From Paraspadella gotoi (lineage: Eukaryota; Animalia; Chaetognatha): a stretch of 64,000 nt of DNA. The stretch covers positions 16,775,245 through 16,839,244 of the forward strand of contig CM119264.1 of NCBI GenBank assembly GCA_051294375.1. Reading direction: 5' to 3'. How positions within the stretch are numbered: the first letter of the stretch is position 1; every line of letters begins with the position of its first letter. Of this stretch, positions 1 to 64,000 are shown piece by piece. The notes beneath the pieces were generated by a model. That model made no database searches and had not been told where the DNA came from. It was given only the letters and a program-made list of their open reading frames with translations. Position numbers and translations under genes: made by a program.

Positions 1-479
1 TTTATGAGCTGCAGTCTGCTGGCAAATAGTTTTAGTAGTAAAATGTACTATATGTATCTAACATTATATGTTGAATAATAGCATACTAAATTTGTAATAT
101 TTCAGTTTCCTGAAGGTAAACTTAATGAGCGTCCTTGAAAGCAAATTTTCTTCACAATCATTCTTTGCATCTTCTCTTCTGAAATCATTATAATCATCAT
201 CAATTATTCCTAATCTTCAAAAATCTTAGGCAAGGGCTCAATTAACATAGCGGTCTACTGTAATGTAACATGAAAAATCTTTTTTTACCAAAAGCAGGAC
301 AACTTTATAAATGTAACATCACCTAATTTTTTTTTATCAATTTTCAAACCAAAAATCCCCCTTCATTTGAACTTTGCATTGTGTCAACAATAATACAAAT
401 AAAAAACATTATAATGGAGATTCAAAAAAAAACTGTATTAACTCATCTTTCCGGTGGTTTTATCAAATTAATAATTCAC

Positions 480-2180
480 CTAACCAATTTGACACAGCGT
501 TCATTTGTAAAGTGACGGTACGATTGAGACACTCTGTAAATACCTAAGCCCCAAATAAATCAGTTACTATGTCTAGTGATGTATAGACCTCCATCCTTGG
601 TGTTGCAGGAAGTTGAAGGACGACTGGAAGAGAAGCTCTTTCGTCCCGTCGGAGAGCGATGGCGAGGAATCTCAGATTTCCCGCCGTAGTCCGGATTCGG
701 AGATCCGATGGGCAAAACTCGTTTTAAATCGACGCAATAAGTGGAAATGCTGAAAAAAAAGAAGATATTTCTCAATCGTCACAAATCGGAAACTCTTCAA
801 CCGCTTCAACCAGACGGTATATTTTAACTGAACAACGTCGTTTTAGAAATGTAACAGAACCTGGACTGCGAAAAAGTGACACCGATGAGTTGAAATCCGG
901 AGACGGCTATGGACGCCACATTTCCCCATCCCGACGCAATAGTGTCGAATACTTCAGCCGGCTCCCAGCCGTAGCTCCGCACCAATTCGGGGGAAGCAGA
1001 GAACAAGCAATCTACGAAGCAAATAAATATAACATCGCAATTCTTTTTTTTTTTCACGATATACTTATATCCTAAAACGTCTAAATGTTATGAATGATTC
1101 AATTCCCCCTTTAATTAAACCATACTCCAACCTATTCTTAACAATTCTTCACTTTACTTTTATCTTTCCAATCGCAAAGTTGCTTTCGACTCAATTTTTC
1201 ATGTTTTCATCCATCTTACCAGCGGTTTCGGGTAAAACAGAATGCGTTTGACGTTTCCGGCATCCGGAACCGAGGCGCTGACCAACTCAAAACATCCGAG
1301 GTCCCAAAACCGGATAGTCTTGTCGGCGCCGGCGGAAGCGAGAAGACACTCGTTTGGGTGGAACTCGATGGCGTTGACGGCGGCGGTGTGATCCGTAAAC
1401 TCTTTGATCATCTTGCCCGCTTGCAGATCCCAGATTTTAACGACGCCGTCTTCTCCTCCGGACGCCAGCCATCGGCCATCGGGTGTGAATCTGCAAATAA
1501 TAGTAGTCTTGATTCTTAAAGGATTTCTAATTGATATTTTAACATAAGTATCTGCTCTTAGTTCATTTTTTGACACTCACCTTAGACAGTTGACAGTTTT
1601 CGTGTGGCCCTTGTAGGTAAAGATGCAACCCTTACGTTTTGTGTCCCACAGCTTGATGTTGGTATCCATAGAGCCGCTGGCCACGAATTCGCCACAAGGG
1701 TGAAATTCGAGGCTCCGAATGTTTGCCTAAGCGAACACCAACGAAAGGCGAGATCATTCATCATTTTACTGCAAAAACTGATAAATCCCGTCGATGGGCG
1801 ACCTTGTGGCCGGTGAGAACTCTCGTCATCTTGGCGGCTTCGAGGTCCCACACTTTTAAGGCACCGGATCGAGTTCCTGTGACGAGGGTCTCCTCCGAAT
1901 GACCAAAACGCACGGCTTCAACGGCGGTCGTGTGGCCTGAAAAAGTTTTGTTAATTGTTTATTCTTGCTACTTCTCACTTCTCAAATGCTATATATTATC
2001 TATACCCGATAGACTCATGATGCAGTTTGGCTTGTCAACTGTCCACAAATTTACTTTCTTATCTTCCCCGCCCGTGACCAGGACCCTGCCACTATTTTGC
2101 CCCAATTCGGCGCAGCAAACACTGTCAGCGTGAGCGACGAACTCCTGGAGTTTCCAAGCGCGTTTTAACGGTTGCGCCAT
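480..2180 (-). CDS. KATNB1: Katanin p80 WD40 subunit B1, 5' part (multi-exon; gene continues past window start)
   Basis: ATG at 2180 gives [37 protein letters not shown] exons at about 2006-2180, 1803-1936, 1581-1726, 1220-1490, 860-1020 and 590-750 encode WD40 repeats ([24 protein letters not shown]; [25 protein letters not shown]) characteristic of katanin p80. Confidence 0.93.
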
Positions 2181-2686
2181 TTTACAGAAATGATTGTGCA
2201 GAGCGACCTGGCAAAGAAAATAACTATCTAGTAAATTCGATAAATGAAGTTTTGATTCTTTTCAGATTACTTGCGTAATTGAAAAGAACCCCCTCTTCGA
2301 CATAGCGGAGAGGAAGAAGACGTCGGGAGAGAAAACGTTTTGAATACCGGGATCGTAGGCATCGTAATGTATATAAAAAGTTTTATCCACTTGGCGTCTT
2401 GTTGATATTAATTTGTAAAACAATCAAAGCATATAGATATTCAAAACAGGCAATAAATACGACTACTAATTAATAAAATAATAATCACTATGAAACGCGA
2501 ACAGTTACAATTAATTAAGAAATCGATACGGGAAACGATTATGAATCAAAAGAGTCCCGAATGATCGCAAGATAGAGATGACGAACCGAAAATTAATATT
2601 TCTCGTAATTGAAAGATATAAAGAACATCGAGTTACAGATAGTGGTCTGTAATTAAATTAACCAAATTAAACGATTTTGAACTCAC

Positions 2687-3227
2687 AGTTTTGGAATTAA
2701 CGTCGTCTTTCCCCGCGCAACGGCGAATTTTCAGTGCGCGACCGTTAAATGCTTTGGGGTCACGTTGTCATGGCGAAGACACAAAACAGTCTGCCTTCGA
2801 GGAGGGCCAGAGCAGGAGATTATAACTAGAATTAAAGGAAACGCCCGCTTGTCTTTTGTCTTATTTTGGAAATTCTGAACCTTTGGCTTAGCTGACATCT
2901 AACAGAAGTCGAAGTAAACGCATATGGCATAACAGACTTGAGATGACAGAGGTGAATCTTACTTTCATTCTTTCCTCTTCCTTGTTTACATTCGCGCAGC
3001 TGATGAAGATCAACCTGCGTCAGCCGCCGCAGCGTCATTCTTCTTCTCTTTTTCTATGAAACGCCCCAGGCTCCTCTCTTAATAAAAGTTTGAGCCCCGG
3101 ACAGATTGGGGCATGCTGCATGAAGGTGCATCTCTACGTGGTACATGTACGAATAAACGTCTTATCCCGCTCTATCTGAAATATATATTCTTTTTCAAGA
3201 TTTACGGTATGTTTTGAGGATTTCAGC
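2687..3227. promoter_or_regulatory. Probable bidirectional promoter / 5'UTR region between divergent KATNB1 and PIKfyve
   Basis: Head-to-head start codons at 2180 (-) and 3228 (+), about 1 kb apart. A minus-strand GTGAGT donor near 2686 and an acceptor near 2208 suggest a KATNB1 5'UTR intron; TTTCAG lies just before the PIKfyve ATG. Confidence 0.5.
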
Positions 3228-6200
3228 ATGACGTCTAAGGATGGAACGACAGGGAGTTCGAAAAGGGAGTCGAAAGGCTTGAGACCAACGGTTCCTATTG
3301 GTATGGATTAAAATTGAACGTTTCACATTTATATAATGAATCACTTTTGACTATTCGCGTATACGGACGAGCTTTTTGATAATTAGCAGAATCGTCGCTG
3401 ACTCTGACGCAGTTCGCTTCCATCGAAACTGAGGAAAAACCAGCTAGTGCCCCAACAGGATTATTGAGCAAATTGTGGAAAAAACGAGAAGTAAAAGGCA
3501 AGCTCATTTCACTTTATCTTGATCAAACTCAATTATTTTATTAAGGACCAATTCTTTCGTGTGACGTAGTTGCTTTGATATTAATATACCATTGTTGACG
3601 TTGGGGGCCCAGTAGTCGCCTCAATATAGGATCGCCCAATTTAACAGGCGTTCACAATACTCTGCCGGGCTCTAACAATTCCATCGAAGGCAACAGTAGC
3701 GAATCACAGATTATCCACGAACACACGGAATGGCGAATCACCGAGGGCGGCCAAGGTTCCTCTTCATCTACGCCAAATTCGTCGACTCCGGTTTCTCCCA
3801 GAAGGTGAGACACAGATGGAATTGTGCTGTTCATTGGCATTAGAAGACTATGCAAACCACGATCTTTAAGAGACGATTAAATCAATTTTTTTCAGGGCTG
3901 GCCCCGACTTCCCAACGATTCCAATCAACAATGTTTCGAGAACAAAGTCGGACTTGTCTTTAAACGGTTTAGGTAAAAGTTTGATTACCCTAAGAAGTCT
4001 TGCCATAGGAGCGTCACTATCCTCTGAATCTTTTTAGTTCAAAGTCGGCGAGGGTCGACGCCTGTGACCCTGGGTTGGAATCAACGTATCAATTCCGGTG
4101 CCGACACCCCAGAATCGGAAAGTGGTTTCGGCGCGGCTTGGAACGGCGGCAGCGGGGCCGGCGGGGCTCGAACGACGCATGGGAGGCAGTTCGGCGAAAC
4201 TAGGACTTTGTCGTCCGTCCTAAAGCGAGTCTCGGGCCTCCTTTACGATAAATCGAGCTCCAATAATCTCAGACCTTACAACGATAGCGACTTCAAGGTC
4301 TCTTAAATATTTTAGGGATAGACTGATATCCTTTTGTAAATTTAATATTTATTTTAGAAATACTGGATGCCTGATTCGAACTGCAACGAGTGTTACGATT
4401 GCGGAAATCGCTTCACTACGTTTAGACGTCGCCACCATTGTCGAATTTGCGGTCAAATATTTTGCTCTTCCTGTTGCAATCAAGAAGTCCCGGGAAAATT
4501 TTTTGGTTACGAAGGTTTGTCATAATTAGTATATGGCCTTATCCTTAACTGCACTGTTAAAACTTCCAAGCTATTAATTTTTCTTCAGGGAGTCTTCGAG
4601 TTTGTACATACTGTTGTGAAGTTGCTTTGCAGTACGTGCGTAATCAAGCGTTAGGCGCCGCGCCCGGGGAAAACCCCACAGCCTCTCGAACGGCAATTCG
4701 TCAGGTAAAACTTTTAAATTGTATTTAATCCGCTAAAAGTACCATTGACGTTCGAGAACTTTGTTGCAGGAGCTCCAAAGAAAACACATGATGGAATCGG
4801 TAGGGTTGCACTCCTCGTCGCCGCCCAAGTCAGATTCCCTTTTATTAAAAAGTAAGAGAAAATCATGACCAAAACAATTTTTACCAATACAAAAAGTTAG
4901 TGTTATAATAATTATGAAAGATACAAAATTATATCATACTTAAAATTATTATAATTCTAAGTACAAAATATATTAATAATTTTTATTTAAATCATGATAT
5001 AATATTTGTATTTAAATAATATTTAGGCTTATAACTTATTAATAGTAATTATTTAATTTTAAATGAATTTTTACAAATATTTCTTAACAAAAAGAATGAT
5101 TAAAAAATTATTATAACAACAACCAAATTTTTAATTGGTTTCTGCTTATATTATATTTTTATATATATGGACGAATTCAGCTTTGCAGCGGCTGTCCAGT
5201 TTCTTTCTATTTTTCATTCTTTTTCTTTCTCTCTATAAATTATATGTCGCTTTTTTTTTTCTGTCGCTGCTTCTTCTGATTCGTTTAAAAACGAGTTAAG
5301 CTCTGCAGCGGCTGTCCAGCTTCTATCTCTCTCTCTCTTTCTCTCTCTTTTTTTTTCTTTCTCTCTCTCTCTCATGCACGCATTTGTTTGTTTTATTTAC
5401 GATGAATGACTGATGAATGACTATCATCGGATCAATAAATGATTATCATAAGATCATTGAATGATTATCATCGGGTCAATGAATGATTATCATCGGATAA
5501 ATAAATGATTATCATCACATCAATGAATGATTAACATCGCATCAATGAATGACTATCATAACATCCATCATTTGGTTATCATAACATCCATCATTTGGTT
5601 ATCATAACATCCATCATTTGGTTATCATAACATCCATCATTTGGTTATCATCGCATCAATATTTGGTTATCATCGTATCAATATTTGGTTATCATCGCAT
5701 CAATCATTTGGCTATCTTTGCATCAATCATTTGGTTATTATCACATCAATCCTTTGGTTATCATCGCATCAATATTTGGTTATCATCGTATCAATAATTG
5801 GTTAATGGTTATCATTGCATCAATAATAAATTATTATTACATCAATCAATTATTATTACATCAATCAATTAATTACAATTATATCAATCAGTCAATTACA
5901 ATTATATCAATCAATTAATTACTATTATATCAATCAATTACTATTAGATCAATCAATCAATTACTATTACATCAATCAATTACCATTATATCAATAATTC
6001 GTTATCGCATCAATCATTCATATTTTTTTATTTTTTTATTAATTTTTTTTTATACAGTGTGTTCTAATGATACTGTCAGTTAAATTTTACATATTGTGCG
6101 GAACTGTGTTATTTAATGTTATTTCTGAGATAACAATGTCAAAGATAAGTTCTTACAATATTACATTATTACATATATTTCGAATTGAATTTTTATCAAT

Positions 6201-9200
6201 TTTTTTTGCAGAACATTCAATTTAAATGAGTCCTCATTTCTCACTTTTTTAATTTTTAAATAATTGTTGTATTTTAAAATAAATTTTATTAAAAAAATTA
6301 AGTAAAAAAATATTATAACTAGATATAAAGATTATTTAAATTTTAATTTGTATAAAATAAGTGCATTAATAAAAAGAAATAAACAATACAAAAATATAAA
6401 AATTGATAAAAACTATGCTAATTAATTTGATATTTAAATTTTATTATTTGAAGTTGTGAGAGATTGAATCATTAAGCCAGAACAAAATTGTTGCTATAAA
6501 AAAGTAATATGAACAAGGAAGGTAAATAATTTTAAAAATAATGATTACTGCGTTAAATTAAGCTGGTTCTGACATATGATTTTTTCTTCTATAATCATTT
6601 GGGAAAATAGTTAACAAATTTTTAAAATAAAATAATGGATGATATAAATATTTAAGTATGATCAACTAAAAGTTTTTTTCATAATTATTAATTTTTTGTT
6701 TTAGTTACAATAAAAGATAAGTATTTTTTTTGTTATTTTCCCGTGCAAAGAAAAATTAATGTTTATCACGATTCAAATTCCTTTGATGATAGACCCTTAA
6801 GCTTATGATATCATTTTTATCACTGGGTCTTGATGTATCCCAATTATCTTAATATTATGGGAAATATTATCGCTCAAAATGATAACTCTGCCCACTTTTT
6901 GAAAGATCCTCGCGCACCGCGTGAGTCGCAGACGATCGCTCAATCCAATTCGGAACAACACGGGATTTCTGTTAATCTTCACTCGAGCGGATCTTCTCTT
7001 GAAATTTCACCGAGCCGACGAAATTTGGATATCACTGCGGCCGCCGGCGGCCTGCCTTACAAACCGGGAAACTTCTTTAAGAGCTCCTCCCATCATGATC
7101 TCTCTTCAACTCAGTCGACGGAAAAAGATGGAGGTGAAAATCTTTAAATTGTTAAATAGTAGTGAACGATGAAAATTATCATGGTCGCTGGTGATTTGAG
7201 TCAGTAGAATCAGTAGGTGCAAAAATATTAGTTTTTGAAATGATTTCTTTCAGGAGAACGGTCCCCTTCGAAACATTCGTCATTGTTAGATCCTTTTGGT
7301 GGTTCTCACGCCACTCGCGGACTTAGCACCAGCCATAGCCTGACAGTTCCCAAATTGACAGAAGAACGTCGACTGCTAACGCAGGATTCTTATCAATTAC
7401 GGCAGATTTGGGAACGAATGACCGGCTCATGTGCCCAGGGTGAAAACATCATGTTTCAAAATTATCGACCTCGTCTGCGCACTTACACTTCGTGTTGCCT
7501 CGGAAGCGATGTCATTCGTTGGCTACTCGATAAAGACATTGTCGCCGCTCGAGAGCAAGCTTTGGCAATTGGCCAGGCTCTTGTCGATGCTGGCTACTTG
7601 GAGCCAGCGACTTTGGCGTCCGAGGACGACGCCGTCCGGGGATTTGTCTCTGGCGTTTTTGCCGAGGATGAGCTTTTCAAACGCGGCTTCCTAGGAAAGG
7701 ACTTCGTTGAGGGGTCCTCTTCCACGACTCAGCGCAAGATCACAGAGCGTCGCCCCTCTTTGTTGCAGCATCGTCATGTCTCGGCTGTCGTCGGTTACTT
7801 CAAGGAAAAGACGACTCCCGAAAGTCCAGAGCGAGAGGACGAAGAGGAGCCGGCGTGGTTTAAAGAGATCAGTCGTGACCGAGGACAACACGACCCAGAA
7901 CCTCCAAGTCCTACGCCCTCAACATCAGTAGCGACCATACTTATAACGACGCCGACTCAGGTCGTTTGTAGTGACGGAAGTACCGTCGCACAGACTACCT
8001 CGTCCAGGAGCTCATCCAGGAAACGACCCGTGGAAAAGGAGAGTCGTGGAGACAGTCATTCGTACTCTGACTCTCGGCCGGGATCAAAACTTCGCTCTCC
8101 TCAGCCGCCTCACACGTCCCCTGGCGGGTCCCACCCTGCATGGGCCGCCAATTACCCTCCTGATCTTAGCTTGACTTCCATAAGTCCTAGTTTCTTAAGA
8201 GGTATTATGCGCGCCGCTGGCGGCGCTTTGGGTATTGGCAAGAGCGCTCCCTCAGCTATTCACAATCGACGACGAGCGGATAAAAGACTGAAGTCGGCCT
8301 ATGAAATTCACTTAAAGACCTTAATTCGGCAATTATTAGTTAGAGAAGAGCTTAGTCTCTCTTGGACCGAGACTGTCTACGACCTTGCCGATAAAGTCTC
8401 TACCGTTGTCGATCCCGACTTGAGAAACAAGGACGACTTTATGGACTTGAGGCAATATATCGTCATCAAAAAAATCCCTGGCGCACGAAAAATAGATTCC
8501 TTTATTGTGGATGGCGTGGTGTGCTCGAAGAACGTCGTTCATCGAGACATGCGGAATCAGATAAAGAGAGCACAGGTTATTCGATATTACAATGTAAAAT
8601 ATGATTACAGCTGCTTATTGAATTGTAGAAAAAGTTATATATGTAAGTATATACTATATAGTGTACACCTCATTGTATACATTGTACTGTAGAAGACGAA
8701 AATAAAGGTAGAAAAAAAGGTGAGGGAGTGTAACGATGTAAGAGAAGTAGAAAAGAAGTGAGACGAGATCTCTCTTATCCACTTTCAGTCTTTCATATTA
8801 CATTAGTTTATTTCATATCAAAAATTTGAAACGGTGACACACATCAACACAATTAAAATAAGTCTAACCCTCCCCAAACAGAAAAATAAAGCGAAAACAA
8901 ACGTTAACAATAATGATAATCTATTCAAAGTTATTGTACAAATAAATAATAACAAAATATAACTGATTATAAAGGATAAAATAACGTAATATGTATTTTA
9001 CCCATATACCTATTAACGTAATAAAGTGAATACGTGTTGCAGATTTTAATCTTCACATCCTCGATCGAATATCACCGCGTTCAACGTAGCCAACGTGGAA
9101 TCCACTCGATGGAACCAGTGCTTCTTCAAGAAAAGGAGTACTTGCGGAACAGCGTTGCTAAATTGACCGCCAATAAAGATCCGGACAGAGGGCTGGTTCT

Positions 9201-12200
9201 GCTTGCTCAAAACACTGTTTCTCGACTGGCTCAAGTAGGAATTTAGCCTTATTAACTATTATGAATAAGAATTTATTTTCGTTAATTGGTTATCTAGGAG
9301 TTCCTTCTGCAAGCTGACGTTTCCTTGGTTATGAATGTAAAACAAAGTGTCATGGAACGGGTTCAGCGTTCAACACGAGCCAAACCTGTAAAATCAATTG
9401 AAGAACTGGTGACGCCTCCAATCCTTGGTTATTGCACGAATTTTGTCGTAAAGAGATTTTCTCTTCCCGCCGGAAAAGTTAGTAGATATTTAAATAAAGG
9501 GGATATATTAAAATTAAAAACTTAATGATCCAAACATATAATTACACTGTACGTTATTGTTCAGAATTTTTATTACAGAACTTAAAGGACAAAATTTTTT
9601 TCAATAGTTAACATATTTTTCGTGCTGCAAACGATGATATTTTAAGCATTTCAAGCGATATTGATTTTAAAAACGAGCTGACGCTCTTAAGCTAATTTTC
9701 GACCATTTTTCATTGGCTTTACTAACATTATTTGCATTTAGTATGTTGAAATACACTCTAAATAACTTTCAGAATTGTTACAATTTTGTTTTTCAAATTT
9801 AGGGAAAAACGTTGATGTTTTTCGATGGCTGCGACGGTGCTCTGGGTGTTTCGGTGTGTCTGCGTGGTGGAAGCTACGATGAACTAACAAAGGTAATCTA
9901 ATTTTTCATCGAAAAATGTTTTTAATCGTAATTAAATTCATACCAAGGTGCTTTCAAAATTTCTTGCTCGAAGTGATAAATGGTATGGTTAACCTCAAAC
10001 GCGCTGGCAGTAACCCCCTTAGATCGTCGCAGCATCAGAGAGACACCCCTTACCCCTTTCTTAAGATATTCTTCATAGCTCCTCATTTTTTCGCCGAATT
10101 TCCGGACCCCGTCGCGCTCTTCGGCCCAATTAGTCGACATGGTCATTTTGGTAGCTACTAAAGCTTCTTTTTCCAGCCTTTCGCGAATGGCACGACGCAC
10201 CCCCGCAGCGTCGCAGTTTGGTCGTTTAGGGTCCAACACGCTGCCCAGTTGGTCCAACTTTTCGTCCCATTCCGTTCCGCTTAATTGCTGCATTTCTTCT
10301 TTAAGGACTTTTTTCAGATATTCAACCTGCGTTGATTACTCGCTTGTTGATAACAGAACTTGAATGTTAATTATTTTTGGAGCTTTACCTTTCTTCTTAA
10401 TTCTCGGATGTCTGCGTTTATTTTTTGGTCCGCTGTTTGTATCAATCGTTCTTCGTCCGCATTGAGCGACCGGTACTGATGTCTGGGTGCAGCTATCCTA
10501 AAACATTATGGCAAAGGGGAGACATGTGTGATGCCCGGGGTGTGAGGAATTGGCTTTGGACCTGCAGTGACCAATCCCACTGACCAATGACCATCCCATG
10601 TCACTGGCGTGTTTATGCCGACACATTACTTTATCAGCGTGACCGTGATGAGATTGAACCTGGAACTCACGGTTGGTAAGCCAATGGGACGAGCTGAGTT
10701 TCACCAAGCTATACGCGAGGCAAATTTGGTATTCGCCACACATTCCCCCCCCCCAAGACTGCACACTGGGTTGACCAAGCACAGAGTGACTGTCTTGAGA
10801 GTAGACTGACTCATTCTCACAATTTCACGCCTATGTCCTACTTCTTGCTCACACTCATTCTCACAATTAGAGAGTGAGCAAGAAGTAGGACATAGGCGTT
10901 AAATGCATGCATGTGATGGTACACAGCGGTTGCGTGTTCGATAGTAGGGCTCACCACTTTGGACCTGCAGTGACCACCCCATGTCACTGGCATGTTTACG
11001 CAACACCATCACACTTAACCAGCATGACCGTGAGGGGATTGAACCCGGTACTCACGGTTGGTGAACAATTACCAAGCTGAGTTTCACCAAACTATACGGG
11101 AGGCGAATTTAGGATTCGCCACAACATGCATAAATTGCATATTGCGTGAGAAAGCAGTGTGTCAACTGTAATAATAAATCTAATTAATCTTAAGGCAACT
11201 ATATTTTAATTATTATAAGTTTGATTTGTATTAGATTATCACGTAATTTTGTAAATATAGTTAATGTTGTTGATTTGGGGAAATGATAGGTTTGCTCATA
11301 TGATGACTTGAAAAATAGATTAATACAAACTGTTTGGTAGTAGGATCTTGAAATATTGGTATGCAGAGTATAATGATGACCAATAAAGCAATGATGAACC
11401 AGATGGATATCAGAATGACAAGTCGTGCCAGCAGAATTCGCTTTTTTACAATGTCCAGCTCTGTTTCTTCGACCTCATCCAAGAGTTGTCGCACTTCATC
11501 GAGTTCCAAATCCGCCTCCTTTTTATCTTGCTTCATTTTATTTTCTTTTTCGAGAAAATTTTGGGATTTGAGAATGAGGGCAATTATTCTCTTCGGCGTT
11601 TTTATGCCAGATTTCAGGGCTTTGTTTTCCTTGTCTTTATAAAAATTCACTCGGGCGAAATTTTTATAGTTTGAATTATTGAACTGTTAAAAGTTCTGGG
11701 TAAAGTTTTCTCTCAGTGAAAAAAAATAATAGAATTATAGATAATTATAATGACTGAAAAAATCTGTTTTGACTTAACTTAATCGAACTAGAAAGAAATA
11801 TTTTTTTTTTCTAGATCAAAAGAATCCTTAATTTCGCAATATTTGTTGCGAAAAATGCTTCTCATGAGATGTCTTATTACCTGGAAGAATTGGCTCTTCC
11901 GCCAGCACCCGAGATCCAGGTAATGAGCACATGCAACAGGTTAGCTTCAAATAAGGAACTGAATGTTTTTCCCTTCTTTTCGCAGATCAATACTAGGGAC
12001 GCTCGAATGAAAAGAAAAAGTGCGCCGTTTTGGGGCCAAAAAACTGTTAAAATGGTACATATTACCATCATTAATATGAAAGAGAGATTTTCATTCCTAA
12101 AATTGCATAATGAACACCTTTTACCTACCATTGACCAATTACATTCTGTCAGGATGGTGAAGACACGGTGAGTGAAAGCGACGACGAGAAGGATGATATC

Positions 12201-15200
12201 TTCGGTGATGCGCCAGTCTTTGTCAGAGAGTCAATTGAATCGGCCAAAGATGCTGTAAAAGTAAAACACTTTTCTACCGATTCGAATGAGGTCAGTCTGC
12301 TTATAAAATTGTTACGTAATAAATAAATGACTGATGATTACAAGACAATAAATAATTGTGATCGAATTCATTAAATGTGTAAAAAAAAATGTTAACGCAA
12401 TGCATTAATACATTAACAAATCATTTTCATTGCATCGTCATATAGTATCATCGCATCAACAAATTGTTCTCGTCTCATAAAGATGTGATCATCCATCAAT
12501 AATTCTTTATCATCGCATCAAATCATTATCCTCGATTTAATAAATTGTTATCATTATATCCATAAATCACTGTCCTCACTTCAGTAAATTGTTATCATTG
12601 CAAATATTCCTCTTTGCATTAATAAATTTCATCTATAAATCGATATCATCGCTGAATCACTAATTCACTATCATCATACCAATAGATTATAATCATAAAA
12701 TTGTTATCATCGCATCGAACAATTATCAACTCATAAAAGCATGTCACCGAATCAATTATTATTCAGAGCAATGATTGGTGAGTGATTGTTATTGATTATC
12801 ATTGAATAATTGATTGACGATCGTTGATTGATGGTCATTGTTATTGTTTGACGTTTTTGGATGGTCAGATGGCGATATAATCTTTTTATGTTTTCACATG
12901 ATTTTCTAAGTTTGTCATGGGCCCAAATTTTTTCTATGCGATTGCGAAGATCCTTATGCTTTAACATTTTTATATGCCCGTAATGTAATAGGTCCCTTCG
13001 TTGTTCAAATTTTTAAGCTCAATATCTTTTTATTATTTAAATTTCCTTCAGTTTGACGAAACGGAAAAAAGGTTGAAGTGTTACTTATCGCGTTACGTCG
13101 TATCTTCCTCTCCTTACCTTCCTCTGCGACGGCCTTACCTCTTGACGGAAGAGGGAAAGTCCTGCGTTTTGCGGCCAAGCTTCCCCCTTCAAATTTATCG
13201 ATCACCGTTGTTGTCAAAAAATCCTCACGGTAAATCTTTTTTTTCAACTGTAGTCTGAAACAATATTAGTGATATAAACTACTTAAATTAACAGGTTCAA
13301 GCTTTTGTTGCTACTGTTGCTCGCTTTACATGATAAAATTGCCCAATTTGAAATCACTAGTATTCATAAAATTAACGTATAATCGTTTTCTGCATGACCT
13401 TCGCTTTTATGCTTGTACATTGTACAATTACAATTAGCTTTCCCCTCAACCCCTGCAGAAGTGTTCTCGCTTTTGCGGGATCCAATGAACGAGAAACACC
13501 GTTTCGTGGACTCATCTCCGATTGACGTTTCTTTTGTCTTTAATTTTCCGGAGTCAAAATCTGACGCGGTCATCATCAAACCGAAACACCCATTTTTGGG
13601 AGTTAAGTTCCCGACTTGGTTTGACTTGGTGAGGAATTCGGGATTAATATATAACTATACTAATTGTTCCTTGGGTTTTAAATAGGTGCGCATTCTTCCG
13701 TTTTCAGAACTTTTCCCAGGAGGAAGATGCTGAAGAGAACAAGAAATCTGAAAAAGATAGAAGTTACTTCAAAGCTTTCGAATATGGATACGGAGATCCA
13801 AAGCAATTAAACGTAAAGGATTTCGGATTGATTCGGTTAAATGATCATAAACGTTGCCTTTTAAAATTTAATTTAAAATAGGCTTCTTTAGCCGAATTTC
13901 GCGCTCGCGGCGGCCGGATTCAGCCTCGCCAATTTGAACAAAAGGCACTTGGTGTTTTTTCCGTCGATCCACCAATCCGAAAAGGTTTTCGTCCTTTGGA
14001 CGAAGCCAGAGGATCGTTAATCAAAAAAAATTTGTCTTTCAAAGCAGGCTTCAGTAAGTTACTATGCATTTTTGTGCTCGCTTGTTTATAATTTTCTTTT
14101 AGTTTTGTTGTAATTATCTTCTTAGGCCAGTTGCATGACGACGAAGACCTAGTTTTTACCGAAATGCACCGGAAAAAAGACGCGGAAGGTTTCTAGTTTA
14201 AAAAAAATAACTCAATTTCTTGAAATTTCTGAATCTCTAAAATTATTACTTTAATTTTAGATGAAGGCAACGACTCAGTCATTGGTTTAGGAATTTCCCG
14301 CCATCGAGCGCAAGCTTTGCTTGGTGCCTCTACTGCAGAATCGTTAGACTGTCTCGATCCTTTTAACCATCAACATTTACAGGTGTGTTGCTATATTTAA
14401 TCTGTAGTATATCTAAGTTTCATTTGAGCCGTTTGATTTTTCCCTTGATTCATAACCAGGTACTTTTTTCATCGTTTTCTCACAAATCCAATAACGCACC
14501 ATATCCGTGTATCAATCCTTGGGTCATTGACTGGAATTTTTATGCGGAAGGCGACGTGCCACTTGGCGCTTTTCTTGAACGCTATTGTTTCAGGTTTTAC
14601 CCAACAGAAAAAGTTCTCTTTTGCGGTAAAAATAGTTGTTTTCGTTGAACAAAATTTTTATAGACACAATTACAACTGCCCGTCTCCCTCTTGCAACGCT
14701 CCAATGTTGGACCACATTCGCCGATTCTTGCATAATACCGGTATATTTAAGATGTTTATTTACTATTATATAAGCGCGATATATTTCGATTTTCTATTTC
14801 TGCTTTTACCTAATACATATATTAATTGTTCGTTAATTCGTTATTTAAATATGCATTTATTCATCACATGTTTTAGTAAGCTAAGCTGTTTTCGTTTTAG
14901 CCTGCATTAATGTGGTCGAAACAACTCTGCCGGAGGACGTTCCGCTACCCACGACCGTTCACGCTGCTTATCTCGACCTGATGACCTCCGAGGAAATTGA
15001 AAGCTCTTGGGATGATGATGATGCCTTTCGAGTCAGTGACCCCGACACCATTTATAATTGGAGTTGGTGCAAAAAGTGTTCTATGGTGAGTATAGTGATG
15101 TGAAAATGATAAAATTTTAGAAAATTAAAATTTAGCATATAAAACATGAAAATAAAAATAATTTGGTAAATTTATTTTTTAATTTTATACATTAGTGGGC

Positions 15201-18200
15201 ACCAGTGAGCTATATTTATATATAGTAAAATATAATAAGTATATAATAGGCCAAAATTTCAAAATACAAATTTTTAAATTTTAAGATCGGATTTGGATTC
15301 CTTGCAAAAAGTTGATATAAGAAAGAATAATTCTTTTTTAAAAACTCTTTCATTAAGTTGGCCAAAAATGTAAAAAACTATAATAAATTATAATTAAGAA
15401 GCAGATTTTCAATTACCAGCTTAAAAATATAGTTTTTTATAATTTTAACCTACTTAATGACATAATTTTTGAAAAGATTTATATTTTCTTCTATCAACTT
15501 TTAACGAGGAATCTGAATCTGTTCCCAGAATTAAAAAAAAAAACTATTTTGAAATTTGGACATTATATAAGGGTAATACTATATACAAAATAAGCTTACA
15601 GATTAGTATTCATTAATATGATAGTTTTCAAGATAAAACTGCTAAATTTCTATTGGTCCTTGAAATTTTTTTTTTATCCTCAAATAAGATCACCCCCATG
15701 GTGCCATTAACTAAAACCACTTGGAACCTCTCCTTTGCAAAGTACTTGGACCTGCGTTTCAACGCGATCAATGTGAAAAACGGAGCAGCTCACGAAGACG
15801 AGGGTGACGGTGAGGAACCAGTTCCTGCTGAATTCTTAAAGAAGATTTATATATAGCAGACCACTAAAGTCATGTAAAGGGAAAGGTTTTGTTTCGACTT
15901 TACCTTGCCCTTAACCTTTTTTAAAAAATGTTAATAATTAAAATTTATAGAAAATTTTTTTTTAAAAAATGATTTGCATGTATATATTTAAACGATTTTT
16001 GCTTGTTTTAGGTTTGGTGGAAGTAAAATCTTGCCGAAGAGAAAAGGTCAGCGATGTCGATGGTGAACTGGAATTATCCGTGGAATCGACGTCATCGACG
16101 AAAGTTGGAGCGGCTTTTGAAATTCCTGGCCAAACCCTATTAGTTTGTCCGGAACCTAGGCCGGCCTCTACTCATCCGCTCATAATTTCTTCGCCGGATG
16201 ATTCTACGTCTTCGCGGAACGCGTCACCCAAATCCTCTCGAAGGTTTGTTCTTAATTGAATTTAGATGTCGTGGTCACAAAATGAATCGATGAATTTATC
16301 GTGATTTGCAGAACGTCCACAACACCATCGCAACTCGCTGTGGATATCGAAGATATTAATCATTTTGAGGTAGCAAGTTCGCGTTTTAATTTTTACAACG
16401 GAACAACATACATGTATTTAACGACTGGGCATTTATATTTAAACCAGATTAAAAGCGAAAAAGTAACTTCATCGTCATGCCAACACTCGTTCCACCAAGA
16501 TTATTTTCAATATTTTATAAAGAACAACGTCGTCGTTGCTTTCAAGTAAGTGTAACAATTTTGTACAATTCCAACGCAGCATATTTTTTGTTCTTGACAT
16601 GCTCAAACGCCCAACCTAGGCACCACGAAATTTCTTTGTTCGAGATCGCTTTCCCACCAGTCGAGGTGCGTATCGCTTCCGCATCTCTGATCTTAGATCC
16701 CCACGACGTTATCGCTGAGGCTGGTCGAGTATCCAGTATTGTCTTTGAGCTCCACAAGGACATCCTTTCTCGGTTGACAACACTAAGGGAGGAGTCCGCC
16801 ACTGAGAAACTGGCCCAGCTTGCCGCCGATTATATGGAAAGGGAGGATCACATGCGCCTTGTTATGGCAACCCGAACGGAAGAAATTCAAAATGAGCTCG
16901 TCGGTATAGTGAGCGCCAAGCAATATGCAGAGGCGGATGTGCAAGCTAAATTGCTGGCCATATCGGACAGCTTGATTTCGCTTCAACAAAAAATTGCCGA
17001 TCTTATACATGAATGGAACACAGACCTTCAAGAATTTGTCTCGCAGCAAAAAAAGAGTGAAAGGCAGAAAGTGGAGCCCAAGGCACAGGGAACTTCGACA
17101 TCAGGAAAACCTATTACTGTGCCGGCAGCCCGTTCTAGCGCGGATACGGTAAGATAAATAAAACCAAGTAGATAAAGATACCTATATGGTCGACTAAAAT
17201 CCACCGACCGTTCATCAGCGGCCATTGGTGCCGGAGGCAAGTCATTCGCCTCCCAACCCAAAGGTCCGGGGTTCTAGCCCGGTGGTCGCCTAGTAGTTAA
17301 GAGAGACGGGGCGCTTAACCCGCCTGAAACACGATGTTACAGCCTGATCCGAAGTTCAGGGACTGCTTATATTGAACGGTTCTGTCACTAACACATAACA
17401 ATAATTACTGTCTCTTCACCTAGTAATCATTTCTTGATTGAAAAAATGTCTGCTCTTTGATACATGTTTTGTATTTGGTATGTCGTTATTGGTCTACTCA
17501 CTTTACTTTGACCGATGTAAATGAGCAGTGAATATTACGGGATGCAATGGAAATTGATGTGCTGCAAATCATAAATATTCGAATGCTATTTAATAAATTT
17601 TTAAAAATGGTATTTAAAATATTAAAGAATGCTAAAAAAATAGTGAAAAAAGTTCTCTGTTTAACCATTCGTTAATTAGGATGAATAACCGACGCTAAAA
17701 TATAAATTGATACATACACGACTTGACATTTTTTGTTTGTAATTTATAATTCTTTAAAGACATCTACTAAATCGGGCGGAAACTCAAAACCGGCGGAACT
17801 CCTTAGAGAAGCGAGCACGAGCTCCTCGAAATCCCACAAAAATTTTGTCAGAACTGATTCTTTGTTCGACAAAATGTCACTTGGACATGCGTCCCTTTTT
17901 CCCAATGCTTCTTTGGGAATTTGGGACAGCTTGGATGATATTTTTTCCTCGGCTGAAGTAGATTTTAACCGCAATGAAGATAACCGTCAAGTAATTTAAT
18001 TAAAGTTTCTTTCATTTAGCTATAGAGAGTAAAGCTTAGTAAAAATTTTCAAATCGATTAGAATCAAAATTCGAATAGTGTATCGTGAAGTCTTGTACCT
18101 GGGGATCGTTTTTATTTATATATCTGCGAGGGAGTTAACGGGGTCCTTAAATAACAGTATACTTAGCTTGAGTAATATCACTATTTAATAAACCAAGTAA

Positions 18201-21200
18201 CTTGCTTGCTGAACAAGTGATGCTAACTTGCTGTGGTAGAACGCTCGCGTGCTTCTAGTATATAACTCGCTTAAAGAGAGTAAAGTTAGAAGCATAGATA
18301 TTAGATAACCTATAGAGGAAAGAAAGTCTTCATTAATGAATTTATATATCTCCGAAAAAACTTGCATATTATATTATATTATGTTCATATTATAAAATGA
18401 GGTACCCTTTTTTTGTGACCAGAATCAGTTCCCACTAAGCTACCCGATCGAATTTCATGAAATTTTACATATAGTCTTAATGACGATATAAATGAACTAT
18501 CGAGGCGAATTTTAATATTCAACCCCTGACAAGAGATAGAGGGTCCTCGGGCTGGACCCCTTGGGTGCCAAAGAAAGACTAAAAAATTTTTCCCCATTTT
18601 TTATAATTTTTTGTAGCATCAGGTTCATTGATGTCTTAAACAGATAAAACTTTTTTTTAAACTAAAATTGATTAATTTTCGCCAATTAATCGATGTTTGA
18701 AGATGCATGGTTTGTTTTTCTCCAAATTTTCCCGAATTTTTCCAAATCTGATGTTCATGAAACTGAAACTTCAGATAAACTAATATTTTTGTGGTAAAAA
18801 AATGCGTTTTTGTGGAAGAGTAAATTTATGTTCCAAACAAAAACAGAAATTTAAAAAAATATTTTGACTAATTAATAAAAATCGTTGTAAAAAATACTAA
18901 AAACTTTTGTTTTCGAATCTGCTGATATATAGTAATAGCAATATTTTTAATTAGGCTAGTACCATCAGAAGAAGGTATTTTTAATAAAAAATATTTTAAT
19001 AAAAATCTATGCTCATGATAGATTATTTTAACGCTTTATACATTAGCATTTAAATTTAATCGGCTATAATACTGAAAATAGAGCAATTTCTTTTTTCATA
19101 ATAAATGTACTTTTCTGAATAAGTAAACGTTTCTGCAACTGATCATGATAAAAAAAAAATTTTTAAAATTTGCCCATTTTTTTGCCTGCCTGGGCTGACC
19201 CCTGAGGGGCCCACATCTCGGGTCATAGGTCAAATTTCGAAAATCCCCCCGATAGTCCTATTTGTATTGCCCTAAAATTAATTCGTGAAAATTTTCACCG
19301 AAGTCGGTATAGTAGTTTCATCAAAACCGATTTTCGGTCCGAAAAACGAAAGAGCCTTCTGTATATATATACAATTATACATTCAATAATAAAGATTCTT
19401 TCTTTCCTCTATAGGGTATCTATGCTTTTGACTTTACTCCCTTAAGCTAGCTATATATTACAAGCCCGAGAGCGTTCCACCACAGCAAAAATTTTTTTTT
19501 TTTTATAAATGTTTACTGGTACAAGACTGTTTATATGATATGCAACTTTTACTACGCCTTATATTAGAAATCCTGCATACGAGATCTTCGATAATCTTAG
19601 CAAACTTTCATTTATCACAGATTAATAGGTTACAATCAAATTTCTTTTAGTATTAAATTTTTTACCCTACTGCTGATCATGAATCTTTTTAATTTGCCAT
19701 GTCTGTTAACCATTGCGACAAACTACGTTTCAATTTCAACTAAGAATTATATACAACACTGTCATTTTGTGGTGTACTTTTCGTTGGAAAAATCAGAGGG
19801 AAGACTTTGATTTGCTACCCCCTTTAATATTTTTTGGGTTTTATTTTATTATTTCGATATCAAAATATATTATATATAATTACATAATGAATGAAATTTT
19901 CACAAAAGTACTAGTATTTTTAATTGAAAATTTTACTACTGGGACTTTTACTTGGAACGGCCGATAACAAAACAAATATCTCAGCTCCGCTTGTGTTTGC
20001 AATTTAAAGCTAGGAGATATTGTAATTTTTTTCAAATTGGAGGAAATCTGAAATTCCTAGACTCGGAAGCTCTGATTTCATCCAATTTGATCAAATTTGC
20101 AATATCTCCCCGAAACTACTAATTTTCTTCTTTAAAAGTAGAGTCCAACTCCGGAGATAATTTTAAATTTTAACTATTAGCAAAGTTTTTTTTAGTTGTC
20201 TTTACTAAATATTTAAGCAATCATTTTCCAAAAAAATTTACATTAGACATCTTGATTAATGCATTAAATGTTACTTAACTTTTTTTGTATTATAAAAAAA
20301 ATTTTGAAATATTAAAAGGTTTTATTGATTCTGATAGAGCAAAAAATATAATTACAGCTTTTAAAAATTCCTACGTTTTCTAAGTGAAAATATAAAATGA
20401 TGATGATATTTTTTTATAGTTTTTCTTATTTTTGATTCATAAATATTTTTAAAAAATTATAATTTGTGTAGACAACTATTTGAATCTGGTCTTAAAATTT
20501 AAAAAGTCTCAAAAAAAATTTTGGCCTAACTATAAATTAATATTAAAAAATTAATTATTTGGGTATAGAGCATATAAGAAATTTTTTGTCCATTGAAAAT
20601 ATACTTAAAAATGTATAGATTTTCGTTTGAGCATGTACTCATTCTAAATATTTTACTCCTTTCTTATCTATACGTATTACGTAACATTCCTTATCGTTTT
20701 TTTTTAACTATCATAAATTACAAAACGGAAAAAGAAATGGAGGACAGAATGGATAAAGAAAAAAGCTCCCGATCCTTTCAACGGAAATATGTACTGATAT
20801 TTTCGTTTCGAGGCCCAAATATCCAACGGGAAAGTCCTGCTTTTCCTTATTTACAGCATAATCCGGAACCTTTTAGCTTTTGTACATCTTTCTGCCGCAA
20901 GCAGGAGCGTAGGACATTCCAAGCGAAATTTTCAGTCATTAAATTTTTTTGTAAAAGTAAACCGACCATATTCATTTAATTTTTTTTATTTCAAATTTGT
21001 TGTTTCTGTTAGGGCACGCAAAATGGGTCATCTAGAAGTGCAAGTCCTGCGCTCCTTGTTCAATCATCGACTGTTTCACGGACGACACCTACCGAATCTA
21101 TGTTTCAATCAGTCGCTTCTCGATCAGCCAATATCACTTCAGAGGAGGTATGCTCACTGAGCATTGCTCAGTTTGATAGAAATTATGAGTAAATCGTCTT

Positions 21201-22720
21201 TTGGAAAAGTTAACAATGTTGTAATTTGAATTTCGTTTCAGCGTGCGGATAATTTCGGAAGGTCGCCTCAAAGGCAGGGTGTGTCAAACGAAGCGACTGA
21301 AGATAGTGATCTCACTCCAAAACGTTAGCTCCCCGTTTGCCTACTAATATTTCTAGGAAAAAATTGTCAATATTTTATCGAAATAAGTTTTTCCTATTTT
21401 CTTCTTCTTACACTAATAATATGAGAATTTAAATGAAAGGTTGTTTTTTTCTTTTTTCAGAAGAATCTATCGAGTCTTCCGGTGAAGTTTTTCTAAAAGA
21501 GACGGACAATCAGAAACCTAAGGTAAAATGTTCATCTGTTCTAAAAGGATTAATAGAAAATGAGAAATAATATTTATTTACACATTGATGATATACTTAT
21601 TTGTAAAGTAAAGGTTGTCAGTAAAGAGACTAAGGATAGATTTAAGATCTTGCCAATTAATAAATGGAAAACTTCAGCACTAAATAACATTTCTTTTTTT
21701 GATTGCAGGTTTATCAAATAGCCCACTCTATTCAAGTTGCAATGGAGGGCGACGATGATACGAAATTGATAGGTATGCTTTATTTTTTTTTCGTTAACTC
21801 TTATAGTAAACAAGTTTGAGCAAACAATGTCGGATCTGCCTACGATAATAAAGCGGTGATAAGCTAATCCCATTATAAATCACAATAATTTTTTCTTACT
21901 TTTAATTTGTGATCTTAACAGATAATAACAAATCGTAACATAACAAATCATTACAGACTTCTTAATAAATCTATGAAAAAATCTAAATCAATTGATCTAT
22001 CAATCATTACCAGTAGCTGCGCCAATACCAACTTGCATAATTTTTTCAACTTGCATAATTTTTTCAACTTGCATAATTTGGTCAATTTACATAATTTGGT
22101 CAACTTGCAAAATGGATTCAACGGGCGTAATTTGATCAATTGGCGTAATTCGGTCAACTGGCATAATTCGGTCAATCAATCAATCGGAGAGAGAGGGATA
22201 CTTATAAAAAATGAAATAAATATGTCTTTTGGTTTTCTAATTTAAACTTTTTTCCATTCCTACGCTTCCATCAAAAATTTATATCCAGCTTAATCACATA
22301 GTTGCCTACCCACACACAGAATTTTAATTCAATTTATATATTTAATTTTTAATAAATAAATATGGATGAATATAAATAAAAAATACTTTAAGTAAATATG
22401 ACTTTTGTTTTTTTCCATTTATAAACTTTATATCCAGCTCAATTACACACTTTCCTACCCACGCACAAAATTTCATTCCAATCCATCCATCCAATCACGA
22501 GTTATTGGAGTTTAATGCTAAAAAGGGACAGACGGACGGACGGACATCATTTTTTTGCATAATTTATCTAATTAGAGAAAGTTTGAATTTGGATTCGACA
22601 ATGATTTGGTTTTATTATTATAATACAGACATGTTTCGGCTTTGCTTTCAAGCCTTCATCAGCGTTAATGTTTGTGAATTTGAAAATATTTTTGTGTAAA
22701 GGAAGAGAGAAAGAAAGATT

Positions 22721-22755
<35 letters not shown>

Positions 22756-25700
22756 CAAAGTTTCCAACACAGAGTTTAGAAAGGACAGTGGTCAATTGGT
22801 GAGGACAGGCTGAAGTTGAGGGAAAGACAGAGTAAGTTGTGAAAAGAAGTGAAATGCTGAAAAAGAGAGAGAGAGAAACAGTGCAAAAATCTTTACATTG
22901 TGCAATGTATAACAATAATAAAGTTTTAAACTGATGAATATTAGTGAAAATTTAACAATTAATCTACTTAATAAATTAGTGAGAGTGAAAAGAAATAGAA
23001 ATTGGAAAGGATAGATTTTGTGAGAGATAAGTTAATAAGTAATAAGTGAAATTGAAGAGTTAAAATAGAGCTAAAAATGAGCTGGCCCCCTTTGGCATGG
23101 GCAAATGAGAGGCATGATCGATGAGGCTGGGTCATTGGCGTGTCATGGGCTGATATGACAATTGAATTGAGCTGGCCATGGATGCGTCAGGAAGGCTTTT
23201 TTGCGGAAAAAGCTCAAGTGCTATTTGAATGTCTCTGGTCTGATACGCCTGCCGACTGCCCTCTTCTCGCCTGCTGGCGAGGCGGGTGGTTGTCCGTTGC
23301 CGCTTTTGCGACAGGAGTGACTCCTTTCCCTCCACCTGTAGCCGTCGTTTTGGGCGGCGCTCATTCCACAGAGGAAGGGATTGAGTTGCAAGAGGCATCG
23401 TCTGTCCATTGTCTGTTCAAGGGTCTCCACCTATCTCGTTGAGTGGAAATAGGGGAATCATTGTGCGGGATTGGTGGTGGCGGGACCTCCACCACGCTTT
23501 TGATAAGCGAATCATAGCTTGGAGGGAGGTCGAATAGTCCTCCATCACGATTCAACAAGGTCTCGAGGGCTTTGATGTATATTGCCTTTCTAATACCTCT
23601 TGAGAACCAGTTCGGGTCATGGGACAGCACGAGACAGTCTGTTTCTCTAAATACATAGCCTTTTTTACCGTATGCTCGACTACAGCGGACAAGTAATGAC
23701 CGCGGGCATCACGATATAGTTTTGTGTGCTGCTGAAAACGATCTGTCAGAGATTTGCCTGTCTCGCCCACGTATGCTGCTGTGCAGGCTTGTTTGCCCAC
23801 GCCTGCACAGGCCGCCTAATAGACGGGTCCTGATGTTTTCGGTCTGGGGATTTTATATCACAATACATAATTTAAAATAATTCGATGTTCTGATAGGATA
23901 AAAATGATTTACTGACAAGATTTTGGGGTGGAACCGACAAAGTGAATTATAGAGTCGGAATCTGCTGATAAGCAGATCCGACTGAAAACTATAAATATTA
24001 TCTTCGTTTCAAAGACGGTAGAAAAAAAGAAAAACAAACTCGAACGATGCGGGAATTATTGGAGAAAATTATGGAAGGAAAGCACCCAACCGTTCTCAAC
24101 ATACCTTTTGAACAATACGAACATTTTCTGTTGACTCCTAAGTAAGTACTGAGCATACATCTGATTCTCTATTCACTATTAACCATGAGACATAGTCATG
24201 AATTTTTAAGGTTTGATGTCAGTTTCACATTTTATTAGTTATTTATTTATAAAGAAGTCTTCTCAGTTTTTTTTTAAATTTTTGTCCAGGAACCAAACAT
24301 CCCCCGTTCCTGTTGTCGTTCGTGATAATCAGCCCTCGACCATCATAGCCTTCGCTCTTGCCTCCGATTATTACAATCAACAGTTGGTGGAGATACAACG
24401 CGGGAGTTCTTCCGAGGCTTCCGACTCGAGCACACCTCATGCCGCCCACCCGCATCGTTCTGACTCGTCGTCTTCCTTGGGCATTGAATCGCTCTCAACC
24501 GTTAATCAAAATCGATCACCGAATCGACGGAACGACGGCGATGACGCAGCCTTGGACACAAACACTCTTGATCCGTTTGATAGGCTTGCCGTTCCGACGC
24601 GGTCGCCGATGCAGAGCAGTCCAGTTCCGCCTACCCCTTCCCCTCTTGAAAGTTCTTTGGGTAATTCTGTGTTTGGGGAATTGTTACACGGAAGCTATGA
24701 GGCTAGTTGTAACAACAGTCAAGTATAATTTTGGATGAAGGTTATTTCACTTTTACTTTTTCATTACTTTAGGTCAGTTTTATGACAGAAATCCTATATC
24801 CTTTTTTAGAAATCCTTAAATATGCTTTTCTGGAATTTAATAATGCGAGAATAGACAGGTTTAACGGGGGGAGATGAGCTTGTGCTTCTGCTACATGAGT
24901 GCCACACAGGGAGCATAACGAAGAACTTCTACATTACTTAGGGTTATTACTTATTAGTTATGTTTGGCCATCTTTCGTTAGTCTTCGTCCGAAGCTTCAA
25001 ACCCATGGAAATTACTCGGGGTTTTAAACTGAGTTTACTATTTATCTGTATTTTTCAACATTTTGAATATAAAACGTTCAGACGAGATTCGATTTAACCG
25101 TTTCATTTTGATCCACATTTGGGGCTCAACACTCTTTTTGCTTCAGTCTCAGGGATGTCGCCGACTAGAAGTCCGCATATCGAATGCGAGTTTGTCGATC
25201 AACTCTCCAATTCACGATTTTTTTGCAAAATATACTTCGCCGAGCAATTTCGTCAACTCAGGACAATCATTCTCCCACAGGTAGTAAACCTTGTTGTGAC
25301 GAAAACGTCGTCGCCACATTGTTTTGGAATTTAACTTTGACAATTTCTGGAATAATATTTTTCGTTTTAGCGAATTAGCTTTTTAATTTTAATGTGATCT
25401 ACATTCGCCACAAATGTTTCAGAGAGCATTGCTAAATAATGTGAATGCAGAATGCTTAAAATTGATTGTCACAATGGATGTATACCTACCTACTTCGAAA
25501 GAGACTCAAAATTTTTTTAATTATTTCTGTCTTAACAGGGAGAGAGCCAGTATATCAGATCGTTGAGTCACTGCGTCTATTGGATGGCGCGTGGAGGAAA
25601 ATCTGGTTCCTCATTTTGCAAAACTAAGGACGACAGATTCATTTTGAAGGTAAACTGTTCAGTATGTATTATTTCTGAATTTTTTATATGAATATCATTT

Positions 25701-26984
25701 TTTAATGGTTTTCGAATTTCTCCTCTCGATTGAAGGAAATGTCGCAGCCGGAGATCACGTCCTTCCACCAGCACGGATTCGCTGAACGATATATATCTTA
25801 CATCCGTAGTTCGATCGGAAAGCGTCGACCAACTGCCCTCGCCAAGATCCTTGGTGTTTACCGCATCGGGTTCCGCAACGCGCAGACTAGCGCCAAGGAC
25901 AAAAGAAACCTCCTTGTTATGGAAAATCTTTTTTATGGCAGGAAGACTGTCCAGATCTTTGATCTAAAAGGTAAATATTAACCTTAATTGACGTCTTCTG
26001 TTGCTACCAATTTGATCTTAAATTCCACGTATCTAATTTAATTTAGGTTCAACGCGCAATAGATTAGTGGACACAGAGGGCGGAACTGTGGACGATATGA
26101 CTGAGGCAGAAATGGTGTTGCTCGATGAAAATCTTTTAAAAGAGAGCATCGGTTAGTTTTAATAGGGTTATTTGTAGGTATTAGCATCATCCCGACTGTT
26201 TTCTTATCTTTTTGGTAGAAAATCCCATGTACCTTCGACCACATTCTAAGACAATCTTGACGAACTCCATCCGCGAGGATACAGCTTTCCTTTCGTCGAA
26301 CCTCGTCATGGACTATTCCCTTCTCGTTGGCGTTGACGAGAGTAATAAGGAGCTGGTCATAGGTACTGCCGAAGGCAGCCGTTATTAACTTGAAAAAATA
26401 TATATTATATACTATATATATATTATAAAATATATTATAAAAAATATATATTATATAATCGGTTATAGAATATTATGGCAACAGCCGGGTTGCCTGTGAT
26501 TCCCATTGGACGAGGCATCTCACTGTTGGCTTTGGGGGCTTCCGACCCTCAGTGACGGCACCTGTCACTGGCGCGTTTACCCGAGGACGGTCTCGCTTTT
26601 CTTTTGCTTTGAGTATAAACCAATGTTTTATACAACAAGTTACAAATAGGAGATGTTGACAGTTTCATTTTCAGTGATTCTTAAAAATTTCAGTCCAACA
26701 GAGGGAAGTCGTTAGGACTGTGGATTTGCCAAGAATTTACGTATTTAAACTGCCAACTGAAAGCGATTTATCTTTTCTCAGGCATCATTGATTACATCCG
26801 GACTTTTACGTGGGACAAAAAGTTAGAGACATTAGTAAAGTCGACGGTATTAGGCGCTGGTCAAGGACCACCAACCGTTGTGTCGCCTGAACTTTACCGA
26901 ACACGTTTTCTGGAGGCAATGGACCGATACTTTTTATTGGTTCCCGACAGGTGGAGCGGTTTTGGAGTTTTGGACCGAATGTGA
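3228..26984 (+). CDS. PIKFYVE: 1-phosphatidylinositol 3-phosphate 5-kinase (PIKfyve/Fab1), many exons
   Basis: FYVE exon ~4358-4514 (YWMPDSNCNECYDCGNRFTTFRRRHHCRICGQIFCSSCC). DEP and Cpn60/TCP-1-like domains lie in 7283-9892 (VVCSKNVVHRDM; LVMNVKQSVMERV). CHK region: LGAFLERYCFR, NWSWCKKC, LSFAKYLDLRF. PIP-kinase domain: ARGGKSGSSFCKTKDDRFILK, MENLFYGRK..IFDLKGS, VMDYSLLVG, GIIDYIRTFTWDKKLE. TGA at 26982-26984. Confidence 0.97.
5160..6020. repeat. Degenerate ~23-bp minisatellite (ATCATTTGGTTATCATAACATCC-like) within a repeat remnant in a PIKfyve intron
   Basis: Tandem units are visible from ~5410 to 6015. The preceding GCTCTGCAGCGGCTG motif is also seen near 49340, and related units occur at ~12430-12720. 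Confidence 0.8.
9922..11536 (-). CDS. Nested antisense gene in PIKfyve intron: 239-aa single-pass (type II-like) membrane protein with coiled-coil ectodomain, unknown family
   Basis: Exons 11536-11331 (206 nt, donor GTTTGT), 10497-10389 (109 nt, TTTTAG acceptor, GTAAAG donor) and 10326-9922 (405 nt, CGCAG acceptor, TAA). Phases 2 and 0 join into one 720-nt ORF. TM segment: LLARLVILISIWFIIALLVIIILCIPIF. Confidence 0.75.
10506..11123 (-). mobile_element. Two tandem copies of a SINE-like repeat with B-box-like GGTTCAATC; related fragment at 26473-26590
   Basis: 10506-10738 and ~10955-11123 are direct repeats. On the minus strand they share CCAGTGAC..GTCACTG with 26473-26590, and 10506-10738 and 26473-26590 share a TTGCCATAAT end. 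Confidence 0.55.
17220..17390 (+). mobile_element. tRNA-derived SINE (second copy on minus strand at 60050-60215)
   Basis: tRNA-like head with A-box-like TGGTGCCGGAGG and B-box-like GGTTCTAGCCC, followed by a non-tRNA body. A near-identical reverse-complement copy lies at 60050-60215. Confidence 0.8.
18228..19488. mobile_element. Nested MITE-like structure: outer ~110-bp inverted repeats around an inner foldback element
   Basis: 18228-18342 is the imperfect reverse complement of 19381-19488. The inner element, from ~18385, begins CATATTATAAAATGAGGTACCC, the same end as the 28867-30924 element. Confidence 0.7.
22625..22665 (-). ncRNA. Minimal type-I hammerhead ribozyme motif (Penelope pLTR type)
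   Basis: Minus strand: acg-CTGATGA-aGGCTTgaaagcaAAGCC-GAAAC-ATGTC-tgt. Conserved core, stem II, palindromic mini stem III and a GUC cleavage triplet. Confidence 0.7.
23470..23850 (-). pseudogene. Penelope-like retroelement GIY-YIG endonuclease C-terminal fragment (frameshifted)
   Basis: AYVGETGKSLTDRFQQH..SAVVEH and NWFSRGIRKAIYIK..LNRDGG..LPPSYD, typical of the PLE endonuclease, split over two frames. Confidence 0.85.
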
Positions 26985-28034
26985 AGGATCAAAAATGTGA
27001 TGTATCAAAAAGCTAATTGTGATAGCTAATCTTTTACAATATGGTTTAATTTTAATTAGTATAAAAAACGGACTTCAGACTGAGGGTAAACAAAGAATTG
27101 TTTTAATCTGTTTAATTTGTTTATTTATAAGTTAAAAATTAAAAACCAAGAACCAGTCTTGGACTTAAGCTTAAGTTAATTCCTTTATATTTTAGTGATC
27201 GAACATTCCCTAAGACGCATCCTCCTTTTCATCCTTCTATCCTTAACTAATTTACAATTAGTATTTATCAATTGGGTCCTCCCCTAATTTAAAAAAAAAT
27301 GTTTGGGAACAATATTTATATTGTTTATAATCAAAACGAGAACTAAACATTGGAACATGAACATATCCTCTGGATACTAACGAACGACGTTTTTTTAATA
27401 CGTTCTATTAAAAACCACCCCGTTTAAAACTCATTAGCTATATAAAAAATTAAGTAAGATAAATATATTTAAAAATAAAGAAACGTGATGAAAATTTTGA
27501 TTAAAAATGCTTACTTTCATGTTTACCCATGATAGTAATTCAATTTTAACAGTTTAGCTCTTATACGAGTATTTGCATCGTCAATGAATGAAAATGAATG
27601 GTTGTTGAATATAGAATTGTAGTGGTGATAAGCTGCAGATTCTGCAGTGCAGTGTGATAGTTAATTTATTTAACGCTTTTAATTTGAAGATGGATTAAAT
27701 AAAACTTAACTCTTAAATAATGCAAAATAATTCGTATTGGGTTACGAGTCAGAATTCATAATCAGTGTTGATTTGAGAAGTTACAAGTTTTAATTTCATT
27801 TATCTAAATCTGATGTTAAACTTGTAATAAAATATTTAGAGAAAGAATTTAATGGATACATCAGTTTATTTGCGTTACTTATTAAGTCGATTATTTCATT
27901 ATCATTGTGAAATGTTTATGTATATTTTCTACTTTTGACATTTTTTCGAGCAGCTAGCTAATTCGGCTGTAGTTTTCTTCTAGACACATTCTGTGAATGC
28001 TCTCGTCGGAAACGTGAACTATACCGAGCGTACA

Positions 28035-28718
28035 ATGCCCCTTTGGAAGCCAGTTCTCGCTAAGCCTCGTTCTCGGTCCCGCGCGAGCGATGAATCTGAC
28101 GGGACTCCAGAGTGTTCCATGATCAGAAGATCGGCATCTCCTCGCGGCTCGCCTTTGCCTGGGAAGCACCCTCTACAGCGCCGCTGGTCCATGTGGTACC
28201 ACAAGAACGACAAACAGAAGGACAAGGATTGGAAATCGAGCCTGCGTTTTATTTCTTCTTTCGATACGGTAGAGGACTTTTGGGCTCTTTATAACCACCT
28301 TAAGAGCGCCTCCGGCCTGCAGGTCGGCTGCGACTACTCCATGTTTAAAGAGGGTATTGAACCCATGTGGGAGGACTCGCATAATGTGATGGGAGGACGC
28401 TGGCTATTAAATTTGTCGAGACCCCAGCGCGTTTTCGAGTTGGATTCGTTCTGGCTTGAGACGCTTCTCTGCTTAATCGGCGAGGCGTTTGAACCTTTCT
28501 CTGATGACGTGTGCGGGGCTGTCGTCAACATCCGTCCTAAAGGCGACAAAATTTGTGTCTGGACTCGAGACGCCGACAAACAAGAAAGCAACATGAAGAT
28601 TGGAAAGACCCTTCGCCTTAGACTTGCCTTTCCTAGAAACATCGCCATTGGATTCCAAGCACACAAGGACACTATAACAAAATCTGGATCGACTACTCGT
28701 AATAAATACACCGTTTAA
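28035..28718 (+). CDS. EIF4E: Eukaryotic translation initiation factor 4E, class I, uninterrupted CDS
   Basis: KHPLQ..WSMWY, DW, FDTVEDFWALYNH, DYSMFKEGIEPMWED, GGRWL, WLETLLCLIGEAF, CGAVVNIRPKGDKI.VW and KSGSTT.NKY; conserved Trp residues present. An in-frame acceptor at 27983 could add an upstream exon. Confidence 0.95.
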   Translation: MPLWKPVLAKPRSRSRASDESDGTPECSMIRRSASPRGSPLPGKHPLQRRWSMWYHKNDKQKDKDWKSSLRFISSFDTVEDFWALYNHLKSASGLQVGCDYSMFKEGIEPMWEDSHNVMGGRWLLNLSRPQRVFELDSFWLETLLCLIGEAFEPFSDDVCGAVVNIRPKGDKICVWTRDADKQESNMKIGKTLRLRLAFPRNIAIGFQAHKDTITKSGSTTRNKYTV

Positions 28719-28866
28719 AACTTTCAAAAGAGTAATCTATCTCACGGTCTTGATGATAAAATTTCAGTACCTAATTAATAATTTGTTTTTCATTATAATT
28801 TATCTTACAAATGTTTCGATCGAGTTGGTATAGTTTATGAAGGGTAGTCATGAAACTGTGTACAAA

Positions 28867-30924
28867 AGGCTTCATATTATAAAATGAGGTACCCGTTTTT
28901 TGTGACCAGAATCAGTTCCAAACAAAATACCTGATCGAATTTTATGAAATTTTTAACGAAATTTTTAAACGGAACTATCGAGGCCCATTTTGATATTCAA
29001 CCCCTGACAAGAGATACAGGGCCTGGGGGCTGGACCCCTGGGGGCCAAAAAAAGTAAAAAACCTTTTTTACATATTTTAATATTTTTAGTAGCATCAGGT
29101 GTATTGACGTCTTAAATATGACTGTGAGAGAGTCTTGATTGAAAGCTTGCAGGGACCTGCTATGTCATTATCTTGTAAGAGTGATGGAGGCCTTAAACTA
29201 CCAAAGCCTAACCATTGTCCAAAGTCAGGGGCAAGATAGCTTATTTATTAAATAAATGGATAATTTCTATATTGGTTGTACCAATTTCATGTAAAAAAAA
29301 ATTTATACATTTTTAATAATTAAGTATTAGGCCGGAACAGGTTGAAAAAAAAGTTCTCTCAAATAGATAATGGTCAAGTGACTGTTAGGAATATGAAAAT
29401 AAAAATAATTTTTAAAATTTGTCTTATTGATAAGTGCACGGAAGCTTTTTAAAATTATTTTATTACAATATAAAGTTTAAATTTTTGTAAACAATTTTTT
29501 AATTTTTTTAAAAGATTCTAATAAACCTTTAAAAGTTAGATAAAGGTTATTATTATAATTTTTTTAATTTTTTTATTTTTATTGATGACAATTTTAAAAA
29601 ACTATAAAATTCAAGCTAATGATGATGATTTTTTTAGGTCTTTTATTTTTAACCAATTTATTATCCAAATTTTAAAAATTATAGTACTAACTTTTTTTAA
29701 CTTTTTAAGCTTTATAAAAATCCGTTTTTAAAAAATAAAATTTTAAAAACATTTTTTTGTTATTTGTTATATATTAATAAATATTTAAAAGCTTCAGTAC
29801 AACAACCCCATGAACTAATTAAAAAAGTTGTAATAGAAAGAAAAAAAAGTTTTTGAGAGAACTAAAATTTATAAAAAGTGATCAATTTTGGCCCGCCTTA
29901 TTAAGTATTGTTTGACGATGCATAGTTCAACGTTTTACTTTAAATTTTCCCAAATTATTCCAAATCTGACTTGAACAGCTAATGTTCATGAAGCTGAAAA
30001 TTAAACTAATATTTTTGAGATAATAAATGTTTTTGTGGAAAAGTAAAAGTAAACGTCTGTACAATAGAGTGGAGCACTCAAGAATAAAAAAAATATTTTA
30101 ATGATCAAACAAGGATATTTAGATGTGAGATAGTATGATTAATTAGTATAAAAAATATTTTGTTCATATTGTTTCGGGAACAGATTAGTAAAATATAATA
30201 TATTTGTAATAATATTCATATAAAATAATAATTTTTTTAAAACTTTTAATAAAGATTCAGATTATTTTTAAAAAGTTAAATCAAAAATATAAAATATGTT
30301 ATCAAAAATTCTATCATCTTCAGCATTTAAAAAAGATTAAAAAAAATAGTAAAAACTTATATATGTTAAAACGTCTTAATCATTTTTTGCAATCCAAACA
30401 TTAAAATATCATATAACATATATAACATACATATATTGGTTGTACCAATTTTATATTTTATAAAAGTTTTTTAGTTTTTTACGGCGAATCCAAATCTGTT
30501 CTTAAAAATAAAAAAAAATATTTTGAAATTTAACAATTTTATAAAAATATTACTAAATAAATAATTGCATTTAAAAAGATTTAAAAATTGTTAATTATAT
30601 ATCCATAGGCAGCAAAAAAATAATGTTCAATCGTTCAGTCTTTTCATCACCCCACCCTACTGTGCATCTATTCAAAACAAAAATAATTAAAAAAATTGAA
30701 AAAAATTTCTGATTTTTTTTTTTTGCCCTAATGGATGACCCCCCGGGGGTCCATACCTCAGCTCAAGGGTCAAATATTGTAATTCGCCTCGCAAGTTCTA
30801 TTTGTATTCACAAAGGGATCGTTCAAACCAAATTTAAATGAATTTTATCCAGTAGTTTTCTCGGAACGTGTTCTGGTCACAAAAAACGGGAACCTCATTG
30901 AGTCATTTTATAATATGAAGCCTT
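28867..30924. mobile_element. ~2-kb foldback/MITE-like DNA transposon with long imperfect TIRs, containing other repeat fragments
   Basis: Left end AAGGCTTCATATTATAAAATGAGGTACCCGTTTTTTGTGACCAGAA; right end TTCTGGTCACAAAAAACGGGAACCTCATT..TTTTATAATATGAAGCCTT. No ORF. Confidence 0.8.
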
Positions 30925-31479
30925 CTTTATTCATAACTGTGATCCTAGCGAAATGTTGTACTCGTTAATTATATTACTTTTAATTTTTTTTTAACTTTGA
31001 TCTTAAAACGAAAGTTTCCGACAAAATAATAGTCCGGAAAACTGCACGTCGATTCCTTCCCCGAGAAAATTAAAAATAACACAAGTCATCTTCTGTGACA
31101 TTGGTCCTGTCTTGCGAGTTCTGTACGTGATACTCGTGGTTTTAATATTGTAGTTTCAATAAAGTAGGTATAAACTAGTTATTGTATTAATTTAAAATGG
31201 AAAATTTAGGAAGAATCAAATATAAAAAGTAAAACAACTTTTATATTTTTTACGTTTTATCAATTTTAGTCATCTTAATGGGAAAAACAGATTTTGAAGT
31301 TTTGACACTTCTAAATTATTATGTTACGATTTTACATAAGTATTTTACATAACTATTATGCAACATAATTAGGTTTGCAATATAATTAGTGAAAAAAGAA
31401 ACTACATCAGATCTGATGTATAAATTCACAATTCATCAATAACGGAAGTTTATGAAAATACTGTGTGTTTTGAGTTTTG

Positions 31480-34398
31480 TCAGCTTGTTGATACAAGAGA
31501 CGAAAGGTTGTTCAATTGTCGGCTTAATATGCTTTTTTCGTCGAAGAGGCTTCTTATGAGGAAGACTTGGATAACTAAAACGGTCACCATCACGGCGAGA
31601 TTGAGCAGCGACCAAAAGTTTACCTGAAAGAAATATTTTTTTATGCGCTCGATTTTCCTCTCATAACTATATAGTATAGTATATAGTATATATAGTATAT
31701 ACGTTAGACGTATGTATATTTTTTTGTATAACTGATTTGATAAAATGATTTCTACCTTTTCGAAATTACGCTCCGCAAGATGTCTGTCTCTTGACTCGAT
31801 TGAACGAGTCGTAGTTTGCAAATGTCCAATATTTTCGATTTTATTTCGTATTCTCTCAAGGCGATACTGGAATGGGGAAAGGCATGTGTTACGTTTGAGC
31901 CAGGAGCCAGCGGTGACACTGATATTTATACCCACTTTAAAATCATTGACTTTGCTGTCATATTCTTCAAAGTCTTTCGGTACGTCCTTGTTGCCGAGCT
32001 TCCCAAAGTAGTCGTCGTCGTCGTCATCTTCGTCTTCGTTTTTTGCTGAACCGTCGACGACAATCTCGAAGAATACTATCTTATCATAATAAGAGGAGAC
32101 GCCGTTGTCAAAGCAGAGTTGATATTCTCCACTCTCGGTTGGATTGAATCTGGGTTCATAGATTTAGTACTGATATTATACACTCTTTATAATATTAAAA
32201 TTTAGAAATTATGCTTTTGCATCGGTAATAAACATTGGTAACTGGGCTTATTTTTAAATTCGTGGTCGGTTGTTTTTTGCTTCTTATGAGCGACGTATAA
32301 ACAAGTTTGAGCAAACAATGTCGGATCTGCCCACGATCATTATCGGTAATTAATTATTTAATTAATACTTAATTAGTAATTAATTAATTCAAGTTAATTA
32401 TTTAATTAATTAATAATTAATTTATTCAAGTTAATTATTTAATTAATTAGGCAATTAGATCCAAAATGTTTGTTTTGATTGATTGACTGATTAATTAATT
32501 GTTAATTAATTAATTATTTCATTAATTAATACAACTTGCATTTACATTTAAAATAAAAAGAAAAAGAAGCATAATCAATTAGTGAAACAGGTTCTTTGTT
32601 TTTTTTATTTAAACTCATTTCCACTCAAACGATTCCATCGAAACTTGATTTCCAGTTTAATCACGCACATTTCTACCCAAATACAAAATTTCAAGTCAAT
32701 CGAGTAATTGGTATTTAAATAGTTAAATTTTTTTTTTTTCTTATTTAAACTCATTTCCACTCGGACGATTCCATCGAATCTTCATATCCAGCTCAATCAC
32801 ACACTTCCCTACCCACACACAAAATTTCATTCCAATCCATACAACCAATCACGAGTAATTGGTGTTTTTTGCTTTGGTGGGACGGACGGAAGGACATCGT
32901 ATTTTTTTTTGCATAATTTATCATAATTCGATGTTCTGATATGATATAAGTAAATGCCCGACAAGATTGAGGGGGCTGACCGACAAAGTGAATTATAGAG
33001 TCGGGATCTGCTGATAAGCAGATCCGACTAAAAACTTGTTACTCAAAAATATAAAAAAAATATTGATAAGGGTAAAACAAATTTTTAGTACAAATTTTAT
33101 TTCGAAACTTCCCTTAACCCTAACTGCCCCTAATCCTTAACCACTCTTAACCCAATTGCTAACAGTTTAAAAATATAATATAAAATATTGTTTTTTTTAT
33201 TTCATTGTTATTTGTTTGAAGCCAAAATATGTTCTAAATTTATAATTCTTAATAAAGGCCTTCATCAGCGCAAAACAAATTGATTTATAAAACTAATTTT
33301 GTTACAGATTTTATTAAACTGTAAACTGTAAACCTCGAACATAAAAATAGCGGTTTTGGCGGATTTTGAAAAACCACTTAAAAATACTTNNNNNNNNNNC
33401 ACCCTTAACCCTAACCCCTCCCTAACCCCGGTCGGCGAAGTTAAAGGAAACCAAAATAGCAATTAAAATAAATATAAAACAATTATTATTAATTATAAAA
33501 TTTTTATACTGCATAAAAAAATATGGCTAATTTTTATTTTTACTGACCGGGGTTTTGAAAAACTATTTAAAATTATTCTTCTTTTTTTTTTAAATTAATA
33601 AAAATTATTACTTTATTATTCAAACCCTAAACCCTTTTAACTTTAACCACCCTAAACTCTAAACCACCCTTAACCCCTAACCCTTAACCCAAAAATGGCT
33701 ATTACTGATTGGACGTTCGAGGGAAAATAAATATTGATTAACAAATCACCGACCGGTGGTACCTAAGCCTCAGGTTAGTTGCGGTCATCGAATAGTAAAA
33801 ATACCCGAAAAGGGTTATTAAAAATTATCGTTTCGTGTATTACGTATGTATAATAATCATGTTTAGTACTTACTTGTGATTGTACTCTGACTTCAAGTAA
33901 TCGGAAAATATTAATGTTCCGGTTGGGGTGTGAAGGGTCACATCAATCTTTAAATCGCCTCCGTCTATGACCTACCACGGCAATCAGGGAAAGGAGGGTG
34001 TTTACACAGCACAAAAATAGATAGTGTTATAGCTATAGTGTTACTAAAGGAACGTCAAACATGTAAACTTTCATAATCTTAGTAATCTTACACAAAAGAA
34101 CCGTCTTCGGAGTCTTCCTCGTATAGAATTTGCTCGCTCGGATCAAACAGAGTGACTTTTATACTCATTTCCATTGCATCCAACACCTTTGGCCGACGGG
34201 TCAATTATTAACGTTGATGCCACGCGATTCCCGCCTCTCGTTTCTTACCTGATATTCCAGTTCGACTTCGGTATCTTTTTTCAACGTTTCAAAGTAACAC
34301 TCGCGTGTCCCAGCCTTGACTTCCACTGTGAAATCGTTGTCCGTGCGCGACAATCCGAAAAGCAAAAATACCAAAATCGTGTTGAGAATTTGCTTCAT
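31480..34398 (-). CDS. p24/emp24/TMED family GOLD-domain protein (gamma subfamily, TMED1/TMED5-like) with two alternative second exons
   Basis: Exons 34398-34249, [34186-34092 or 33971-33874], 32149-31936, 31866-31756 and 31623-31480. Signal peptide, DFTVEVKAGTRECYFE, GEYQLCFDN, coiled coil E.RDR.LAERNF..VNFWS, TM helix and IRSLF tail; 237 or 238 aa. Confidence 0.93.
32299..33034. mobile_element. HINE/DINE-1-like family A, apparently complete copy (others at 52050-53100 and fragment 49214-49259)
   Basis: Same AAACAAGTTTGAGCAAACAATGTCGGATCTGCC end, GGACGGACGG tract and terminal GTCGGGATCTGCTGATAAGCAGATCCGAC hairpin as 21808-23988. Confidence 0.8.
33390..33399. other. Assembly gap (10 N)
   Basis: Run of n inside a repeat-rich intron. 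Confidence 0.99.
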
Positions 34399-35323
34399 CT
34401 TTAATTTGTTGACGGGCTTGTTTTATGAGTTGCTTTTTGAGATCAAAAAAATGGTTTGGGCAGATTCGTTGTTAGGGATGGTGGCAAAGGGGCCGAAGCC
34501 AAGTGACTCGCGACGAAACCAACTCTGTGATTTGTGAATGAACCTCTGGTCTAGCATACTTTGTCAGCCGAAAGAAAAAACCGGTCCCTCGTTCAGGGGT
34601 CGCTAGTCGCCTCATTATAATGCGACTCGGGCTTTCCCAGTTCTTTGTGATTGTTTTTACGGGACTCAAGACGCGAGCGCAATACCGCCATTCGATTAAG
34701 CTAACGAGGGTATTACCTCTACTTTATCTTACCCTCGGTTTTGACCTAATTTCAATGTCTAATTAGGTAAAAAAGACTCGGTCACGTGATCTCTAACGTT
34801 CTGGCTTCGACCTCATATACATATTTCCACACAACTTAAAAAAGTAGTTCCAACGCGTGTTCATGTAAATAGCGGGGATTCTTCAGATGTCAATTATAAT
34901 ATTTTTTATTACAAACGTTTTCGAGAGAAAAGCTGTGAATTTATTTGCTTTTAATCGCGTCATTCTGCGCCTGGCTTTTTTTCCTTTCTTGTCCCGTCCT
35001 CGTCAGAGGCGCAAGAATATCGGACCCAAAGATGCCTGCGATCGAAGCTATATAGCAAAGAACCTCGAATCGTGGAAAACCGTTTCTCTCCCTCTCTCGC
35101 TCTCTCTCTCTCTCTTAATCAGAATACGTTGTTTCCGCATCCCAGGTCTCACGCGCGCGCATTGTCCTAGTGAGGACGGCTTGCGCCGTAACGTTGCCCA
35201 TCCGCCAGATCCCGCCGCTGTCTCAATAAAAAAAATGACGTTTCTTCAAACTACTTCGGATATAAGTAAAAATTGATTTGATTGACTTATAACTCGTTAT
35301 TATACATAAAAATATTTTAAAAA

Positions 35324-38300
35324 ATGACTGACCCGGAGTTGGGAGAGTCGGACTTGTCAACCCCCGACTCTGGGAACTCCGACACATCGTCGACTCACCC
35401 TTTCACGACGGTGACCCCGGTGGCTTCTCTTCAAAATGACGTCACAGACCATACCGACCAATCAGAATCCAGATCCTGGACGTCACGTGACTCTCCAGCT
35501 GATCGCGTCGAAGCCGCTTCCGGGTCGTCGGCCGCCGACGAAGACACATTGATGTCGGCTCGTTCCGGCGATAACCACCAAACCGACAAAGAAGTTCAGG
35601 GCGACACCCCCGAACCAAAGCTCGAGGTCCCCGTCCATGCGTTTACCCACGAGGACGACGCCGTGCTCGTGGCACGAAGCGACGTTGTTTTTCCCAACGG
35701 ACACGTCGGAAACGACGGAGACGCCGTTTCAAGTCCCTTCAATGCCTTTGGAGACGCGGTGACGGTCTTGCAGGACGAGGACCCGGAAAACGTCGTTGGC
35801 GACGCCCGCGTCGCCGAGGAAGTCGTGGCCGACGCCGATTGGATTACAGCCGACTCGACTGGTGCAATGGGATGCCGTGAGGAGGAGGTCGTCGACGACG
35901 AAATGGAAGTCGAGGACCCGCGACTCCCACACCAAATCGAGTCCTACTCGATCGACGCTAGCCGCCAGCTCGACCCGGAACAGGACAGCCAGGCGTACGA
36001 GCTCGAACTTGCCGGGAAGATCGTGCGAGAATTGATGAGCGACCTGCACAAGAGCTCCAACTGGCCCTTTCTCGATCCTGTCGACGTGGAGGGAATGAAG
36101 CTTTGGGATTATCGAGAAAGGGTTAAGCGTCCCATATGGCTAAAAAAAAGTGAGTTCGAGAAAATTTTTGGTTGTAAATTGAATTGTATTATATTTCGCG
36201 TCTTCCTAATTCTCTAATTGATTTGTTTTTTTTTTCTTCCGAATTTAGTTCGCGACAAGTGCGAGAATGAGTATTCGTCCATTGACCAAATGGTGTCCGA
36301 CTTTCGCCTGATGCTGGAGAACTGCTATCGATACAACGGACCAGATCACTACATATCGAAGCGCGGACAGAGGCTCGAGCAAGTTTTCGAACAAAAACTA
36401 TCATTATTGTCCAAGTAATGACCACAGTGCTGGGCAAAATTTAGTTTTAATCAGTTTGCTGGACACGATTGTTACAAACCACCAAAGCCTGTCCAAAGTC
36501 AGGGGCAAGATAGCTTATTTATTAAATCATATTAAAATCCAGGAGTCTCCGTGAGAAAAGCGCCGTGGAATTGACAAATCCCGATTGGCTGACGGATGTG
36601 ATTCCGAACGAGTTTGGCCTACGTAGAAGAACGAAGCCTGCGGCGGGCACTCCAGCCGTCGATCTCAGTCTCCCCTCAGCACCTCTCCTCTCTACTCTTA
36701 GAGCCATCCAGGTAAAACAAATCTACGATCTACGTATATTATTGTTCTGCTAATGACAGATTTCTGAAGCTTTCTTTACTTGACTAAAAAAATGTCATAA
36801 TTTTACTTTCGTCGACTGGGGTAAGGGGTTTAAGGGTGGTTTATAGTTAGTTTAGGGTTATGGGTAATCAGATTATAATTGTCTTAAAATTTGTTATTGT
36901 ATTGTGGTATTAATCCTTTCTTTTTCGTTGTTTGAAAAGTTTAGAGATTGACAAAGTTTTTAGTTTGCAACGAATTTTATTTATATAAAAACATGTTTCG
37001 ACTTGTTTTTCAAGCCTTCATCAGCGTTTAACAGTTTGTGAAAATAGAGTTGAAATTTGTGCATAGGAAGGGTGTGAGAGAGAGAGAGAAGGATAGAGAG
37101 AGGGTAAAAGTTTTCCAACAAAGTGGTGAGACAGAATAGTGGTCAGATGTGAGGACAGGGTAAGGTGAGGACAGGCTGAGTAAGTTGTGAAAAGAAATGA
37201 AACTTATTAGAGAGAGAGAGGGAGACAACAGGGATAAATAATAATAAAAATAAATTGTATATTTTTTAAAAATAATTATAGTTTTTTAAAGGGAGCCAAA
37301 ACCCCAGTCGCCGAAAGTTAAATTTTACCAAAAAATTTATAGGAAGAGCAACAACGCGAAAAGAAAAAAAGCGCGATGTTGGAAAAGCGCCAATTAGTAG
37401 AAGCCAAGTGGCAAACGATTCAACAATGGGAAGAAGAACTCCTTCCTCTCGAAGTCCGTTTGCAAATGAAGCATTTGCCTGAGCTTCCGCAGATAGGGTT
37501 GTTCCTTTACCTATGCCAATCCGCACTAAACCTTCCCGAGTTGAACCAGTTCGACGTAGAGCGGTGTTGCGTCGTTCCGCGCCAGAGCCAGTCCATGTCT
37601 TATATCATGACGTCGCTACTCTCCACCCCCTTTCAGCGGAAAGAGTAAGTTGGTCTACAGATTTCCCCTGACCTATATCCAGTATCCCAGCAAATCTTTT
37701 AATCTTTTTTTTTTTGCTTCAGTCTGGACCGAAAGCCTCCGATGCCTTATCGTGTCTGGGAGTCGAAATTAAAAAAACGCGTTGGCGTTTGGTATCATCA
37801 GTCTCGTAACAGGCATACAGGTATCGAATATACGATTTTGTTTTGAGTTCAGGTTAATATTTATTAATCGATGGGTTTTTTAGGTGAAATCAATACTATC
37901 AAGGCGCAATACCAGTTAGGACTTGATCCCACTTTCTTCGACATCCTCGGGCCTCGGGCTAATCCATTAGAAAAGCTGCAATTTCATGAGCTTACTTTTT
38001 ATCAAAGAGTTTGGATATTAAAAGCCCTATGCGACTACTGCTTGGTAAATAAAGTTTGACTTGGTTGAATAATAATTTTTTTTATTGACAGTAAAGTATA
38101 TTATAAATTGCTCATTCAGGAATCTCAAAGTCATTTGCGTGAATCTATCGAACTAAATCACGTGACGGATCAACGACAAGTAGTTTTGGGCGTCGATGCC
38201 GCTGGTGACGAATACATTCACTTTCCTCAATTTTGCGGCGCTGATTTAAGAATATATAAGGTTAATTACAAAGCTGAATAGAACTTGTACTAATAAAATT

Positions 38301-41300
38301 TTCATATATAACGTTAAATTAGCTCCGTTAATCCCTTTCTAAACTTCTAATTTATTATCGTCGCATTGCTTTGCGTTTGCGACGATCTCGTAACGCTTTT
38401 GCGCATAAGTGGCGTAGGCGGCGTCGTCGTCGTCGGCGGCGTTCCAACTTATCGATCGCCTTTTTGATGATTAAATTTGGGTGTATGAAGCTGAAAATTT
38501 ATATACAGCTTCTCATCATCGAGGTCCTTGAAATTGACAGTTTTGTTTACGTTTTATCAAAACAAACAATTTTTTTTTATGTCTCCTTCTCTCTCTCTCT
38601 TTTAATTATATGTAGCTCTCTCTCTCTTTTCCCCAGGCTGATTCATCGTAAAAAAAAACGAGTCTGCAGGGGCTTCTTTTTCTCTTTTCTTCTGCTGCCT
38701 TTTGATTTTTCTTTTTTTCTGGCTGCCTCTGATGTTGCCGCTGCTGATTCGTCCGAAAATGTTTGGCTTCTTTCTCTCTCTCCGTTATTTTTAAAAAAAA
38801 AATTGAATTAGGATTGAACTCATAAAATTAGGCATCGCATTCGTGCATGTTATCATTTTGCTATCGCAACATCGGGTTTTTATTTCGTTCTTTCTTCTCG
38901 TCACTCGCTCTTTATTTTTATTTTTCTTTCCCTTCTAATCTTTCTTTCCTTTCCTTTCTATTCTTTCTTTCTTTCTTTCTATTCTTTCTTTTCTTTCTAT
39001 TTTTTCTTTCCCTTCTATTCTTTCTTTCCTTTCTATTCTTTCTTTCCTTTCTATTCTTTCTTTCCTCTCTATTCTTTCTTTCCTTTCTATTCTTTCTTTC
39101 CTCTCTATTCTTTCTTTCCTTTCTATTCTTTCTTTATATTTATTCTTTTCTTCTTTTCTTTCTGTTTATAAATTTATTTTTTTTCTCAAATTTAATTTTT
39201 TTAAGTATCAAAATTTGTCGTCAATCCAGATTTTTCTTATGCGATTGCGACGATCCTTATGCTTTTAAGATTTTTTAATATTTTATGAATACTAATAAAA
39301 ATTTATTGCATCTGTCCCGTCAGGTCAAGCCGGCGCCATGGCCAGAGCTAGAAAAGATAAGCAAAAAGCAACTGCGAAAGACAGAGGAAGCCGCCGAGGC
39401 TAGAACGGCCTCAAATCTTGCATATCTCAGGGCACCTTCGAGAAAAAGGGTAGGTTTTTCGAGTTAAGAGAATCTGATAATACTATTCTCATTATATTAT
39501 TTATTGTATCTTTTTTGCAGAAAGAATTGCTAAAGAAAATTCGAGGAAAAATCAAGGATCAGAAGCAGTACGAGAAGGAGAGAAAGCTTGAGATTAAGCT
39601 GGCTGAAAAAAGAAAAAAGATGGAAGAAAAAAAGAAAAGACGAGAGGAGAGAGCCGCAGCGAAGGGGCCGAGGCCCTCAGGACTGCGTCAGGTTTTATCA
39701 ATGAGCGACGTATATTTTTAAACTTCGTGTTCGTTTTTATAAAACTTTCTTTTCCATCGACAGAGCGTCAAAGTAATCCTCAAACCGGAAGAACTCCAGA
39801 GCTCGGAGTCTTCCGCCACAGAATCTTCCGACGACGACGGAGCCGACGACCTCGTCGGCGCAATACCATTCGACGAACCTCTCCCCGAAGAGATGCCCAT
39901 CGAAGAGGAGGAAGATCCCGCGCCGATGCTTTTTGGCGACAGCGAGGAAGAGGATGAGGAACTCGAAGAAGACGAGGATGACAGCGACTGGGACGTGAAA
40001 AAGGAGAAGAAGAAAGGAAAAAAGTCATTGAGAAAGCGATCGCGGCGGGACGGCGCTTCCGAGAGCGACGAGGCCTCTTCGAATGAAGGAAGAAGAAAGG
40101 GCAAGCGCGTCGCGGCGAGGAAAAGCAAAAAAGAGGAATCTGACGGGGAAGAGGAGGATCGACCCTTTCGGGCTGCGAAAGGGAGGAAGACGCCGAAGAA
40201 AGTTGAAGAGGAGAGCGGACCTCGAAAGCGGGGACCGAAACCTGGACGAGGAAAAACTCCAAAGGGACGGAGAGGTAGGAAATCGACTTCCGGAAAAAAT
40301 CAAGTGAGCGATGAAGAAACTGAGGGGGAACCCGAGTCTAATCCATCTCGTCGAAAACCTCGAAAGCGCCAGAAAACGATCGATCAAGAGAAAGAGGATC
40401 GAAGCCGCGAAGCCTCTGTCGCTTCGTCCACTTCCAAAAGAGGAGGAAGAAAAAAATCGTTAGCCAAAACCGCGACGATTGCGAAACGTAACGGAAAACT
40501 ATGCAAGGACGAAGGCGAAAAGTGCGAAGCAGGGAGGACCAAACGGCGTGACAGCGAGACCGACGAAACGTCCGCTGCGGAAGATGAGACCGATGAAAGA
40601 CCAACGCCGGCCCCCTGTCTCGCCGACACTGGTGCCCTCGCTGCTGCCGACGAAGAGACCTTCCGCGGACTTCGGGCGAATTCTCGCGCGAGGCGAACAT
40701 CCAAATTACTCGACATGGAACCGAATGATTCCGACTCTAGCTTCGTCGTCGAACGGCTTAGCGGTCGGCTGCCAATGAGGAAGAGCGCGAGGGATAGAAA
40801 GACGCCACGTAAGTTTTCACCCTCATCTTCAACACGCTCGAGTCATCGCGACGACGCCAACTCAAACGCTGACAGCGCTTCCAATCTCGAGGCGCCATCC
40901 CCCGCCGACGCCAGCGTCGGAAAGAGAATCGCGACGTCCGCTGTCAAAGAGAAGACCACCGTCTGGTCTTTTCTGACCGAAATGGCGCAGGAGGACATTG
41001 ACGACAAGGGGATGACGATTCAGGATGTGGAAAAGGCGTTTGCGGCTTCAGGAGATGAAAACGAGATTCGAAGCGCGAAACCTCCCATCGCGGTAGGAAC
41101 TAATGTTGGAAAAGAGGAGAGCGGATTGAAAACGGATACCCCTCCAACTCCTGAAGATGATAAAGCTTTGCTGACTGCGGTGGATATAAACTACGGGGCC
41201 GGTGAAGGTAATTTGGAAAAAAATGATGATGCTATGGCAAATGGTGAAGATTCTCAAAAAAATATTGGAAAAGTCGACGGGGATGAGTCGAAATCGGAGT

Positions 41301-44300
41301 CAAATGAGGAAAATAAAACGGAAGTCAAAACGGAAATAAAACTTGAACCCGCTACCGGTTTTACGGATGCGACAATGATCGAATCGAAGGAACCCGAACA
41401 GGAAAAGCTGGAGCCCAAATCCGAAGAGTTGCCCTTAAATTTGGAGAACGCTTGGGTTCAAGACATCAAGGATGTAAAGTCGGAAAAAATCGATGCTTCT
41501 GCCATTCCGGAAAATTTCGTCGGTCCTTTGGAATCTGATTCTTTGCCTAAAATCTTGGAACCGGATCTGACGACTTTCGAATTGGTAGCTGACAGCATAG
41601 ACTCCCTCAAGGAACTTATTCGCCGACTAAAGAAAGATCCCGATTGGGAACCGAGAGTGGTCGAAGATGAGGGTGCGGAAGAAGGCGATAACCCTGAGAG
41701 TAACGAAAAAAATAAAGAGGACACTGCAAACGAAGAGGCGGATGAGGCGTCGAGCACCCGATCGAAGTCGTCTACCCCTGTTGGAATCGATACTTACGCA
41801 GATTCAGAGACGAAAGATTCAAAAACCTCCACAGAAGACGACGAAAGATCATCCTTCAAACACTCGAAGTCCAAGCAGCCGAAACGCGATTCGAGGAACG
41901 AGTCGGAACTCCTGGAAGAGCTGGAGGCATTGCTGACGGAGTTGCAGCCTTTCGAGCGAAAGTTGAACGACGCCGGGCGACGCATGCGCCTCAAGCTGCA
42001 AAAAGATGTGACAGAGTACAAGGAAGAGAACGATAACGACGCTTGGGAGAGCGACATTGACGAGGACGACGATATTCGTACCGCTTCGCGTCACACACAC
42101 GAGGAGAACAGTAACGATGCTTACACGCCGAGAATGGGCGAACCGGCGTATGATGTGGCATTCGGTGACGGGGACGGCGGCAGACGTTCGCTACGCGTAA
42201 ACCCGCGACCTTCCAAGAGAAAACTGGAGATGGACCGCGAAAACGAGCTGATTTTGCAAGGCGTCCAGGACGAATACACCGACCTCTGCCGTTCCGAAGA
42301 GTTTGACATCGTCGAGGTGTCGTCCAGGGGTCGAGTACGCAAAGTACGTCGACTCGGAATCGACGAAGCCGAGAGAATCACTGCGCGTTCCCGACCTTCA
42401 CGTGGCGGAAGTCGCAAGTCTACGCCATTTGACGATGACGACGATGATGAAGAGGAAGACGATGACCTTGACGACGTTGAAGACGTGAGCAATACCTCCT
42501 TTGCCGACGTCCGCGAGATGTCGGTGAGCGAACGTCGAAGTTTCAACGCTCGAAAGGCGGCCAAAAGCCGATGGGCTAACAGGGACGTCCTTGGCGCCAA
42601 CATCGTTTCCGGAGCCAAAAAGACGAAAAAGGATCCGGCTGAAGTTTCACGGGAGATTCTTGCCAATTCAAAACTCAGCGCCGCCATCACGGCTTTTAAA
42701 GAGACGGGAAAATTGCCGGATGGAATGGAGTTAGAAGGGCGCGGATCCGATGGCAGGCCTGTCATTCTGCGCGCCGAAACATTGGAAAAGATGAAACACC
42801 TCGACAACTATAAGATTCTCACAACTTTGTTGACACAAAACAACCCGGAACCAAAGACTTTCGTTGGGTATTCTCCGAAGTGTGTAATGGGGCTAGTTTT
42901 GGGCAGGGTATTTTTAAAAAGATTTAAAAATTTTAAACTTTTTTAAAAACATTTTTAGGGAAAAGCCCAAACCGGAGGTGATATACAAAAACGTTTCCGC
43001 GCCCTCGACGTTGCAGAGTATTCAAGTGTGTACGGCCTCGGTCGATGGAGGCGAGACCAATAAAATAAGCAAGGTATGCTAAAGCCTAACTTAGTTGAGT
43101 GAAAATTGAAATTGGTACAACCAATATAAAAATTATCCATTCAAAATAAGCTATCTTGCCCCTGTCAGAAATCTACTATGAAATTTAATTCAATAGGGGC
43201 GGGGGTTCAAAACTTTAGTCTTGAAGTCTACTTTCAGGTAAAAAAGATTTTTTTAAAAAAGTTCGATTTTAATACTTTATTGTGCTATCAAAATTACAAT
43301 ATTACTATATTATAATGATAAATTTTTTTTAATCTATCTTAACTTTTTTTTCTGGATTCTAATAAATAAGAAGTTAAATAAAAAGTTACATAAAAATATA
43401 ACTACAACTTTCAAAAATTTGTATGTTTTCTTAGTCAAAATTAATAAGTAATAAAATTATCAAAATATGATGATGATGATGATGATTATGATTATTAATA
43501 GTTTTTCGTATTTTCCTCCCACTTATGATGAAAATATCGAAAAAAGAATTATACTTTGTGATGATAACTTTTTGCAAGCTACCTGAATCTGATCTCAAAA
43601 AAAAAAAAATCTAAAAAAAGTTTTTAGCCTTTCCTATTTATAAATAAACAATAAAAAATTAATATATGGGATAAAATGTAATATTCAAATTTTTTTGTTT
43701 ATTCAAATTTTTTTAAAAATGTCTAAATTTTCGTTTGAGCAGGTGCTTAATTCAAATTTCTTAACCACCTTACTGAGTAAGGCTTCCCTTACCCCTGACT
43801 TTGGACAGGCTTTGGCGGTTTAAGGCCTCCATCGCTCTTACAAGATAATGACATAAAACGAGTTAGAATACCTAGAATCTTTGATTGTTTAATAGTTATT
43901 ATCAATTCCAAAAATAAAATGGATATCAAAAACGTCTAATTTTTCCAGGAAACCGCCATAGTGGTAAAATCCCCACACCATGAGCCGCAAATGATATTGC
44001 AGCAGCAACGTCCTGATCTTATGGCGACCAATGCCCCATCGCAGTCCATTATCATTAATGGGAGCGGGGAAAGCCAACTGAGCTCATCCCAGATTAGCGA
44101 TTTGCTCAGCAAAAAGTTCTCCAAGCAGGTGAGCGAGCTGAAGATATTACAGGAGAATATCAGTCCAGCTGTCTTGCTTATTCATAAATTAAATAAATAT
44201 GTATTTTTTTTCAGCCGGAAACATCACGGGTAGTTTCTCACTCACGTTCTCCTTTTGTCGTGGGCGTTCCAGGGAGCAACACCATCCAGGTAATTATTTA

Positions 44301-46503
44301 TTTCTAGTACTATTTATTTCCTATATATTAAATATATTTAATTGATAATAATAATAATTAATATTTAATATATTTAATTAGTCTGTTTCACCAAATGCAA
44401 AGGTTATTCAGCCTCAAGCCGGGCAACAACGCTTGCTCCTTTGTCCTAACGGAGGACAACGAGTTTTCGCCATCAACGGCCAGCAAGTTGTACAGCAAGT
44501 GGTTGTTCCGCAGCAGCTTTCCTCGACAACGGAACAACCACAACAGCAGCTTGTCCTTAGCCAACCTCCGCTGCTTAACGTCTCGGCCGGTTCAAAGATG
44601 GCGCCTAGTGGCGTTGTTCTGTTGCGCGCCTCCGCCCCTGTTGCGGAAACTTCTACGGTTTCAACCGTTTCCCAATCTCCCGGCGGCAAAATCGTTCAAA
44701 CAGCGGGCGGGAGCATTATCCTAAATCCTTCGCAGAATCCCCGAACTTCCAACCAGCCTTTAATAGCCTCGGTACGCCTCCCCAACGGCGATACGCAACA
44801 GATTCTCCTTAATACCCAACAAGTCGCTGCGCATCAGCAGCTGGCAAACCTGCAGGCCCAGCATGGCACAAAGCCTCGTCTCATTGCGCCAGCGTCTTCC
44901 GTCGAGAACGCAGTTTCTTCTGTAGCTTCTGTTCAACAACTCGGTTCCGCAAGGCAGCCTACGCCACAAATTGTTCGCTACGTCAACGCTCAAGGGTCCC
45001 AGCAAACGGTTCAATTGATACAAGTCCAGAATGCCTCGACGTCGATGGCCACGCCGGCCACACCCGTCAACAACAATGCCGTAAAAACGTCGACTCGCTG
45101 CGTGACTGTCAGAAACTTGTTGGAGAGTCGAGACAAGACTTTAGTGGGCACGGAAACGGAAAGGGTAACCGGGTTTCCAGATTCGGTTAGCCCGGTCCCC
45201 GACGTCGTCGCGACGCAGATCATGACCAACGCTAAACCAGCCGCGACCGCCTCAAATGCCGCCCTTCAAAGGGACGTTACGGCTCTCACGCAGGTTGGTC
45301 GCTTTCTTTTTTAAAAATTAAATTATTAAAATACATGTTAAAACGGAGATACACAATTTACAAGTCCTCTTATTTTAAAAAGAAATTATTTCTAAATGCT
45401 TATCCCGATTTACTCTTTAGAGCGTGACTGGCCCTATCCCAGCTGTTAAACCTGATGTGGCTTCCACTTCTTCCGTGACGCCACCGCGGTCTTCGCAGCC
45501 GGCGACGGTGGCGGTGGCACCGCCTCGTCTCGCGTCTCCCACCCAGAAAGTCACCTTTAAGATTGCTGTGCCTCCGAATCAATTACAGCAAATTCCTGGC
45601 AAGGGATTTGTCACCCCTCAAGGGGTCGTTCTCAATCCTGCTGCTCTTCAGCAGGCAATTGGCACTCAGGTGCTTCAGCAGGCGGCTATGACCGGTGAAC
45701 CCATCGTCCTCGACGAACGAAGACTCGCACGTATCCTTGCTGTGCAGAAAGAGCAGAGCGCGAGGGAAAACACGGCCGCCACGCCTACCCAGAACCCCCT
45801 CGCTACGCCGCCTAAGTTAAAACAGGAAAAAACAATACTTGTGAAGTCGCCGCCGAACCAGTTTCTCCAAACACTGCCACAATCCGCACAACCACCTCCA
45901 CAAATCGTCGCGGTAACGCCTGACCGAGTTCAATCCGCCTTTGTTCCCAACGCTGCTCGTACCATCCCTTTGCAACAACAACAGCTTTCGCCCCAAAAAC
46001 TCGCGTTTGCTCCCCAAGGGTTACCCCAGGCTATACGGGCGGCCAGTGTATCCGTCGCGGGGCAGACGCAAGGCCCCGTCGTGCAGCCCTCCGCCGTAAC
46101 TCTGTTGTCGCCAACAAAAGAACAGTTAGCCCGCGTGGCCACGGTTGGAGTTAACCAGCAACAGCAGCAGGGCAGAGTTGTCCTTTTGAACGTTGGCGGG
46201 CGATTAGTTCCTGTGCAAGCCGTCTCTTCCCAACAGATCGTAGTGCCGCAACAACAGCAGCCTCAATCTTCCCCGCAACAACACCAGTTGGTGATACCCT
46301 TAAAGGAAACCAACAATGCGACCTCACCTCTCAAGTACGTGCAGATCGCTCAGCAGCCACGGGCCGGTGTCGCTCCGCCAACTCGCTTCATCCAGCTTAC
46401 CCAGGACCAGCTGAAAAGCCTCACCCCGGCTCAGCTAGACCAGCTCAGGCAGTTAATTCCCGGCGGGTCTGTGGTCGAACAGGGCGGAAACATTACCCGG
46501 TAA
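35324..46503 (+). CDS. KIAA2026/BRD10-like bromodomain protein (about 15 exons; long acidic and Q/P-rich disordered C-terminus)
   Basis: Bromodomain NWPFLDPVD..DYRERVKRPIWL..DFRLMLENCYRYNGPDH.ISKRGQRLE. It is followed by KIAA2026-type blocks ELPQIGLFL.LCQ..LNLPE..ERC..P..IMTSLLS, NPLE..FHEL.FYQRVWILKALCD and LG.D..Y.HFPQFCGAD.RIY. Large exons 39763-~42870 and 45421-46503; stop at 46503. Confidence 0.88.
36960..37250 (-). mobile_element. ~300-bp Penelope-pLTR-like repeat carrying a hammerhead motif (36988-37027); paralogous to 22600-22920
   Basis: Minus strand acgCTGATGAaGGCTTGaaaaaCAAGTC-GAAAC-ATGTT. The adjacent (GA)n-rich body aligns with 22670-22885. Confidence 0.65.
38352..39277. mobile_element. 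HINE/DINE-1-like family B with central 18-bp tandem repeat; end fragments also at ~12930-12970 and ~49955-49995
   Basis: Terminal hairpin TTATT-ATCGTCGCA..TGCGACGAT, (CGT)n/GGC microsatellite, TGAAGCTGAAAATTT, CCTTTCTATTCTTTCTTT repeats, and subterminal TGCGACGATCCTTATGCTTTTAAGATTTT. Confidence 0.72.
43105..43860 (-). mobile_element. Short dispersed repeat (GTCCAAAGTCAGGGGCAAGATAGC...TTGGTTGTACCAA family) split by an AT-rich MITE
   Basis: The two halves (43105-43164 and 43792-43855) are contiguous in the copy at 29160-29290. Other copies lie at 36485-36525, 60558-60640 and 60825-60890. Confidence 0.7.
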
Positions 46504-47082
46504 TAAATGGATTTGATCTGACGGATAAATTCAGTTTTGTCTTCTTCTTCTGAGATATTGACGCGCCTCAACACTATTTTACACGAATAACTCTTAGTAT
46601 ATTTATTTTTTTACCACACGACGACGACGACTACCTTGACTAGCCTGTTTCGTATATGATCTTAATTATTCGGCGACAGAGAGGACGAGATTCAAAGTCT
46701 CATTCGTTCTTTCTATTAATAAAATAATCCACTGAATGAATAGATATTTATATATGTATATCGCCCTCTGATAGATTTCGTTGTAAATAATCATGATAAT
46801 CAATATTTTTAATAGTGCTGAAATTAAGTGTTCTATTCGAGCAATCTTTTTAAAAATACAGTTTTATTCGTATTGCATTTTCGTGTCATTTTTTATTTTT
46901 GTTAGCGATCCCATGTCATTGCGCATTTTTGACAATTATTTAAGAATAGGAAGAAAGAACAATTTAGGGTAACCTGAAATACAGCTGTACGTTTACTGAC
47001 GCTTATGAAAGGATAGTTAGGATTAACTTTAAGCGTTAGATAATATTCTCGCTTTACGTTATAAAAGATTTTTGCAAGAAAT

Positions 47083-50000
47083 ATGGGCGGTAAAAATTCA
47101 AAAGAAAAACCTAAGAAAAATGAGATTGGAAACGTGAAAGACAAAGTAACGAATTTGTCACCCAAGTAAGTTCCTTTTTTTTTATTTTTGGGTTTTTTTT
47201 TGCGGGTGGCAAACGTTACGTAATTTATGTTTTCCTCTAATTCAGAGATATTTTAGAGATTCAAGTTTCTTGGCAAGAAATGCATAAATCACCTCTTGTG
47301 GATCCCGACATCTTATTGTTTAAGCTGTTCTTCGAACAGTGCTACTCGGGGAGGTTATATATATATATTTTTTAAAAATTTGTTCATCCGCATATAAATT
47401 TCTGGGTGGGTTGTCTTTGTCCGCATTTACTGAGTTATTCGTTTTTTATTTTTGGTGACTAACCTAAAATATAAATAAGATTTTGAATTATTTAACCTCT
47501 CAGTACCTTATAAAAGAAGTTAAACTTTATTTCCACCTCTTAATTTATTTCGATAAATTTGAAAGAATAACTTTGTAAAAAAGAGAGAAGTACTCCAAAC
47601 TTATCGGTAATATTAATATCGAAAACATGAACTGGATCAACAATTGGGATCAGTCTGCTCCTAAACTTCATCAGAGCATGAAGGTAGTTGACTTCGGTTA
47701 TATTATATTCGATAGAATTGCTGAGCGCCCTAATCATGCTTATAGAAAACGGCGGATGCTTTAGAAGATTTTACAAGCTCGTTGAACTACTCCGATAGAG
47801 TGATCAACACAATGTATGAACAAGGGTGAGCATTGAGTAACTGTCATAATTCTAGGGCTTTTAGATATATAACTGGCATTATTGACGGTATCGAAAATAG
47901 ATAAATAGTAACAGTTCAGTTTAATCCCTTGCAAGCTATTTACATGTATTGGTACGATCTGTTCTGATCTGTGAGGATCACAAATTATAAGAATTATCGT
48001 GATTTACCATGATGGGGGAAAAAATTGTCGCGCTTTGGAAAAGTCGGTTAATTTCATTGACAAATATATTTTTTGGCCGTTAAATAGGTTTTAATATGTA
48101 ATATGACCTCCCTTGGACTGAATAAAAATATTATTTCTCAACAGCATAAAATTATTTATTGCATACAATTACTTCCAAAAGAGGTTGTCTCTAACTGTTT
48201 TCACCTCTTTTTGATCAAGAGGACTATTATTAATAGTTTATGACGAATCTAAATCTGCAAAAAAATCTTAACAAAAACTGTTTTGAAATTTTAACATTTA
48301 TTGGATTAGTACTATGTATGTATATGGCCTACTGCGTAAATTGTAAAATTTATTAGAAATTTTTTTATATATAAATGTTTATTAGTATAATGTTGTTTGT
48401 TCCTCACGTTTAGAATTGTAATTAAAATTAAATTTAGAAATTTTACTACGCCTTAATTAATACTATAAATTTATATCTCTGACATAATATTTTTTATCAG
48501 ATTTTGGGCAAAAAATTATCTTTGGCAAGCAGTGAAAAGGATTGATCCCCTATGAAGTAAACCAGGCATGAGTTGCTGCTGCATAATGTGATGATGCACT
48601 GTCTTTCCCTTCAACAAAATCTTTGATTTTTTAATTTTTTTTTAATATTTGTTTGATACTTTGTTCTGATAATACATCCAGAGGAAAATAAAAATGATAA
48701 CTTTACTCACAGAAAGGTTACACTGAGCCTTATAACTTTTATTGATGCTTTACAATATAAAAAAAATATTCTGGAGCATCTACAGCATCAATGTATTTTT
48801 AATATCATTCTTTTTTGGATATATGAATTAAGATTCATCCCTGAATCTATCTTAATGGAGATGATGCAATTGTGGACGCATTTGACATGAGACTGAGAAG
48901 AGGCAGGGATTTTTAAAGATAACGGTTTAACTAAAAAGTAATAAAAAAGAACCGGAAATTAATATAAATAAAAAGTGTAGATATAAAAAAGGAGGAAGTA
49001 TTTTTTTGGATAACTCATTTTCTTTTGCATGGAACTCTTGTATTTTTTGCCGTACATAAATAAGATACCGCTCATATGAATAACAAGAGGCTAAAGTTTC
49101 TTGATATCTAAATTGTATTTTTTTATCCTTACATTAAAATGCCAAAAAATAGCTGGAAAGTAACCGCGACAATTTTTTTCCCATCATGTTATCATCTTTT
49201 TAGCTGATTGCCACTTTGTTATCGTAGGCAGAATCGACATTGTTTGCTCAAACTTGTTTAATTATATGTAGCTCTTTCTCTCTTTTTCTCAGTCACTGCC
49301 TTTTCTGATACGTTCAAAAACAAGTTGAGATCTGCAGCGGCTGAAAGTTATGCCTCTCTCTCTCTCCTTTTTTAGCTCTATAACTATAACTCTATAACTA
49401 TCATATTTATTCATTAATTTATATAATTTATATCAATTAAATTTGTTCAATTTAATTAATTTGGTTAAATTTTATTTTTGCCGACCGCGGTTTTGGCGGT
49501 TTTTAATTTTTTTATTTTATTTTTAAAATAAAAAAAATAATTAATTACCCTAACCCTAAACCCTCTTAACCCTAACTACCCCCTAACTTTAAACCACCCT
49601 TAACCCTAACCCCTTCCTAACCCCGGTTGGCAAAAATAAAATTAACCCATTAATTCAATTCTTATATTTAAATTTAAATTGGTTCAATTTAATTAATTTA
49701 ATTCTTGCTCTCTCTCTCTCCTTTTTTTAGCTCTTTAACTTAAACATATTTATTCATTAAATTTCTTCAAATAATTATATCAATTAAATTCATTCAATTT
49801 AATTTATTCAATTCTTACTTTAAATTTAATTTTAATTCAATTTATTTCATACAATTCATTATATTTTATTTATTTGTTTTCTTTATTTATTTATTTTTTA
49901 TATATTAAGCCCAGTTTGTTATGTATAAAATTTAGTTCTCCTATATCAGTTTGTTTTTATGCGATTGCGACGATCCTTATACTTTAAGATTTTTTCTGAA

Positions 50001-50739
50001 AGAGAAAACATTGCAGGAATGGTTGCCAAAAAATTAAGATAATATAAACTCAGGCGAACCAAAAAAATTTGGAAAAAAAGGATAGTTCTGAAGCGAAAAG
50101 TACTCGAGCAATTCCATCCACATGAGGCAGTTCAAATCAGTTCAGCTCGGCCGAGCTGTGCGACTGGGATGAACAGTCAAAAGCTTTTTCTTTTACTTTC
50201 TTTCCCTTTTTTGTGGTGTTGCAACTTGCAACCATTAATTTAGGTCTGTCAATTCGTTAAATTTCACAGAAATGCTAAATTTTATCTTCAGCCTTTTGTA
50301 ACCGGTGTATGAAAATTTATAATAATTTTTAATGGGTTCTTCCTTTCTTACCTACTTCCATTTCTATAGAACCCCCTCGCTGGTGAAAGTAAGTAAAATT
50401 CATTACGTCATTGATATTATTCATTCAGCTTGAGCCACGCGCAATACGGAGTGACATCAGAAGAAATAAGAATCTTTACTCATTGTCTCGAACTTACCTT
50501 AAAAATGGAACTTGGTTTAAAGCTTACGAAGCAGGTGACAAAAAGTACTACCATAATAACCATTGCCTACTGCATTTCACTAAAAATAAAACCTTGTGCT
50601 GAACCTAATTTTTATTCAGTAGGGTCTACAAGCTTGGAATACGGCGCTAAAATTGCTAAATCGAGCGTTTTGCGAAGGGTTAGAAAAAGGAAACAGAAAA
50701 ACTATGAAAATTATCAAGCGACAAGCTGCTAAAAATTAA
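47083..50739 (+). CDS. Divergent single-domain globin with N-terminal myristoylation motif, 197 aa, 6 exons
   Basis: Exons 47083-47165, 47246-47353, 47584-47683, 47746-47825, 50429-50534 and 50623-50739 join in frame (594 nt). A helix LSPKDILEIQVSW, B helix ILLFKLFFE, F-G helices GLSHAQYGVT..IFTHCL..TL..ELG, H helix QAWNTAL. The exon 3 acceptor is weak. Confidence 0.82.
48008..49188. mobile_element. Non-autonomous DNA transposon with ~25-bp TIRs beginning CATGATGGG, in globin intron 4
   Basis: Left CATGATGGGGGAAAAAATTGTCGCG; right CGCGACAATTTTTTTCCCATCATG. No intact ORF; superfamily not determined. Confidence 0.75.
49463..49647. mobile_element. Small MITE containing degenerate CCCTAA (telomere-like) repeats; related copies at ~33085-33170, 33340-33445, 33530-33700, 36805-36870
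   Basis: TIRs AATTTTATTTTTGCCGACCGCGGTT / AACCCCGGTTGGCAAAAATAAAATT enclose CCCTAACCCTAAACCC-type arrays. Confidence 0.7.
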
Positions 50740-50897
50740 CAATTTATTAAGTGATAACTTGTTTTTGTTAGTATTTATAAGTCACAATACATGTTAAATT
50801 ATTAGTTATTCTTTTTAAATGACGATACCAGCGCACTGTGTAAAGTGTATACTGTGTGGAAAGACTTCAGAATACGAAAGATATTTATCGACGTAAT

Positions 50898-51500
50898 TAG
50901 GGGTAGCCGCACTCAATGGGGTGAGTCAAAAATTTAGAGCGAGTACATGCTCAAAACGAATATTTAGACATTTTTAAGAATACTTTCAATGGACAAAAAA
51001 TTTCTAATATGGCTCTATACCCTAGTAATTAATTTTTTAATATTTATTTATAAATAGGAAAGGTCAAAAATTTTTTTTAGAATTTTTTAATTTTAAGACC
51101 AGATTCAGATAGCTCATAAAAAGTTGTCTACACAAAGTAGATTCTTTTTTAAATATTTTTACGATAAGTGTGTCAAAAATAAGAAAACCGTAAAAAATCA
51201 TCATCATCATCATCTTTTAATGATTTTATCAGTTTTTTTATATTTTCACTTAGAAAACGTAAGAATTTTTAAAAGCAGTAATTATATTTCTTGTTTAACT
51301 TTTATGCTCTATCAGAATCCATCAAAAAATTTTAAGATTTAAAAAAAAAAATTTTTGCTCTATATAGTAATATAATATTTTTAATTAGGCTAGTACCCTC
51401 AGAAGAAAGCATATTTGAAAAAAAATATTTTAATACCATAATCTATGGTCATGATAGATTATTTTAACGCTGTATACATTAGCATTTAAATTTCATTTCT
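50898..51500. mobile_element. AT-rich MITE-like family starting TAGGGGTAGCC; copies at 60909-61227 + 62232-62643, 20140-20660 (rc) and 43250-43790 (rc)
   Basis: Long near-identical blocks (GGGGTGAGTCAAAAATTTAGAG..CATGCT.AAACGAA..; GACCAGATTCAGATAGCT; TATGCTCTATCAGAAT) at several loci. Confidence 0.75.
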
Positions 51501-54100
51501 ATGGCTAACGTAATTTAGCTGTAAGAAACTGAGGTGAGTAACTTGGCCAAATAATTTTATCGAAAACGGAGTTTTCGAGGTTCAAAAATTATTGACAATC
51601 ACGGGGAATAAAAGCAAAAATCACTGACTGAAAAATCTTAAACAGTGAATGCACAAATATAACGTAAATGTTGTTGTAGTTGTGATCGAAACAGCTGCGA
51701 CAAAACATTACTTTTTATTGGTATAAAATATTTTAAAAAACCTATTCTATTTCAAACGTTAAAGTGAAATGATAAAGCGTGCCAATCGATATTTTTAATA
51801 GTTTAATAAATCGCTAATATTTGACTGATTGAATGATGAAAAGTAATCCTAATATGAATATTCCGTCCGAGATTTCACTTTTTGATTGGTTTATCTTTCG
51901 GTTTGTCTTTAATTATCGGAAGATGGCGTGAGCGACTAGTAGCTTTTTGGCGTTTCGTATCTTCGAATGAGCAATATGATCAATAAAAAGCATCACATTT
52001 TGAATACTCATATTTACTTAAGTTGATGTATAAATAAAATTTTAAGCAAAAACAAGTTTGAGCAAACAATGTCGGATCTGCCTGAGAAAACTTTCAATGA
52101 ACCAAATTTTTTTAAAATGGCTAGAAGAACAAGTAATTAATTTTGTAATAATTATTTATAGATAGGAAATGTCCAAAAAAAATTTTGGATTTTTTTATTT
52201 GTAAAAACATATTCATATAGGCTATATATTATAGCTTATAAAAAAATTATCTTATACTTATTTGTTAATTTTAAATAATAAAACCTCCAAATTTTAAAAA
52301 GTTGCAATTATATTTTTTGTTTATTGAGCTCTATCAGAATTAAATAAAAAACTTAAAATATTTAAAAACAAATTTTGATATTATATAACAATATAATAAT
52401 TTTAATTAGCAAATTATTCATGGTTCAGAACATTTTTGCTAAAGAATATTTTAACACAATAATTAATACCAAACATGAATTTGTTTCATGCTGTTCCCAT
52501 TAAAATTGGAATTTGGTGGACTTCCGCTGTGCAGTACTAATAATATTTTGGTATTTATAAAAATATTTTATAAATCAAAACAATATTATTTTTATTTTGA
52601 TATATGATTTGATTAAAAATTTTTGATCAATACATAGGAAATATAATAAAATAAAATAGAATAAAAAATATTTATTAAAAAATATAAAAAAAAGATTTAA
52701 GATAATAAATATTTTAAAAGACAATTGTTATTTTGTTAAAGAGCAGGTGCAAGTGAAGATCTAGTGGGTGCATATAAAGTTTACTTTGAATGTTTCTTAA
52801 TGAGACTGACTTTTGTTTTTTCCTTTTAAATTCGCACTTTATATCCAGCCCAATCACATACTTTCCTACCTACAAACAAAATTCTATTCCAATCCATCCA
52901 TCCAAATTTCAATCACGAGTAATTGGAGTTGAATGCTAACGGGGAATGGGCGGACAGACATTTCTTTTTGCATAATTTATCTGAATTCTAGGTTCTGATA
53001 TGATCTAAATGATTTATTGACAAGATTTTTGGGTGGGACCGACGGACCGATAAAGGGAATTATAGAGTCGGAATCTTCGATACGCAGATCCGACTAAAAA
53101 TCATTATATATATTATAATTTGTTATTATTGAATATTAGTAATAATTACCAGAAGAAATATGGAATTTTGTTGCATAAAAATTTATACTATTTATAGTAA
53201 ATACTTTTAATTGGTCGAATTAATAATTGACAGTGATATTTTTTATTGCATCATATCTGTTTTTGTCGGATTTTTTATGAAGAGGTGGATTCTTTTCGAC
53301 TAAAATTTGTTGGTCTCATTACATTTTTTTAATTTTAACACTAAGTGTATTTGCAGGTTTTACCTTTATGATGAACGTTTTTTATGTTTATATCTTGAAT
53401 ATAAGGTTGTTTTTGATGGGGTTCCATAACAACGGATGCTGTACATATTTTTTTTATTAACATTTTTTTTTACATTCAAGTTGATTAAGCTTAAGCTTAC
53501 CAACGTAAATTTGGGAGTCAGAATTTGTAAAGCTTTGCATCACATAAGAACTAACGACTGATATACTTGGTCTCGTCATTCTACTTGATGCAGCGTTCTA
53601 AAATATTTTGTTCGATAAAGAATTGCATGTCTGTACTACAAAAGTGATTTTTCTGGTAGGACAATGGTACAATATTACTAAACCAATTTTAATGTAATAA
53701 TATATTTACCTGACTTACACGTATACTTTTCTCCACTTTAGAATATCTGAGAAATTAAAAAGCAACTACGGAGATATCCTTTGCAGTTCTAAGATTTTTT
53801 TAAGAAATACCAACCTTTTTTTAGGTAGCCACTTAAGGAAAATAGCAGGTCGAGTAAGTATTATGCATTCAATTTAGCTCTAGCTCTTAAAAATGATTTA
53901 GATTGTCTACAACTGTAGTAGGCTATGTACTAAGGCGAACAATGTGAAAACTAAGAGTTCTGTCAATGAAACTATTTAAATATTTTTAAATTTCAAAACT
54001 TTAATTTGCATTTAAAAACAATCCTGTTTTGATCGGATTTTGCTGACCTATCACATTGAGTCTCGTGGGTATACTTTACGATTTTATAGGTTCTGTTGAA

Positions 54101-54335
54101 GTCGCCCCGCCCCCCCCACATAAGCCCTCGTAACCTCGAGGTGCCAATACCGCGAAAAGTTATCAGAAAATAACGAAAAAAAACAAAAGAAACGAAGTTA
54201 AATGTAATGAAAACGGAGAGAAAACAAAAGACAAAAGTCCGTGCGCTCTATCCTCTCCGCCGCGGCAGCAGCCGCTCCCTGCCGCTGCAGGCCAGTCCGG
54301 CTAACCCGAGGCTGCTGCGCCGGGGATGCATCACT
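54101..54335. repeat. Left inverted terminal repeat of DIRS element
   Basis: Reverse complement of 59136-59370 with only a few mismatches or indels. Confidence 0.95.
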
Positions 54336-55010
54336 TTTTCTTTTCGCGCCATATCGTGCACGTGTTAAAATAGTTATCTTTTAACGATTTTTTCGTTTTT
54401 TTCCTCAAATTTCAACAAATTTCTACGTTTTAACGAATTTTCTTACCGAGTTATTATGCCTTCTCACGAAAATTCAAAATCTCGGTCGAATGACGGCGGT
54501 TCTGGGAAATCCGCTCACCGAGATAAGGGCGGAGGTCCCCATTGACCGACCAGGATCGAGAGGCGGTGAGGAAGGACTACCTCCCGCCGCCCCCCCCACC
54601 TCCAGTTTCGCCGCGACAGTCTCGCTTCCTGTCCTCCGGCGCCGGGGGGGCTCCCCGCCTGAATCTGCAGCCTCGCTGCCCGCGGTTCCGTCGGGAGGGA
54701 TTGACGAGCATATGAGAATCTTCATGGCTGATTTCCGTAAGGACTTTGAAGTCCGTCAGGATTTTGGTCAGTCCGCAAAGATTTAGACTCAGTCCGCCAG
54801 GACTTTCGTAAGGAGATTGGCGAGCTTCGTCGTGCAACTCGTCTCGACTTGGAGGATATTCGTGGGTGAGTTTTTTTGTGATTTTTTTCACCTCGGTGGG
54901 GAGTTAGTGTCGTCGTTTCGCTTAGCGCCCTCTCTCCCGTTATTTGTTTTCTTCTTTTTTCTCCGCTCCTTTTTGCTCTTTTGTCTCGACCCCTTCTCTC
55001 CTCTTGGGAC

Positions 55011-55097
55011 AGGGCTTATGTGGGGGGGGCGGGCGACTTCAACAGAATCTCTAATTCCTTTATGGAATATTGATTCTTTGTCGCCCCCCCCCACATA
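55011..55097. repeat. Internal complementary region (ICR) of DIRS element
   Basis: 55011-55047 is the reverse complement of the left end 54091-54128. 55053-55097 is the reverse complement of the right end ~59350-59395. Together they spell the circle junction. Confidence 0.92.
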
Positions 55098-58000
55098 CTC
55101 CCACCATCCTCCCCTTTATTTCACACCGCCCTTGTATGTGGGTGGAGAGTTTTCAGGCTCTCGTTTGAGAGATGGATTTTATTTTTACGGGAAAATTTTT
55201 TTAGTGTTTTCCTTTTGAGAGCAAAGGGGGGCGGCGGGGGGGGAGGGTTGTTTTGTTGGGATTATTTCTAATCCGTACGTTTAACCCTTTTTTTATTTAT
55301 GTGCGATTCTTTGTCGTCCCCGGCGTCGTCACTTCTCTCCATCCTCCTACGCTCGTTCCATCTCCTACTCATATGCTCGCCCAGAGGCCTTCCCCGTGCT
55401 GGCCATGCCTCTGCTCCTCGTTCCCGGGATGGCTCTCCTCCACGTCCGCGCCATTCTTTTCCGGATCCGGATGCTGCCCCTCCTCCGCAGAGGAGGGCGA
55501 GGCCTCCGACGATGACTCTGGCGACGAGAATCTCGGCGTCTGCGAGAAATTCGTAATCGCACGTAAAGCCGCGCCCAGCCTTCCCAATGGGTCCAGGACA
55601 CGTGGCGCCATTTTCGCGGCATCAAGCCCTCCGGCGCTTTTCGTCGCGGCTGGACGCTTTCTCCATCGCGAGCCGCACCTCACGCTGGGTGGACACCGAC
55701 ACCCCAGCAGCTTTCTTGCCTCCAATGCGACCATGCTTCGTGGCAGTTCAACGCCGCTCGTTTTTCCTCGTCGCTCAAAGCCCTTTATCGTCAGATGACC
55801 TCAGCGGCGCGGCGGGTCACGTGTTCTTGCTACCGTCGAAGAGCTCAATGCCCTTTGTGGAGGATATCAATCAAGGCGTCTTGCGAGGAGCTCAAGGCTC
55901 GCGCATGCGCCGCTCGCCTCCCCTCTTCGTGATGTTGCAGCTCTTCAGGCTGCATCCTTCAACGATGCTTTGCCAGGTTCGACGTGGAGTTTCGGCGGCT
56001 GCTTCGACGGACCTAAGGGCGTCTATCGCGGACGCCGCCCCTTCCGAATCCTTCTTTTTGGCAACCCCACGGAGTGCGTTTCGGCTGCTTTTCAGGCCTC
56101 CTTGGTGCGTCAGCAGGCCTCCCGTCCACGTTTTCAACAGGATCGTCGCCCGTCCTTCAAAGCCAAGTCTGCTTTCAAAGGAAAAAAGGGCGGCAAGAAG
56201 CCTTATCAGGCCAAGCGTTCGGGAAACGGGGAGGAGCGGGGCAACCGCTCCACCAAGTGACGGGCTCCTGCGGATCCGGGAGTCGTTGCCTCGTCCGACT
56301 CTTCCTTCCGTTTCGATTCGTCCAACATCGCCGCCTCAGACTCCATCTTCAGACTGGTTCGCCGCCCCCGCCCGTCGCTTCTTCCGCAGTTTCCGGTCGG
56401 GGCCGCCTCGTCCACTTCCTCCCCTTCTGGAAGCGTCTCGTCGGCGACAACTCCCCAATCCTCGAAAACGTCTCGGGATTTCGCATCGCCAATGCCGACA
56501 GGATTCCAGTTCGTCTTCCTCGCCCTTCGGACGAGACTCCTTCTTTCGGCGAGAGAGATGCGGAAGTGGAGGAGGAGATTCAGGCGGCTCTGGAGAAGGG
56601 CGCCATCGAAGAGGTCAACTCCTCTCCGGGGTTTTATTCGAAGGTCTTCCTCGTGCCGAAGAAAGACGGAGGATGGCGTCCCATCCTCAACCTCAAGCGC
56701 TTGAACGCCTCTTTCCTCTCCCCTCCCTATTTTCGGATGGAGGGCGTGGCGATGTGAGGAAGATGTTTCGCAAAGGGGATTGGGGCGCCTCCATCGGATT
56801 TGAAGGACCCTACCTCCATCTTCCTCTCCACAAGGACCATCGTCGTCTTTGCCGCTTCATTTGAAAGAAAGGTTTTCGGCCTCGCAACAGGTCCTTTCCT
56901 TTTTACAAAGCGACTCGTCCCCTTGTCCAGTGGCTCCGCGAAAGAGGAATACGATGCCTTTTTTATCTGGACGACATCCTCATTCTGGGAGCGTCGAGGG
57001 AGGAGTGCCTCTTAGCGACAGAGAAACCTTCCTCCTGCTTCGGGAGGCAGGCTTCATCATTCACCTGCAGAAATCGAACCTCTGCCCGTCCCAACGCTTC
57101 GAGTTCCTCGGGTTTTTCTGGGATGGTCTCAACCACTCCATTGTACTTCCGGAGAAGAAGAGAGAAACACTTCGATCCCTCTCGCTCTCTCTCCTCGACA
57201 TGCCCCGTCCAACAGCGAGCGTCCTTCAGCTTCTGGGACATGTCACAGCAGCCTCCATAGCGACCCCGCTCCTTCGTTGCAGAGCCACGAGAATTCAACA
57301 CGATCTCCATTGTGTAGTCGGACGGAGGCGGATCTCAATCGCCCATCGCCTCTCTCTGCTCTAGCTCGGGAGGAGCTCAGCTGGATTGCGGCGCTGCTTC
57401 CGGAGGTGCTGTGGCGCCAATAGCGGATCTTCTCCCGGAGTCTTGTTCCTTGACAGTAACGACAGATGCCTCACAGGAGGGCTGGGGCATCCTCCATCAG
57501 GGGACGCTTCTTCGGGGGATATGGAGGGGTGCCGATGTCCCTCGCCATATCAATGTGAAGGAATTCATGGTCCTGATGATATTCCTCCAGCGATTCTCCT
57601 CACTTCGTTTCATCGATTCATTGGAGGTCGGACAGCCAAGTCTCCCTCCTCTGCCTCCCAGGACCTGCAGTCGCTCACCGGCTCTCCACGAGATCGTCCG
57701 CTCATCACTGATCCTCGCTCACTCACTCGGCATTCGTCTTACCGGAAGTCACGTGACCTCGGAGGAGAATCTTGTGACCGACGCTGCTTCGAGGGGGAAG
57801 AAGGTAGCGGATTGGCACCTTCTCCACTGTTTTTCGCCAGATCTCCGACGCCTTCGCCCCGCAGAGATCGATCTCTTCGCGTCGGCGACTCGACACAGCT
57901 GCCTCGGTTCTTCGCTTGGATGACAGGCGCGGGAGCAGAGGGCGTCGACGCTCTCGCTCAGATCTGGGACTTCGATTCCTTTTTCCTCCCCCCCCTCCTC

Positions 58001-59135
58001 CCCAGCGTGATTCGGAAGCTGGAGGAGGCGAGAGGCGAGTTTCTCCTCATCACTCCCTTCTGGACGGCACAGAAATGGTTTCGAGCCTCCTGCTTCTTCG
58101 GATCAAGGAGGTGGCCGCCTCCCCATCCCGAGCAACCTCGTCATAGACCTCGCGACGGGCCTTCCCCCGCCCCAGGCGGACCACTTGAAGCTCGTCGTTT
58201 GGAAGATTTTCGGCGGTCGCACGGAATCGTCGAGGTCAACGACGCCACTTTCGGTGTCATCGCTGACAGCTGGAGGAGTTCCACTAGAAACCGTTACGCC
58301 AGAGCGTGGTTCCTTTTGTGACTTCCTTCAACGTCGAGAAGTACGAGGACCTGAGGCCTCTCTAAAAGACGTTTTGGAATACTTAGGCCACTTGGCTGAG
58401 CAGGGCTCTTCCTATAGCACAGTTAATTTGCACCGCTCGGCGATCTCGACGATTTTTCTCAACGGCGCTCCAGCGGGCGAGCACCCGCTAGTTCGTCGAC
58501 TTCTTAAGGGCGTCTTTGAACGACGCCCCCCTACACGTCGTCTTTTCCCCTCCTGGGATGCAGCGTCGATTCTTCGTATTTTCAGATGCGCGCCACGTCC
58601 ATTTTCGCCTTTCGAAATTCTTCGCCAATCTCTTTTCCTTTTTGCGATGGCTTCAGCTCGTCGCCCGTCGGAGATTGTCTCACTTCGTTGTGACCCCGCC
58701 TACTCGTTCTCGCGCGGGATCACGTTCGTTTAGTTCCATCCAAACTCTCCAAGACCGACCGGGTTGGACACCTTGGCCCGCCTTTCGTCTGGATTCCCTT
58801 CCGGGCTCCCCTCGCTGCCCTGTAGCAGCTCTACGAGCCTGGTTGTTCGTTCGCGACAAGATCTCTCCCGACCATCACGCGTCTTCTGTGCCAGTCACGT
58901 CCCTTCCGTCTATCGACGCAGCGTTTTGCAGCGATCCTCAAAGGCATTTTCCTTGAAGCGGACGTCGACGCTCCCTCGGGTTCAACGCGCTCCATGGCGG
59001 TTTCCGACGCCTTCGCCGCCGGTGTGGATCTTGGCGTCATTCTCCGAGCGGGAGACTGGTCTGGCGCCCAGACCTTCTTCCGTTTTTATTGTCGGGACGT
59101 TTCGTGGGGCGACGCCTTTTCTGGTTCTCGGGACG

Positions 59136-59395
59136 AGTGATGCATCCCCGGCGCAGCAGCCTCGGGTTGGCCGGACTGGCCCTGCAGCGGCAGGGAGCGG
59201 CTGCTGCCGCGGCGGAGAGGATAGAGCGCACGGACTTTTGTCTTTTGTTTTCTCTCCGTTTCATTACATTTAACTTCGTTTCTTTGTTTTTTTATCGTTA
59301 TTTTCTGATAACTTTTCGCGATATTGGCACCTCGAGGTTACGAGGGCTTATGTGGGGGGGGCGGGGCGACAAAGAACAATATTCCAAAAGGAATT
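59136..59395. repeat. Right inverted terminal repeat plus right extension (59371-59395) of DIRS element
   Basis: Reverse complement of the left ITR; the YR stop codon overlaps its inner edge. Confidence 0.95.
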
Positions 59396-60049
59396 TAATT
59401 TCATAGATGTCACTTTTTTATTTCTTTCATTTCTTCTCTGCCCTACCGTGATAAAACATATTATCAAGAATTATGATGTCTTTAGTGTCAAAAATAAAAG
59501 TCAAAATTCTTTACTTTTTTACACTCTGTAGTAGAAACTTATTTGATAAGACGTTTTATTCATTTTTTGCAGCTTTAACATAAAATTATCATAAACATAT
59601 TTTACTAAAGTTTCTTAGTTTTTTCCAGCGAATCCGAAAATTAAAATGAAAAAAATATTATTTTAAAATTGTATGATTTTATAAGAATATTATTATAAGG
59701 AAAATTTAATTTATGATACTGTTATGAATTTATTTTTAAAAAAAGGCTCATTTATTTTTCATTTCATATATAAAGGCAGTAAAAAAAGGTTCAATCGCTG
59801 AATCTTTTCATTACTCCACCCTACTGTGTAAGTTACTCAACATACAATCATCATAAAAATGATCCTAGAATACTTTTATGAAAATTAGAAGATTACTTGT
59901 TTTACCATAATAAAATAAACTTTAAATACACAGTAAAAAGTATATTTCGTAATTGCAAAAATTCTAAGAAGTTTAAAAGATGTTTTTATTTTGAACAGAT
60001 TTTTACAAAAAGTAATCTATTTAAGAGACAGTAATTATTGTTATGAGTT

Positions 60050-60215
60050 AATGACAGAACCGTTTAATATAAGCAGTCCCTGAGCTTCGAATCAGGCTGT
60101 AACACCGTGTTACAGGCGGGTTAAGCACCCCGTCCCTCTGCTAGGCGACCACCGGGCTAAAACCCCGGACCTTTAGGTCGGGAGGCGAATGACTTGCCTC
60201 CGGCACCAATGGCCA
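60050..60215 (-). mobile_element. tRNA-derived SINE, same family as 17220-17390
   Basis: Reverse-complement match over ~165 bp. Confidence 0.8.
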
Positions 60216-61227
60216 CCATACTATATTGTTATAAAAAATTATATTACGTACATATTTACAAATGAATAAATAAGTCATAAACATTCTTTTCACTTCTTCT
60301 TTTTTCATTTTGGTTAAACAACGTCTTAATTACTTTTGTTATTAAAAAGTTTAATTTTTAATTTAATTTAGTAGTATATCGAAGTGATATTTTCCTTAAG
60401 GTACAAGTCAGTAAGGAGAATATTTCTCCAATAGTACATCAACAAATAATCGGGTTGGTCGCTTATTTCAAATGGATCGACAAAATCCTTCTCCAAGCAA
60501 CATCGAGAGCATCTGAAGATTAAAACGTTTTTTTTCTTTTTTTGCTTTAATATTAAAAGCCTGTCCAAAGTCAGGGGCAAGATAGCTTATTTAATATTTA
60601 TTAATGAATGGATAATTTTTATATTGGTTGTACCAATTTGGAGAAGTTTCAACTATTTAATTTTAAAATCAAGAAAGCATTATCCATTATTTGGTCTAAT
60701 ATCATTTTTGTGAGAACGTTTCATTCGCTAATATATCTGATTTTATCTTTTTCTGTCCTGTTCCCAATAACTACTCTTTTTTTCATCCATTGATTCCGCA
60801 TTGGACCGACGGTGCTATCATATATCAGGGGCAAGATGGCTTGTTTATTAAATGAATGGATAATTTTTCTATTGATTGTACCCATTTCATGAAATTCGTG
60901 ACTTTGGATAGGGGTAGCCCCACTTAACGGGGTGAGTCAAAAATTTAGAGTGGGCACATGCTAAAACGAAAATTTATACATTTTTAAGTATACTTTCAAT
61001 GGACAAAAAATTTTTTATATGTCTCTATACCCAAATAATTTTTTAATATTTATTTATATATAGGAAAGGCAACAAAATCTTTTTAGAATTTTTTTATTTT
61101 AAGACCAGATTCAGATAGCTCATAAAAAGTTGACTGCACAAAATATAATTCTTTTTTAAATATTTTTATGATAAGCGAGTCAAAAATAAGAAAAACTATA
61201 AAAAATTATTATTATCATTATCTTTTG

Positions 61228-62231
61228 TAGGGTATTGCACAAAAATTTTAAAAATACCGAAAATAAATCTCAAATCCTAGATAAAAAGAAAGAAAGATAC
61301 ACCACGTAAAAGTCAGTGGACCAATTTTATTAAAAGTATCAGAAATTATGGATCAACAATGGTTATTTAGGTTTATATTTGAACTTAGTTAAGAAAAAGA
61401 CTATAAATAAAGATATTACCCATTATAATAATAATAGGTATCAAGTATATTTAGCAAAGGAGGAATTGTTGTAAGCAGAAAAAAGGCATGATAACTCTTA
61501 AGATCATAATAACCATATTATATCAGTTTCATACATATTGATGATTCATAGGCCTTAATATACAATAGGAAAGATGATATAAAATGATTATTGCCAGAAC
61601 TGCTGCTGGCGCATTTTTGCGCATCATTTTTGGGAATCAAGAATGATCAATTTGTTGAGAGAGAATCCATTTGCATCTCCTGTAACCAGATGTTTTGCAA
61701 GGAAAGCCTAGTTTTTACGCAATAATAAAAATAGATATTGATTTCTGTACTATTCCAATATTTGTAGTCGGGCATTGCCTAGGTTCACCCCGCCTAGAAT
61801 CATGACACTTTCAGTTGTGACCCGGTGGCTCATTGAGTAAAGCCATCAGCTCATGACCACTAGGTACCGGGTTCAATCCCAACCCGGTACCTACCTTGCG
61901 GGAAGCGTGAGGACGGCCGTAAGCCGCCTTGGGGGCATGGCAAACCCTCAAGCCTGGTTCCAAGCCCAGGGACCCGTTCCATGGCTGCTAGAGGGGGTTA
62001 TAGAAGTTACGGACAGTCATCTTCAGCCCACGTAGCGCCTTATCCACATATTTTTTTTTATTTGAAAGATTTTTTTTTGGTTTTTAGTTATATTTAAAAA
62101 AATATAAATTTTTTTTTTAGTATTTTCCATACAGTAAATATTTCAAAAAGCCTTGTTTTTTGGAATCAAATTCCATATTATTTTTCGGCCGATAGAAAAA
62201 GAAAAATTTCATCGAATACTGCTAATCCCTA
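61228..62231. mobile_element. ~1-kb TIR element (TAGGG...CCCTA) inserted in a MITE, itself containing a SINE
   Basis: Ends TAGGGTATTGCA / TGCTAATCCCTA; flanks TCTTTTG / TCTTTCG (possible TSD). The host MITE resumes directly after, as judged from the copy at 50898-51500. Confidence 0.6.
61817..62050 (+). mobile_element. tRNA-derived SINE (second family)
   Basis: A-box-like TGGCTCATTGAG and B-box GGTTCAATCCC at tRNA spacing, followed by a GC-rich body. Confidence 0.65.
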
Positions 62232-63152
62232 TCTTTCGATGATTTTATCCGTTTTTTTTGTATTTTGACTTTAAAATGTAAGAATTTTTAAAAGATGTAA
62301 TTATATTTTTTGTTTAACTTTTTATGCTCTATCAGAATCCATCCAAAAATTTTAAGATTTAAAAAAAAAATTTAAAAAAATTTAAAAAAATGTAAAAAAA
62401 GACAATATATTAATCAAGACGTATAAAGTAAATTTTGTATTAATCCTTTCAGTTTCGTTGAGTTGAGATTTAAGCAAAGTTCGAAATTAGTTTCTTAAAC
62501 GATTTTTATTTTTGTACGGACATGTTTCGACTCTTTTTCGAGTCTTCATTTTAAAAAAATGTTTGCTTAAATATTTAGTCAAGACAACTAAAAATTTTTG
62601 CTAATAGTCGAAATCTTATATTATCTCCGGAGTTGGTCCCTACTAGGGTTCCGTTAACCGTTAATTTTTGAGGAACTTCGCTTAACCGTTAAAACTAACG
62701 TTTTTAACGGTTAACCGTTAAAATCGGTTAATTTTATAATTTAACTATAAATTTAAAATATTAATATTTAAAACTAACTAAAATATTTAATGGTATTTTC
62801 TCCTTAACTCCGGCTACTGAATCGTCTTTATCTTCTATTTCAGATAGATGAAGTACACCATATAGTTGATAAATGAGAAAATTGGTTTGAAAAAACAGCA
62901 TTATAATACATTTTTCTTTTGCCTTATAGCATAATAAAAATATAAAAAAAGACAATGAAAGAAAAAGCACAATATAATTTTAATTCTGTATATTTTGTTT
63001 TCTCTCTCTCTCTTTCTTTCTTTCGTTTTCGCTTTTTCTTTTTCTATTTCTCTTCCTCATTATTTTTATAGTTGTTAGTTTCTTGAAAGCATGTTTTCTG
63101 TTCTTAGTCTTTCATAAATCATGACCATAAATATAAATATAATTATGAATAT

Positions 63153-63345
63153 TGTGTTAAGACTTTCTTTTTGTTGCGTTTATAGATAAGTGAAAGCAAA
63201 GTTTATTTGTATATAAACAACAGATTTTTATTTTTAAAAAACGGACATGTTTCGACTCTCACGCGCTGATGTAGACTCGGAAAAACATGTCCGTTTTTTG
63301 GAATAAAAACCCGTTGTTTGTAAATAAATAAACTTTGTTTTCTCT
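63153..63345. mobile_element. Palindromic mini-element built from two inverted partial hammerhead/pLTR ends
   Basis: Imperfect inverted arms ~63188-63252 / 63283-63346 around a CTGATG..GACTCG core, flanked by 13-bp direct repeats TAATTATGAATAT (63140-63152, 63346-63358). Confidence 0.55.
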
Positions 63346-64000
63346 TAATTATGAATATCAATTTATTAATTGAATGGTTGAATGATCGATTGATCAAAAA
63401 AGTTATTAATTAATAAATATTTTTTAAAATTTTATTAAAGTAAAGTATATTATCATTGAAGGATAGTTTTAGTTAGCCTTAATGTCTTTTCAAAGATTCA
63501 TTCTTTCTGTTGTTTATTTTTTAAATGTTTTCTAATAATTTTTTTTTTTAGTTTTTTTTTTTTTTCATTCATTCGGCTTTATTTTATTTACTTCTTTGTT
63601 CGTTTTAAAAATTAAAAGAAAAAGTTAAAAAAAGTCAAATAAGAAAGATTATTTATTTTTTTTATTAGCAAAATAGAATATTATTGCATCTAAAAATTTG
63701 ATTTGCAAAAAAATATATGCAGATGCATATTATATTTCAAAATATTCTTTGATGTGAATGTATAAAATTAGCTGAAAGGAAAAACGAAAACAATTGGGAG
63801 AAAGTAAGAAAAAAAAATACCGGAGGGGCAGAAAAAAATGATAATAGATTAAAATAGAAAAATATTTAAAGGGTTGAAAATAACAAAGAAAAAAAGGGGA
63901 AAATGTAGAACAGAGAGAGAAAGGGAGAGGAGAAGAAGGAAAAAAATTTTTTTCTTAAAAAATCAAAGTTTCATAACAAAAAATAACAAAAATCATTCTT

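Follow-up and report, generated by a model that had tools for sequence, protein, structure and literature searches.

Retroelements copy themselves through RNA, so they should lose introns, and they must also split their RNA between translation and replication. Spliceosomal introns were reportedly described in YR retrotransposons by Goodwin and Poulter in 2004, and both introns and an unusual domain order are said to occur in the DIRS order, TcDirs1 included. For DIRS1-like elements, a 3' position of the ICR belongs to the descriptions in PMC3266345 and PMC7192593 and is not part of the definitions quoted in PMC6681497 and PMC9210276, as far as the portions of these papers covered here extend. 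An earlier note, made from the letters of the present DNA, had taken a position near the 3' end, after the recombinase, as the usual one, and published annotations agree: in 28 of 28 annotated elements (PMC3266345, Additional File 3), the recombinase motif comes before the ICR, which, as computed from the same file, lies at 86-95% of their length.

The role of the ICR has been studied in Dictyostelium DIRS-1, where, according to the part of PMC7192593 covered here, the rebuilding and joining of the ends that follow first-strand synthesis depend on it. DIRS-1 without an ICR makes cDNA and does not transpose, the block falling after cDNA synthesis. The same source indicates that the RT of DIRS-1 acts in trans, and that tagged DIRS-1 copies unspliced RNA when a marker intron is placed near the 5' end, this intron being partly retained (section 27). 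Here, we describe a DIRS1-like element in a 64,000-nucleotide stretch of Paraspadella gotoi DNA (the window), in which the ICR lies in the 5' part, within an intron that splits gag and is removed in an RNA contig.

Identification of the element

The element spans approximately 54090-59395 (~5.3 kb) and contains ITRs, gag, RT, and recombinase (Table 1). It is GC-rich, and the surrounding animal genome is AT-rich and intron-rich (eIF4E, WD40, DEP, and p24 genes lie in the window). Within this intron-rich region, the eIF4E reading frame (27984-28718, 244 codons, Pfam PF01652) is itself intron-less.

The inverted match between the ITRs covers 236 columns at 97%. These long repeats are inverted and not split direct repeats of the PAT-like/Ngaro kind; the sole direct match is a 28-nt segment common to the ICR and the right ITR. 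Motifs of pol were found at 56964 (YLDD), 57456 (VTTDAS), 57780 (DAASR), and 58049 (ITPFW). PF00078 matched the pol of L002, a relative described below, with an E-value of 1.5e-24 and the window piece with only 0.015, and PF00589 stayed below its curated cut-off on the relatives, P0166 excepted. The Gag of the window was identified by its likeness to relatives and has no Pfam family. Since the recombinase stop falls within the start of the right ITR, there is no room for a 3' ICR. By its ITRs, ICR, and coding features, the element is thus filed as a structural variant among DIRS1-like elements and not as a standard member, because its ICR is not in the usual 3' position.

Table 1. Features of the element, in coordinates of the window
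Feature	Position	Strand	Basis or remark
Left terminus and left ITR	54090..54335	+	54101-54335 97% complementary to 59136-59370; further RNA contig matches from 54091 onward
Coding part of gag exon 1 (138 codons, from ATG to phase-2 donor)	54456..54865	+	RNA contig 54348-54864
Splice donor GTGAGT	54866..54871	+	Contains TGA, read in frame as a stop when RNA is unspliced
GT-AG spliceosomal intron, 519 nt, whole ICR inside	54866..55384	+	Joint in 1 contig, run X1
T-rich spacer from donor to ICR	54866..55010	+	145 nt, 48% T
ICR, 87 nt, two-part	55011..55097	+	Complementarity to both ends, on the right including the extension
Branch-point-like TTCTAAT and pyrimidine tract	55266..55298	+	Sequence; candidate only
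Splice acceptor CAG	55382..55384	+	Used in RNA contig
gag exon 2	55385..56260	+	Frameshifted in window copy; likeness to L002 gag; tblastn 55968-56078
pol (RT, RNase H, methyltransferase-like region)	56362..58274	+	Frameshifted; 49% identity to L002 pol
Tyrosine recombinase domain	58311..59140	+	Likeness to relatives and motifs; stop inside start of right ITR
Right ITR and right extension	59136-59370 and 59371-59395	+	ITR pairing; extension complementary only to ICR

The ends of the element read GTT and ATT. The ICR halves do not abut the ends in the window cleanly, and a few letters at the ICR junction are present at neither end of this copy. One RNA contig carries 34 ICR-matching letters beside ITR sequence (joint from 55079 to 54101). 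If these letters are 55046-55079, the end is the ATT expected of a full right terminus, and the right end in the window (59389-59400) would then be about 7 letters shorter than the ICR predicts, through either an assembly slip or a crossover at an earlier ATT. Elsewhere, left-ITR sequence (54091-54238) occurs mid-way in a 5689-letter RNA contig (letters 3708-3862) with 5 substitutions and a 7-letter insertion, which would fit another copy or a fragment inside a longer transcript.

Position of the ICR

The left end (54084-54128) finds its complement in 55011-55054 at 93%, and the right end (59349-59395) in 55053-55097 at 88%. The corresponding local scores were 70 and 65, compared with maxima of 27 and 29 across 200 Markov-resampled interiors; together, complementarity and scores bear out the earlier reading of 55011-55097 as an ICR complementary to both ends. 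No second ICR was found between the ITRs, where the next-best interior scores were at most 26. The ICR begins at 17% of element length, before RT, and its position thus falls outside the range of all 28 published elements checked. Flanking the ICR inside the intron is a 17-nt inverted pair (54963-54979 and 55218-55234, 82%) with adjacent G and C runs, which may be due to chance.

RNA evidence for a spliceosomal intron

One RNA contig joins 54865 to 55385 on the sense strand of the element. The 519 nt that it skips have GT..AG ends, and a single letter is shared at the joint. This joint comes from 1 contig of 1 run in 1 study, and its short side measures 30 letters against the tool's bar of 31. 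The run in question, X1, is RNA, as it splices neighbouring host introns: among the other 14 X1 joints listed, 9 are GT-AG host introns on either strand (15 of 16 joints listed, 44200-55450). Five short matching pieces were recovered from run X2 and none from run X3. A template-switch artefact was considered for the joint and is unlikely, given the single shared letter and the consensus ends. The first letter of the long downstream contig is exactly 55384, and the 30 letters that make up the short side of the spliced contig are also the last ones of an unspliced contig (55245-55413); these contig ends match the pattern expected where two paths meet at an acceptor. With a GT donor, an AG acceptor, and removal in RNA, the latter seen in 1 contig, the segment is a U2-type intron. 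None of the X1 joints listed skips pol, bearing in mind that contigs show presence only. Contig depth was 2 and 5 over the intron versus 29-34 over the exons, values from which no splicing rate follows because contigs are no measure of RNA levels.

Between the ITRs, the + strand has a single GTRAGT, the GTGAGT at 54866. The earlier note had rightly placed the donor there, although it let the exon end in G, whereas the exon ends in GG, in phase 2. Its T-rich non-coding block is present as well (54866-55010), as are its TTCTAAT at 55266-55272 and the pyrimidine tract that follows. Its acceptor near 55300, with an AG presumed lost in this copy, did not hold: neither the window nor the unspliced RNA contig has an AG there. 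That contig agrees with the window at 55299-55301, with 0 other letters and its one gap lying elsewhere, and the missing AG is therefore not an assembly slip. The intron ends instead at 55384, on the CAG at 55382-55384 that had been named as an alternative and that the RNA contig uses; hence, the anticipated junction does leave from 54865 but lands at 55385 and not near 55301.

Since no AG occurs between 55246 and 55382 in the window, this CAG is the first one after TTCTAAT. The candidate branch point lies more than 110 nt before the acceptor, which lacks a strong T tract; 55266-55298 may represent a branch point at a distance or what is left of an earlier acceptor. The intervening 55301-55384 (57% G+C) looks more like coding sequence and may be a former exon.

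Coding capacity and state of the window copy

Relative to the window, the RNA contig over exon 1 has 6 extra letters, spread over 4 places. With X set at these 4 breaks, exon 1 reads through 138 codons with 0 stops and reaches the donor in phase 2. In unspliced RNA, this frame is closed by a stop within the donor, and the spliced join continues in a Pro/Arg/Ser-rich frame. From 55655 onward, likeness to the gag of L002 becomes apparent, with a frameshift-aware score of 106 versus 41-57 in 8 shuffles. The expectation of an in-frame gag after splicing is supported as far as the join by the open exon 1, its phase, and the continuing frame; exon 2 is frameshifted in the window. The gag stop lies in a donor-like GTGAC both in the window (56255-56263) and in L002 (1417-1425), and none of the X1 joints listed falls at this site. 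In L002, pol follows the gag stop directly, in the same frame.

Aligned to the pol of L002, the pol of the window shows 13 frameshifts, of which 10 are one base short, and 0 stops. The RNA contig over 55384-58802 (~3.4 kb) is 70 letters longer than the window and differs by 22 substitutions; for the long RNA contig over exon 2, 12 of 62 gaps were listed. In the host-gene RNA contigs shown, no differences from the window were observed. Given the lack of stops in pol, together with an RNA contig that is 70 letters longer and carries 22 substitutions, we infer that deletion errors of the assembly in a repeated element are a better fit to the frameshifts than decay.

The element is flanked by a minus-strand host gene (51614-53830 and beyond 59600) that is highly covered and has very short exons. 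Its exons extend up to ~53830, a candidate exon lies near 60380-60510, and the host-gene contig measures 3197 letters, mostly outside the stretch compared. The element probably lies antisense within an intron of this gene, so the unspliced RNA contigs may be host pre-mRNA.

Relatives of the element

A metagenome scan yielded 4 loci with context from 418 candidate stretches, and no usable locus was found among the viral contigs scanned or among genome contigs. One of these loci, L004, shows when reversed the following order: flank, left ITR, ATG, 96 codons, a phase-2 GTGAGT with an in-frame TGA, a T-rich spacer, and an ICR. Its spacer from donor to ICR measures 126 nt with 48% T, and its ICR half matches its own left end at 35 of 36 letters. 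DNA likeness between the window and L004 is confined to a short stretch of the ICR. The recombinase tail of L004 shares 31 of 33 residues with P0164, which of 7 tested relatives comes nearest to the window recombinase (57% identity). The exon-1 peptides of the window and L004 do not align (score 22), so the case for a homologous intron position is built on order and phase.

At 225-320, the ICR of the L004 contig gives way to the right terminus and the reversed end of the recombinase, and the acceptor is consequently not seen. This passage reflects either a crossover during assembly or a genuine inversion at the shared repeat. In the 5' leader of L004 (reversed 313-401), a donor-like GTAAGT and two acceptor-like TTTAG sites suggest, from sequence, a further intron before the gag ATG.

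L002 (46%) also carries a gag intron, with a donor at 132 and an acceptor at 502, and no ICR-like hairpin was found within this intron (132-502). L002 lacks both ends, however, and an intron truncated at the contig start may hold its ICR; an acceptor-like site is present at 76. The 5' part is absent from the remaining two loci, L001 and L003, and in L001 the 187 nt after the recombinase are unreadable as ICR or ITR. Overall, the layout was found in 2 of 2 elements with a readable left end (the window and L004), and L002 has a gag intron seemingly without an ICR. The gag search returned 5 proteins, none of which spans exon 1, and atlas searches returned unnamed clusters only. A distant relative, P0003 (1311 residues), has gag and the recombinase frame apparently fused in one reading frame.

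A possible division between message and genome

Since DIRS-1 without an ICR cannot complete transposition (PMC7192593), the spliced mRNA is likely a dead end. We consider it fairly likely that the spliced RNA serves as mRNA only and that the unspliced RNA is the sole template able to finish transposition; such a split between mRNA and genomic RNA would follow, we infer, from the published dependence of transposition on the ICR. The spliced RNA would yield full Gag and probably also Pol and recombinase. The cDNA of this RNA would lack the ICR and, judging by DIRS-1, its ends would be neither rebuilt nor joined. The unspliced RNA would be the genome and would code only for a 138-residue Gag fragment, and the proteins would act on it in trans. 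Loss of the intron would be self-eliminating, which would lock the intron in, and spliced messages would be kept from seeding defective copies.

Other explanations have to be weighed against this one. The window might hold a dead, rearranged copy with an inserted ICR block and splicing at cryptic sites, with no design at the level of the family. The heavy frameshifting of the copy would agree with this, as would an acceptor without a strong T tract, preceded by a coding-like segment (55301-55384, 57% G+C). We nevertheless regard this explanation as very improbable: 13 shifts in pol with 0 stops and an RNA contig 70 letters longer fit assembly deletions better, the element has neither a 3' ICR nor room for one, and the same layout recurs in L004. 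Less far-fetched, though in our view still unlikely, is that the intron is real and the placement of the ICR incidental, with a group that splices anyway, replication proteins that favour unspliced RNA, and an ICR that took free non-coding space. It draws on the gag intron of L002 without an ICR hairpin, on the acceptor-like site further upstream in L002, and on the extra donor-like site in the 5' leader of L004. Even so, every RNA spliced at the donor would lose the ICR. Moreover, two families that have no DNA likeness outside the ICR agree in donor phase, in-frame stop, spacer length, and T content, and L002, whose ends are missing, may have its ICR in the intron that was cut off.

It is also conceivable, but improbable, that spliced RNA still transposes by using the ICR of a sister cDNA in trans; the spliced contig might then stem from an intron-less copy, and there would be no strict lock. 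Contigs cannot tell which copy was transcribed, which leaves room for this explanation. Against it, ICR-less DIRS-1 gave no transposition despite active endogenous copies, according to the part of PMC7192593 covered here, and of the elements readable at both the 5' part and the left end, 2 of 2 (the window and L004) retain donor and ICR.

We therefore keep to the reading in which the spliced RNA is the message and the unspliced RNA the genome, at unequal strength for its parts. The anatomy proposed in the earlier note, an ICR within a spliceosomal intron that splits gag, is strengthened by the RNA contig, the open and in-phase exon 1, and the same order in L004. Its proposal that the ICR explains the persistence of the intron has lost ground, since the L002 intron without a visible ICR indicates that gag introns persist in this group without a visible ICR inside, and DIRS-1 copies unspliced marker-intron RNA. 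The lock is likely a consequence of the layout and not a proven cause of intron retention, and template borrowing in trans could soften it. With slightly more doubt than confidence, we propose an undescribed animal DIRS lineage in which the ICR moved into the first gag intron, splicing sorts a message from a nearly non-coding genome, proteins act in trans, the intron cannot be lost, and spliced messages give rise to no defective copies.

Comparison with known systems

The element shares much with DIRS1-like elements as described for Dictyostelium DIRS-1 and others (Piednoel et al. 2011, PMC3266345; Malicki et al. 2020, PMC7192593; both covered in part): ITRs, a right extension, a two-part 87-nt ICR, gag, RT-RH-MT motifs at the usual spacing (492 nt from YLDD to TTDAS), an overlapping recombinase frame, and a length of ~5.3 kb. 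Its GTT and ATT compare with the NTT ends of DIRS1-like elements, though with the imperfect abutment of the ICR halves noted above. It differs in that the ICR is 5' of RT, in a spliced intron splitting gag. No DIRS element with a 5' or intronic ICR was found in the literature searched, the scope of which did not extend to the TcDirs1 paper, Poulter and Butler 2015, Repbase, or Dfam and, for PMC9210276, excluded the supplements (Xenopus family structures, which may bear on ICR position). The word "intron" is absent from the main text of PMC3266345, PMC3783388, PMC9210276, PMC2996953, PMC6681497, and PMC2685390, and the covered parts of PMC5240408, PMC12477816, PMC5718144, PMC13465315, and PMC9940879 contain no 5' or intronic ICR. 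The novelty of the intronic-ICR layout is thus probable, a judgement set against other intron-bearing YR elements through partial literature only.

Separate RNA pools for translation and replication, with spliced RNA barred from replication, are also found in BARE1/copia/Ogre LTR elements, as far as the covered part of Chang et al. 2013 (PMC3735527) describes them. In BARE, the pools are set by promoter choice and the R region, and splicing makes Gag only, whereas here the replication signal itself would be excised. Ogre, as cited in the same paper, is said to splice between ORFs.

If the proposed reading is true, a single splice would solve both intron loss and the division of RNA pools. It predicts no young intron-less copies, the intron in all end-joined DNA, and junction-only RNA on polysomes. 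A 3' location is not obligatory for the ICR, a point that puts the DIRS replication model to the test, and annotation rules that seek a 3' ICR will miss or misclass such families.

Retroviruses offer another point of comparison. Their packaging signal lies downstream of the major splice donor, such that a cis replication signal is lost from spliced messages, and they translate Gag and Pol from unspliced RNA. In both cases, a cis signal needed for replication leaves with the spliced-out sequence. In the present element, however, the frame of the unspliced RNA ends with the stop at the donor, which would leave a nearly non-coding genome RNA, and the signal serves the repair of DNA ends and not packaging. 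If true, this would be the retroviral arrangement reversed.
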